From contig MU004182.1 of NCBI GenBank assembly GCA_010093605.1, positions 963,032-1,027,031 of the forward strand: DNA of 64,000 nt, given 5' to 3'. The position numbers were made by a program, and so were the translations under genes. Origin of the DNA: Lophium mytilinum (Eukaryota). How positions within the stretch are numbered: the first letter of the stretch is position 1; each line of letters opens with the position of its first letter. The notes under the pieces were generated by a model, which had not been told where the DNA came from, did no database searches, and worked only from the letters and a program-made list of their open reading frames with translations. Positions 1 through 64,000 of the stretch are shown here, in pieces.

Positions 1-824
1 TATTATAAAACTACTATAAATGTAGTAAGTAAGTAACTCCTTACTATTTAATAATAAGTTATAGTAGTAAGGGGTAAGTAGAATATAATATAATTAGGTA
101 GGTTTCTACTTCTTTAGAAAAGTTTTCCTACTAAGTAGATAGTTCTTAGACTTATAGTTCTTAATCTAGTAGAATATAAAAGTCTCTAGCGTATTCTAGA
201 TAATAGCTTTAGATATTCTATAACTACTCTTTAAGATTATTTATATTCTTATTATTATTTCTTTCTTAGAGGTCTTTATCTTTATATTTTTCTCTTAAAG
301 AGCTACTTACTACTTTAATTATACTAAAAGCTACTAAAGTACCTAGAATAAGTTTATTTTATATAGAAATAACTACCTAGAATAGTAGTAAGAAGTAGAA
401 AAGAGAGTTAAAGTAAGTAGAAAAGAAGGGGAGAAAGTGCTAAAAGGCTACTAATAACCTTTCTACTGCTGCATTAACGTTAATATTAAAAAAAAGCGCA
501 ATAGTAAGCTTTATCTTTAATAAAGCTAGTAAATAGTCTAGGGGTAGTAAATAACTATAAACTTAAAGCTACTACTATAGATAGTTATTTATTATAAGTT
601 TTAATAAAACCTGCCTTAAGTAAAGCGCTTTAAGTATCTATTATAGCCTCTTCTACCTAAATCTACCTTCTAGCTAGAAAGAGTATATTAAGAGGCGTAT
701 AGGTAGTAGAAAATAATAACCTTTTAAATAACCCTTTAAATAACTCTTTAGATAATAATAATAATAAATCCTCTAATAATAACTAAAATAATAGTTAAAC
801 CTCTTAAGCATAGTAAGTATAAAC
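1..824. repeat. RIP-mutated AT-rich sequence, unidentified repeat
   Basis: Very AT-rich, CpA/TpG nearly absent, TpA in excess; no ORF in the track. About 712-786 can be read as a RIP-converted Asp-rich coding tail. Confidence 0.55.
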
Positions 825-983
825 TAAACCCGCGCACTAAGTATATATTAAGCCTTTTTAGGCACTACTAAATTCTTTTCTATAAGAATTCCCATTTATT
901 CTATTAACTAATAGTAAGATAAATATTTAAAATATTATTAACTACTATAGAAGCCCCTCCGGGGCTTTCTCTTAAACTATTAG

Positions 984-1103
984 AGCGCCTACCGGGGCGG
1001 TAGTAGTATTCTTAATATCTAGGCCTAGATAACTATACTTAGCGCCTACCGGGGCGGTAGTAGTATTCTTAATATCTAGGCCTAGATAACTATACTTAGC
1101 GCC
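984..1103 (+). repeat. Perfect 57-bp tandem duplication (2.1 copies)
   Basis: Unit agcgcctaccggggcggtagtagtattcttaatatctaggcctagataactatactt at 984 and 1041, partial third copy at 1098. Confidence 0.95.
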
Positions 1104-4100
1104 CCTCTATAAACTATAGAAATCTATTTAACTAAATATTAGTATAGTTATAACTACTATTAGATTAATATCTAAACTTAACGGCCTAAATTTATATCGC
1201 CGCTAGAGTAACTAAATAGAACGGGCGTTAAGAATTAGATAATTTTAGGGTTTTATTAGTAGTGCCTATAATTATTTTAGCTCTAATAACCTATAGTTTA
1301 TAAAGATAGATAGCTAGTATAAGAGTCTACTAGAGTAAGGCTATAAAGAAGAAATATAGCTATTAGTAGAAGAAGTAAGAATATTTAAGAAGTTATAGAG
1401 TCTTTTAGAAAAAAAGTATATATAGAAGGGGGGTATAATATACTATACTCTTTAATAGTATTAGTATAGGGCGACTTATATAAACCTTAGGTTAGTAAAA
1501 GCTTTTATTAAAGAGCTTAAACTAATTTAAGATTACCTCCGGGCCCTTTATTTAAATTATATAAAGAAGGGTTTTAAAGTTAACTTCTAGTTCCTAAATA
1601 ACCTTAGTACCTAGTTCTAATACTTAGTTACTATAAAATTAAATAAACTAGCTATAATTAACCCCTATAAGTCTATAGACTTTAACTACCTAGCCTTATA
1701 GTTTATTAAGGAAGAGAAGCGTATAGAAGTAAAAGAAGACGCTATTACTACTATAGCCTAGTATACTTATACCGCGCTTATAGTAATAATACCCGCGGCG
1801 GCAAGTACTAGGTTAATAGCTATAGTAGAGAAAGTAATAACGCGCTTTAAGAAAGTAAAGAGTAAGCTTTTCTATAAGTATTATAAGAAACCCGGATATA
1901 TATAGAAAGTTAGATTTACTAGTTACTAGAATTACCTAGATAATAAGAAATACTATCCCGCTAATAGAGTTAATAAGGGTAGAAAGGGGGGTAAGAAAAG
2001 TAATAAATTAGTAGTTACCTAGGTAGGCCCTCCCTAGAATAGTAGTAGTTAAGAGTAACTTAAAATAGTATATTTAAGAGTAGAGCTCTATAATAGCTTA
2101 ATATTAACTAAGCCCTTAGATATATTAAAGAAGGTAGACGTCTTTTTAGACTAACTAGCAGTAGAGTTAAATAGCTTATTAGCTCCGCTAGTTACTATAG
2201 TATATATAGGGGAAGAGCTCTATAATAGCTTAATAAGTTTTCTAGGTATACTAATAGATAATCTATAGAAGAAATAGAACCTTATACTAGCTATATATAA
2301 GAATAAGAAAATAAATTAGAGTAATTAGATACTTAATTTAGAAGTAATAAGATTATTAACTAGCCGCTAGAACGTATTAATAAATATTAGGACTATTAAC
2401 CCACTATTATATATTAAAGGTATTAGTGGCTTAGTAGTAGTTATTAGTATAGAAAGCGTAAGCCTACTAGCTATAGTTAAAGGGGAGACCCTACTACTAT
2501 ATATTAATAATGTTCTCTACACGCCTAACCTTTTATTTAATATTATTGCTATTAAGTAGCTTACCTAGAACTTAGATATTACTCTAGTATTTAACACCTT
2601 ATAATATATAATCTAGTAAAAGTTAATAAAGTAAATTATTACTATAGCTAATACTATTAAAAGTAATCTCTATAATATTTAACTTAATTAATATAGAGAC
2701 GCCTCCGCATTTACTACTATATTAGTAAATAATAATAGTATAATATACTAGCACCTAGCCCTTAGATATCTAAAAGAGGGCCGTTTTAGAAAGCTTCTAA
2801 AGTATTCTATAGGTATAACTTTTAAGCTAATAGATTACCTAGGGCACTATAATACTTATTTCTATAGAACTCTTAAGCGCGTAAACTTTATAACCTCTAT
2901 ATAAAGAGAGATAAAGCTATTTTAATAACTCTATATAGATATTAAAGGCCTAATTAATATCTTATAATAAGGCTAAAAAGTAGTTAATTAATTCTTCTTA
3001 TCTATTACTAATAATTACTCTCGCTATTACTAGGTGTTTCTTTTAACTAGTAAAGATAAAGTAATATTTAGGTTTAAGGCGTTTAAGGCCTAGGTAGAAA
3101 ACTACTTTATAGTTAAGATTAGAAAGATTTATAGTAATAATAGAGGTAAATTTACTATCTAGAACCTATAGAGGCTATATAAGGCCTATAGAGTAGAAAT
3201 TAAACTTATAGCTCTCTATAACTATAAGGAAAATAGAGTTATAGAGCGCGGTATAGGGGTACTAATAGGGGCAACCTAAAGTACTATTATTTTAGTAAAC
3301 CTACTAAAGTATAGCTTTAGTAATATTCTACTAATAGTCTATTATCTTTAAAATCTATTGCCTATATTATCTAATAAGTATATAATACCCTATAAGCGGC
3401 TCTTTAAAAAACTATCTAACCTTACTAGCCTTTAGGTTATAGAGTATAAAGTCTAGAAGCCTATTCCTTATATAATAACTATAAAAAAGCTAGATAACCG
3501 CGGTTAGAAGTACTATTTCTTAGGGTATAGTACTAGTTTAAATTAATACCGGGTATAGAATATAGATATAAATTAGGTAGAGCTAATTTATAGGGGAGTA
3601 TTTCTATAAGATTACTTTATACCTGCGGGAATAGATTTACTAGAGATAGCGGCCATTAGGCCTATAGAAGACCCGGCCGTTCTAAGAGAATAATATAAAT
3701 AATTTACTAGCGCTACCGCTATATTTAAGGGGAGAAGTAGTAAAATAAATAAGGCTAATACTACTAAAAGGTATTTAATAACTATAACTAGCGTTATTAA
3801 TAATATGCTCTAGCTAGAAGAAGATAATAGCCGCCTATAGGTATAAGATTAACTTAATATTCTTCTAAAGTAACTAAAGAATAAGATTAACTAGCCTAAA
3901 GTTACGCGCTTAGTAATTGCCTTAATATACTGCATAGAAAGATAGTAAGATAAGATATAGCTTACCCTTATAAATAATAACCTAGATACTAATATTATAG
4001 AGCTAAAATTATACTATACTATAATAAATAGTCTATAAGTTAAAGAATAGACCGGCGCGGCTAATAATAAGGTAGCCTTACTTCTAGAAAATAATACGTA

Positions 4101-5696
4101 GGAGTTAGTAGAGCTACCTACTAGTATTTAGGTTCTAGGGGGTAAATACATATTTAAGGTAAAGAGAGACGCCTAAGGTAATATTACTAGGTTTAAAGCT
4201 AGATAGGTAGTTTAAGGTTTTAAGTAATATAAGGGTATTAACTTTAATAAAATATTTATATTAGTTATTAAGCTAATAAGCTATAAGGTTCTATTTATAC
4301 TTATATATATATATAGATAGTAGATTAAGTAAATAGATATTAAAATAGCCTTTCTCTATAGCAATATTAATACTAATATCTATATTAAGGCACCCCTAAA
4401 TATTAAGTTTAAAAGAAAGGTATATAAGCTATATAAAGCTTTATATAGGCTTAAGTAAGTACCTAGAATTTAGTTTAAGACGCTTAGTAATAAACTAAAG
4501 AAGCTTAGCTTTATCTATATAGCTAAAAACTATAGTATATTTATAAAAGAAGATAGAATCTTTATTACTATATATATTAATAACCTACTAATTATTAGGG
4601 CTAATAAGGCTAAAGTCTAATAAGTTAAAAGTAAACTAGCTAAGCGTTTTTAAATAGTAGACCTAGGAGTAGTAAGCTATTTTCTAGGTATAGTATTAAA
4701 ATAAAGTAAAAATTAATATAGTAAATATCTATTTCTCTTATAAGGGGCCTATATTAAAAAGCTTCTAAAGGACTTTAATATAGTAGAAAGTAATACTATT
4801 ACCTATTCTATAGAGGATAAAGTACTACAACCTGCGCCTAAGGGGTATACTACTAAGCTAGAGGCAAGAATAAAGTACTAATAAGTTATTAGCTTACTAA
4901 TATACTTAATATTAGGTATATACCCTAATATTATATATACTATATTATAGCTTAGTTAATTTACTATAAATCTAATAGATGCGCATTAGATAGTAGCTAA
5001 ACGGGTATTATACTACCTAAAAGGCACTAGTAATTAGAGGTTAGTTTTTAACTTAAACTAAGTTTAAAATAGACTTACGGGCTATACTAATATAAATTAG
5101 AGAAGAGAGTATAACTAGAGGTTATTTAGTAGTTATATTTTCTTACTATATAGAATAGTAATTAGCTAGGCATTAAAGTAATAGGCTACTATTACGCTAT
5201 CTAGCTATAAAGTAAAATATATCGCTAAATTAGAAGCTATAAAAGAGGCTATCTAGTTATAATAATTAGTAGCTAACTTTAGCTATATAGGGCCTAATGC
5301 TATTAAAATATTTAGTAATAATAAAGGAGCTCTATTACTAGCCTATAATCTAGAATTCTATACCTAAATAAAGTATATTAAGATACGCTATTACTTTATA
5401 TATAAAAAATAATAAGAGGGCCTAGTTAACCTATACTAGATAGAAATAAAAGGTAACTTAGTAGATAGTTTAACTAAGCTATTATCTAGTATAGCGTTTA
5501 ATAACTTTAGAAAAGAAATTAGTCTCTAGAGAGGTAGTAATAAGTAGCTTATTCTTAATTAAGTCTTTAATAGCTTAGAATATAAAGTAGAAAAAGATTC
5601 TATATAAATAGTTAATTAAAAGGATTATCTATTAGTTAGTATACTAGCTTAGATATATTAGTAGGCGGGCCTTAAAGTAATTACTACGCGCGGATT

Positions 5697-5848
5697 AAAG
5701 GGGAGTATTAAGATTATTAACCGTGCGTAGTAGTAGATTACTTTAGAAGCTAAAGTAAGGGTGGACTAAGTAGAAAGTCCACCCGCTCATGCATGTATAT
5801 AGTCTAGTCTAAGCCCTAGATAGTGGATAAATCTATTAAGTTTCGACA
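5697..5848 (+). repeat. Polypurine tract (5697-5705) and 3' LTR (5706-5848, ~143 bp)
   Basis: aaaggggag is followed by tattaaga (RIP form of TGTcGAGA); the segment ends tttcgaCA, where composition switches abruptly to GC-rich. Confidence 0.75.
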
Positions 5849-6980
5849 CACGCCACGGGTGCCCGCGAACCCTGTGACAAGTGCCAAGCTTCGGATCTTT
5901 CCGGTGACGACTGCTTGCGATCCCGGGAAGGATTCGACGCCCGTGTGCGTCACGGCATCCCGAGCGCCCGCAGCCTCGCGGCCTTCCGCCTCCCGACTCC
6001 TCTCCCTCTGTGTCCCTTCGCACTGCCATGTCTACACGGGGCACCCGCTTCACGACGCCCGCGCTGTTCGATGAGAGCTGCGTATGGACGGCATGGTGAC
6101 ATCGCCATCCCAGTCCGCCCTCGTCGTCTTGCTAAGGTTCACGGCGACCAGCCCGTCGTCAGTCAGCTGTCATCAGCCTCAGGCCCAGCTGCCAAGTGCC
6201 CTGCTACAGCCAGCCTCGCGCCCTGGGTCAGCTGGGCTTATGTCACTGTTCGAAGCGAGCGTATTTCTCCGAATTGCCGTTGCAACAACATGAGCAAGTT
6301 TCTAGACTCAGCGTGGGAACATCTACGTTTCTGATTTGGAGAGCTGGAGGACTGGATGGACGGTTGAGGACGCGTTACTGGATAGAGCAGCGTCTGTTAT
6401 ACGAGGCACTGCCACTGTGGAGCGAGACGAGTAGGCCTGTCTCACCAAACCGACCCCGGTCGACCGTTGCGTGCGGATGCTGTTATGGCTGGTGGGAGAT
6501 AGGTGACGGTGAGTACTGGGCGTATGAAGCGGTGGGTGTGCTGTGGGGAATGCCAGCCTCAGCCCTAGGTAAGATGGGACAGAGTCGCCCCGAGCTGTCC
6601 TGTTCAAGTCTCGTACAGTAGTGTTCCTCATGCAGCGACTAGGGAGATGCTGTAGTGCTACTTTCTCACTACGCGGCACTCTGTAAGAACTACGGGAGAG
6701 CTGGTGCAGGCCTTACTTTCATTTGCTATCTTGGTCGAGGAAACCCACTTGTTGGGTCGTATGCAGTTAGTGTGGGTTCATCACTGATTCAGTGTGATAC
6801 AGGACAAGCATCGTTGACAGGTAGGCATTACAAAGTCCTATTCATAGATTATTCCGTACAATTATCGTCCAGTCTTTCATACTATCAATTCTCTGGTATA
6901 GCTCATTTAGTTGAAGATGTCAATTTCTACTTTCGGAGTATACTCATAGCAGTAACTAACAGGAAGACTCTCCAAGCAAA

Positions 6981-8796
6981 CTAATGCACAATGACCTCCG
7001 CCGGCTTCGCACCCAAACGGTGACTTCTGAACACATTTCCGGGATCATACTTCTCCTTCAGCTCTGCTAGTCTTTTCGTATTCTTCCCAAACATCTCCGT
7101 CGCATCGTGGTCCAACTCCGCGTAGTTTGCATACTGTCCAACACCCTGTCCCTCCTTCCCCTTCTTCCACACTCCCGCGTCCTCACTCGCCTTCTTGAGC
7201 AACGCCTTACTGAATGCGCGCACCTCCCCATCCAGCTTCTCATCATACCACTTAAACATCGTCGCGACGTTGTAGTACTCCCCCCGATTCGCAAACGCCG
7301 TTGCGTCACTCGCCACCTCATTGATCTTCTTGAACGGCACTCCCTCAAAGAGCATGAGACTCTCCCCCATGTCCTCATGCCCCTGAACAAAAGCCATAAA
7401 ATCATCCCTTATCCCCTCCACCAACTTCGGCTCCAACGGCAGCGTAAAATTCCCACCCCCAAACGACTTCCTCCCGCCAAACCCCTGCCCCTCATTTAAA
7501 ATCCCATTCAACTCCTCATACGGCATACTCCTCGTCCCATCCACCAGCGGGCCCAACTCCCACAACGGCGCAAAGAACCCCCTCCCCTCGGTCTCCGTCC
7601 CATTATAAAACACAGCCACCACCACCACCGCAACCCCATGCGGCGGCGGCGCCGTAAACCCAAACAACAGCGTCTGCCGCCCATCATTCCCCGCATGGAA
7701 CCAATTCGCAAACTCCACCACCCCTCCCAGCTTCTCCCCGGGAAACACAAGCATCCCCCCAAACACCGCCTCCCGCTGCGGGTGCGCGCGGAACACAAAC
7801 TCCGTCACCACCCCGAAGTTCTGCCCCGCGCCCCTAACCGCCCAGAACAAATCCGCGTGCTCGTCCGCCGCCGCCCGCACGGAGGAGCCGTCCGCGAGCA
7901 CCATCCGCACCGCGAGCAGGTTGTCGATGGTTAGCCCGTGCGCGCCCGAGAGGTGGCCGTAGCCGCCGCCGAGGGTCAGGCCGCCGACGCCTGTGTGGTT
8001 GACGGTGCCGCCGACGGTGGCGAGGCCGTGGCGCGCGGCGGCGGCGTCGACGTCGGCCCAGGTGGTGCCGCCGCCGGCTGTGATGGTTAGCGCGGTGGGG
8101 TCGACGGTGACGGTGCGGAGGGAGGAGAGGTCGAGGACGATGCCGGTGGAGGTGGCGGAGGCGCCTGAGGTGGAGTGGCCGCCGCCGCGGATGACGAGGG
8201 GGATCGTGTGGGTGTGGGCGAAGGCGAGGGTACGTTGGATGTCGGGGGTCGTGCGGGGGTGGATGGTTGCGTGCTGGGGGGTGTGAGTATGTGGAGGAAA
8301 GTGGTGGGCATGGGGATGGGGGATGGGGGATGGGGGATTGGGGGAGTGGTAGGGGGCGAGTTGAGTGAGTTGACGGTAGAAGAGAGGGACGTGGGCATGC
8401 TGGGCATGAAAAAGGGTGGCACATTAGCAGGCTTTCTGCATTATATACACTTCTCTGCCGCTGCTTGTGGTGCTTGCAATTTCAGAAATGCAAAAGAAAT
8501 GAAGCTCTTAGCTTTGGGCCATGTAGAATTTGTCGAAGCACTCCAAGTAGTGGCAGACAGGTGTACACAGCGTGCTTGCTGAATGTGCCACTTTTTTGTA
8601 TCCAGCGGAATGGGATAGATGAGATGGATAGGGATAGGATCGGGTAGCTTACAGCCCTCTTCTCGCACGTGTCGCTCCAGCGTTTGATGCTCTCGTCGTA
8701 GCCAGGCATTCCAGGCGTCAAGACCGTGGCTTTAGAGCCAGCGGCTTTGAACTCTGCCGCCAGTTCGGCGTAGATGTCTTGGTTTGTGCTGCCCAT
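6981..8796 (-). CDS. FAD-linked oxidoreductase (FAD_binding_4/BBE-like, 6-hydroxy-D-nicotine oxidase-like)
   Basis: Exon 1 8796-8653 (MGSTNQ...[10 protein letters not shown]), intron 8652-8274, exon 2 8273-6981. Motifs [52 protein letters not shown]. Confidence 0.92.
8416..8591. repeat. Long imperfect inverted repeat (fold-back, MITE-like) in intron 1
   Basis: Left arm gtggcacattagcaggc...tatacacttctctgccgctgcttgtggtgctt matches the reverse complement of the right arm, gtggcacattcagcaagc...tgtacacctgtctgccactacttggagtgctt. Confidence 0.85.
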
Positions 8797-10224
8797 AGTT
8801 GAAATTGGTCGTCCACTATTGTATCAAGCGTAATATTGCGAAGAAACCTAAGAGAATTGATGGTAGGGAATCAACCAGACTATAGGAACGCAACAGAACT
8901 AACGACAAGGCTCAGCTGTGTCCAGACACACCACAAATTGGAAGTACTTACTATTTGCGATAGCGCTGGCTGAGAGGCGTTGGCGGGGATATTCTTGGCA
9001 GTGCTCCTTTTGGAATGCTTCTAGGCGTTCCTTTGTGTTCTCGGTAATGAGTGGATGTCTTAGTGAGAATTGAGGATGCACTTTATTTATATGAGACCGA
9101 CCACAGAGCTTCGTTCTCCGTTTCTTGACCGATAAAGCAAGCAAGGGCGTAGTGCTGAGTCTAGTCTGTTCAGTAATCGAGCTGATTGACGGCGTTTATG
9201 TACTGCTCGGACTTGATTCGGCGGTGTTAGCAGGAATTACGAGAGGAGAGATCTCGAAGGGCGTATAGACGTTTGTGAAGGGCGTAGGGGGTTGGAAGAT
9301 GAGTCTTGAAGTGACGTTGAGAAGGGAATGAAGTTCGGACGAGTCTACTAGCTTGTGGTACTAAGACCTCATTGGTGTTGACGTCGACGGTTCCAAAGAT
9401 GCAGAGATATATGCTTATCAGACGAACTTATTACAAAGATGGAGTATTTTGGGATTAAGGGTGGTTATTTCCGTGGCTTTGGCGCCACCAAGCTGCTTTT
9501 GTTGGTAATTGTAGTGATTACTCGTTTTAGCGGAGGACCTTCCAGCTTCGTTCATTAGTGTGGATTTATTGTAGTGCTGACGGCCGCGCAAGAGCAGTCT
9601 CCTAGTTTGGATTCCTAGCGCCACGGTTTGTTATGTAGGAATGACTACTAGAAATGAAACATAGCGAGTGCAAGAACCGCTTCGAAGCACCGCAAAGGTT
9701 CAAGACTGATATTCACGCTGTTGTGTGACGAAAGGTTCCCATGAGAACTGATCTATTCAGCTTTTAGTTAATCATGTTCCGGACACTCAATCCTCAACCG
9801 GCAATTCGGCGCGTAGCAACCAGCCAGCCCTCGATCGTGTCGAGCTCCCAAAGAGCCAAGTTCAGCACTACAAAACCCACATTCGACGCAGACTCAAAAC
9901 CACCAAAACTCATGATGTTGTAATGTTGTGGAGGTGCCGATATAGTGAGGAGCTATCTGTCGCTCTCTTGAATGCGGGGCTTTTTACTTTATTTGGAGTG
10001 GGAGACAGCACTAGTGAATGCAATGTCATGTGTGATTCTTGGCATCTTGGGAATTCGCGGCCGACAACGCTCCGTACCATCTCATCGACTTTAAGCGTTG
10101 TTAAACTAGCCAGCTATACTGTGACGTAAGTGTTAGGCCGGTAGAGAGAAGTTATAATATAGAACATAATATTACTTAGGGTTATAGATACAATTATTTT
10201 AGTAAGCTAGTATAAAAGGATCAT

Positions 10225-10315
10225 GCCACTATGGCTCAGATGGCCCAAACTTACCAGGTTGTGGAAAGTTAAGGACGCTGAGTCCAGGTTCGAGTCGCGC
10301 AGACTTCTCCTTTTT
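10225..10315 (+). ncRNA. tRNA-like Pol III unit or degenerate tRNA/SINE head
   Basis: A-box-like TGGCTCAGATGG (10232), B-box-like GGTTCGAGTC (10287), T5 at 10311, TATAAAA at 10211. Acceptor and T stems do not pair. Confidence 0.4.
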
Positions 10316-11094
10316 GCCATTTGCCTTTTTGGGTCACGTGACCATTATAACTCACTTACTACCTACCTTTCATCACGAATGACGATTAGCCAAGCCAAGC
10401 TGACTACTCCATCTTGTGCTTTACCGTAGTTACCCTCCACCAAATCTTATACAGAGCCTCTGCATATCGACCCGTCACTGTTCGCGGTACCCCTACAGGA
10501 AATGAAAAATCCGGACAGTTGGAACGATCGACGCCGCAGGGAATGGGCTGCTTAAAATATTCGATTACCTACTAACTTGGTTACGCTTTACAGTGGTACT
10601 AAAAAAGCAAAAGGTGGCGCTCAAGCAGTGTTGATATCCATTTGCCCAAACTTATAATCTAATACTATAGCTTAGGAGATGCTGCGGTTTTTCCAGAAGC
10701 AGGAGGTGTTGATTGACTTGGGAAGCGGTACGAGTAGTCCTGATATTGAAACAATATTCGGCACATGGATTGCGCCATTCTCTCTGTAACTTGAGTTGCT
10801 CCACTCTCACGAAGCTGCGTCAAGCTGAAGTTCTACATGGCGATTTCGATCGAACCTATGGGGTAGAGAGCTAGGAATAGGTGGTTCAAGCAATGGACCA
10901 TCCTCACTGCCAGCAGGTCTAATGATTGCCTACATCGCTGGCCTTCATGTTATTTTCAAAAGTTCTAGCACTTCCTATCTGCTTAGTCGTTCGTCGATAA
11001 TATAACCGAACATTACCGCGACTCCTGTGGCCGTAACTATCGTGAACCCGGCGTATTTGATGTTACTTCCCAAATCAACTCTACATCATACCAG

Positions 11095-11155
11095 AATGTT
11101 TACACAATGTTTACACAATGTTGACACCGTGCTGACACCGTGTTGACACCGTGTT
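11095..11155 (+). repeat. 11-bp minisatellite, ~5.5 copies
   Basis: aatgtttacac x2, aatgttgacac, cgtgctgacac, cgtgttgacac, cgtgtt. Confidence 0.9.
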
Positions 11156-11865
11156 GGAAGGGTTAAGCAGGCGCGTTGTGTCGTAAACCGTGTTTCAAGG
11201 AAGCGACAGGGTAAGACCTTCGTGATTGCCAATGTTCTGGTTCGGTGATAGTGCGGTAAGGAAAAATCGCTATGCTCCACGTGACTCTACCGTATCCGCC
11301 TCAGACAACGGCATATACTGTAGAAGAGACGGAACAGTTAGAAAGAAAGGAGATAATGAGAGGTCTTGGAATAGCTCCCGTCCAAATTTCTTCCTGCCAG
11401 AGACGAATTTCGATGTCAACCATCACCTCAACCACCTTCAACACCATAGAGGGAGAGAGAGGAGGGAGGAAAGGATAGTAGGAGGACCGCTGGTTGCCGA
11501 CTTTCCAGGAAAACCATCAAAACACCACGAGCCGCGATGGATAGACGAATCACCAGCGCTGCCCGTTCCTCAAGAATTCACAGGTAAGCGGCTCCTCCAT
11601 GCGCTCCTCGCATTTTCGCCTGGACTGGGAACCTTCTCCTGTATTTAAGCCAGCTTCTTTCATTCATGACTTGCTTTCTCACAACACTGCTCCCGCCCTC
11701 CACACTAGCCACCACCACTCACCACTCAGCACCACCACCCGTCTCCCATAATCGCAAAGCCCATCTCTTTCTCGCGCAGCTCGAGCTCCCTTAGACCAAC
11801 AAGAAGACCACTCGGCAGCGCAAGGTTCTCTCTCTTCTCCGAATCATCCCCCCCACCCAGGGGAG

Positions 11866-14230
11866 ATGTCTGGAGGCAACGCGCCCCAATTCGTCTTTCC
11901 CTCACCATCCATGGAACAACCCGATGTGGACAACGACACCATGGATGACTACATCATGGATAACATCGGCTTCGGGCCAACCGTACCTGTCAACGCAGAT
12001 AGGTCGGATAGGGGCGACCGTGGCTCTGAACACGGTTCGCTGGCGTCGGAATGGATACACGTTGCCTCCCAACAGGGAAGCGAGGCAGGGGAGAATGGGA
12101 CCGGAGAGATTGGCGACAAGGGGGCCGATTCTTCTAAGTCCATGGGTAGCTCGGGAAGCTCGTCTTATTATGAAGTGGATGAGAATGACTTTTCGGAAGA
12201 GGAGTTTGCGTTGTTGAACCCGAAGGTATGTTTGTCCTCAGATTCAAGGATGCTGTTGCTAACAACACATAAGGACATTCCAGCGGAAAAGTTGATAGGC
12301 ATTCTCGTTGAGCGCCTGGTCGATACTTGCCACCAGATATCAGACGCGCGCAACTTCATAGTGTCCAGGCGCAACGCTCTCTTTGAGAGTTCGGAGGCAA
12401 GCTATATCGACTTTGCTATCGTGAACGATCATTTGTCTCGAAGCACCGACAACAACGGTTTTCCTGTGGAGCATTTGTCAACAAGGCTGCAACAGGCTTT
12501 GAAGTTCATTCGAGAAGCGGCTAAACAGCACAAAGACAAGGTAAGAACTTTACTCCCCAGCCCCCAAGCATCTTGGTTGCTAACATTCATAGTTTCCTTC
12601 TGTTCCAGACGAAGTGATCGGCCGACATCGAGGCAGTATCCGGATGTGCACTGCAAAGACCTTGGAAAACCTGGACGAAGTTGTAGATCTTTTCGAAACT
12701 GGACTTAGTCAGATTCCTGGCTCCGAGAAGTCCAAACAGATCGAGATCGAGAGGACCTTAAGACTCCTTCAGGAGGTTTATGGCCATGTAAAGGAGACTT
12801 TGGATTTCTTGAAGGGAATAAAGCCTCATATAGAAAGACCGCCTGAATCGCAGACGGAGTCTCCTCCTCCGTCTTCGGACCTTTGGGAAGTTAACTCGGA
12901 ACTACTATCGGAACCGGAAGTTAATACCCTCCTTTCAGACAGTGATGGAGGTTCACCTGGACAACCGGAGATCATACCCAAAGCACGACGACGATGTTCT
13001 CTCAAGGATGAGTTGCGAGATGAGACCACAAGCGACGACTATCATCACGCAGTGGTCCCGACCTGTGTCAAACAAGGCCACAATGGACTCCTAGAGGGAA
13101 ACTCAACTCCACCAGAGCAATGCAAACTTTCTGGTGAACATCCAACTGGTATAAGGCCAACAGAGAGCCTGGAAGATACTTCCGAACCAGAAATGCCTTC
13201 GCCACAGGGTGCTTCGGACATTGCGAACGACTCTGATTCTGACTGCATGGACGAACAAGGAGGGGCTTCTCGATCCTTCCAGGACAAGCTCAATTTGACA
13301 TCCGAAGAGAAAAACCAGGCTGATAACAAGAGTCAAGATTCTGTAAGCGAGTCTGACCTCTCCAAAGAAGCCCTGGCCTGTGACCAGATTCATGAAGATA
13401 ATTCTGAGTCAAGTGAGCTAGGCAAGGACGTTGAACAGAGCGTTCAGAACGAAGAGGAGGCCCAAATTTCTGACAGAAGACCTGATGTGTCCGCCCAATT
13501 CTCGACACCAACAAGCAGCGTTGACAGTAGCGACGAAGAGGCCGAACTGAACTTTATTGTCGATACCGACCACGATATTAGCCAGAACGGCACACTATCC
13601 GTTCAACAGCAGGGTGTCTCAGCTCCAGCAACCAATCCCGAGGATGCCGCCGCGGCAGATTCAGCTTCGACGACAGCGATCCAGCCTCAAGCCGAGCCCC
13701 AGGCTGAAGATGTTTCAACCCCTCAGAATGCCATAGAAGTCGACATGCAAGCTGCCACGGATATCGAATCGATAGTGACAGACCTTCTACGGGGAAATGC
13801 ACCAGCACTACCGATCGCATCCGAGGGAACCGGAAGCCAGCCAACTCAATACGAAGCAAGGTCCGCGAGATGCCCTAAGATCTCCAAGAAGTTGAGTTGC
13901 ATGCTAGCTATGGCATGTCTGGCTGGGCTCGGACTCGGGCTCTACTACTTCTACCAACTTGAAGCTCCGTCCAACGAGCAGGTGGCGCATCAAGACTCTA
14001 CCAATGTGGGCTACTGGCGTTCTCGAGGATCCAATTGGGGTAGAATCATGGAAGAAATTCCTATGTACTGCAGGAAGTGTGACCATGACAGTCTCCAAGA
14101 AGCGTGGGAGCAACGCCGTGCGTGTGGTCGCCGCTTCGCAGTCTGCAGCCCGTCTTTTTTCGGAATGTTCACGGACATAGACACTCATTTGGGATGGTTG
14201 GCCTTGCTTCGATGGTTGCTTAGACTTTAG
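11866..14230 (+). CDS. Hypothetical acidic, largely disordered protein with C-terminal hydrophobic segment
   Basis: Probable introns 12226-12273 and 12541-12592 (GT..GCTAAC..AG); the second joins ORF 11866 in frame to the 538-aa ORF. TM-like segment MLAMACLAGLGLGLYYF. Confidence 0.7.
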
Positions 14231-14569
14231 AGTGTATGGGACGGCGCTGAGAAGAATGGTGTTCGAGATGGCGTCAGGGACGCCTCTGTTTGGATATAGG
14301 CTTCGGCGCTATCTAAATCTAAGCGGCTGTTATGTGCCTATGTCAAGGTGGATTGATGATTAATGTAAGACCAGATTCTCTATTTTGCTTCTAATTAATA
14401 CACTTGATTCAAATGGATATTCCAGGGCTCGATAGAAGCCTTCATCCTGTGAGCTTAATTAGTGATCAACTTTTTCATAAGCGGATAAAAAAGCCTGACG
14501 ATGTCCTACGTTGCATGGGACCTAGGTCACTGCCTATTTCCTATGTCGGAATTCGGCCCGAGAAATTGT

Positions 14570-15263
14570 TTATTTGCAATCTTCGCAGACTGTGCCGTCT
14601 GAGTTCAACTTGACCTCTGCTACCCTAGTCGTGAGCGCGTCTGCTTCTTGCTTCTGTGTCGCGGTTGATACAGGTTCTTGTGCGGTTTTCTCTTCCACTT
14701 TCTGCTTGCCGTGCTTGTCTGAATGTCCGAGATCTCTTTTAGGGTCTAGATGATCCCTGACGAGCTGTTTGAGTACTTTGGTCTCTGTACCAGCGTTAAC
14801 AACTGTAAAGCTTCTCACATCGCCATTATGATTTCTCATGTACCTGGAAAGCCGCCTTCAGCTTTTCTATCCCACAGCAAAACCTTTGTGGCCTTCACGT
14901 CTGACGGGGGTGTATCCGCAGAATTCTCAGGAGCGGTAGTGAGTGGGATGTAGGTCTAATCATCCGCGCTTAGCCATCCGTAATAAGGCATTCCCTAATA
15001 AGTTCCCTACCAGCTCAACTGTGAACAATCCTCCAGTGGCCGGAATTAGTGCAACTTCGCCAATAGTTGTCGAGAAGGTCGAAAGAAGCTCCTGCGCGAA
15101 CTATGGGTCCAGGGACACATCAGCTTCGAGCGCAAGGGTTGGCGGCAGTGAAAGGCATTGAAGGCTGACGGACATAGGCGGCACGTAGCATCCAGCGGCA
15201 TTGCGTGCAGAACGTTATTGCAATGCGAGGAAGAGCCACGGGTGCGGTTTGTGAGGTTGCCAT
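14570..15263 (-). CDS. Rdx family (SelT/SelW/SelH-like) thioredoxin-fold protein, Cys form
   Basis: Four exons give RIAITFCTQCRWMLRAAY-FAQELLSTF...IPATGGLFTV...LWDRKAEGGFPETKVLKQLVRDHLDPKRDLGHSD. Confidence 0.92.
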
Positions 15264-15993
15264 GGCTGCAATAGTGAAGAGTATGGTTGAGGTGGGGGTT
15301 TGGAGATCGCTCGTCGTCAAGACAAAGTCGCTAGAAGTGTTATCGATAAGGAGATGGCGTCACAAAATTGAGGTCCAGTCCTAAGGTCTTTTGTAGGAGC
15401 ACTACTCCTATACATTCACACAACAACGGAGTGGCCAAGTCTCTTCTGGAATGCTCTTAGAAGGTCAGGGGTCACTCGAGTGGTCGTTGCACAAGCACCC
15501 CGGAAACGCCGATAAAGTCACTTTTGGAGAATGTCACGATAATAGTTTATTGGGTGGCAAGTGAGTTTCCTTTCCTAGGCTGACTCTCCATGATAACTGT
15601 TCTAGTGGTTCTGGGTTCTGCCTACTTAGAAGTCTTAGTGGTTCACGCTCTCAAGAAGACTCTTGCATTTCAAGCATGGCTTCGATCATTGATGTCAGCG
15701 ATAGAGCGGCATTGCCACTAGAGAAAGGATGATGAGAATAAGGTTGAAATTTGGGTATACATAACAGTCCATATCCTCCCAGATAACCGAAAGCCCTTCC
15801 CTCCCATTAATTCGAAGCATAATCTTCATTAGACCCAGCTGGAAGACCCTCCGGCATTACTTTACCTATGAATATAACATCTACACGTCGAAAATCCTAA
15901 AATACATGAACAGTGCGACACCTGAATGATATCTGAATAATACCAATCTGGTATAGTCTGCTGGTAGATCTGATCTGGCACCAATTTCCATAC

Positions 15994-18157
15994 CTAGTTC
16001 ATAGGAGCACGATATATGCTAGAAGTCCTCGCGGAATGACCCCATTGATCATGCTGAGGCGGCGGCTGTGGCTGCGTGGTCATAGTCGCGTGTGGTTGAT
16101 AGCCAAAGTATGGAGCCCAGCCAACTCGATTATACGGATCACTCTCTGTACCAGCCGTTATGGCTATGATCAACAGTTAGTATTGTCATCGATGCCACAT
16201 TGCAAAGTAATATGAGGGGCCATCATACGGGAACATCCAGTTGTGGAGAGAGAAGGACTCACCCGATGTCGGGGTATGCAATTGCTGATTGACTGGTGAC
16301 TGAGTTGGCTGTGGGACAGGTTGGCCATGCAAGGGACGGTGCATGGTCGGGTAAGACGCGAACGCCTGCGCCGGTTGGTATTGTGTCTGCATTTGCTGCG
16401 GTGGTCCTTGCTGGGTAGCATTCGAATGATCTGACTGCGTTGTGCGCGCTGGTGTATTCGCCTCACTGCCAGGACGACTCTTCTCGGCTTCCAGCTGACC
16501 AATACGGGATTTGGCTGCCGCAAGTTCTGCTTTGAGTTTTTCTAGCTCGGACATGCCAGGCTGGGGGCCTGTACTTTCTCGAGGTGCTTGGGCGCTTTGC
16601 CTTCGGGGAGCTTTGTTGACGAGCTCTGGATGTAGTTGACGAATCTCATCTGGGGTGCGGTCTGAATAAATGCATGAACGGCCCTTATCATCGCAGGACT
16701 TGCAGGCTGGATGGAGACCATCGCACTATCGGTGTATCAGTAGTGAGATCACTGCGTTGTGGCATTGATCACTCCTTACCTTTGTTTTCTTGACCTTGCA
16801 CATATCGCAAACCTGTCTTGCCCTTCTCTGTGGCTGGGGTGGCTGTTGTTGTTGCTGCTGTGGTTGTGGTTGGGGCTGTACGCTCGGCTGAGGCTCCTCG
16901 GGAATGATTCCAGGTGCGTCGTCAGGACGAATTAGTTCTAGGAGAGACCGAAGACTCTGTGCTCTCAAGTCGCTCTCGATGGAGTTGGCTGCGGTCTGCT
17001 TCTGTGACTCGTCATTCTTTTTGGGCCTCTTTCTCTTTGGTTTTAGAGGCGCGTTGGGATCTGGCGGCGGCCTCTCCTTTCGGTTCTGCTCGATTCTTGC
17101 CAGACTACGCTCAGTTAGCATTTCTCGTCTTGGATTGCTTCAGAACGGAGAAACGTGACAGGTAACTGCAAGAAATGATAGGGGGCGTATACTCTACATA
17201 CACTTCAGGATTGTGGACCTCCAGAAATTTCCTCCGCTTGGAATCCTTGCGTGGCGGGGGCGCTCTCTCTTCATACGTCTTGTGTATAGGGATATGCTTG
17301 TAGAAAACATCCAACGACTGTTTCACGGCCGAGAACTTGACTGAAAGTACCCCTCTGCAGTCGTAGACAGGCTTCGTCGCCCTCTTGCCTATCCACGTGT
17401 TAGCTTAACACTGGCCGAGAGGATGTTAGTGGGACATCTCACCAAATTTGGCGCCTTTGCCATTGGCAGCACGATCCTTATTCAGTAAGGAGTCGTTGCA
17501 ATAATATGAGAAGCGGAAGCTGTCATCTTCCCTGCTGTTCCAGCAATTGTGAAAACTGTACCTGTATCCGTCCGTCCTCTGTATAGACTCGACACACGTC
17601 TTAGCAATGGCTCTCTGCTTTCTCATCTTCTCTTTGGGATCGTTTGTCGGAGCCAACGCCTCGAGTATGCTCAAGCTGGTCTTTTGCCCTGAGGTTGGTG
17701 GTATGGCCAAGGCTGTGGAAGGGTTGGAGATGTGTTGCGCCGGCTGCGGAGGAGGCATTGACGCGTTGTTTGCAGGTCCATAAGAGCCATCGAGGCCAGC
17801 GGCGGGCTGATACCCTTGGGGGGCCTGGGGTATTGGTTGAGGCGGTGGAGGAGGAGCTTGGGACGATTGCTGTTGCTGTTGCTGTTGTTGCTGACTGGGA
17901 GTCATCGAGACCATGAAGCTGGTCCCTATCCAGAAGGACAGCTGGCACTCGGCATGCTCGGGCTGCTCGGGAGGGCTGGCAAGATACTCGCGCAACGACG
18001 TCTCGAAGTCGTCCATAGACGCGACGTTGTACGTGGTAGTTTGAGCGTGAGGGTCTTTGGCGGCCCTGCCACGGGCAAGCTGGACGGGGCCATGCGTCCA
18101 GACGCCATCGGGCGTGTCGTTCGGTGGGGTGACGGTCGGCGGCGTGGTGCCCTCCAT
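15994..18157 (-). CDS. Zn(II)2Cys6 protein with an additional upstream Cys/His domain
   Basis: Spliced cluster CDMCKVKKTK/CDGLHPACKSCDDKGRSC followed by a coiled coil; poly-Q tracts; basic KPKRKRPKK. Four GT-AG introns; last exon 16163-15994 inferred from a gtgagt donor and CTAAC..TAG acceptor. Confidence 0.8.
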
Positions 18158-20741
18158 GGCGGCGATGGCACAGTGATGGAGTTGATGATCGGGCAATTAG
18201 GGAGCTTTGTGAGAGTAGACATGAATTGTGAGTCTTGCGCTGCAAGGTTGGGGAGGCGCTCGGGCCTTGGGCTTGGCTATGATCTACTTCGTAACCACCA
18301 ACGACTTCACGCTTGATGAGAGTTCCATCGCTCCACAATACACTTTGCGTGCAGCTTCGAGGTCTCCCTGCATCGCTACAAAGGGCGAATAACGACTCTT
18401 ATCGTCAGCGATGAATCCACTCGTTTGCTCTACAATTTCGCTACCGTACCTCCAAACGGCATAAGCAGTAATAACATGCTTCAGCATCTGCTCGTCTTCT
18501 CTTCTTCGGTCCGGAATGCTGCCAGATACTAGCCACCCCATCTCCACCGTCTCAGTCGCGATCCTATGCAGCCGTTTAGCTCTGCTTAATGGCGGCTAAC
18601 TAGCTCATCTCCTGATCCTCGAAGCGTGGTGCCTTGCTATCTCGCCAGCGTGGAGTGGGTAGGCTTTCTAACACTTTAGTTTGCGTCCCAGAGTGCTTTC
18701 CTGCCCTAAACTCTTTGCTTCTTAATAGATATGCGGACATGCAGAATTCAACGGTAGGGTTTTAAAGTAGTAGTCCGCTGCTTTGACTTTAACAACTACC
18801 CCAGGTCTCGCTTTCAAGAGATAAGACAAAGCCGCCGAGCAGCATTTAGGAATTCGAGAAGAGGGAGAACGAACGGTTTGAGTCGAAAGATTCGAGCACG
18901 CGCCGCTCCGAAACTGGTGTCAATGTCTAAGCCTAGAAAAGCACAAAAGGTCTAGTCGAGCTAGGGTGATACAGTGCGTTGCCGCAAAGTCTGTATGTAC
19001 TGTACTGTACATCCACTTGACGCTGCTTAAGGCGCCGGCCCACCATTCGAAAATCACAACAGGATGTCAAGATCTGGAAGGTCGAGAGTCAACTGGCTTC
19101 GAATCGGTCTTGATTGACCAGCTACGTGCTAGGGTTGTTCCAAGGTTCCATCAACAGTAGCACCCAAGCACAGCTACGGCGTGTCCAGATTCGTGACCAA
19201 GTACTGCATCTCCTACACATCCTATCAATTTCCAACACTAGTACCATCTCCGCACTAAGTCCACTACACTTCACGCGCCATCCAAACCTCAGCTCTCCAA
19301 GATACCGTAAGCATCGACCTCGCACCCGCATCCAGTGGCGCCCTCCCCTCACCACCATTGGCCCGCTACCCTCACCTCTCCACGCCACACCCCCATCGTC
19401 ACGCCCAAAACCACCCCAACCCAGCCAACCCGCAGCCTCGCCCTACGCCCGCATCGGGGCAGCATCGCGAAAACGGAAAACGGGCAAACGCTGGCATCAG
19501 CAGCGGTACTCCGCCAAGCCGCTGCAACACGCGTCGCCACATGCTTAACTCGAGCGCCAAGCGCAGCCATCACGAGCCTACCGCACTGCCAATGCCAGCC
19601 TCTCGCTTTTTATGGCCTACGGAGTATGCCCGAGCAGGATACTCCCACATCAGCAGCGGCTGCTTGCTTCCGTGCGGCACAGAAAATGGGGTATGAAACG
19701 AGAGGGTTTGCCACGGATTGACGTAGGTGGTGTGCATACATGCTTTCACCGCCAGTCGTCCGATTTTAATAAAGGCAGCCGCAGACCCCCCGCTGAGTCT
19801 GCTTCAACCTTCTCTCTCACCTTGCTGGGATTTGCCAAGCCTCCTCCGTTGCGGCTTGCATGCTTCGACCTGATGGATGCTGACGGCGTCGAGAAGAGTG
19901 CACTTCACCGCTAAACTTGCAGGTTCGTACAAAGCCTACCCGCATCCTCAGCTGAGTGCTCCTCTCTCTTTTCCATCTCACATTATTCGAAATCATTCCA
20001 ATTCGCAAGGCTCAATCTCAGCGCAAGGCTTCATATCTACATTTTCTTCTTTCAGCCTCGGATCATTGTCACAAGGCGTTTTGCCAGGCCTTTTCTTCAC
20101 AGTTCGCATGCTTCCATCCCACCCTCATCTTTCCTATCTGAAATCATCTCCCTGTACATTACAGTTTTCAAATATAAGTCACTCCAAAAGTCACCATTTC
20201 ACCCAATCACAAGCATCAAAAGCATTCCTGAGTTCGAAGAGCGGTTCAATGAGGCTTGAAAACTACGCTATACCAGCCCACCCAGCAACCAGTGCCCAGC
20301 ACGGCTCAATGGAGCGCCGTTTCCCGCATCCCGAATCATAAACATTACTGTCTCGCAGAAAAGCGATGCGCGCAGGACCCAATAAACCCCGGGGGAAACC
20401 ATGAGGGTCGTAAACCATGGCATGTGTTATCACAGCCTTTGCCTCCCATCCAACCATCCATAGATCCATGTGTCGTATCCCAATAACTGAAAAAAGGTGG
20501 TATCGAAGCTCGCGCTCGCATTGAAGAAGAACAACACTAAACAATAAAACGACGAGGCGGAAGGAAAGAAGTTAAGAAGCAAAAAAAGAAGAGACAAGAA
20601 GGTGGTATCGAAGAAGCAAGGGCAACAATGGCCCATCCGTAAAAGTACAGCAACCATAACAATATCGTCTCAGTGTATGTTAAGTTGAAGTCGTTTAAAA
20701 CTTTTTTCCGAGGTCGCGTTGGTAGATCGTGGAATCTGGAC

Positions 20742-21188
20742 TTAGACAATGAAGTCCTCGAGCTCGCCACCATGGTGGTCGCGGATGTTATCCGGAATCC
20801 ACGGCCCCTTCTCCTCAGCCGTCGCGCCATGCAGCGCCTCGGCGCGGTTCAGCGTCTGGATGTCTAGGTCCGTGATGTAGCTCTTGCCATCGGGCAGCTT
20901 CATGCGGACCTCGAACTCCTGGTCCAGCATCATGTCGTCCTTCCACAGCCGCCGCGGGCCGTCGTACACACACAGCACCCGCTTCTTCATCTTCATCTTG
21001 TCCGTGGCGCAACCCCACGACACGGGGTAGTTCTTGCGCTTCTTGCGCCCGGACGCCGTCATGGCCACGCCGCCCTTCGAGAAGGTCAGCCCAGCCCGAG
21101 GACCCCTCCCACCTGAGGTCTTCGCCACCTTGTTGTTGTTACCACCCCCGGCGTGCGATGAAACGACACCCCGGGGATGTGCTAGCTG
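20742..21188 (-). other. In-frame 148-codon extension after the C2H2 gene stop (putative readthrough domain)
   Basis: Open from the codon after TGA (21191-21189) to TAA (20744-20742), with coding-like G/C third positions; RKKRKNYPVSWGC...KKRVLCVYDGPRRLWKDDMML...KGPW. Confidence 0.8.
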
Positions 21189-21194
21189 TCATTG
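21143..21194 (-). promoter_or_regulatory. Putative readthrough signal: CAA-TGA-CAG-CTA plus 3' stem-loop
   Basis: CARYYA immediately after the stop; stem CATCCCCGG/CCGGGGGTG (21179-21171 with 21151-21143). Confidence 0.7.
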
Positions 21195-23206
21195 CGAGTT
21201 CTTGGTGCTCTTGATGCCACCCTTGCCGGAGCGAGACCGCCGCACACCGTATGTGTCGTCGTTCTCATCATCCACGTCGATCTCCTCGTCTTCTTCCTCG
21301 TCCTCATCGTACGCAGGCACCGAGTAGTCCTCGGCACTCTGCAGACCGTTGCGGTCCATCGTCTCCACCACATCCAGGTCGTCGGCAACCGAGGATAGCA
21401 GCTTCTGGTTGATGGCCTCGCTTGGGTCTGCCTGTTGCACAACGCGCAGCACGCAGTCATCGAGATGCTCGTAGAAGTCCTGGGCGTTGTTGAAAGTAAC
21501 GCTGCAGGTAGAGCAAGTACCGCGCAGGTTCTCTTGCGTGGCAGTGTAGGCCTTCTTGCCGGACGGCGACCTCTTGCGGCTGTTTGGCGGTGCCTGTTCG
21601 ACGCCATGAACGGAAGTGAGATGGCGTTTGAAGACGTCGGCGCGGTTGAAGCTCTTCTCGGCGGCCGAGCCAGAGCCTGGGCAGAAACCGCACACCATGG
21701 TGCCCTTGTAGTGGGTCAAGGTGTGCCTGTTCTTGTCGTACTTACGCGCGAATCCCTTCAAGTGGTATTCGCACGTCCCGATCGGGCACTTCTCCGGTCG
21801 CTCGTTCTGGTGGGTGAGCATGTGGGCTTTGAGGTCCTTGAAGACACGGCCGCACTCTGGAATCGGGCAGAGGCCTTTCTCCCTGCTCTCGTCATCTAGC
21901 TCGTAGCTGCTTCCACTCTTTCGGCTTGCAACCGATTGATGCGAGAGAATTGAGGCATTCGATTGCCGTCGCGAGCCGTTGAAGCCGTTGTGGTAGGGTT
22001 GGAAGCTTTGAGTGTGAAGGTAGGGTGATTGCGAACCCCTCTTGAACTGACGAGAACCAGCGTGGTGGCTGTGGTTGGAGCCCATGGAAGGTGCTGGGGA
22101 TGGGGGCTGCTCAATGAAGGGGAAGCGCGGGGAAGGTGTTGTGTGGATGGCGGGATATGGTGATTGCGGGAAGTTGAGTTGTGTGGGGTATGGCTGGATC
22201 AAGGTGGGGTCTGGAGAAGAGACGTTAGCTTATGGGTCTTCTACGACTGCTGCGAAAGACGCGAAAAAGTACGAAGAGGTGGACGGGAAGGAAACCGACA
22301 AGAAGACTCCAAAGGAGGAATGAAATTGAGATTGTTTTGAGAGTACGGAGAGCGAAGAGTGACTGGAGAAGAGAAGGATGTTTCCGGCAACGAGTCCAGG
22401 ATGTCGGTTGGGAGCAGCTCGGTCGACAGCAACGAATTCCTCCGCCCTCTGCCATGCGCCGCCCCCGAAGGAGACCGACGCATCGAGAGGGGCCCTGGGG
22501 GCATAGCCGAGGCCGGCGTTGTCGGAGTCTGGAAGAGGCCGCTCTCCGACTTGGGAGAAGGAGTCTGAAGCGCAGGCGTGTGCTGTCCGGATGTGTTCTC
22601 GCGCATAGGGTCGACGAAAGAGTTGGATGAAACAGCAGATGACGCGCAAGAGAAAGCGATTGAAGAGACACGCGGCCTTGACGAAGAAAGTTCATAAGAC
22701 TCACCAACACACTTGTCAGTCGCGACCAAGCTCTCGTAGTCGTAGCCAGAGGTGCTCTGCACAATCCCCGGCGCGAGGCCGAGGCCGTTGATGCTGCCCC
22801 ACGGCTGGTCGTGGAACTGCGGGTGGAGCGAGGGCGAGCCCATGGCGGAGGACGAGACTGATGCACCCGACTCGGATGAGGTGGAGAGATTGGGCGGCTG
22901 GATGTCGAAGGAGTGCGCGCCCGAGTTGGGCGAGCCGGCTGGGCTATACTGCTGCTGCTGGTAGCTGGGCTTCACACCTTGGGCAATGGCATCGTAGTGG
23001 AAGCGGAGGTCCTGTGAGCGCGGCGCCTCGGAAAAGGCATGCAGCGAAGCCGGGTCGAAGGGCGCGCTGAAGGATGGGTCAAGATATTGTGAGGTGGGTA
23101 GGTAGGCGGGCTGCGAGGTAGCAAGCAGGTCGAACTGCTGCTCCTGGGTGGCGTAAAGCTCGAAGTCGTGCTGCATGGTGGGCGGATACTGGGCGTACGA
23201 GACCAT
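21189..23206 (-). CDS. C2H2 zinc-finger transcription factor
   Basis: ATG at 23206; intron acceptor at 22211 with donors at 22704 or 22299. Fingers CPIPECGRVFKDLKAHMLTH, CPIGTCEYHLKGFARKYDKNRHTLTH, CGFC..FNRADVFKRHLTSVH, CSTC..FYEHLDDC; acidic tail. 5' UTR intron 23333-23266. Confidence 0.92.
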
Positions 23207-24791
23207 GTCGAGCACAGCAAGCAGTGGGCAAGGGCGGGAATAAGAGGCTCTCGGTGCGTGTGCTCCTGGGACCGGGTTAGCATCGGGACTGAGGTGGTGA
23301 TATACATTCAGGTAGCGGACCAGGAAAGCTTACGGGCAGGGCTAGCACGCGGCTATCCGGGCACAGGGACGCTGCGTCCTGCGTCGAGTCAATCTCGCGA
23401 AAGCGTGATGTGCGATCGGCGTCGGGTTGGTGCTGGAGACAAGAGTCGCGCGTCGGCAGGGGGGCGGGCGGTAGGATCCCGTTGGGAGGAAGGGCCGAAG
23501 CGGGAAGCGATGGAGGGCGTAGAGGATCGGGGACCTGGAACTCGAGGGAGGCCTGAAGCGGTCTTGTTTATGCTGATCGGGGCCTGGAATTTCTGAGGGG
23601 GCGAAGTCTGGGAGCGTGTCGAAGATATAAGACGTGTGTGCAAGCCCCCTCGAAGACAAATGGCCCATGTGGATGCGCAGCAGTGCACCGGCATGCCGAA
23701 ACCCTGTGGACGGCCGGCGTGGAGGCCCCGGCGTGAGGTGGCAGCGGTGGCAGCGGTGGCAGAGGACTCGCGCTAGGAAAATAAGAAAGACAATCTTCAC
23801 CGCGCCCAGCGGCGGGCCCTCCGCCTCTTTCGCGCGCGCCGATGGCCCAGCAAGCCAGCAGCCTCCCAAGCCGAGCGGTGAATCCCCAGGCGCATCCCGG
23901 ACACATCCCTGGCCCGCCTGCAGCTCGTGCCCAAATGCGACCCCATGCACGCCCCATGCCTGTCGCCCGCTCCACAAGCCGACTGCATCGGGAGATGTCA
24001 AGCGGGTGCTCGACTGGTTCTGGACGGCGCCCTGTAGACCGAATCGTCCCACGGGGCCCCTGCCATCCCAGCAACCAGCCCGGCCCGCCAGTCTCGGGTA
24101 GGGAGACACGCCCAAGAGCCAAGTCATGCGAGCCACGTCGCCGGGAGCCCTCCCGTGCTGTGAGTGGCCGTTGTCGCTGACGCCGGGTCCGCCGCGAAGC
24201 CAGAGGAGGGCTTCGCGTGCTCGCCGAATCACCGCCCGGCATGCCGTGGCTGAGCCGGGTTCTTTTGAGCTGCGCCCTAGCACCTATCCGGACAGTGGTG
24301 TATTTTTAGGGTGTCGGCGACCAATGAGCGCAGCCGGCACAGCCACGCCTTCTGAGCAGAGGCGCAGTCACCGCTCAAGCTTCAGTGACCCACCACCACC
24401 ACGAGCGACTCTGCAACATGACGCTGGGCATCGTGGGGAATGTGCCACCATCCGTCATCGCGCGCACGTCTCACCGCCCGCACTGGCGGCGAGCAGGTGT
24501 GTGGTGACAGACCGTCGTTGCGAGAGCGTGGTGGGTTGGGGTTGGCGCATCTCGAGCACCACTACCACAGGGCTCCCCGGCGCCAGTCCTCGAGCCTCAC
24601 GTCGCCATCTCGCCGTTTCATGATGATGACCGCAGGTGGGGGCAACCGCGATTCAATTTCGACGGCCGCCCGGTTGTTGGTTCTGGCAGCGTGCTGTCGA
24701 GATTCCAGTCTCAGCGACATGGTGTTGACTGTCAGACTCGGCCATTTCGTCCCGCCACAGTTCGCGGGAACAGGTCATCCTGCGGTGGGGG

Positions 24792-24866
24792 NNNNNNNNN
24801 NNNNNNNNNNNNNNNNNNNNNNNNNNNNNNNNNNNNNNNNNNNNNNNNNNNNNNNNNNNNNNNNNN
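24792..24866. other. Assembly gap (75 N)
   Basis: Run of N flanked by G runs. Confidence 0.98.
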
Positions 24867-27800
24867 GGGTGCCCCTGGGGAGCCCGTGAACTAGCCCGTT
24901 GGGCCTCGCGAGGTCCGTGCCGTTGTCGACCACCGTTTGAAGTGCTCGGGTTGCTTTTCAAGTCTTGACGAGACGTGCTTGAACCGATCTCTACAAGCTC
25001 GCCGGGCTACTTCAGACGGCGCCATTTGGTTGTGAGTGCGCTTCCGGGTTCCAAGACTCGTCACCCACGAACTCCCGGCTGCCGGGTGCCCCTGGCCTGA
25101 ATCCTTCGGTCCGTTGTATTGGGTGTTAATAAGGCTGGTGGCCGCCGGCTGCTCGATGACTACTGCCACTGTGCTCCCCCAGGCCGGAACATGGATGCAC
25201 TGCGGTTTGGGCTTCTGTGGTGCAACCCGCTCGCAGACGCATCAGTATTGCGTGCCACGGCGTGCTCTGCAGATGTAACTCCCCTCTCCAACCCAGCAGT
25301 CCGGCATGTGAAGTCCTCATATCTGACCGATTGGTATATAGCGATCTAGAGGCATTCGGAGCACGTCGCAAGTCGAAGCGAGGAAAACGCCCTCAAGCGC
25401 TTCTAGAGCGGCGCCAGCGCTGGGCGGATCGACTGGACGCCGCCTTGCGCCTCTAGCTCTCAGTAGGACCGTTATCACACCGGCCGTGGAGTGCAGGGAC
25501 CACGCGTTTCAAGCCATCTGACACTTTGGACTTTGGTCGGCGACCCCTCCACCGTAGCGCTGCGAGTAAAGTTTCCCTTCACCCTGTCCCGACGGATGAC
25601 CTGCTCGTGAAAGACAGAAGGCTCTCGGCTGCCTCTGGCCGCAGATGGGACGGAGCCGGCGTTGGGGGCTATCTTCGTGGGGTGCTAGTTTCGCGTACAT
25701 AAAGATCCCGTTACATTGATTCCCGAATCCGTCGGGAGTTACTGCATCTCGTGTGAATCAATACTCTCGTAACCATGTGGCCGTGGTGGCAGGGCCTGTG
25801 GCGGGTACTGTAGAATTGGCGCTCGTATGGGGGAGGGCTGTGGCGGTGCGCTGCAAGCACCGCCCCAATAGAGGGCCTAAATATACGATAGGGCCAGCAG
25901 ATCTTACCAATGGGCCGTGCTGTGGCGCCCAGGAACATGCGGCCGGTTTTCAAGCAAATGATATGCGTGATCTGAGATGGCTCGCACGGCCACATGGGTC
26001 CAGTCATCCCTGAATTGCTTGGCCTGCACCCCTCCCCTGCCCACTTGACTCTGCTTTTTGTCAAGGGCGGCATGTCCCGCGCTGCAATGGTGGCCGCTGC
26101 GATTGCCCTGCGAATGAGACGCAACAACTGTAGGCAGACAATTGCGGTTGCGGCCTAACGAACTCTCTCCTGAGTAACAGCAAATTTGGAGTTATGCAGG
26201 AGGCCGGCATGTCTCGCAGTGAGTCGAGCACATGCTGCTGCCCGCGCTGATTGGCGATGCTCCTGGACGAGAGATGTACCGGAGCGCAAGGGCGAGTCGT
26301 TGGCGATAATCTTAGCAGTAAGCGCGGAGTAATGCCCCGCCGCCAACATTTCAAAGATGCTCCCCCACCCAACGTCTGCTGCTCTCAGGGGCTCGATGGC
26401 GATAATCACACTGTCTGAGACACACGATACGGAGGCATTGGAGCATGTGCTGCCACATGGACGCAGGAGGCATGTCACTGATGGAGCCGGCGTGGTGAAG
26501 CCCGAAGACTGCGGTCGCGACCTCTGCTGCCCTGGCAGTTCGCTTCACCATGTCGACTTGTGCCCACGACCGGTCGAGTTCTGTGATACCAGGGACCCCG
26601 ATTTGACGTGCTGCGTGGTGCGAGCCGCTTCTGGAAGTTCGCAGAGGTGCGACAATGGCAGGATTGCAGCGAGCGCATGGCGCGCCGGCAGCCACGACGA
26701 CGGGAGATCCGCAGGGAGCGCCTCTTGGGAGAGTACCAATATTGCGGACCAGGACGCCAGGAATGCTGCTGGAACCGGCGTGCCAATGGTGTTGGTGAGA
26801 GCGGAAGCACAGCAGCGGTCTCATGTCCGTATCGTGTCACTGGCCTCTGGGGACTGCAGATGAGCGGCTTGGGTCAAATTACCCACGATCCTCGACATGA
26901 ATTGGTCCCACCCATGACCCTCGTCGCCGGCGAGTGCGATAAAGCAGAGTGACGACGGGAACCACGGTTGATGCATGAGGGTATCGCATCGCAAGCGACG
27001 CTGGTTCACGTCGCCGGCGTCCAGAGGCATGCAGACGACGGGACCGTCTAGATCGGCGAGGCCGCAAAGGCAGAGTCGCGCGGCGGTGACACCGTCTTAC
27101 CCCCGCAAAAGGTGTGGGTGGTGTGGGCGGGGTGGTCCCAGGGAGTGGATTGGCTTGAATCCTTCCCGCAGCCAAGGCAGTGTTCACTGGCTCTGGGCTC
27201 GCGCTCTCACAGGGGCCGGGGAGGAAAGATGCCAGGGTGAGCGAGACGACGACTGATGAAGCGCCGTCGATGCGGCTCCGTCATGTCGCGAGCCTTGTTG
27301 CAGGATGCGGCCAGCACGAGGACAGCGGGTGACGGCGGCATTCACCGGGCCGCCCAATCGAGCGGCTCGTCTCTGTGCGATGTCTCTAGCATTGAGACAG
27401 GAGAAGGATACACGATAACACACCTGACCATGGATTTACGCAAACCTACTCAAACAAATCGCGAAGGGCCTAAAAGAAGAGCCGGTGTGTGAAGCAATTG
27501 ACCAGGCTGGACAGGAGGTGTAGGACGTTTCACCGCCCGCCTTTGGGCAAAGGCGGCCATTTCGATGCGAGACGGCTCCTGGCGCACGGTGAGCAGGAAA
27601 CAAGCTTCGCCGGCGCTACTCCGCACGCAGACGATTGCAAAGTCAGGGTCCAGTCCCTCCCGGGCCGTGGACGGCTTGCCGAAGAGGGGCCCGATGTGCT
27701 GGCATCGAGACGGGACAACCTGGCGAGTTGTGGTGATTGCCGATGCATAAATCCAAGAATCCAAGAGCCTAAGAATCCAAGAGACGGCACGCCAGCCCAG

Positions 27801-28784
27801 AGATCGGGCCAGAATCACAGGATCGGTGCACGCGGATCCTGATGCGCGAAGGCACTCGGGACGTGGGAAGAGATAGGCCCGCCGGCTCCTCAACCTAGAA
27901 TCCCAGCCCGTTGATTCGTTCCGCGGATGCGTGATAGGGTTGGCTTCTGGATGGCAGATTCCGTGAGGGGATACCCGGCTTTCAGCGCGCCACCAAAACT
28001 CAACCATGGAGCCTTCGCCTAAAGAGGATCGCAATAGACGCAGAGACACCGAAAGCGACAGCCATGTGACAGATTGTCAATCTACTGCTGCATGTCCATT
28101 CCTTTCCAGGACTCTGCCTTCAAGGGAGTCGGTCCTTCTGGATCTAGCTTCTCAACTGCTTCTTCCACGACTAGCGACGCTCGCGTCACGCATTTCTTAT
28201 TGCATTTGATTCCGCGATTCTGACGGCAAGATGGCGGCCTACAGTGTTGATAGCGAAAATGCAGGCACAACTTTCTTCACAATTTTAGCGGGTGCACAGA
28301 CCTCCAAGACTTGAAGGATATGGCCTATATACTAAACTTTACATTACGCCTTGGGCTTCCCTAAACAGACTAGATGACTTCAGACAATTCAAACAACTAT
28401 GAAGAACCCTCGAACTTAATTTCAATAGCACTATTCCCGCAGGTATAAGCAATGCTACATTACTCGTTCTTCACGAAGTCATATTTGTTGCGTTATGTCC
28501 CGACGTTCGCCACTGTTTGATTAAGAGAGCTTCGGAGGGTAATAGAGAGTACTGGTTCGTGGCGGCTTACATGCAGCCAGTTTGATGATGTAACAAACCC
28601 AATATCACGTCTATATTTCTCTCGGGCCATTAGAGCACTTTCAAGGTTCCGACCGCGCTGCATAGCGAACCTTGAAGAATTGTGCATGCCAAGCAGGGCA
28701 AGTCGACCAAATCCGGTCCGTCTAGAATACCTACATCGCCGACCACTCTGAAGGCGAAACGATTGCAGCAACAATTGGCAACAT

Positions 28785-29704
28785 CTAGACATTCTCAACC
28801 TCCTCTCGCCAACCCCAGCCATGGCCAGCATCTGGATCCAGTCTCGTCATCCCAGCGGCCTCACAGATGCAGATCACGGCCTCCCGCACCGCCCGCACCT
28901 CCTCCACGGTAGCTCCGCTGTTCAAAGCTCCTCTCAGATGGCCTTTCAACTGCGGATTGACCTGCCCACATCGGCCCATCAGCGGCGCTCTGGGCCCTTG
29001 AGAATGTGCTTCAACCTACATCTTGCGGGATCAACCCTGCCAGCATCACAAAGCTAGTCTCGACTGCCGTCAAGACGCTCTCGTTACTGAGCACATAGCC
29101 ATAGAGCAGCCGCGCGACCACGCCCAGATCTTCCGTGCCCGACCCGTCCATCTGCCCCATCACCCGCGTGCTCACCTTGCCGTAGACGTGCTCAAAGTAC
29201 GTCTGGCCGCGCAGTAGGATCTCCGCGGTGGGCGTGGAGTAGACCTCTGCGGGACGCGCGCTGGGCGACGCTCCCGTTGGCTCGTCGAGAAGCGATGCCG
29301 GCGTCGCATCCTTCAGCGCATAGAGCGCATTGATAGTCTGTTGATTTCTCCTCCTTCAGAGAAAGCTCTACATCGCGCGGGATGGGGAGGGGAGGTGATT
29401 TGAGTAGCCATTACGTGCGCACCTTTGGCATTCCCACGACCGCCAGCGACTTGATTAACCCTTCCCGTAGCTTACGCGCGATGCGCAACTGCTCAGCGTG
29501 CACCGGCGGGCCGCGCTCCCTAGAACCTACCCCATGCTCGATCGCGGACGTAAAGATTTTGGGAATCTCTTCTGGCCGGTTGATGGCCGACAGCGTGACC
29601 CCAGCAACGATGTACCACGCGTGCGCGGGGAGCTGCGCATTGTCCCGGAGGGATGCGAGCAGGGACGGTGAGACGACGGCTGGTAATTGCTGCGGTGGAG
29701 ACAT
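28785..29704 (-). CDS. AhpD/carboxymuconolactone decarboxylase-like protein (Pxp2-like)
   Basis: Three exons: WYIVAGVTLSAINRPEEIP...LREGLIKSLAVVGMPK / TINAL...RGQTYFEHVYG...LIPQD / VNPQLKGHLRGALNSGATVEEV. Confidence 0.8.
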
Positions 29705-30872
29705 TGCAAATTTTATGACTCTCTGCGTCCCACGGGCAGAAGAGTTGATTGATGTGACTTCCTACTCCGTACTGGACTCCATCATCCTTTCCTCGCGCTA
29801 GAATGGGCCCTAGGCTTTCGCCTATTTCATAGGGCTAGAAAGCCAGGTCTGTCCCGTCTTTGGAAACCTCGCCGCTCGTATAGAAGTATGACTAGGTTAC
29901 TGTGTCCCTGTATTTCCTCATCACATAATTGTGAACACCCGCTGTACAGGGAGTCGCCTTAGTGGCATGGCTTGGAAAGGGTCGAGCTTCGGTATTCATA
30001 CTAGCGGCTCTGCAGCTTACATGGCGACTAGCAGCGCGGTAGAGTTGACACGTTAGGTACTTAGGTACCCCGGGGGTCTTGGCCAAGTCGGCGACTTTAT
30101 AATTTGAAGTTCTATTTAGGACTCACCGGTACCTTATAAATCATACGCTTGAAATGTTTTACCTACGCTCTGGTGGACCACCCTGGAAAAGTTCAACCAT
30201 TGGTCCTGCATGCTTGAAATCAAGTAAAACAGTACTTTCAAACTGAAGCCCCTGGTAGTGTTTGGGGCTTTGCGAGCTGATTTATTCAGGAGATGAGATG
30301 ACGATATGCACTTGACAGGATCTAAGATTATAACGATCAGGCATGAGAGCAACAGATGAGACAACGACGGCAAAAACCTTTCAATTTCTGATCATTTAGG
30401 GGCAAGGGGCATGGTCAGTATAGTGGTTCGCACACGTAAGCATCATGAACGCCGCCCCCAAAGATGAGTAAAGATCCATGGAATCGAATGACTTTCATCG
30501 CTCCTATATCACCAACAAGGCCATGGGATTTGTAAGTTGCCGGAAGCAGGCATCGTGAACCTAGCGTGCTCACGGTATCTCTCTACCATCTGCCTTTGCC
30601 GCCACCGTGGCGGTTCTTACGCAATTTGCTGACTAGACTCAGTGATGTTCTCAAGCACATCAATAGAAAGCCCAGTCAAAGGGAGCTGTGCAGTCAAGGC
30701 TATCGCCACTAGTTCATCATTCGTGTTTCTAGCACCAACCTTAGGCTGGACACACCGACTTCCCAACCGGACTACCTCGTCATATCGCCTTCGTGAGATG
30801 CCATATAGTCCTCCGCCTACACACGCCGAATATGCCAAACGCCGAGAAATGCCTATTCATATCCCGTAATCT

Positions 30873-32469
30873 TCACGAGAAGCCACCGAGCCCTTGACCT
30901 AGCCTTCGCAAAGTGCCACCGAAGCCTTCGCCCCTATCCATATTCTTCTCCATGTCGACCTTTGGGGCGCGCACCTCCATACCGGCGTTCTGCATGTTCA
31001 AACGGGTCAAACGAAGACGGAGCGTGTGGTCGTAGTTCTGAGCCATCTTGAGAGCATCAGAGTGGACTACGTGGCGAGGGTTCTTGGCTGGGGAGATAAG
31101 AAGCCCTTCCACGAGATCGATGCGAGCGTTCAGGATTCCACCGGTTATCATTGATGTCAGTTCGTCCTCGATGGGATATCCTTCGTCTTTTACTTGGAAC
31201 TTCTTGGCCATTTCGTCAAGTGACACGCAGCTGAAAGGCTTGAAGTATTGCACAATACTCTTGGTCCGGATACGGTGGTAGATGTCCGTTACAACTGGGC
31301 CCAGATAGATGTCTAAGAGATAGTCGGCGCGGTACTCCTCTAGTATCTGAAGGCATGCGCTGTATTTGGAGCTGCAGAAGGCTGATATGGCACGTCGGAT
31401 GTGGGGTTCCAGCTCCAGAAATTGTCGGAAGTCAGTATCAGAGAGAACGCGTTCTTGCAGCTCCGTCCTATCCATAGATGCGAGCGCACAGAGACCACCA
31501 TAGACAGCGACATCGTTTCCGGTGAGAACTTCTTTGTGGAAATTGATTGCTGCAACAGGTTCCGAGGTGATGAATGATGGTGAAACGTTCAAAAAGACGC
31601 GAGCGGCGTCGCGGAAGTTGTTACCGCACATGTGGGTTAGTCCCATGCAGGCGTTTATGACAGGTTCGAGCTTTCCCCTCTCCTCGTTTTTGGCGACCTG
31701 CGCGTCGACTTTGGTAGCATGTGATTGCGCGCCGAGCCAGTTCCGCTGAGCAATGGCGACGAACGTGAGGCGCATCGTCATGTCGGTCAGATGCTTGGCT
31801 GAGGTGCAGTGTTCGCGCATGCGGAAGTATGACTTGAATGCGTTGCCCAGGTCGCCGATTTGGTAATAGAAGTGGCCCAGGTCTTCATTGCCCATCTATC
31901 AAACCCGGAATTGTTAGCTTGTATATCCATAGTGACAAGCAACGATTGAAAAAAGTCACGATCTTACCCGTATACTCTCCTTAATGAGGTTGTTCTTGTA
32001 CGCCTTGAGCTCCCCTTCGAGCTGTTCCTGCTTCAGCTTATTGGCTTTGAAGGTTCTCTCGGCCCACTCCACGTCTGGTGTGGCCAAGGGGTCTTCGCGG
32101 GAGATGGATTGTAGGAGCTCGGTGAGGGAGAGGTAGAGGTTCTCGTCCGCGCCTTGTTTGGCTTCTGTGATGGCCATTCGCAAGGCATCTACGGCGAGGT
32201 AGCTCGAGTACATGGCAATGTGCTCTAGACGCTTGAGACGTGTCCGGCCTGGGAATTGACGTGTCAGAGAGTAGCTGGAATCTGGATGGGAAAGGTGGTC
32301 GCATACCCTCATAGTTGGCAATGTAACTCTCCAAGTCGAATTTTGGTGGGTCTATAAGATGAGCATGACGTTGAAGATTATTAGGATCAGGAAGCGGACC
32401 TTTGACGATGAGCAGATTCTTCTCCTTCCGGTCGAGGAAGTAAGGGGCCTGCTCTACGGTGGTAGCCAT
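30873..32469 (-). CDS. CSN1: COP9 signalosome subunit 1
   Basis: PKFDLESYIANYEGRTR, ELKAYKNNLIKESIR/MGNEDLG, YGGLCALASMDR, FLELEPH, C-terminal PCI region; three introns. Confidence 0.95.
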
Positions 32470-32598
32470 GATGAGTGTATGTGGTGGAGGAGGAGAGGGA
32501 GAGGCTGAGGGCGTGGTGTTGATGTTGAGATCGAGAGAGCTTGAGCTTGGTGGTGAGGCTGGTGCCTGCTCCGGAACGCGGGGTCCAATTCACCGCCA

Positions 32599-32640
32599 CG
32601 CGACGACGCATCTGACCGCGACGACGCATCTGACCGCGAC
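32599..32640 (+). repeat. 18-bp tandem repeat (2.3 copies) upstream of CSN1
   Basis: cgcgacgacgcatctgac x2 plus cgcgac. Confidence 0.85.
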
Positions 32641-33991
32641 CAAACACCATCAACGCTGATCTATAATTTCGTCCTTTTGAGGCTTCCCATGGCCTAGGAA
32701 CGCTTTACTAGATCTATCTACGCTTCTTCTCCACTTAAAATCAGACCGCAATTGCAAGGAGGCTACCCAGGTAAATCGAACCGTTCGTCAACCTTCCTTA
32801 GTTACAATACGGGATCCTGCATCTCCTTCTCAAACTTTGAAAATTACCACGTTTGTACTGTTCAAGAGATTGAGCCCAATTCCTTCACTTTTATGCGTGA
32901 AGTTTTCAACAACAGCTGGTTTGCGATGCATATGCAGAGTTCCTCGCGATTTTTTATATTGGCGACTGCACCACCTAGCACACGAGCTATAAAGACCACC
33001 AGCATGACCATTTAACAAAGAGTCCAAGAGAGACCCCTAAAGGAACGGACATGCAAAGTCTTGATAGACGTGCTAGCATAAGGCCCAGCGCAGTGGTAAA
33101 AAGTTGATAAAAGCCTTAGTTGCCCAAAATGTGCATCACGATATGGACATCTACACCCTCATCATTCTACCTCTTCATCTTCCATCTCTTCATCTGCTCG
33201 TAGTTTCGGATACATAAACATCAGGAGGAAAACGCACTTCGTAGATGTTTCTACTACCGTGAGAGGTATTCGGCTACATCAAGTGAAAGCCCGCGCCCAG
33301 AGTCCAGGCACCGTACCTCGCGAGGTGGGTTTACCGCCGTCGACAATCCTGGCCTGGGTATCAGGTTCGAATTCCCATCACGATCCTTGTGTTCAAGAGG
33401 TCGTAATTCTATCAGTGTTGACTTCGGCCGGTTTGAACGTAGAGAGTCTTGGAAGCCTAATGAAATAGATGTATGCGTTGGTGCATGAGGGTGAGAGTGG
33501 CCCGTAAAGATCGGAGTGAAAAATAGCGGACTCAGAGAAACTCCTCGAGGTAATTGGACCCTCCGAAGGGGGCAGTATTTTACTCCTTGTATGTTCTTCT
33601 TTTGCTCTAAGCTTATTCCATGCAGAGGTGAGAGAAGCCTACGCATATAGGTAATTCATGCTAAAGGCCGTCTGGAAGTACTATCTAGTCAAGGTTAGGG
33701 CATGTTTGGAGATGAGAGCGCGTCGTTTGAAGGCATTCTAGCAGGCGTGACATGTCTAATAGCGCACTACAAGATCACTGAGCTGATCGATAAGTTTCAT
33801 GGAGGTTATCCGTTCGTGTGTAAGAATAAACCCTATCTCCCAATCTACCCCGAGACCTTCTTACCGCTTCCCAGTATCTCTAGAAATATAACAGAACCTC
33901 CCCTTCTATTTCCCGACCTTCTAGCTCGCTTCTTAGTACCTTTAGAGATGTAACCGACCCTCCCATCTAAATCCTAGTCCTCTATCTCGCT

Positions 33992-35076
33992 TCACTGCAC
34001 AACACACCAGCCACCATCTGTCAAGACCTTCCATATCTCCTCAACTCCCCTCTTTACAAGGCCCCTCGAATCCTCCTTCTTTCCCACAAGGCTCACAACC
34101 GGGCAAGCCGGCACCACACCCTTCTCATACGCCTCCTCTATCTCCCTCTCATAGCCTAGCCACTTCCCCACCGCAGCCTCCATACTCCCCACCCTTCCCA
34201 GCCGCGCCAACGATGTCGGGTTCAGCGCGCCAAGTGCAGCCTTGAGCCACACCTGTGCCTCTGTCGCCAGCTCCGGATGGCGGAAAGAGACGAAGTCCCT
34301 TGCGACGATGTCCTGAAGCTTGTTCGCCTCGAACGCGGCACGGATCTCCACCATAGGCGCCAGGCTCAAGTTTACCGAGCTCAGGTAGTCGCAGAGGGTC
34401 GACTTGAGGTGAGAGAGGATTGGGCCGGGCCATATGTCGTGCGGAGAGTCGAGCTGGAATTCAGTCCAGGTGATGTAACCGCCGGGCTCTGGGGTTGGTG
34501 TTAGTCAGTGCTCATGAACAGAGGTTCGTATCTCGTGGACGTACTCAGCACAGCAAGGAGATTCTTTGCGACAGTTGCATATTGCTCTTTGGGAATGGCG
34601 CCGAAGACGAGGCGGACGTTCACGACGTCGTAGCGGTTGTGGTATTGGGTAGGGAATGGGGTAGTCATGTTGTGCACTACGAAGTTGAAGCCGGGTTTGA
34701 CTTCTGTGGGGAACTGTAGAGCTGAGATATCGAAGCCTATGAATTCGAACTGGGTGTCTGCGAGGGCTGAGGTGGTGAGCTCGTCGGCGAAGTCGGCGAG
34801 CCAGATTCTGGAGGATGTCAATATGTATGATTGAGACCTCCGAAGTATTAGAGACTACGCACCCGGTGCCCGTGGCGATATCAGCCACAGAGCGAATGCC
34901 ATGACGAGGGATGGAAGGGTCCAGAAGGTAGTTGTCGCAGGACTTAACGATTAGCTGGTGCTGGGCGTTAAGTCTAGCGAGGTTAGCTCAACATAGATAT
35001 GCGGAGTATGAAAGCGTCACCTCTGTGATTCTCTGTCGTCTCTGGCCAGCGGGTAGATGTCATCGTGTTCATCCAT
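33992..35076 (-). CDS. Class I SAM-dependent methyltransferase (LaeA-like family)
   Basis: MDEHDDIYPLARDDRESQR/LNAQH..VADIATGTG/IWL..GFDIS..YDVVNVR..L/KPGGYITWTE; three introns. Confidence 0.88.
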
Positions 35077-36581
35077 CTTGAGGATCTCGTTGTGGCTTGG
35101 AAGAACCTGGGTTGAGGTTGAGGACGTTCTATGGAGTTGATATTGATATAGAGAAGATAGAAGTAGAGCTCACAGTGAAAATAATATACCACCTCACACT
35201 GATATTGATCAAGTGCGTATATAAATGACATGCTCCTCCTTCTAAGGTATAGTGAAGGGGAGACACCAATACAGAACTTTTAAGGCGCAGTATTTGTGCC
35301 TTGCTTCGTGGCAAAGCCACCAACTCCCCGACGACGACCAGTGATTCGGCCATATAGCGAAAGCACTGGTGGAATACTACTGTCGTCTTCATCACGATGA
35401 CTGTGCGGGAGGTGACGACAATCCGCGCGCATACTCAGCCTCAATTGAGAACGCCGACTTTTTGCAGGATTACCTGCGAGAGCTAGATGCTACAGGGCTA
35501 GATAATAGACTAGTAGAAATAGCTAGGAAAAGGTTGAAAAGAGATTTAGTAGCGTCTACCGCTGGCAACGGTAGATGATGGAGTACGAAGGAGGATGTAC
35601 AGCAACTTAAACAGAGCTTATAAAAGCGTGGGACCATATCAAGCGACGTTATATGGGCACTATCGCTAGCTCTAAAGCTCTAGATTTTTAAGGATGGCAA
35701 AGACCATAATGGTGTTTTGATTGAAACTGCGCACGAGATAGCCCCAAACGGTCTAGCAGGCCGCCGCACGCTAGCCGCTTATTTCCTGTTCATGTGCAGG
35801 ACAGGTTGCAGTCATTAACGCGACTGTCGTTTGATTGTTATTACAGATAGAGTTAGCTAGGTAGCTTGTAAGACGCAGATGACCGGGCGAGTGAACAGAA
35901 GGAAAGAAATCCAATTCGAAGGAGCGAAGAAGTATGAAAGGGGTGTGCGACGATACGGTGTTGAGTACTCGAATGTAGATCTAAGTAAGGGCCGGAAGTT
36001 TGTTTAGGTGGCGCCGGTTCCTTTTGCTCTCGACTTGGATCGTTCAACTCCAAATAGACACTGAGTCGTCGTCTTCGCGCACGCCGAAGATGCTTCGCCG
36101 TATCGCTACATAAGTCGGTGTGTTGGAAAAAGAATGAGCAACCTCTACGATCGAGTTTGCAATCAGCCTGGGGCGGTTTTATCAGTCCCAATCATTTTCG
36201 TTTCGGTCGGTTCAGTGTCTTAAAAAGATATAGATCTATCGGGTTAACGTCCCTACGCATTTCCACTCTCTCGGGCATGGCTACTGAGATCAGCTCCCGT
36301 GGATGGTGAGGTTAGTGGAAGCATGTTACCGATGTGGGAGTATCCGTAGCTTGAAAGGTTACAGCCGCGCGGTCTAAGAGTTTACTTAGGCGACGTTAGA
36401 CAGTCGGCGTAGCACCCGGCAAGATATGAAACATCCTATGAATCTAGATATCAAGGGGGACTGAGTCTTACCAACTTTTATTTAGGATATCAAGACCGTT
36501 CAGCCCCAAGCCGCCCCGAAAGGAACCTATCTAAAGAACTCCGAAATCATTCCAACATCCCCCATCGCTATCGCGATCAAA

Positions 36582-38404
36582 TTAATTTCTCAGGAACATC
36601 TTGTACGCCGCGCTATTTGTCTCCTCAGTAAACGGATACCTGATTTCCTTCAGAAATCTGCTTAGATGCTCTTCATCCGCAGTAGGGCATTGGATCCCCG
36701 CTAGAACTCTCGCCACATCGCCGCCGTAGTTCCGGTAGTGGAAGAGGCTGATGTTCATGCCAGGCTGCAAAGTCGTCAGGAACCTGTATAGCGCGCCCTG
36801 TCGCTCGGGGAACTCGAAGGTGTATAGTCGTTCATCAGAGACGCCACTGCGGCCACCGACGAGATACCGAATGTGTGATTTTGCGAGTTCGTCGCCGGAG
36901 AGGTCGGTTGCTGTCATGTTGTCGGAGCCCAGGCGGTGGATAAGGTCCGCGAGGTCGACGGCCCGGGACGCAGCGTTTAGTGAGACACCGACGAGAATGT
37001 TGGCGGCATCGGCTGAGGAGTAGCGGTAGGAGAACTCGGTGACTTGCATTGGGTGAATGGCTTTGACTAACGCGGAAAATGCTCCAGGACGTTCGGGGAT
37101 GGTAACAGAGAGGAGAGCCTCCTTGTTCTCACCCAGTGCAGCACGCTCAGCAACGAACCGTAGGCGGTCAAAGTTCATGTTTGCGCCGGATGCGATAGCT
37201 ATGAGACCACGAGAAGAGTTGGGTGATGGATTCCGGGCGACGTATTTCTTGAGTCCGGCTAAGGAGAGTGCGCCGGCTGGCTCGACGACGGAACGGGTGT
37301 CTTCAAAGATATCTTTGATGGCAGCACATGTTTCGTCCGTAGTGACTTGGATGACTTCGTCGACGACTTCTTGGCAGATACGGAAGGTCTCTTCTCCAAC
37401 AGTCTTGACTGCTGCACCATCAGCAAAGAGGCCAACATCTTTCAATACCACCCTCCGGCCTTCATGCAGAGACTGTACCAGTGCATTGGCGTCGTACGTC
37501 TCAACTCCGATGATCTTGACGTGCGGCGCTATGCGCTTGATGTAGACACCAATGCCAGCGATGAGGCCCCCTCCTCCTACGCAGCAGAACACTGCCTCTA
37601 GATCCTGGAGGTTGGTTTGACGTAGAAGCTCCATGCCGATGGTCCCCTGGCCCGCAATGACATAGGGGTCATCAAAAGGCGGAATGTTCACAAGGCCGTG
37701 TAACTTCTGAAGCCGGTGGCACTCCTCTTTTGCTGCGTCGAAGTCATCGCCATGAAGAACGACTGATCCTCCAAGTCGCGATACGTTGCGATGTTTTATG
37801 TCTGGTGTACCAGAAGGCATCACGATAGTGGCTGGGATCTTGAGTTTCCTGGCGGAATATGCTACACCTTGTGCATGATTCCCTGCTTTCAATCAGCTCG
37901 TTGATCACCAAGAGCCTTGAACCTCAAGTATACCTGCAGAGCACGCGACAACGCCCTTCCACCGATCCTTCGAGTCCAAATGTGCCATCTTATTGTACGC
38001 CCCCCTCAGCTTGAAGCTAAACACCGGCTGTAGGTCCTCCCGCTTCAACAAGACCTGGCACTCCAGGCGATTGCTCAGGTTCGTCGCATGAGTCAACGGC
38101 GTCTCTTTCACGACTTCGTAGACGCGCGAGGTAAGGATCAGTCGCAAATACTGCTCGCCAGTCAGACAACCTCCACGAAGCTGCACAGCAGCGAGAACAG
38201 CCAAGTAGGTACATCTGGATAGCCATTGGGCAGCAGGAAAGCCTCTGGGACACCCGGCGCGGATTTTGGATGCGGTGACTCGGACGGTGGGGATGGGTTC
38301 GCCGTGTATTCAGTCAGCGCAAGGCCAGTTGGACGGGGCGTACGAGGAGTCGCAACGCCATTGCTGCTGCTGTCTGGCGTCGTGGGTCGCGAGTAGTCTG
38401 CCAT
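36582..38404 (-). CDS. ILV1: Biosynthetic threonine dehydratase
   Basis: [20 protein letters not shown] (PLP lysine), [29 protein letters not shown], two regulatory repeats ([16 protein letters not shown]); two introns. Confidence 0.96.
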
Positions 38405-38750
38405 GGTAGCAATTGATGTTGAGGTTGTGTGTATTTACTCAAAAGTTTTGCATATGAAGTCACCGCCACTCGCGGCATCGGTCCGCAGGCCGCGCGGAAA
38501 AGCGCGGTCCGAAGCTACCCCCGCCATCATTTGCTCCTTTGTAAACAAACACAGATTTCTGGAAACTAACTACCCCTCCGAAAATGAACGTTTGTAGCGC
38601 AGCTTCATGGGGGCCATTTCCTGCCACACCTGTTAGGCTGTGTCACAAAACGGTAATATTTTAGTAGAGAAAGATTGAGACTGAGTCGATTTCCCGTAAT
38701 GCCATTACTACCTAGGTATAGCCCCTTGTGCCTCTATTAGGACAGCAAGG

Positions 38751-39724
38751 CTAAGATGGCTTGTATTTCTCGCCAATTCCTCTCTGAACAGCAGACCTCC
38801 CTGCAATCCTCTCAATCCATTTGAGCAGATGTGGAAATTCCTTGAACTCTTCCTCCGTGTACCCACTGCCTTGCCAGAGTTTCACCCACGCCCAGGTCCC
38901 AATATCCGCCACAGTGTACTTTCCTGCACCCTTCCCGGCAAGGAATTCTTTCGGCTGGCCGGTATACTTGCCAGACAGCTGAAGTTCGAGAACGCCAAAC
39001 ACTCGATACGTCTCCTTTCGAAATCGATTGATGGCAACTAGTTGGTGATGCTTACATCAGCACCCTTGGATTACGTTTGTATGGAGGTGGGACGCATTCA
39101 TATGCTACAACTTACACTCGCTCTGCTCTTGTGCGCGTCTGAAGAAACCGAGATTTCCTTGATATGGAGCACCGCTGCCATGCCAGAAAAACAGCCATTG
39201 CAGCAGCTCGCTTTGCTCGAGTTCGTCCGTGAACCCAAAACGATGATCTTTGTCAAACTTCAAGAGGTACAGGAGCTCTGCAGAAGTCTCCATCACTGGG
39301 AATGGAGGCGATTGAGTATTGTCAACGATGACTGGGATTCGACCTGGCCAAAGTTAGTGTCTGTGAAAATCAATAAAGGGAATCAAAATACCATTTGGAT
39401 TGAGACGGAGAAACCAATCTTTCTTCTGTTCGTTCGTCGATATGTTACTTCATCAAGACGGGGTTAGCATTGATCTTGTTGACTGGAAAGAACACTTCAC
39501 TAACATAAGAGTAGTTGTCCATTCTGTTCCATATACATCTGCTAGTTCTTCAAGAAAGATCTGTACTTTCTGGCCATTCGGGGTGTTCTGCGTGATCAAA
39601 TGAAGACCCTAATTTGCCTTAATTAGCAGACTGCTTTATGAAAAGCGCTGACAGAGCGGAGTTTGGGTACCTTGGCATTTTTGACATCCGCAGGAGTCTG
39701 ATCGCTATATGGGTGGGTAGCCAT
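38751..39724 (-). CDS. Glutathione S-transferase (Ure2/YfcG-like)
   Basis: TPNGQKVQIFLEEL, WFLRLNPNG, METSAELLYL, LQWLFFWHGSGAPYQG, YTVADIGTWAW; four introns. Confidence 0.92.
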
Positions 39725-40131
39725 TATGTGAGACAATGTTTCCGTAGTACGAATCGTTTGGATTTGAAAAGAGATGAACTTGCAACAAAATGCGAATTCA
39801 AGTTGGGATTGAGGTACAGCTCCTATGTAAGGTGCGGTCTGATGACTTATATTAGAAAAGCGATTGCGTGCTAACTCCTGACAAATCGTCACAACTTGGC
39901 GGAGTTTGAGTTGAGGTTGAGCTCATTATTTGTAATCACCTCCGAAAGTGTGCCCCTCAGACAGCGAGATCGGAATTTCGCATAATCAGCGAGAACCAGG
40001 CATCGCCGTTTGGTGTCACAAAAGATTAGTTAGATAATACGGAATACCATAGTTGTCTTCTCATGAGGTTAAAGACAACTATAGTATTCCGTAGGTAGTT
40101 AGCGAAACTTCTACAAAGGCACGTGAAAGGT

Positions 40132-40147
40132 ATCGGGAATTTCCGAT
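40132..40147. promoter_or_regulatory. Zn2Cys6 site ATCGG-N6-CCGAT (UaY/Ppr1 spacing)
   Basis: atcgg gaattt ccgat in the GST/binding-protein divergent promoter, with related half sites near 39970 and 40203. Confidence 0.6.
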
Positions 40148-40408
40148 CGCACGTATCCGATCCCAAGCCTGCCTCCGATAACGATACGTCTACATCTTCG
40201 CGATTTTCCGATCGTAGTGAAGCGTTAGGGCTCCTCCGACGTATCTCCTTTGAGTATGAGAATGACCGTGCAACGAGGACTTAGGTATTTGAATGCTTTA
40301 AGGGCATCGTTCTTCCGAATATACTTCATTCCATAGCACATCTTGACGATTCCAAGCTTCATCTTTCTGTACACAATCTTCTTATCACTGAAAAGAGAAG
40401 TAATCGTC

Positions 40409-41329
40409 ATGCAACCCTTCAACCTTACCGCTACCGGCTACAATCTCAACTATCTCCCCGAGTACATCGCGCTTCGTCATGGCTTCTTCCGCGAGCAAGG
40501 ACTCGACGTTAAAGTGACAATCCCTACGCCCTGGGACGGCGTGCTCGACGCCCTCGCGGACGGCACAGCCGACATGGCTCTTGGTGGTATCTGGGTACCA
40601 TCAATGTATCGCGACCGGGTCCAGAATTACACCGTTTTTGCGCAAATCGCGAACCGTTGCCCCCTTGCCATACTACAACATGGCTCTCCGGAAGGGCTCA
40701 AGCTGGCTGATATGGCTGGGAAGACCGTCCTGATGAAGTCAGGCGGTGGGGCAAGCGTTGGTCTGTTCTTCAAGATGCTGCTGCGCGAGAACGGCATCGA
40801 CGCGAGGTCTGTCGACTACATCCAGGACCTCGACGGTAAAATGCTAGGCGACTTGTTCCAAGGTGGGATGGGCGATTACTTTGTTACAGACAACCTCTCT
40901 GCTCTGGCTATGGTTGCGCGTAATCCTAAAGTCTCAATTGCCATGCAAACGGTCACGCAGGGCGACATCCCGTGGAGCGTGTACTACCGGGAGACCGCCA
41001 CAATCACCCCTGAGGTTCTTGATGCGCAAAGGCGGTTCTGTATCGGCCTGGAAAAGGGTATAGAATGGGTGCTCGAGCACGACGCAGAGACGTTCAGAGA
41101 TGAACTCGCAGAGCTCTTTCCCGCAGTCCCCGTCGATGTCGCTGTCAGCGTGACCAACGCTTTCCGTCGCGACGGCATGTGGACATCTACCTCTGTGTCC
41201 CGCAACGGATTCGAGCGGTGGCAGCTGGGGCTCCGCGATGCGCGTTTGGTCAAGGAGCCGATTGCCTACAACGACATTGTCAGAGATGGACCCGCGGCTG
41301 CAGCGCAAGAAGCAGCGCGGACACCGTAA
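40409..41329 (+). CDS. NMT1/THI5-like (SsuA/TauA-type) substrate-binding-fold protein, intronless, no signal peptide
   Basis: YLPEYIALRHGFFREQGLDV, VLDALADGTADMALGG, LADMAGKTV, LLRENGID are typical of type 2 periplasmic binding proteins; 306 aa. Confidence 0.85.
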   Translation: MQPFNLTATGYNLNYLPEYIALRHGFFREQGLDVKVTIPTPWDGVLDALADGTADMALGGIWVPSMYRDRVQNYTVFAQIANRCPLAILQHGSPEGLKLADMAGKTVLMKSGGGASVGLFFKMLLRENGIDARSVDYIQDLDGKMLGDLFQGGMGDYFVTDNLSALAMVARNPKVSIAMQTVTQGDIPWSVYYRETATITPEVLDAQRRFCIGLEKGIEWVLEHDAETFRDELAELFPAVPVDVAVSVTNAFRRDGMWTSTSVSRNGFERWQLGLRDARLVKEPIAYNDIVRDGPAAAAQEAARTP

Positions 41330-42280
41330 AGCGTGCTCAACTTCGATGCACCACCTCGCTTTCCATTGCGACACGAACACCTTGATGATAACAGTGAATG
41401 GAGACCGTCCAATCATCGTCCATCGCGGCTATCATTCATTGACAAGTCGTCATAAAGGACTCGTTGCCGCCACTAAAAGCGGGTCACGCCTTCAATTTCA
41501 GAGTGTACTAGCAATAGTTTACATAGCCAGCCACGCGGGCCATGGAAAAAGATGGCACTTTGTTATGCCTTTCATGGACCTGTCTGCCGGTGTTTCCGGT
41601 GCTTCAATGCTTTTCAGAACGTTTACTTTTAGCTTTGGGCGATGTGGAAACTTGTTGAAGCTCTCTAAACAGTGGCAGACAGGTGCACCTATCTACTAGG
41701 CAGATTGGCTATAAGAAGCGTGATAGAATAGATAAGTGGCTGTAGAAATATAGATCCGTCAGATACACCCACTATCTCGATGCTTGCGTACGCTTTGTTT
41801 AGCACGGCCTGAGTCCTCCAGTATGCTATTGCTTTCATGAAGTACCAGCTTTGGCAAGCCTGATAGCTCTTCGGGCTACCTCACACGGTGCTGAACTGTT
41901 GGAGTGTGCCACTTTTTGTCCTGCCTAGCGTTCCAGCATACTCAATCTAATTCGTCGGTTCTGGTATCAAACTCGGTTTATTGAGTGTCAGGGACGGAAA
42001 TTGGACATGTTGAAGGTGGACAGGATTGAATCACGACTGCAAGTACCACTTAATCAGCATATAGTTGTACACTCACATTATCAAACTCGAAACACGGCAT
42101 TTTGGGTATAGATTTGGCGAAACCTCGTACAGGTTGCACGTGATTTGCTCGCTAATGAAGTATTTCATTCCATTCAGACCGAGGCAGACTGTTAGTGTGA
42201 AGTTATATGGAATACAGTTTTACATAATAACATCGGCTTAACCTAGAGATAAAACAATAGATATAGCTAAGCTGCTTATA

Positions 42281-44612
42281 TTACGAAAAGGGATCGGATC
42301 CAAAGTTGAATCCCGATTCCGTCATAGCAATATCAAGTCCCAGGTCGCCGAAGTTCATATCCGGGAACTCAGGCCATTGCGCAGCCGAACTAAGCATCTC
42401 GCCAAAGGCGAAGTTGTCTGTTGAGAGCATGGTTGACATGTCGTAGGCGCTTTCCCGGCTTGAGAACATACCTCCACGAGGAGGCTGGAGTTGTAGAAGC
42501 AGATCCTCTACTTGCTTCTCAAAGTGCACACCATTTTGACGAGTTTTCTCGGCGTCATTGGTGACGAGCCAATCGGTTGTTACCGAAGAGAGAGTATCAA
42601 AGATATCGCGACAACCTGCAGCTCCCTGGAAGGTTTCTGACATAGCAGAGAGTGTTGAAGCGCAGGATTGAAGTGTCGAGATGCTGTTGCTGACGGAATT
42701 CCGGTCTCGTATCTCTTTCGACTGCCAGAGGCCATATATAACTGCCAAGCCTGCTATGAAGAGATCATGGACCGACTTCCATAGCACATCAAGTTTCCCC
42801 TCTCGCTGTAGTATCTTGATGCTTCCGATTAGGTTGCAGGCAGCTTCAAAAGAAATGGATAATGCCTCTGTAGGCTGGTGTTGGACGCTGGGGTTGGGCC
42901 GGTACAGCAGTAGGATTGAGTTATTGTAAATGGCATCCCAGTAAGTCTGATTTGCGAATATGGAAGATGGGTGTGCTTTACTAGGGTTTGGAATAGTGCT
43001 GTACCATTCCTGCAGACGAGGCTGGATGTCCTGAACACACGTTGCGAAATTGGGCTTGGGGTAGGCTTTCTTCAGAGGCCAGGCTTGGCTGTGCTGTACA
43101 TGCCTGATTTCAGATTCGAGCTTTGCCATGCTGAACAAGTGATTGTGAGCTCGTTGGTGGTGGATACTAAAGTCGTTGGTCTCGTGGCCAAGGGGTCGGC
43201 GAGATGCCGCCCATGGATTTGGAAGCTGTACACGAGTGCTGTTGTCGTCAATCCCAAAGGGGCTATATCCAGTATTCTTTGTTAGCTTACTAGACGCTGC
43301 AAAGTCGGGGAAAAGGTTTTAACAAGACTAACCGGCCGAGCGTGATTCCCAATACGCGGTCAAAATGGTAGGCGGAGTACCATAACCGCCGGCGATCGTT
43401 CAACAGGGCTGATTCTGTGTCGAGAAACTGTTCTTCGGTTTCCGAATGCAGACCCATGTCAATGCATAGTCGTAGGGCGATGCCAGTCAAATGCCATAGG
43501 CTCCCCTGCCAGGGGCACATCGATACGAATTGGGCTAAAAGGAGTACAGCCCGGAGAGTCTCGAGGTCACTTTTTGAGTAGGTGATAACCTTTTCGATCC
43601 AGCCAATCGCCGATCGGAAACAGCCCTCGCTTTGCATTACTCGACTCTTCCCACCTGATGGGTTGGGTACGTTGCAGAGGGCGATGGCGAAGATCATGTA
43701 GGTAGTGAAAACATCCCTCTCAACTACTCGATTTGAGGGTTGATGACCGTTTATGAAGAGGTATGCGCTCTCAAGGGCTTCCTCGACCTGTGACCGCTCC
43801 ATGATTGGTAGATGAGGGGTGCGATACTGGAAGTACACTTGGATAAGATGATCTGCAGCAGATCGAGGCGGTAAGGAGGCTTCAGGTGCTAGTGCAGGCG
43901 CAGAGGCAGACGAGGATTGGCCATGTGAACGGTCCTTGGGAAATAGAGCGGAGGGTGGCAGGGCATCGCTGCGGATTGATGCCATCACCATTCTGGCGAG
44001 CGTGATGCCGCTGCTTGGTCCCAAAAACCGCGGCTGTCTTGACGGCTCAACTATGACGTCTCTGACACTTTTGACCAAATCTTGGACATGACCTGAGTTT
44101 TCGTCAGGAGTGGTGGGTTCTTCTGCAGGAGTGCTGTTGAGTGTGCGTATTGCTGGAGAAGATGGTTCAATGACTTGAGTAGACTGATTTCGCGCTCGTA
44201 GCTCTCGATTTTCGCGGTTCAACTTTTCAACCTGAGACTCTAGTTCGGACACGTAATTGCGAGGTATCTTGAATAGGTTTAGTAACGTGAGATAGGATAT
44301 CGAGGAACTATCATTGAACTCACTTCGGTATGTTTCCCTGCGTGATAAGTCAAGCATTGAACCAAAGCACTCTCACAGTTGGAACAGCTTGGAATTTTCA
44401 GATCACACTGCGCATACACGCAATCATCAGCGATACGATGTACGGGCTGGAGCGAATGTGGTCATTACTTTCTGCTTTCTCCGACGACACCTGTGCACCT
44501 GGTGAGCCTCTAATCGTCGGTCCACGCCGACCCCACCAATTCCTCCGACTCACCTCTGACACGCAGTCACCCCTCTCACAAGCCTTGGACCTGAGCGCGA
44601 TGGCGAATCCAT
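42281..44612 (-). CDS. Zn(II)2Cys6 transcription factor, UaY/Ppr1-like
   Basis: Spliced ACQRCRRRKQKCDLKIPSCSNCESALVQC, IPRNYVSELESQV; fungal-specific TF domain ALRLCIDMGLH..RRRLWYSAYHFDRVLGITLGR. Confidence 0.9.
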
Positions 44613-44663
44613 TTGCGATTTCCTCTTTCCAGACTTCAAGTTTCGGCATCGAGTTTGCGACTG

Positions 44664-44734
44664 TGATAGCTGTGATAGTGGTGATAGTAGTAGAGTTGAT
44701 AAGTGATGTGTACTGGTTCTTCGGCTTGAGCCGA
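44664..44734. promoter_or_regulatory. HGATAR array and TCGG-N6-CCGA site in the TF/MFS divergent region
   Basis: TGATAG at 44664, 44673, 44682; TGATAA at 44697; tcggcttgagccga at 44721-44734. Confidence 0.6.
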
Positions 44735-45005
44735 TCGGTGCACGATTGCTAATCGAGCACTCATTGGCCGCGCCACACTTAACTAGTACAACCTTCTTGC
44801 CCTCTGATATCACTCGCGCTATCATGATTATCTACCAATCATGGCAACTTACAGTGCAATAACGACGTCCCCAAAAGACTACGAAAAGTGCTGTATTATC
44901 TGTATATAAAAGTGTGACCTGGTCACTCTTGTCTTCAACAGTTCACTGGCGACATCTCAACTTCATCCATATCTTCTCGCAATCATCTCCACTACAGACT
45001 ACACA

Positions 45006-46623
45006 ATGGAGTCTAAGCCGACAATGGAATCAAAGGGACTTTCCCAAACCGACTCTGAGAGCCCTGTCGACTATGGCTCCGGGGAAGTAGGCCCAATCAT
45101 ACACATTGATCCCGTCAAGGAGGCTGCCTGTCGGAAGAAATTCGACAAATACGTGGTGCCAGTTTCGGTCATCTTCCTTGTTCTGTCTACCCTAGACCGA
45201 AACAACGTGAGTGAAGCCTGTTTTCCGGGAACGCCATCGTTACTCATAGATGGTTAGCTTGGAAATGCTCGTGTATTCGGCTTCGACCATGATCTCGGAC
45301 TCCATGGCGGCCAATTTGGCAATATCCAGACGCTGTCGAGCGTCAGCACCGTCCTCTTTGAGGTCCCTTGGGTCATGGCTGTCAAACGCTGGGGTGCTAA
45401 AAAGTCGATCGGTACCGCATTCGTGCTCTGGAGCATTTTAACACTTGGGACTGCGTTCATCCATACCTACGCTCAGGCTATCGTCATTCGTATGCTGTTG
45501 AATGCCGCCGAAGCCGGTCTTGCCCAGGGTTTCGCCTTTCTGTTTTCCACCATCTATCCCCGGGAACTGGCAGGAAAACGTATCATGACGACCAATCTCG
45601 CCCAGTGTATCTCCGGAGCGTTTGGCGGGCTGTTCGCATATGCTATTCAGACAATGGGATCGCGAAATGGACTCGCCGCCTGGAGATGGCTCTTCATCAT
45701 CGAGTTCTTGATTACGATCGTCATTTGTGGTGTCGGCTTGTTCTTCCTCCCTAGCGAGGTTGAATCGGCATGGTTTTTGAACGAAGAAGAGAAGGAAACT
45801 ATGCGTCTGAAGAAACAGCGAGACTTCATGATCCGAGGAGCAGAAAAGCTCGACCCTAAATGGATCAAGATTGCTCTCAAGGACCCCTTTGTTTGGCTCC
45901 TCGGTATCGCTTTCTTTACCTCGTCTGTTGCCATTAACGGATTTGGTGTCTTTCTACCTACGATTATTGCTGGCCTTGGGTGAGTACCTATGCTCGATGA
46001 TATTTTGGAGTTCGCTGATTAGGTCTAGGTTTGCCTCTCTTCGGGTCAACTACATGACCATCCCAGTTTATGTCCTTGGCGCCATATCTCTCGTAATTCA
46101 GGTCTACTATTCCGACAAACTCAGGCGACGGGGAGCGTTCATCGTCGGGTGCTGCGTTCCGGTTGCCGTTGGGTATCTCATGTGCGTGGGGACACCCAAT
46201 CCGAATGTTGGCTACGCTGGCATGTTTGTTCTCGTTATAGGTCAGTTATGTTCACCTTCTGCTGTTGTCATGTAATCTAACACCTGACTAGGGCTCTATC
46301 CGATTTCCACGCTGGCTGTAACTTGGATCGCTACCAATTTGTCGCCAGACTCTAAACGTGCATTTGGAATGCCCTTCGCTTATTCGATCGCGAACATTTC
46401 TAATCTGGTGTCATCGCAACTCTACCCTTCCCAACAAGGCCCACGGTACATACAAGGCAACGCTGTCTCTGCTGGTCTGACGGTCGTTGCTGGGTTTCTC
46501 TATGGCTCTTGCTGGCTTCTGCTTAAACGCAGAAATGCAAAGAAGGCAAAGCTTATCGCGGAAGGAGCCACTACAAATGGCCTGGAAGGAGATATGAGTC
46601 TTGATTCCATGTACATTCTCTGA
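45006..46623 (+). CDS. MFS transporter, anion:cation symporter (DAL5/TNA1) family
   Basis: KKFDKYVVP..LDRNN/LGNA, GAFGGLFAYAI, WRWLFIIE, WFLNEEEK; three introns. Confidence 0.92.
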
Positions 46624-47643
46624 ACGGCACCTTGTTGCTATGCTCAGGAGTAGACTTTCAAGATTGCTGGAGTAACGGCCAAGAGTTCGTAAGATCGATT
46701 GATTTGAACTTGAGTTTATAATTTGGAGTTGTATAGTTGCGAAAATGAGAGCCTTTTAAAACTTTCGTTGACTTGATGTGAGGGCAAGGCTGTACACCAC
46801 TAAGTCCGGCAAGCGATTGGTCCACGCTGTCGGCAAAGGGTGCAACCTAGCTGCATTAGTTATATTGGATGGAATACATAAGGTCAAAGCTCAGCATGCT
46901 TTTTCGAATCCGCCAAAGGTTCTAGGCCATTTCAAAGCCTGAAGATCAACAGCAACAGTTGCTAGTAAGAGTCGAGAGATGCATGATCATCGTAGGATGT
47001 TAGCCGCGGACCACTCACAGAGTTCATTCGGCAACCCCGGTTTCTTCCCGCATATTTCGGCCGACGGCCCCCACTCACCTTTGCACTCAGGGCGCAATGC
47101 CTCCGCAAAATCGTACAACAGCACGCAGATGGATGCAAACGGAAAGCTGAGGGCGCAGCACCGCTCTCCGCTCCCCTTTCATGCGCGGAGTGCATTAGCC
47201 CCAGATATTCAAGAGATAGGGAGGTAAAATAGCGCAGCCTTGCTATGCCTCTGGCCCCATTAACATGCGCCCCCGGCACCCAGCCAGTTCTACAGCATGT
47301 TGCCACGTCCGGTGAACTAGCGCTAAGCTGAGTTGATCCTGGTCTACATCTTTTCTAGGCTATTGCGGCACCAGCTTGAGGATTGATTGGCCAGAAGGTT
47401 GCTATTACCCCCTAAAGGCGCCCGGAGTTGCTCCTTTGAACGGTAAGTCTGTGGCTTGATATTAGAGAGTGACTACCGGACGTGGGCAGATGCGGTAGCT
47501 AGGAAAAGTTAGTTAACATCCTGGCAGCCCGGCTCCTTTGCCGCGTTTCAAAGATTCAAAGCTTAATACCACTGATCGCCGAACCCACTCTGGTACATCT
47601 TGTTATTAGCGGCTTCGCATGTCCCTCGTCTTGTACTTAGAAT

Positions 47644-49587
47644 ATGGCGTATCATTCAGCGTACGGCGTGGGCGAGCATCAATCAAGCTACGAGAACATG
47701 GCCTTGACGAGTCCCGGAAGCAAGCCGCCAGACGAGTGCTACCTCCGCTCGGACGACTCCGGAATCTGGAACGGCGTCAAAGCGTGGTACATCTTCCTCT
47801 TACATTTGATTGCCTGTGGCCTCTCCGTCTTCAGCATGATTCAATGGATCGATGATCGGAATTTCTACACTGGTTCCCCTCCATCAATTTTCCAGATCAA
47901 ACATGGACTTTATCAGACTCAAGTCACTGGTCTTATATCTGTCGGACTCGTTGGCGTCCGCCTTCTGGCTGGTATCTGCACAGGGCTCCTGGTCTGGCGA
48001 ACTATTTTCATCTTACTTGAGAAGCGCGGAATGTCCCTGGCGGAGATTTCACACTTGAGCGGGTGGAGAACGCCCGTATTCCTTGTCCTGGGTTCCACAA
48101 CTGGAGCACTTTGGTCCATCTGGGCAGCCGCGGTGATCGTCTTGTTGTGGCCATCCAGCTTCGCATCTCCCCTAGCGACCTCCTCAGTAGCATGGCTACC
48201 ATCGACCAGGCTCCACAAAGCTACCCAGCCGATTGATCTGGTCTCAATAGCGAATGCTACGGACTGGTCCCCGATACTTTACGACGAAATGCGCTACTCC
48301 ACCATCGTCAGCACGGCTACTAATACTGGCAGAGATCCCTCATACGTCTTCAACTCGACTAACCTACCTCTACGGAGGTACTTCGATGCATCATCCATCC
48401 CAGAGCTAACCACGAGGAGTGTCATGGGTCTCGCAGTCCCATATTTCGACATCAAGTTAAAATGGGTGAACAACGCAACCGTTAAGAATACCGATCGCAT
48501 TGGAGCTTGGGAATACGTCGATGTGAACAACAATACCTTCTCGTGCAGAAGCGACGGAGCCGTGAACTTCTTGAGAGACGTACAATGGGATTCAAATAAT
48601 GCTACGCCTAAAGAGGCTGGAATTTTCAATGGCACGAAGCTTGTTGTCATCAAGGTTCTGACCATGACGAAAGGAATGAAATTAGATGACGGCACAATTG
48701 TGGACGAGTACACCCCTTGCCCTACCACATCATCTGTTTTTGGAAAGCTGCCCGACGTCGGTCAATATCAAAACGCGATTGTTTGGAGCAATAACCAAGC
48801 TTTTAGTGCCAATGACTGCTACTTAATCGCAGAGGCATCCATCACAGCGGGGAAATATGCTGCTTCAAACTGCACCGTATCTCCATCAGGCTCCATCGAC
48901 CGATACGCGACGTGCCAGACAGACTCCCACAATGCCACCCTCCAGGACGACTGGCTCCGAGATCTTGCGCTCGACTTCTTGTCAGAGGCCTTGAAATACA
49001 CCGTGCTGCAGAATTTCACCGATTCGTATATGCGCAACAGCACCGTAGACCAGTACACCACCGGTATGCTAACGCTGGGCTACCACGCCGCGTGGAGCGC
49101 GCTGATGGGGCGCCTGGGAAACACGACCGAGACTGCCCATTTCGTCCAAGCTGAGCAGGTCGTCAAAGCTGAGATCGAGAGACGGAAGCTCTATGGCTGG
49201 CTGGGCATGAACATCACTCTTACCGCATCCGCCATCCTCGTGTACCTTGCTCAGACCACCAGCAGAGCGAAAACCGTTCGTGATACTGCCCTCGCGGCGA
49301 TGACGATGGAGCTCACCGAAGTGATGCACAGTCCCCGTGCGAAGGGGTTGTGTAATGCTGTGGCATTGAACAAGAGAGACAAGAAACTCCCGCGCTTGAA
49401 GTGGAAAGAAAGTGTTGCGACTGGACGTGGAGGAATAGAGCCGTTTGGAGGAACAGCACCATCTGAAGAAAGGTCTTGCAGGCGAAGACTAGCTTTTGTT
49501 GATGAAACGCAACGACAGAGTCAGGGTAGCGGGATCATATCTCACAAAATAGGTATCTACAGACCAACAGGATATGAGCAGATTTGA
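47644..49587 (+). CDS. Hypothetical multi-pass membrane glycoprotein
   Basis: 647-aa ORF with about three N-terminal and one C-terminal hydrophobic segments and many N-x-S/T sites between them. Confidence 0.78.
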   Translation: MAYHSAYGVGEHQSSYENMALTSPGSKPPDECYLRSDDSGIWNGVKAWYIFLLHLIACGLSVFSMIQWIDDRNFYTGSPPSIFQIKHGLYQTQVTGLISVGLVGVRLLAGICTGLLVWRTIFILLEKRGMSLAEISHLSGWRTPVFLVLGSTTGALWSIWAAAVIVLLWPSSFASPLATSSVAWLPSTRLHKATQPIDLVSIANATDWSPILYDEMRYSTIVSTATNTGRDPSYVFNSTNLPLRRYFDASSIPELTTRSVMGLAVPYFDIKLKWVNNATVKNTDRIGAWEYVDVNNNTFSCRSDGAVNFLRDVQWDSNNATPKEAGIFNGTKLVVIKVLTMTKGMKLDDGTIVDEYTPCPTTSSVFGKLPDVGQYQNAIVWSNNQAFSANDCYLIAEASITAGKYAASNCTVSPSGSIDRYATCQTDSHNATLQDDWLRDLALDFLSEALKYTVLQNFTDSYMRNSTVDQYTTGMLTLGYHAAWSALMGRLGNTTETAHFVQAEQVVKAEIERRKLYGWLGMNITLTASAILVYLAQTTSRAKTVRDTALAAMTMELTEVMHSPRAKGLCNAVALNKRDKKLPRLKWKESVATGRGGIEPFGGTAPSEERSCRRRLAFVDETQRQSQGSGIISHKIGIYRPTGYEQI

Positions 49588-49783
49588 GAGTACATAGACA
49601 AGGGGGAAAGGCTTGAGCTGAGATGTCCCAGAAGAGGGGTTTCGTTAGGGCAAGCTGACCCCGCTCATTGTGAGACGAATGACGGGTTCATCTCCATCTT
49701 GAATTATTACAACACTGGAAACCGTTTCGTCGAGGTAGCCACGATGAGCTCGAGTGCAGCCGTATACGATTGAGTACGCCTAG

Positions 49784-51421
49784 TCAGACCTCACTTTTCG
49801 ATTCCTCCAATGGTGTCTTTCCTGTAACCTTACTCGCACATCGTCTCAATGACGGAAAGTGCTGCCAGGTCCACCAGATACTGACCACAAAAAGGGTGAG
49901 TGGCAGAGTGAGCGCAACGTACAGCCACCATTTTGCATTATCAAGCGCAGCCATTCCAAACACCGAGGACATGAAAGTACCGGGGAGAAAAACCATAGTC
50001 AGAGTCGCAATAACCCTCATAGAGGAGCCATCCGCCTTAGCTTCTCGGGCAATTGTTGTGCCTGTCGCGCTGTCTTGTTGAGTAACAAGATTAAACACCA
50101 TTCAGCTCGTAAGTTTATGAACCAATCAATCCGAAAAAAGCCACAGCAAAACCAAACTACTTACGAGATTCATAGCGATGTCCTTTCGAGACTTGTAACT
50201 CGCCAGCCAGCGTTGTTGCGCGTTGATAGATTCAAAGAGATAGTTAAGCGCATCATGCGTCTTCGTCTGCGAGTCCTTCTTGTCAACGTCGCGCACGTTC
50301 TCGCGATAGCGTGCATGAGCTTGCGACAACCGATGCACAATCATCTTTGACATTTCCACGTTGGCCGCCATTCGATCAATCTCTTGCGATACAACGTGGA
50401 GTTGAATCGTAAGCGCTTCTAACTCGCTTCTTTTCCGCTCGCTCGCGTCCGCCTCGGCGTATCGATCCACGCGGTCCAAGGCATCGTACAATTTATGCCT
50501 CAAGCCGGTAATTTCGGGTGTCGCGTCTAGGAAACACTCGTGTGTAACGAGGACATGGAGGAGAAAAGGGTCGGTTGAGTCCTCTAACGAGTTCCATGCG
50601 GCGCGATCGGTGCTGAAGATGTCTGTCAGGCGTTCCTTGACTGTGTCGAAGCGGCTTTGATGAGGATCACAGACGACGATGTAAGTTGTGTCGTTGGTGT
50701 AGATATCGTGGGTCATGTAAATGCTCCATGGAGTCCCGGTTTTGTGGATGTTCCATCGAGGTTGTTGGCAACAGAATTCTTCTGGTAGTCAGCTTTCTTT
50801 CAAGATAGGTTTAGAGACAGAGGGATAGATGGTGACCCACCAATTTTCCTAATTACACCTTGATCGTCATAGACTGCAAAGTCGCCAGGGGCCCCGTAGT
50901 CAGGTTCACCTAGCAATAGGCCGACAAATTGAGATGTGACATCCAAAGACTGTAAGAGCTGCCGAGCAATACTGGCGCTCAGAGACACCCGATAGTTGAA
51001 GCTAGTCTTGCCTTTCTTCTGTTCAAGCGCACAAAAGCTTCAGAAAGTCAGCTTCACGCGGCAGTTTAGGGAAGCACTAATCGTCTTACACGACGCGGAA
51101 AACCGGATTTTGCTTTCCATTCGATGTGTTGTGGCACAATATTTGTGACCATTCGTGAGCGCTTGATTCGTCCAAGGCGAATTGCTGAAGTCCCCCTTCT
51201 CGTCTGGCTTCATAGACTTCGCAGTTTGTTTGTTGCGAGAAGTTGCTTGGGTTGTCGAAGAGGCCATGCGTGCGGCGTGCATCGTGAATGGCCCCTATGA
51301 ATGAAGGAGAAGTCCGAGGGTAGCCATGTAAGGATGCGGAAGATCTAGGAATGAGTGGAATAATAGTGTTTCTCCACCTGCCTGTGGATACGATTGAAGA
51401 TTTTCGTCTCGCTTCCGCCAT
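49784..51421 (-). CDS. CorA-like Mg2+ transporter domain protein
   Basis: Four joined ORFs ending in VFNLVTQQDS..MRVIATLTMVFLPGTFMSSVFGM..WWLYVALTLPLT; last acceptor non-canonical; start uncertain. Confidence 0.75.
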
Positions 51422-52284
51422 TGCAGTCGTTCACGGTGAAGACAAGTGTGGTCCGATACGACATTTGAAGCATTTTATAGCTAGCTGCGGCTGTGAACAC
51501 AATGGTTTTACACTTCGACAAGGCGTCTGCTTTGCCTTGCAGATCAAGCATATAAGAACGAGTCATAAGCAGTTATGAGCCAATTATCTTTCATGGAGCA
51601 GTACGAGACGCAACGCCATAGCTCGCACGAAGGACCTTAAAAGTCCGCAGTTGACGACGCAAGGCTGAGGAAAGCTAATGCAGCCACAAATGCTTTTGGC
51701 GGAGGACCCTTGCAGATAGGTTTATTAGAAAAGGTTCATGGGTAGGTATGACTCGATGCGTTATCTTGGGCTGTACCATGCCAGCTGAACAGCCGCTGCG
51801 ATGTTGAAGCACTCCTACCGCCACAAATAGAATATGCAGCCACGTCACATGAGGCATACCTACATACGATTTTTATTGCCTCGCCGTCCAAGGCGAACTT
51901 AGGTCATACAAATCAGCCATTCGATCTTCGTCGAAGACTCTCAGCCTTCTCAGAAACATTCGTTTCTCTAAGGTGGAAGTTTCAAGTTAGCTGTAAGTTT
52001 TATCCAGCGCCTGGAGGAAGTGATGCCTTCAAATAACTTACTAGGCATGAACTTCGTTAAGGTAGTGAATTCAAAAGACGAGCGGTCACGTTTGGACAAC
52101 GCACGCAACCCAGGCGAGACCACATGTTCAGGAGCTTGTGCAAAATATAATTGGGCAAAATCTTGCCTGTTAAAGGCGGTAACGGTATTGAAACCTCGAT
52201 TGTCAAAACTATAGAGGCCGGAAAGACAAAAATGTATACCTCTCCAAGCCATCTGCAAGTTCCAGCAGACAGTCTACATCGCTA

Positions 52285-53314
52285 CTAAGTAGCAATAGGC
52301 AAAGAACGATGAAGGTGATTTATGATTCGCAAATAATCCTTATCATTCTCGCTGGTGATGATACCGTGCCGGATGAAGAAGTCAACCATCACCGCGGCCG
52401 AGCTCGGTTTGAATTGATCGGCCTTCAGCTCCTCTGCAACTTTTGTCGTGTCCCAAAGGTTGTATTTCCCAACCTCATTGTCGTTCGGTTTCAATATTGT
52501 GTCGCCAGGAACCTCAAGTTCGTAAAGGTACGCGACCTCAGGAATCATGAGTCCGATTTCGTAGCCGTTGGGAGCGTCCGTTGCCGACATGTATGTGAGC
52601 GCTCCGCACGACCGTACATTCTCCGTAAGAAAATTTCCAGTGAGCGAAGCTTCCTCTTCGGCTTCATGAGTCATAGCCTCGAAAGGTGATTCGTCTGCTC
52701 GAATTCCCCCTCCTACTGCGCTGTCCAATAAATTGGGAAAGGAGAATAGAGTCGGTGCTCTTCGAGGAACCCATATCTTCATTCCGTCCGGAGTGCGCGT
52801 GTACACTACCATGTGTATTCCACGAACCGTAATACCGAAGAGACTTGCAGCGCTTCGAGCGACATAAATTGAGTCGCGAGCCCCGGCGATTCGAAAGGGC
52901 TCTAATGAGGGGTCGTTAAACCCTTTAAAAGTCTGTGCCTTGATAACATTGGATACGACTTTTTCGAGGGCTGAATTGCAGGTTTTCGCCGTGTGTGCGC
53001 CATTTGAAGAGTCGGCCAGCTGTACGGTGCGGGGCTTGTCATGACTTATAATGAAGTCAGATGTCCATGGCATCGCTTTTACAACCCAGGGAAGTATGTA
53101 TCCGTGGGGCCGCGAATCATTTGGAAGTAGAAACTGATACCACGCTTCCTTTTCACCTTCCTGGAAAGGAAATGCAGCTACTTGGTCATAGGGAAAGCTA
53201 TGGAAAATATTAGCTAGGTAGCTTTGGCTTGGTTGAGTCTTCGGTCGATTGTTAAAGTCCCACCTACTTGTCACAATTCTTCACTATCTCAAGATAAGAC
53301 TTGCTCTTCGTCAT
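52285..53314 (-). CDS. Nudix hydrolase, thiamine pyrophosphokinase-related (YJR142W/Tnr3 N-terminal type)
   Basis: Short exon 1 MTKSKSYLEIVKNCDN/FPY; RSAASLFGI, IWVPRRA..FPNLLDSAVGGG..EAEEEASL, LKPNDNEV, VDFFIRHG. Confidence 0.9.
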
Positions 53315-54351
53315 AGCGTAGGAATTCCTCAGACTTTGCCCAAAATCAGAGGAATAGGAATTGCGCAGAGGTGACTCTAACGTCGAACATGAATAATAAA
53401 GGAGGGGCTGGTGACGAGCTTTTCACATTTTTTTAAAAAGCTAGGATTAAGAAAGAGGGCAGTGTAAGATTGAAGAGGCAACGCATGAAGAATGCGGCCT
53501 AGCGGGGTGGAGGTCAAGACCTTTATTCTACCTAAGCACAGGAAGGTGAGAGCAGATAGAAAGGAAGGCCTGGAAGGGAAGGGAAAGGAGACGAGGAAAG
53601 GAAAGTGGTTGAAGGAGATATCTGGAGGGTTCTTATAGACGAGATTGAAAGGCGCAGCGGCCATGCCCGAAGGGCACCCCACTACACCCGAGAGGGATTT
53701 CCTGGTAACGAAATTACCAAGGAAATTACCAAAAAAAATGTGTACTATCTTTTGAGTAAATTGAATCCCTTAAATACCTATTTATACTCTGTGTCCTCTT
53801 GTACATAACTTGTTGTGGGTATTTATTGTTTCTTTAGAACAGAACTGAAGCTCTCTTAGAGTACAGAACAGACTAAAAAGGAAATCCACCTAAGGCTCCG
53901 ACATGAGGCTATGCGATACATCCCGTATCATGAGATCGGTTCGCACAACAAGGTTCTAGTTCAGCAGCGACCAGTGGTTCACTCCCTTGGCGGTGCGCTG
54001 ACCGGTGAACCTCATCTGGGTGTCGATAACCCCGCCCGACCACCCATGGACCTCATTATCTGTCTGCCTCGCATCGCGATTCATCAGCACCCGCGACCAA
54101 TAGTTTGCAAGTTTTGCCTTTCTCGTGCTCTCTACTGGAAACTGTGCTATCTTGTATATATTACGCCTACGCGCCGCTTCAGAGGCATCAATGTTATCGT
54201 CAACTCAGCCATGTTGCTGTGAGGTTGCCTTGATGTATGTTTTGCTACCTCGACGTTTGTCAACTATCTAAGTAGCATATTTTTGATTCTTTTGTTCCAA
54301 TACAATCTATATGATCTTTTCCTCTCTTGCGTACATCTCAAGATTTTCAAG

Positions 54352-55694
54352 ATGGGTCAAGCAGTCACAAGGCTGCTATCTGAAGACGCCGATCGAACAG
54401 GATCACGTTCTCGATCGCGATCACCAAGGCAAAAGAAGTCAGAGTCGACTATAAATCCAACTTCAAAAGAAAGTAGCCGAAGTAAGACATCAAAGCCCAA
54501 AGTAAAATCAGCTCGAGCTCGACATCCAGCAACGAATCCTCAGCGTTCATACTCGAAGCCAAAGAAGCATCAAACCCAGGAACCTTCCGTTAGCTCACAG
54601 CACACATCACATCACAAAAGTCATTCAAGGAGTAAAAAGGCTTCAGCCTCGATCAGCGGCTTGTATTTCGATCATACACCGAAGAAACCAGCACCACGAC
54701 GCAAGTGTAGGGATCCTGACATACTATCTTCTGACACTTTCCAGAATCATTTGCCAGACAAGAGCAAAAGCCAAAAGAAACGCAACGATCCAAAGAGTGC
54801 ACCGCGAAGTAAATCGTCAAAGAAAACAGCTGCCTCTCGGCAACCCCCATCATCCCGTCATGATAGTCCGCACAATGACATAGAGCCCTACCCACCCAAC
54901 GACAGCAAGCCCCGAACCGAATGCATCATCTGCACCGAATCCAAATCTGCACGCCACTTCCCCACCCGGCTCCCAACCGCCGCATGCACACACGACGCCC
55001 AAACATGTACACGTTGCTTGAGGCAATGGATCACGTCCGAGTTCGAAAGCAAAGTCTGGGACCAAATTGACTGCCCAGAATGCCGCGAACGGATGCATTA
55101 CGAGGACATGGCGCAACTCGCGCCCTCCTCCGTCTTCCGCAAGTACGTGACTCTATCAAACCTATCTCTCCACTCTACTGACCGAAGTTGTCGTTGTTTA
55201 GATACGACCGCCTCTCCACCAAAGCCGCCCTCGAAGCCATCCCCGGCTTCCGCTGGTGCACCAGCAAGAACTGCACCTCCGGCCAAGTCCACTCCTCCGG
55301 GTACGAGTCGCCGAAGTTCGAGTGCGTCGCTTGTCGGCGGCGGTACTGCGTGGTGCACAATCGGCGCTGGCATGAAGGCGAGACGTGTGCGGAGTTCGAT
55401 TACCGGACGGACGGGACGCAGAAGAGGGAGGAGGAGAAAGCGTCCGAGAAGCTGATTCGGGAGACGGCGAAGAAGTGTCCTGGGTGTAAGGGGAAAGTGG
55501 AGAAGATGTCAGGGTGTGATCATATGACTTGTGAGTTTGATTTATTGTTTAGTGTGGTTTGGGAATGTGCTGACGCGCGTGAAGGCTCGAAATGCAGGCA
55601 TCAGTTTTGCTGGATTTGTCTAGCTCCGTTTGGCCCTATTCGAGAGGAAGGGAATAGTAAGCATAATAAAACGTGTACGTATTATAGTGTATAG
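54352..55694 (+). CDS. RBR (RING-IBR-RING) E3 ubiquitin ligase
   Basis: CIIC..CTH..CTRC..CPEC, FRWCTSKNC..CVAC..YCVVH..WH, KKCPGC..EKMSGCDHMTC..CRHQFCWIC; two introns. Confidence 0.9.
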
Positions 55695-56088
55695 GATTGC
55701 TACGGGCTCTACGAAGGGCTATGGGCTCTATGAAGGGCTACGGCTTCTTTTGTCTCCGTAATAGCGGGATCCTAAGTTGAAGCTATCGTACCACGTTGGT
55801 ATACTCTACTGCCACAGCTACTTGTCCATTACTTCGTCCCTGGTATACTCGAGTAATCAGGGTATTCATAGCCGCACGCTAGGGCTGGAAAGCTGGAGAG
55901 ATCTATCACACAGCTATGAGTAGCCCACTCGATTCTCGCTCGAAGACGCCGCAGCCAGAACGGAGCTAGCCCATAAACCAGGATCCTCTCAACAGGGCAT
56001 GAAAGTCCACACATCGCTATTGGCCGCTCATGCTACGTCAACGCTCGGTCTTCATCCATAATAAAGGGCAGCCAAAATGCCACCGCTT

Positions 56089-57804
56089 TCACCCCATAAG
56101 CTCTGAAGCAAACTTCGACCTTGCTCTTATTCGCGGACCATAGAAGACCAATATCCAAGGAACCAGCGTCAACACGGTGCCAATTCCGCCTAACAGGCTA
56201 CTAGCACCACCATACGACAGATTTTTATAGAGCTTCGTAGTGATGAGCGGGAATATGCCACCAAGAATATTCCTGCAAAAGCTCTGGGCCGCGAGCGCAG
56301 ACGAGGCATAGCGGTGATAAGTGTCCGCCAAGTAGTTGAAGACGGCGAGGTAGATGCTGAATATACCCATTGTCGCAATGGCAATGGCAATCGTGGGGAC
56401 GATCCAGTGGATCGAAGAAGAGGCAGTCCAGCCGAACATGAAGAGGCCGATGGGCATGAGAGCGCTTTCTACACAAGCGAAGTACAGACGGCCTTCTGGG
56501 GTTGAGGCCAGCTTTCCGTAGCGCTTTGCGACTTTTTCTTGGTATATGGAAAGCACGGTGGCGAGGATAGAGCCGACGCACGTTGCTGCGAATACTGCGT
56601 TTGCGTGTTCGAGGCTGAAGTTGTACCGCTCCTGGAATACAAGAGGTATGGCGGCTAGTGTGAGGTATAAGATAGCCCAGCTAAATGCTACCCAGAGCGA
56701 AAACCAAAAAACTACGGGTTCGGTGACGAGCAGGTGGAAGGGCCGATATAGGGATATGCCGATTGACTTGGTCAAGCTGCTGCGTTCTTCATCGGACTTG
56801 ACTTTCCATCGAATCCGCTGAGAGGTTACGGAGCCGGTTTTGGAGGATCCGTCTGGCATGTTGAAGCCATAGAAGCCGGCTTCTTCGCGTGTTTCGTACC
56901 ACTTGTTGAGTGCTCTAGCCTTCCTACTCAGCAGGACGCTTCCTCGGGTTTCTTTGAATGTAATTGAGACGATGGCGATGAGAGTACCGGATGTTATTAT
57001 CTGGAGGTAGAATATCCAGCGCCAGGTAGTGTTCTGTGCTATCCACCCGCACACTAAAGGACCAAGACCTGTTCCAAAGAGGGCTGCGCCGGAGAATAGT
57101 GCCATGGGGGTATTGCGGTCCTCGGTGTGGTATATGTCACTCACAACTCCTCCCACCATCGTGGAGAAGGTAGAGCCTCCTACGCCGAGGAAGAAACGAG
57201 CTACGAGCATCCCCGCGTACGATCGAGTAAGGGCACAGCAAAGCTGACAAACAACGAAGAGGACGCCTGTCACGAGGAAGACTGGCTTCCTACCGTGGAT
57301 CTCGGAGAATGGCGCAAGTACCATCGGAGCTACTCCGAATCCTGTGGTGAAGGTCGTAATGCCAACAAGGCATGCAACGTCGCTGATATGCCATTCTTTT
57401 GTCATTTGTCCCACTCCTGGACTGTACGAGCCGGCGGAAAAAGCTGTTACTGAAGTCGCAGCGCATGAGACCCATATGAGCAGCTTCTTTCTCAGCCTCG
57501 ACCATTCGAAAGGCGATGTGTATTTGACAAGATTGGGAGGCTCCGGCTGAGATTGTTGCCCTTCTGATAGGTATATAGACGTAGGAGACGGGAGTTCGGT
57601 CTCAAATGTAAGATAGTGCCAGACGATGTCACCATATCTGTCGTCCTCGGCATCGTCAACGTACTCTCTGTCCTCTGGATCGGATTTTTCCAACTCTTTC
57701 TCAATAGACAGGACTGGAGGAGTCGAGCGGGTTATTCCCGCGTTATGCCCGGAAATTTGGAGCTGGGATGACGTTTTGGGTAGTCCTACCTCGGGATCGG
57801 CCAT
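56089..57804 (-). CDS. MFS multidrug transporter (DHA1 family)
   Basis: PFEWSRLRK, LAPFSEIHGRKP, ARFFLGVGGS, WRWIF, PEGRL, NYLADTYHRYASSALAA; likely start MADPEVG at 57804; intronless. Confidence 0.92.
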   Translation of the reverse strand: MADPEVGLPKTSSQLQISGHNAGITRSTPPVLSIEKELEKSDPEDREYVDDAEDDRYGDIVWHYLTFETELPSPTSIYLSEGQQSQPEPPNLVKYTSPFEWSRLRKKLLIWVSCAATSVTAFSAGSYSPGVGQMTKEWHISDVACLVGITTFTTGFGVAPMVLAPFSEIHGRKPVFLVTGVLFVVCQLCCALTRSYAGMLVARFFLGVGGSTFSTMVGGVVSDIYHTEDRNTPMALFSGAALFGTGLGPLVCGWIAQNTTWRWIFYLQIITSGTLIAIVSITFKETRGSVLLSRKARALNKWYETREEAGFYGFNMPDGSSKTGSVTSQRIRWKVKSDEERSSLTKSIGISLYRPFHLLVTEPVVFWFSLWVAFSWAILYLTLAAIPLVFQERYNFSLEHANAVFAATCVGSILATVLSIYQEKVAKRYGKLASTPEGRLYFACVESALMPIGLFMFGWTASSSIHWIVPTIAIAIATMGIFSIYLAVFNYLADTYHRYASSALAAQSFCRNILGGIFPLITTKLYKNLSYGGASSLLGGIGTVLTLVPWILVFYGPRIRARSKFASELMG

Positions 57805-58981
57805 TGCAGGATCGCAGTAGCACGGGTGGTAGCAACACACAGGATACACGGCAAGACAGCGAGAAACAGATGAAGATGTAGGATTGTAAGGAAGAGGAAG
57901 GGCGCGTAGGCCAAGAAGAATTGATTTATAAAAGCATACTAGGTAAAGTCGACGGCTCCACCTACCCACTGCATACTTAGCTCTAGTGGACCGCGAACTA
58001 TGTACCCTTTAAGGGAAGCGGCAAGTCTATTGGGCCAAAGCTGTCCATCAGTGGGAGGGGTCGGTAGGCGTAGGGCGCCCTGGTCGTTGTTCGGGAGCAT
58101 CAATGCTGTCTTGGGCACCCGGGGGCTGCGACGGTCCGACTGACGAAGCATTATTTCCGAGAACCGGGCTGCGGAGGGAGATGTAGGTCAAGAGGTAGCA
58201 GCGCCAAGGCCGCGGAGATGTGATGGGGAGGGGTGATGGTGGGGTAGCTTTGCACGAGTTTTTCTCGATGAACTGTGAGGCTGTAAACTAGGCTTAGGTC
58301 ATCCTAGGGGCAAATAGGCACTTGCACGTGCGCCGCGGAGAAAAACGCGGGTCCTAGATGATATGTCATCTTGAAAGTAATCTGCTAGCAGTTCTCTGGA
58401 AGTTGAGTTCGGAGGGAATGCAGAAACCTAGGTACGGCGTGGAGTTTCATTCCTAATACTGTTTTCAATGAGGCGTCTCTACCTAGGCGAGGCCACGGCG
58501 CTTTGTATGGTTCTGAAATGTCGTGCTTTGTGCGCCGGAGCAGCATCGCAGGCCACACGCGCAATTGAAGATTACTTTCCCAGGTCAGCATCCCGCCCCG
58601 GGCTCACGCCGAGCGCTGCTTGTCTCGAACCAGCCTGACCGCCCTCTTCCCGTGCTGCAGATTGGCCACTCGCGCTCAACGTACGATGGCAGAATTCTTT
58701 TCCTGGGGCAATTGCTCGCTCGCATCACGCAATCGCGTGCTATGCCCGAACCGTCGACAACGAGGCCATTCACGCCCGATATAAAACCCTCGACCCCGCT
58801 GTCTGCCCCTCCACCTCACCCGAGACTCTCTGCAACATCTTCTCGTCTTTCACATCATTCCAGCAGCTTTAAGTTGTGCAGACGCCTCTTAGACATTCTC
58901 GACACCTTGACCAATCGAAGCGTGCGTATTCCGCCAGTGTCTTTGCCGTGTTGGCCTTAGTAACGTGTTTTCAGCTCCACA

Positions 58982-59714
58982 ATGGCCGAACGCCCTACGC
59001 CCCTCCGCCTCGGAAGCATTGCTCCCAACTTCGATGCTGAGACCACCAATGGCCCCATCAACTTCCACGAGTTCATTGGCGACAAGTGGGTGGTGCTGTT
59101 CTCTCACCCAGAGGACTACACCCCCGTCTGCACCACCGAGCTCGGCGCGTTCGCCAAGCTCGAGCCCGAGTTCACCAAGCGCGGCGTGAAGCTGATCGGC
59201 CTGTCTGCGAACACCATCGAGAGCCATGGCGGATGGATCAAGGACATCGCTGAGGTTTCCGGCGGCAAGGTGACCTTCCCCATCATCGGCGACAAGCAGA
59301 GGCAGGTAGCCTACCTCTACGACATGTAAGTCAGAAACCACCCGTTTTGGGGACCACTGCTGACAGTTGCGCAGGCTTGACCACCAGGACACCACCAATG
59401 TCGACTCCAAGGGCATTGCGTTCACTATCCGATCCGTCTTCATCATCGACCCCAAGAAGACCATCCGCCTCATCCTCTCATACCCCGCGTCCACTGGCCG
59501 CAACACCGCCGAGGTCCTCCGCGTGGTCGACTCGCTGCAGACCGGCGACAAGAACCGCATCACAACTCCCATCAACTGGGTACCTGGTGACGACGTCATC
59601 GTCCACCCGTCAGTCAGCAACGACCTGGCCAAGGAGCTGTTCCCCGACTTCAAGATTGTCAAGCCGTACCTGCGATTCACGCCGCTTCCCAAGGAGAAGA
59701 CGTCGGCGGCCTAG
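58982..59714 (+). CDS. PRX1: 1-Cys peroxiredoxin (Prx6 family)
   Basis: FSHPEDYTPVCTTELG active site; intron 59326-59374; YPASTGRNTAEVLRV, TPINWVPGDDV. Confidence 0.95.
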
Positions 59715-61037
59715 AGGACGATTTGGTGAGCGGGACTTGCGGACGAGTGGTTCATGGCATGAAGGGCGTTCATGCGGGTCAATTGCTTTCATAGGAGTGC
59801 CTACATACCCTGAAGTCGGACGGTTTATTGGAAAGTACCGGGTGCCTCTAGCTTGGAAGGAGGCTTCTGCGTTGAATTGCGGACTGGCGGGTAGGACTAG
59901 CGGTTGCGTTAGACTGAATCCAACCTTCTTCTAGAACAAAAGTGCCGTGCGCAGGGTGTGGCATCCTTTCGATAGGGCTGAAACAGTGCCATGCGAAAAT
60001 TGTTCAGTGAAGTCAATTGGCAGGGAGCAGCCCGTCTGCCCGCGCAATGCGTTGAGGCCAGTGTTTGTGCGTGCAATACCGCCTTCGGCCCCTTTATTGA
60101 GTGATTTTGCAGCTGGACGTACTCCCGTCCGGTCTGGCCAACCTCCGGCCCGCTGCGCAACGAGTCGACATCGGCGCCAAAAGGGGCATACTGAATTGAA
60201 AAGCCAGGCTGAGCGCTGCAAAATGCTGCGCGAAACGCCCTCGAATCACAACGCCAGTGCGCCTCTACGAAGCCTGCACGAAGCGTCCTCGGCCCCTCCA
60301 CCTGACAACGCCCCGCACCGCCGACGTCGTCTGCTGCCCGTTCACGGCTGCGATTCGTCCCTCCGGCGCGTGGCAGCTTCTTTCAGACTCGCTGCAGCAC
60401 ACTCTGGCTTTGTTGACGGTCGAAAGAAGCCCTTGCATTCTCCAGCATTGTCTAGCCTGTTCGAGCGCACTCCCGCCGAGACTCTCGCCGCACCGTCCTC
60501 CGCCACGCTGGGTCTGGGAAACCTCACGGCAGCCTCCTCCATCCCACTGTGCGCCCGAGCAGCGTCGCCGCCCGCTCAACATCGTGTCTCCGGTCCCCGT
60601 GTGAAGCGTACGATTGCCAGTGTAAGGTGCCGCTCTCTCTTTGTCCCCATCCGCGCCGCGTCTCTCTCATCAGGTGCCTGCAGCGCGGCCTGCAAACTGT
60701 GCAGCGCCGTCCTGGACCCCCCGGTACCACCTTCGCAGTGTCACCGCAGCTCCTCGACCATGTCATATAGTGCTACAGGTGGCGATGGAGGCCAGAGAGC
60801 CACTTTCGCTGCCGGAGCTGCCCTTCGACGGAGGTGGGAGGCCCCAGCCCCTCGGCTGCAGTCGCTTGAAGCCATGCGGCTGCTGCCGAACTGGTGAATT
60901 GGTGATCGCCGGTGCTCCGTCAACATCTGCGGTCACGGGGTATTTGAACTCTGCTAAGGTCCTTGCTGTGTGCGGTCTGCTTTTTGATTTGCCTTGTTCG
61001 AGTCTCATCACCTCTGCTCCCACCGCCCCTGCTGACC

Positions 61038-64000
61038 ATGATACCGATAGGCGTCTTCGTATACTCCCCTGTGGGAGCCACCACCCCGCTGAGGGACGAG
61101 GACTCCATTTGGAGACACCGCAAGAAACTCCCCAAGACTCCATCTCCAAAGTACCCTGCGAAGGAGCCGCAGGATCTTTCTAGTTCTGACAGGAAGCAAC
61201 ATCACCCTTTCGCTGCAACCTCCCTTGGCCGCGCCTGTCGTCGCATATACTCACCGGACGGTCCCCGTGTTGCGCTTGGTTACTCGCCAGCTTCTAACGT
61301 TGAACCTCCGTCTCCTTCGCCCCGGCCCAAGCACGTTCCCATTGTTGTTCCACACTATGCCCAGAGTGTAGCACCCAATAGCGCGGGCTATTCTGTCGAC
61401 TCCATCCGGTCCAAGTCCTCAGCGACTGCAACCACCTACCGCTCAAGCAACACTAGCTATTCTCCCAGCATCTCGGATTTCCCCCTCCCCAGCCGGAACG
61501 TGTCTGTCAACTCAACCACTGCCAAGCCCAGGCATGTTGAGATTGTGATACCAAATTGGGCTGCACCTGTCGATAACCAATCTGCTTCACCGCTCGCCTC
61601 CAACGGCGGTGGATCACTAGTTCTTTCGTCCCCTATTGCATCCTCGGAACACACTACTGCCATCATGGCTCGTCAGACGCCAAACTCGAGCAGGACGAAT
61701 ACTATAGATTCACAAACCGCAGCCCCTTCACCAAGCCAGCTGTATTCAGCACAGTTCCAAAACGCTTCCGGCACGTACATCTCAAGTGTAAATAGCAGTC
61801 AAACCAGCTTGAACCGGCCAGATGGTCCGGAAACAGGTAACGACCGGCCTCCCATGAGTGCCTCGATTCGGACGCCGGGGTCGGGAGGCGCTTCTGGAGG
61901 CCCATCTCCGGCTATTTTACAAACAGCTGGTCTTTCCACAACTTCCAATTCGACTTCCGGGCTATCAGGCCTGGTATGCAATGTGCACCGGACTACTGGT
62001 AGGGAGCCCCATCCCCTGGTCGGGGCTACGACTACCATATTAGGAGACAAGCTCTATGTGTTTGGCGGGAGGAGACTCTCCCGGACAAGGCCACAGCTTA
62101 CTGCGGATCTGTACGAGCTTGACCTTGTCAGAAGGCATTGGACCAAACTTGACACTAAAGGCGATATACCTCCTCCGCGATATTTCCACAGCGTCTGTGC
62201 GTTGGGCGACACCAAACTAGTTTGCTATGGAGGAATGTCCCCAGCCGCTCCACAAGCCACTCAGCCAGCTCCACCTCAACAGGGAAATTCCGCAGACGCC
62301 CAGCCCGAGGTTGTAGTAATGTCGGATATACACATTTACGATGTGCCTACGCAGACGTGGATGAATATTGCTACCGTTGACTCACCCCAGGGAAGGTACG
62401 CACATTGCGCGACCATTCTACCATCATCGGCTGTATTCGCATCTGCGAGTGCTCCAATGGCGGCCATACAGCATAACCCTCCGTCAACAAATCCCAACCA
62501 GGGCTCGCTTGGGGTCCAATTGGATGGAAATGGTGGCGCAGAAATGGTCGTCGTCGGCGGCCAAGATAGCGCCAATCACTACATTGAGCAAATTAGCGTG
62601 TTCAACCTCAGGAGTTTGAAGTGGACAGCTACCAATACCCTGGGAAGGAGCTGCGGAGCATACAGAAGCGTTATTGCGCCCTTGAGTACCATGGAACCGT
62701 CGAGGATTGGCACTGGACCAAGAAAAAGCGGTGAAGCTCAAGCCCAAGAAGCACAATCAGAAGGTGCCACCGATGGAGGCTCTTCCATGCTCATTTACTC
62801 TAATTATAACTTTTTGGATGTAAGGCTTGAACTTCAAGTCAGGCTACCCGATGGCACATTATCGGAAAAACCCATGCATGGGAACTTCTCGCCCCCGGGC
62901 TTACGATTCCCGAATGGTGGAATAATAGACAACCATTTCGTTGTCAGTGGCACCTTTCTGACGTCCTCCAAACAAGAATATGCTCTCTGGGCATTAGACC
63001 TTCGGTCTCTTACATGGAGTCGAATAGATGCAGGCGGAAGCATTTTCAGCCAAGGAAGCTGGAATCGTGGTGTTCTATGGAACCGGCGTAACTGTTTTGT
63101 CATTCTCGGAAATCGTAAACGTAATCTCGTGGAGGACTATAATCACCGTCGGATCAACTTCTCCAACATCTGTGTCGTTGAATTAGAGGCATTTGGTCTC
63201 TACGATAACCCTCGCAAATCCGCGCCCAACTCGGCATATTATTCTATTAGTTCGCCTATACCCACCCAGTATCTGGACGGAAAAGCGGGTGGCCGACAGC
63301 TTTCTTTAGCTGCTGCAGAGATGGGCCAATTAGCTTTGGGCATCCGTGAACTCGCGGACATGGACTTTCTGGCCATGGGCGGCGAGCGGATCCCAGTCAA
63401 CTCTCACCTAATCGCACGACGATGGGGCCCTTATTTCAACCACCTCCTTCGCGAAGGCAGCAACACGCTTGAAAATGCTGACACTGCAACTCTCCGCCCG
63501 TCGAACGCAACACTCCCATCTCGTAATTCCAGCATCACTATAACACCCTCAATCAAGACTAACTACTCGAGTGCCACAACGCTTACGAACAACACCGGTG
63601 CAGAAAACGGGGTACCTTCCTCCTTCGATCCACCGGAACCTCGCGCCCCCCTTCCCGCCAGCAGACCCCGCACTCTTTACCTCCCGCACACTCACCTCAC
63701 AATCCAAGCCTTGATCCACTACCTATACACTTCTTCACTACCACCCCCATCCTCCCAACTCTGCAGTCCACAAATCCTCTGCTCCCTCCTCCAGCTCGCC
63801 CGACCCTACCACATCGACGGCCTCCTCGAAGCGATAGTCGAGCGCCTCCACGTCCTCCTCGACGGCCGCAACACGGCCGCCATCTTCAACGCCGCCGCCA
63901 TGGCAGCTGGAGGCGGCTCGGGCGTCGCCTTTGTCGGTGTCACTAACGGCGCCGGTCTCAGTCTCGAGGCTCAGAACTCACTTTCACCGGATTCGGCTGG
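61038..64000 (+). CDS. Ral2/Mds3-like kelch-repeat and BTB-like protein, 3' partial
   Basis: Long frame running off the window: SGLVCNVHRTTGREPHPLVGATTTILGDKLYVFGG, PRYFHS, LRFPNG, RRWGPYF, PRTLYLPH. Start uncertain (61665, 61038 or spliced from 60785). Confidence 0.88.
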   Translation, partial: MIPIGVFVYSPVGATTPLRDEDSIWRHRKKLPKTPSPKYPAKEPQDLSSSDRKQHHPFAATSLGRACRRIYSPDGPRVALGYSPASNVEPPSPSPRPKHVPIVVPHYAQSVAPNSAGYSVDSIRSKSSATATTYRSSNTSYSPSISDFPLPSRNVSVNSTTAKPRHVEIVIPNWAAPVDNQSASPLASNGGGSLVLSSPIASSEHTTAIMARQTPNSSRTNTIDSQTAAPSPSQLYSAQFQNASGTYISSVNSSQTSLNRPDGPETGNDRPPMSASIRTPGSGGASGGPSPAILQTAGLSTTSNSTSGLSGLVCNVHRTTGREPHPLVGATTTILGDKLYVFGGRRLSRTRPQLTADLYELDLVRRHWTKLDTKGDIPPPRYFHSVCALGDTKLVCYGGMSPAAPQATQPAPPQQGNSADAQPEVVVMSDIHIYDVPTQTWMNIATVDSPQGRYAHCATILPSSAVFASASAPMAAIQHNPPSTNPNQGSLGVQLDGNGGAEMVVVGGQDSANHYIEQISVFNLRSLKWTATNTLGRSCGAYRSVIAPLSTMEPSRIGTGPRKSGEAQAQEAQSEGATDGGSSMLIYSNYNFLDVRLELQVRLPDGTLSEKPMHGNFSPPGLRFPNGGIIDNHFVVSGTFLTSSKQEYALWALDLRSLTWSRIDAGGSIFSQGSWNRGVLWNRRNCFVILGNRKRNLVEDYNHRRINFSNICVVELEAFGLYDNPRKSAPNSAYYSISSPIPTQYLDGKAGGRQLSLAAAEMGQLALGIRELADMDFLAMGGERIPVNSHLIARRWGPYFNHLLREGSNTLENADTATLRPSNATLPSRNSSITITPSIKTNYSSATTLTNNTGAENGVPSSFDPPEPRAPLPASRPRTLYLPHTHLTIQALIHYLYTSSLPPPSSQLCSPQILCSLLQLARPYHIDGLLEAIVERLHVLLDGRNTAAIFNAAAMAAGGGSGVAFVGVTNGAGLSLEAQNSLSPDSA

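Follow-up and report, generated by a model that had tools for sequence, protein, structure and literature searches.

The minus strand of the window, by which we mean the whole 64,000-nucleotide stretch of DNA that was analysed, carries a C2H2 zinc-finger gene whose protein is 100% identical to the public Lophium mytilinum gene model P0161. All features described below lie on this strand. The ATG start codon (23204..23206) opens a protein beginning with MVSYAQYPPTMQHDFELY, and its placement agrees with the open reading frame list, the N-terminus of P0161 and the spliced translation. The 5' UTR holds a 68-nt intron (23265..23332), seen as a joint from 23264 to 23333 in contig 7 of RNA run X1 (side 198), with the ends CT..AC, which read GT..AG on the minus strand. 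In the main isoform a 494-nt intron (22211..22704) with the signals GTGAGT...CTAAC...CAG is removed; the joint from 22210 to 22705 is found in X1 contig 1, which comes from the same organism with 0 differences, has a depth of 496 and is unbroken and unchanged over 22210-20400. A second, proximal donor, GTCGGT at 22299, would give an 89-nt intron and a protein that is 135 aa longer, and X1 contig 4 (depth 53.6) spans 22300-22734, terminating exactly at this donor. The proximal- and distal-donor forms are both in frame in the spliced translation, and both also occur among the mRNA contigs of one relative.

The zinc-finger block (21453..21875) is composed of C2H2-type motifs with one C2HC motif after them and is strongly kept in relatives. 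A Pfam search with the 346-aa open reading frame places zf-C2H2 on residues 121-140 (E 8e-6), and residues 238-256 give a zf-met-like match. NsdC, a regulator of sexual development, was considered as an identity for this protein and dropped: the Cys/His motifs occupy some 140 aa here, with C-X4-C in each of the first two fingers, whereas the available text of two reports describes Aspergillus NsdC as C2H2-C2H2-C2HC over about 80 aa, with C-X2-C-X12-H-X3-H (PMC3749384, PMC13599534). NsdC is set apart here by this published domain description, and the two proteins may nonetheless be homologous.

The reading frame of the factor ends ...AAC TCG CAA TGA CAG CTA GCA. A sequence-only reading of this DNA had drawn attention to the end CAA TGA CAG CTA, which is indeed present at 21194-21183. 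The UGA stop (21189..21191), a candidate leaky stop, is preceded by CAA and followed by CAG CUA (21183..21188), a hexanucleotide that fits CARYYA; stop-CARYYA is described as the consensus readthrough signal in the available part of PMC5397192. The UGA is unchanged in the RNA contigs of runs X1 and X2 and is kept in relatives. The same frame then stays open for another 148 codons (20745..21188), which form the predicted readthrough extension, and is closed by a TAA (20742..20744) according to both the open reading frame list and the frame translation. The 3' UTR (20400..20741) is covered by X1 record 1 (2076 nt), which is unbroken on 20400-22210, and the RNA contig continues for about 235 nt past 20400.

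The stop was followed through 80 metagenome loci, chosen as the best 80 among 248 confirmed matches, so the sample leans to close relatives; these 80 loci yield 53 distinct junction sequences. An in-frame stop occupies the homologous position in 71 of these best 80 loci as well as in the window, giving a stop-bearing set of 72 sequences. The stop is TGA in all 72 (TAA 0, TAG 0), and CARYYA follows it directly in every one: CAATCA in 29, CAATTA in 28, CAACTA in 12, CAACCA in 2 and CAGCTA in 1. The codon preceding the stop is CAA in the window and variable among the relatives.

At the second codon after the stop, the 63 distinct sequences have TTA (27), TCA (23), CTA (12) or CCA (1); Leu, Ser and Pro exchange here, yet the codon is constantly YYA. 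In the same genes' own codon usage CTA and TTA together have a 9.7% share among Leu codons and TCA a 14% share among Ser codons, and A-ending codons account for 15% overall. The first codon after the stop is CAA in 62 of the 63 distinct sequences, compared with a CAA share of 45% among Gln codons. The hexanucleotide is constrained at the nucleotide level and not at the protein level, and the codon choice opposes the genes' own usage. UGA is an ordinary terminator in these fungi, 55 of 71 extension frames closing with TGA, and a C comes next after the terminal stop in only 7 of the 71. The cassette lies beyond chance across relatives but not within the window alone, where TGACARYYA occurs at chance level (3 seen, 3.4 expected) and the two other sites are without open reading frame context. 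A search of Rfam gives no match with E<=1 in 20600-21400 and only two unrelated sub-threshold matches in 20000-20800, so that nothing in these intervals points to a 3' UTR SECIS element, as expected for selenocysteine recoding.

A hairpin (21143..21179) follows the stop, in the place that the sequence-only reading had given it. Its 5' arm, CAUCCCCGG, begins at 21179, 9 nt past the stop; the main stem pairs 21179-21171 with 21151-21143, the inner pairs join 21169-21167 with 21155-21153, and the whole spans 37 nt. The minimum free energy of an 81-nt stretch is -30.6 kcal/mol, compared with -22.0 on average (sd 3.1) when its dinucleotides are shuffled 200 times, which corresponds to a z of -2.78, and 2 of the 200 shuffles are as stable. 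Stimulatory structures 8-9 nt after the stop are described for MuLV and alphaviruses (PMC3159437, in the part available).

The pairing is kept among the relatives. In the aligned stem, 95.4% of 658 cells are paired, versus 40-57% when the partner is slid, and compensatory changes are found at three main-stem pairs: CG to UA three times at one, GC to AU four times at another, and a third that is GC in 19, AU in 15 and GU in 11 sequences. None of 500 shuffles equals the covariation score. The full nine of nine stem pairs form in 57 of the 72 sequences, versus 2 of 72 when shuffled, and a 9-nt spacer separates stop and stem in each of the 47 aligned junctions and in six variant hairpins. These six belong to loci with other arm sequences, where an alternative hairpin has the same start position; taken singly, they are no better than shuffles (z -1.95 to +1.5). 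In one lineage (L059-L064) the hairpin is weakened to 7 of 9 pairs, and the minimum free energy fold of L059 does not use the main hairpin. The proportion of synonymous differences (pS) dips over the signals, from 0.74-0.77 in the flanking coding sequence to 0.22 in CARYYA, 0.19 in the 5' arm and 0.30 in the 3' arm, and is 0.68-0.76 afterwards. As the stem lies inside coding sequence, the peptide motifs HPRG and HxGGG could explain part of its conservation. Four proteins of the variant-hairpin lineage (P0170, P0209, P0218, P0222) have W at the stop position, which agrees with Trp being tolerated there.

The conceptual translation of the extension contains the Gly-rich linker, the RKKRK cluster and the W/C/D-rich part that had been read from the sequence. 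The basic cluster RKKRK (21033..21047) is a possible nuclear localisation signal, and a 50-sequence alignment (A3) shows almost no variation at G47, R48 and R51. The conserved core of the C-terminal domain (20784..21098) covers extension residues of about 31-135 in alignments A1 and A3, with the motifs GLTFSKGG ... YPxSWG ... KKRVLCVYDGxRRLWKDDMML ... YVTDLDVQT ... EEKGPW. All 72 stop-bearing sequences keep an open frame of 124-178 codons beyond the stop, one of them running off its contig, and all insertions and deletions after the stop are in frame, being multiples of three. Across 791 pairs from 63 distinct sequences, the median dN/dS of the extension is 0.184, and in the domain core pN is 0.11-0.18 versus a pS of 0.76. 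In run X2, a soil metatranscriptome with a relative of the gene, 11 of the 12 listed differences inside the frame fall on third codon positions. By these sequence patterns, the extension evolves as a protein, under coding constraint.

No Pfam family was found for the extension in the library searched, and a precomputed label, PF28332.1, is present only on relatives whose models include the extension. The ESM Atlas gave no usable match. The AlphaFold2 model, based on the 50-sequence alignment, is poor (mean pLDDT 58.7, pTM 0.27), so the fold gives no functional reading. At E<=1e-3 the extension matches 202 database proteins, mostly at the C-terminal end of proteins of 400-1300 aa, and in many fungi the same domain ends the same zinc-finger protein. 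The stop-bearing fungi are Dothideomycetes and fungi nearest to Lecanoromycetes. Named relatives that appear to be free of the stop, including Claviceps, Chaetomium, Microsporum and Paracoccidioides, are seen as protein models, and their linkers are continuous and motif-free, suggesting that the stop is absent. Because other fungal classes fuse the same domain to the same factor without a stop, the long form is probably ancestral.

Based on the sequence comparison and the RNA contigs, we are fairly confident that the locus uses programmed UGA readthrough, giving short and long isoforms of the transcription factor. The majority of ribosomes would stop at the UGA (21191-21189), and the terminated protein, which carries the DNA-binding fingers and ends in an acidic tail, would be 507 aa long when made from the main splice form and 642 aa long when made from the minor form. 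A fraction would decode the UGA by a near-cognate tRNA, probably inserting Trp, where Trp, Cys and Arg are the residues to be expected, presumably aided by the CAR-YYA hexanucleotide right after the stop and by the hairpin 9 nt downstream, which would sit at the mRNA entrance of the ribosome. These ribosomes would add the 148 codons of linker, RKKRK cluster and C-terminal domain, resulting in proteins of 656 or 791 aa, and the stop would set the ratio of the truncated to the full form. The sequence-only reading had proposed a virus-like recoding cassette with short and long isoforms; we infer the readthrough itself, and the proposal is supported by the three comparisons suggested with it (conserved TGA-CARYYA in 72/72, covariation of the stem, and a dN/dS below 1 after the stop, with a median of 0.18) and by the RNA contigs.

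The RNA contigs bear directly on the question of whether the stop is removed before translation. X1 contig 1, from which the 494-nt intron is gone, runs through the stop unchanged, and contig 14 of X2 crosses it with a single synonymous change at 21195. Five further contigs of relatives (L002, L004, L005, L008, L024) are without the upstream introns of the genomic loci L012 and L022 and are collinear across the TGA. In these assembled contigs the UGA is kept, unspliced and unedited, in the mature mRNA of the organism itself and in that of two or more relatives, which is the outcome that the sequence-only reading had set as its RNA check; assembled contigs are blind to rare variants, and minor spliced or edited forms would escape them. 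Runs X6 and X7 contain short pieces only, none crossing the stop.

Public gene models either end at the TGA or skip it by introns, and the model for the window locus places a 255-nt intron (21440-21186) over the stop. Minor or regulated in-frame splicing could remove the stop through this intron or through the 66-nt candidate (21247-21182) that the sequence-only reading had named as an alternative. Many species' public models do reach the C-terminal domain via introns, and rare isoforms could have escaped contig assembly. However, the 66-nt intron is in no RNA contig, no joint removing the stop is present in the X1 contigs even though both real upstream introns are visible there, and the five mRNA contigs of relatives, themselves spliced, run collinear through this part. 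The introns of the public models also disagree in position, with mutually inconsistent junctions (CVLRV|LAHPRG, EHLDD|SHSRG, SRSGK|VTKT, DDTYG|GVAISG, STK|GVGATQ), and some jump only about 9 codons; such discordance is a pattern typical of predictors forced round a stop. A spliced-out segment would have no need of in-frame indels and a frame open in 72/72, and splicing accounts neither for CARYYA nor for a hairpin kept at a constant 9 nt from the stop. We regard this explanation as very unlikely.

A-to-I editing of the mRNA, by which UGA would become UGG (Trp) during some life stage, would yield the long protein from the edited transcript. Stop-loss editing is described, in the material available, for filamentous ascomycetes (Fusarium, Neurospora), the few relatives with W at the stop position carry the residue that editing would yield, and the RNA samples are of unspecified life stage, so stage-specific editing would be missed. 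Nevertheless, the fit is poor. The fungal preference, according to the available part of PMC11156358, is strongly for an edited A that is preceded by U and placed in a hairpin loop, whereas here the A of the UGA follows a G and sits in unpaired spacer sequence, 9 nt ahead of the stem and outside the hairpin loop. Editing would lead one to expect UAG, but the stop is TGA in 72/72, and the conserved CARYYA would be left unexplained. The required Ame1-Tad3 interaction is reported, in the part of PMC11087585 available, to have arisen in Sordariomycetes, and the stop-bearing fungi are Dothideomycetes and relatives of Lecanoromycetes, not Sordariomycetes. No RNA contig has a G at the site, although contigs hide minor variants. 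Editing as the source of the long protein is highly improbable on these grounds.

It is conceivable that the downstream frame is translated alone, by reinitiation, from an internal start or from a separate transcript, giving a free protein some 100-145 aa long. Databases contain stand-alone open reading frames of 129-147 aa with the domain only (P0002, P0003, P0005), and codon 43 of the extension is an ATG in the window (MTASGRKKRK). The stand-alone proteins, however, derive from metagenome or run assemblies, and their starts lie within two codons of one point past the stop region, as open reading frame calling would give. The ATG of the window is not kept, the relatives having I or V (VAITGSG, VAISGSG), and the constraint and the in-frame indels begin just after the stem, ahead of any conserved Met. 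Fusions of the domain with the same factor occur in other fungal classes, and one RNA contig spans both parts. Taken together, separate translation is extremely improbable. That the UGA is a plain terminator followed by the decaying relic of a once-fused domain is scarcely credible, because even though the stop-free fusion was probably ancestral, a relic should show stops or frameshifts, and the frame is open in 72/72 with a dN/dS of 0.18 and a core pN of 0.11-0.18 versus a pS of 0.76 across lineages differing at most synonymous sites.

Building on programmed readthrough, we put forward, tentatively, that the cassette is an ancient host-encoded recoding switch, common to the Dothideomycetes and the fungi nearest to Lecanoromycetes, which sets and possibly regulates the ratio of two opposing forms. 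The truncated factor, with the fingers and without the basic cluster and the C-terminal domain, may be opposed to the full factor, and the ratio might be tuned by growth state or stress. Given its presence in both groups of fungi, the cassette is possibly hundreds of millions of years old, an age that we assume. If this reading is true, termination efficiency would exert translational control over a transcription programme, and the cassette would rank with the oldest and cleanest readthrough signals that are known from cellular genes outside animals. Programmed readthrough as such is already known. In the literature searched, which leaves most subscription journals outside, we found no description of this readthrough case, and the fungal transcription-factor example is undescribed there.

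To our knowledge, there are few cases of deeply conserved programmed readthrough in cellular genes outside insects and mammals. The case predicted here joins the textbook hexanucleotide with a hairpin that covaries, both in the gene of a host transcription factor of two fungal classes, and the co-occurrence of CARYYA with a 3' structure makes it a natural system to study how both cooperate. It also concerns a conserved, uncharacterised fungal regulator whose output may be set at translation termination. For annotation, it reveals a systematic error, as dozens of public fungal models are cut at the stop or invent introns, the window locus included.

Among viral systems, the type I signal of the TMV replicase is described as stop-CAA-UUA or CARYYA with a stop that is generally UAG (PMC5397192, PMC3159437, available parts). 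Pomovirus CAA-UYA sites are described as showing no extended conservation and type I as needing no structure, in the text available of PMC3159437. The cassette resembles tobamovirus type I in having CARYYA after the stop in 72/72, and in the window also CAA before it, as in TMV; it differs in that the stop is UGA instead of UAG, the gene is a cellular fungal one, a conserved hairpin follows, and, unlike the TMV pattern, the preceding codon is variable among the relatives.

The type II viral signals (alphavirus nsP3/nsP4, tobra-, peclu- and furoviruses) are described as UGA-C with a 3' stem-loop that begins 8-9 nt further on (PMC3159437, in part). The fungal cassette shares with them the UGA-C, a spacer of 9 nt, which falls inside the range of 7-9 nt taken for type II structures, the compensated stem and the dip in synonymous variation. 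The viral stems, however, close loops of about 100 nt and span 96-150 nt, whereas the hairpin here is a compact 37 nt, and the next triplets are CAR-YYA here but CGG or CUA in the viruses.

Readthrough isoforms of animal transcription factors are described, in the available parts of PMC8417969 and PMC5868278, for the Drosophila POU factor Drifter/vvl and the human vitamin D receptor. There, as predicted here, a transcription factor is given a C-terminal extension via stop codon readthrough. The fungal protein belongs to another family and kingdom, and its extension, unlike those of the animal factors, is constitutively fused in other fungi. Fission-yeast Ty3/Gypsy retrotransposons are described with a conserved in-frame UGA-C between gag and pol, proposed to set the ratio of short to long product (PMC10085805, available part). 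The likeness consists of a conserved UGA-C in a fungal genome and a proposed role in setting a product ratio, whereas GAA-TGA-CT in a mobile element stands against a single-copy host gene with another context.

UGA-CUA readthrough exposing peroxisomal targeting signals has reportedly been found in Ustilago and Aspergillus, in work ascribed to Freitag in 2012 and Stiebler in 2014. The extensions in these peroxisomal cases amount to short targeting tails, the stop has just a short UGA-CU context, and we know of no hairpin reported for them. The locus described here would be alike in being programmed UGA readthrough in a cellular fungal gene, predicted in this instance, and it differs in extending the protein by a 148-aa domain and in combining CARYYA with a hairpin.

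The zinc finger gene on the minus strand of the window carries a zf-C2H2 match in Pfam (E value of 8e-6), and its translation is 100% identical to the public protein P0161, "zinc finger-containing protein [Lophium mytilinum]," from this Dothideomycete of the order Mytilinidiales. The coding frame ends with ...AAC TCG CAA TGA CAG CTA GCA, with the TGA at 21191-21189 (minus strand), after which 148 further in-frame codons lead to a TAA at 20744-20742 (minus strand). A hairpin, CAUCCCCGG...CCGGGGGUG, at 21179-21143 (minus strand) starts nine nucleotides past the stop; stop, open frame, and hairpin all lie exactly where the sequence-only reading had placed them. The 81-nt stretch with the hairpin folds at -30.6 kcal/mol, compared with -22.0 ± 3.1 kcal/mol for 200 shuffles (z = -2.78, with 2 of 200 as good). 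Since the 9-mer TGACARYYA is no commoner in the window than expected (3 seen versus 3.4 expected), the observation in a single window is weak by itself.

For the relatives' DNA, metagenome contigs were scanned with the domain alignment, and the best 80 of 248 confirmed loci were used, 71 of which have an in-frame stop at the same position, while 9 (L041, L044, L068, L070, L071, and L073 to L076) have no stop within 90 nt. Throughout the 72 stop-bearing sequences (these 71 loci and the window), the stop is TGA and the next six bases match CARYYA, as CAATCA (29), CAATTA (28), CAACTA (12), CAACCA (2), or CAGCTA (1), behind a variable codon (CAA, CAT, GCG, AAT, AGT, TGT, GAT, or AGC). The second codon after the stop is TTA in 27, TCA in 23, CTA in 12, and CCA in 1 of the 63 distinct sequences, exchanging leucine, serine, and proline with YYA held constant. 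In the same genes, CTA and TTA together make up 9.7% of the leucine codons, TCA makes up 14% of the serine codons, and A is the last base of just 15% of all codons. Because the amino acid varies, the form is fixed, and A-ending codons are otherwise rare, the YYA form is selected at the RNA and not the protein level. UGA normally terminates translation in these fungi, since 55 of 71 extension frames end with TGA (15 with TAA and 1 with TAG), and C is the next base in only 7. In two loci without the stop, L041 (about 1371-1520) and L044 (about 2441-2590), GGT replaces TGA and the next two codons are CAA GTC, a departure from YYA; here, motif and stem are missing together with the stop.

The nine-nucleotide arm at +10 to +18 pairs with its downstream partner at 9/9 positions in 57 of the 72 sequences, at 8/9 in 8, at 7/9 in 6 (L059 to L064), and at 5/9 in 1, compared with 9/9 pairing in only 2 of 72 when the downstream 60 nt are shuffled. 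The junction alignment holds 47 distinct junctions, being 53 minus six with different arm sequences, and 95.4% of 658 cells of the named stem are paired, versus 40 to 57% with the 3' partner slid by one to three columns. Three main-stem pairs changed on both sides, from CG to UA (3 sequences), from GC to AU (4 sequences), and among GC (19), AU (15), and GU (11); neither the covariation score nor the count of doubly changed cells was reached by any of 500 shuffles, and RNAalifold independently predicted the same stem. The arms encode HPRG and HxGGG, and constraint on this peptide may contribute to the conservation of the stem. However, one compensatory path combines a synonymous CGG-to-CGA change with an alanine-to-valine replacement, and within the first 20 codons all three codon positions differ about equally often (7425, 7650, and 8566 differences).

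The six sequences left out (L030, L031, L033, L040, L067, and L072) have a different, GGUGG/CCACC-type hairpin, which likewise starts 9 nt past the UGA and individually folds no better than shuffles. This lineage, nearest to Plenodomus-like Pleosporales, has replaced the usual hairpin at the same stop distance. Some of its members, known as proteins only, have tryptophan for the stop (...HWQLTGG), and in these the stop seems to be secondarily lost.

Taking every pair of distinct sequences together, pS is 0.74 to 0.77 in the upstream gene (background), 0.61 in the last 20 codons ahead of the stop, 0.22 in CARYYA, 0.19 in the 5' arm, 0.42 in the loop, 0.30 in the 3' arm, and 0.58 to 0.76 further downstream, with 0.76 in the domain core (pN of 0.11 to 0.18).

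Stop-CARYYA is described as a consensus readthrough signal, with C at +4 as the most important base (PMC5397192), and structures 8 to 9 nt past the stop are reported to raise readthrough up to about tenfold in MuLV and alphaviruses, where they may work at the ribosome's mRNA entrance (PMC3159437). The locus combines UGA, C at +4, the complete hexamer, and a hairpin 9 nt downstream, a spacing shared with these viruses. Because these features match the published rules, programmed readthrough with the extended protein as a minority product is the most likely reading, in which most ribosomes would end at the UGA and a minority would continue into the extension. UGA readthrough inserts tryptophan, cysteine, or arginine, and tryptophan would fit the W found at this position in four relatives' protein sequences.

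A-to-I editing of the UGA, which the sequence-only reading had considered, would also yield the long protein. Such editing is reported to favor an A that follows U and sits in a hairpin loop (PMC11156358), whereas the A of this UGA is preceded by G and lies in the unpaired spacer. Furthermore, the stop is never UAG, CARYYA and the spacing are left unexplained, and the editing machinery reportedly arose in Sordariomycetes (PMC11087585). The RNA evidence consists of assembled contigs, in which rare variants are hidden and a minor edited or spliced form could be missed. Run X1, from the same organism, is recognizable as RNA by joints whose GT..AG ends lie on the strand of the gene; it has zero differences from the window, and its contig 1 (depth of 496) is continuous and unaltered from 22210 to past 20400, spanning the TGA, the hairpin, the full extension, and the 3' UTR. 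The soil metatranscriptome X2 contains a relative about 96% alike, whose contig 14 crosses the stop with a sole, synonymous change at 21195, and whose contig 10 differs over the extension at the third codon position in 11 of 12 listed in-frame differences. The TGA region is also collinear in all five mRNA contigs of relatives, of which L002 and L004 are missing both introns present in the related genomic locus L012. L005 and L008 are without the first of these and without a shorter variant of the second that has the same acceptor, and L024 lacks the two introns of L022 at 99.8 to 100% identity. The contigs from all these sources carry the TGA unspliced and unedited.

Removal of the stop by splicing is contradicted by the continuity of these contigs, by junction length differences that are multiples of three throughout, and by gene-model introns that mutually disagree. 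Neither the 66-nt intron (21247-21182) of the sequence-only reading nor the 255-nt intron (21440-21186) of P0161 has a matching joint among the X1 contigs. In two minus-strand places, 21186-21440 and 22210-22720, the RNA contigs contradict P0161 (575 aa). By cutting out the 255 nt, this model jumps the stop and reaches the extension as CVLRV/LAHPRG, and its joint ...ATDK/SNVSSPDPTLIQ differs from the RNA joint ...ATDKCV/DPTLIQ. The relatives' public models form three groups, ending at the homologous position (Lindgomyces ...STKSH, Delitschia ...NTKHH, Exserohilum ...STKSD, and many metagenome ORFs), reaching the domain via introns at positions differing between species (CVLRV/LAHPRG, EHLDD/SHSRG, SRSGK/VTKT, DDTYG/GVAISG, and STK/GVGATQ, some omitting just about nine codons), or showing W at the stop position (P0170, P0209, P0218, and P0222). 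The public gene models betray the stop.

Separate translation of the downstream frame is contradicted by the absence of a conserved start, by constraint already upstream of any conserved methionine, and by fusion of the domain to the factor in other fungi. When the extension was searched, without a profile, against 1.84 billion representative proteins, 202 matched at E ≤ 1e-3, and 34 of them at E ≤ 1e-30. Most of the matches sit C-terminally in proteins 400 to 1300 aa long, and those proteins are the same zinc finger factor. Judging from protein models only, the linker is apparently continuous and stop-free in Claviceps, Chaetomium, Microsporum, Paracoccidioides, and others. The extension comprises a basic RKKRK cluster and a conserved core; the domain libraries searched, including a local Pfam copy, gave no name, and the structure model is poor. 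The precomputed label PF28332.1, present on relatives with the extension and missing from those ending at the stop, probably names this domain.

A relic is contradicted by a frame open for 124 to 178 codons in 72/72 sequences (one running off its contig) and by a low median dN/dS of 0.184 (791 pairs from 63 distinct sequences, dS of 0.05 to 1.5); the 330 codons ahead of the stop give 0.080 (55 sequences, 104 pairs). The conserved TGA-CARYYA, the stem covariation, and a dN/dS below 1 are positive outcomes of the three comparisons that the sequence-only reading had proposed. A SECIS element for selenocysteine recoding was searched for with Rfam over 20000-21400, and none was found.

The kind of system is already known, and the literature on readthrough, CARYYA, and fungal in-frame stops, with subscription journals mostly outside coverage, gave no account of this case, which is apparently undescribed, although this is not proof. 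Unusual are the type I hexamer, UGA, and compact hairpin together in a host gene, the depth of conservation, and the size and ancestry of the added domain. From the loci's nearest named proteins, an approximate assignment, the cassette of UGA, CARYYA, and hairpin occurs in several Dothideomycetes orders and in fungi nearest to Lecanoromycetes. The nearest proteins are those of Alternaria infectoria (L015 and L017, 99.7%), Pyrenophora teres (L034, 96.6%), Stagonosporopsis (L026, 95.7%), Lepidopterella (L002 group, 92 to 93%), and Meristemomyces of the Mycosphaerellales (L080, 81%), as well as the Lecanoromycetes Pleopsidium (L048, 88.8%) and Wetmoreana (L046, L059 to L064, and L069, 70 to 77%).

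Upstream of the stop, X1 joints define a 5' UTR intron of 68 nt (23265-23332, minus strand) and an intron of 494 nt (22704-22211, GTGAGT...CAG). Two alternative 5' splice sites use the acceptor at 22211 (minus strand). Splicing from the distal one, GTGAGT at 22704, removes the 494 nt and makes the main form (depth of 496), and splicing from the proximal one, GTCGGT at 22299, makes a minor form with an 89-nt intron, X1 contig 4 (depth of 53.6) terminating precisely at this donor (22300/22299). A Ser/Pro-rich region of 135 in-frame codons sets the minor form apart from the main one, and the two splice forms combined with the stop therefore allow four possible products, of 507 and 642 aa if terminated and 656 and 791 aa if read through. 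The same isoform pair is found in the relative's mRNA contigs (L002 and L004 versus L005 and L008, against L012). A run of X in the translation just upstream of a chance TGACAGTCA site at 24726-24734 reflects a stretch of N in the window at about 24.75 to 24.85 kb.
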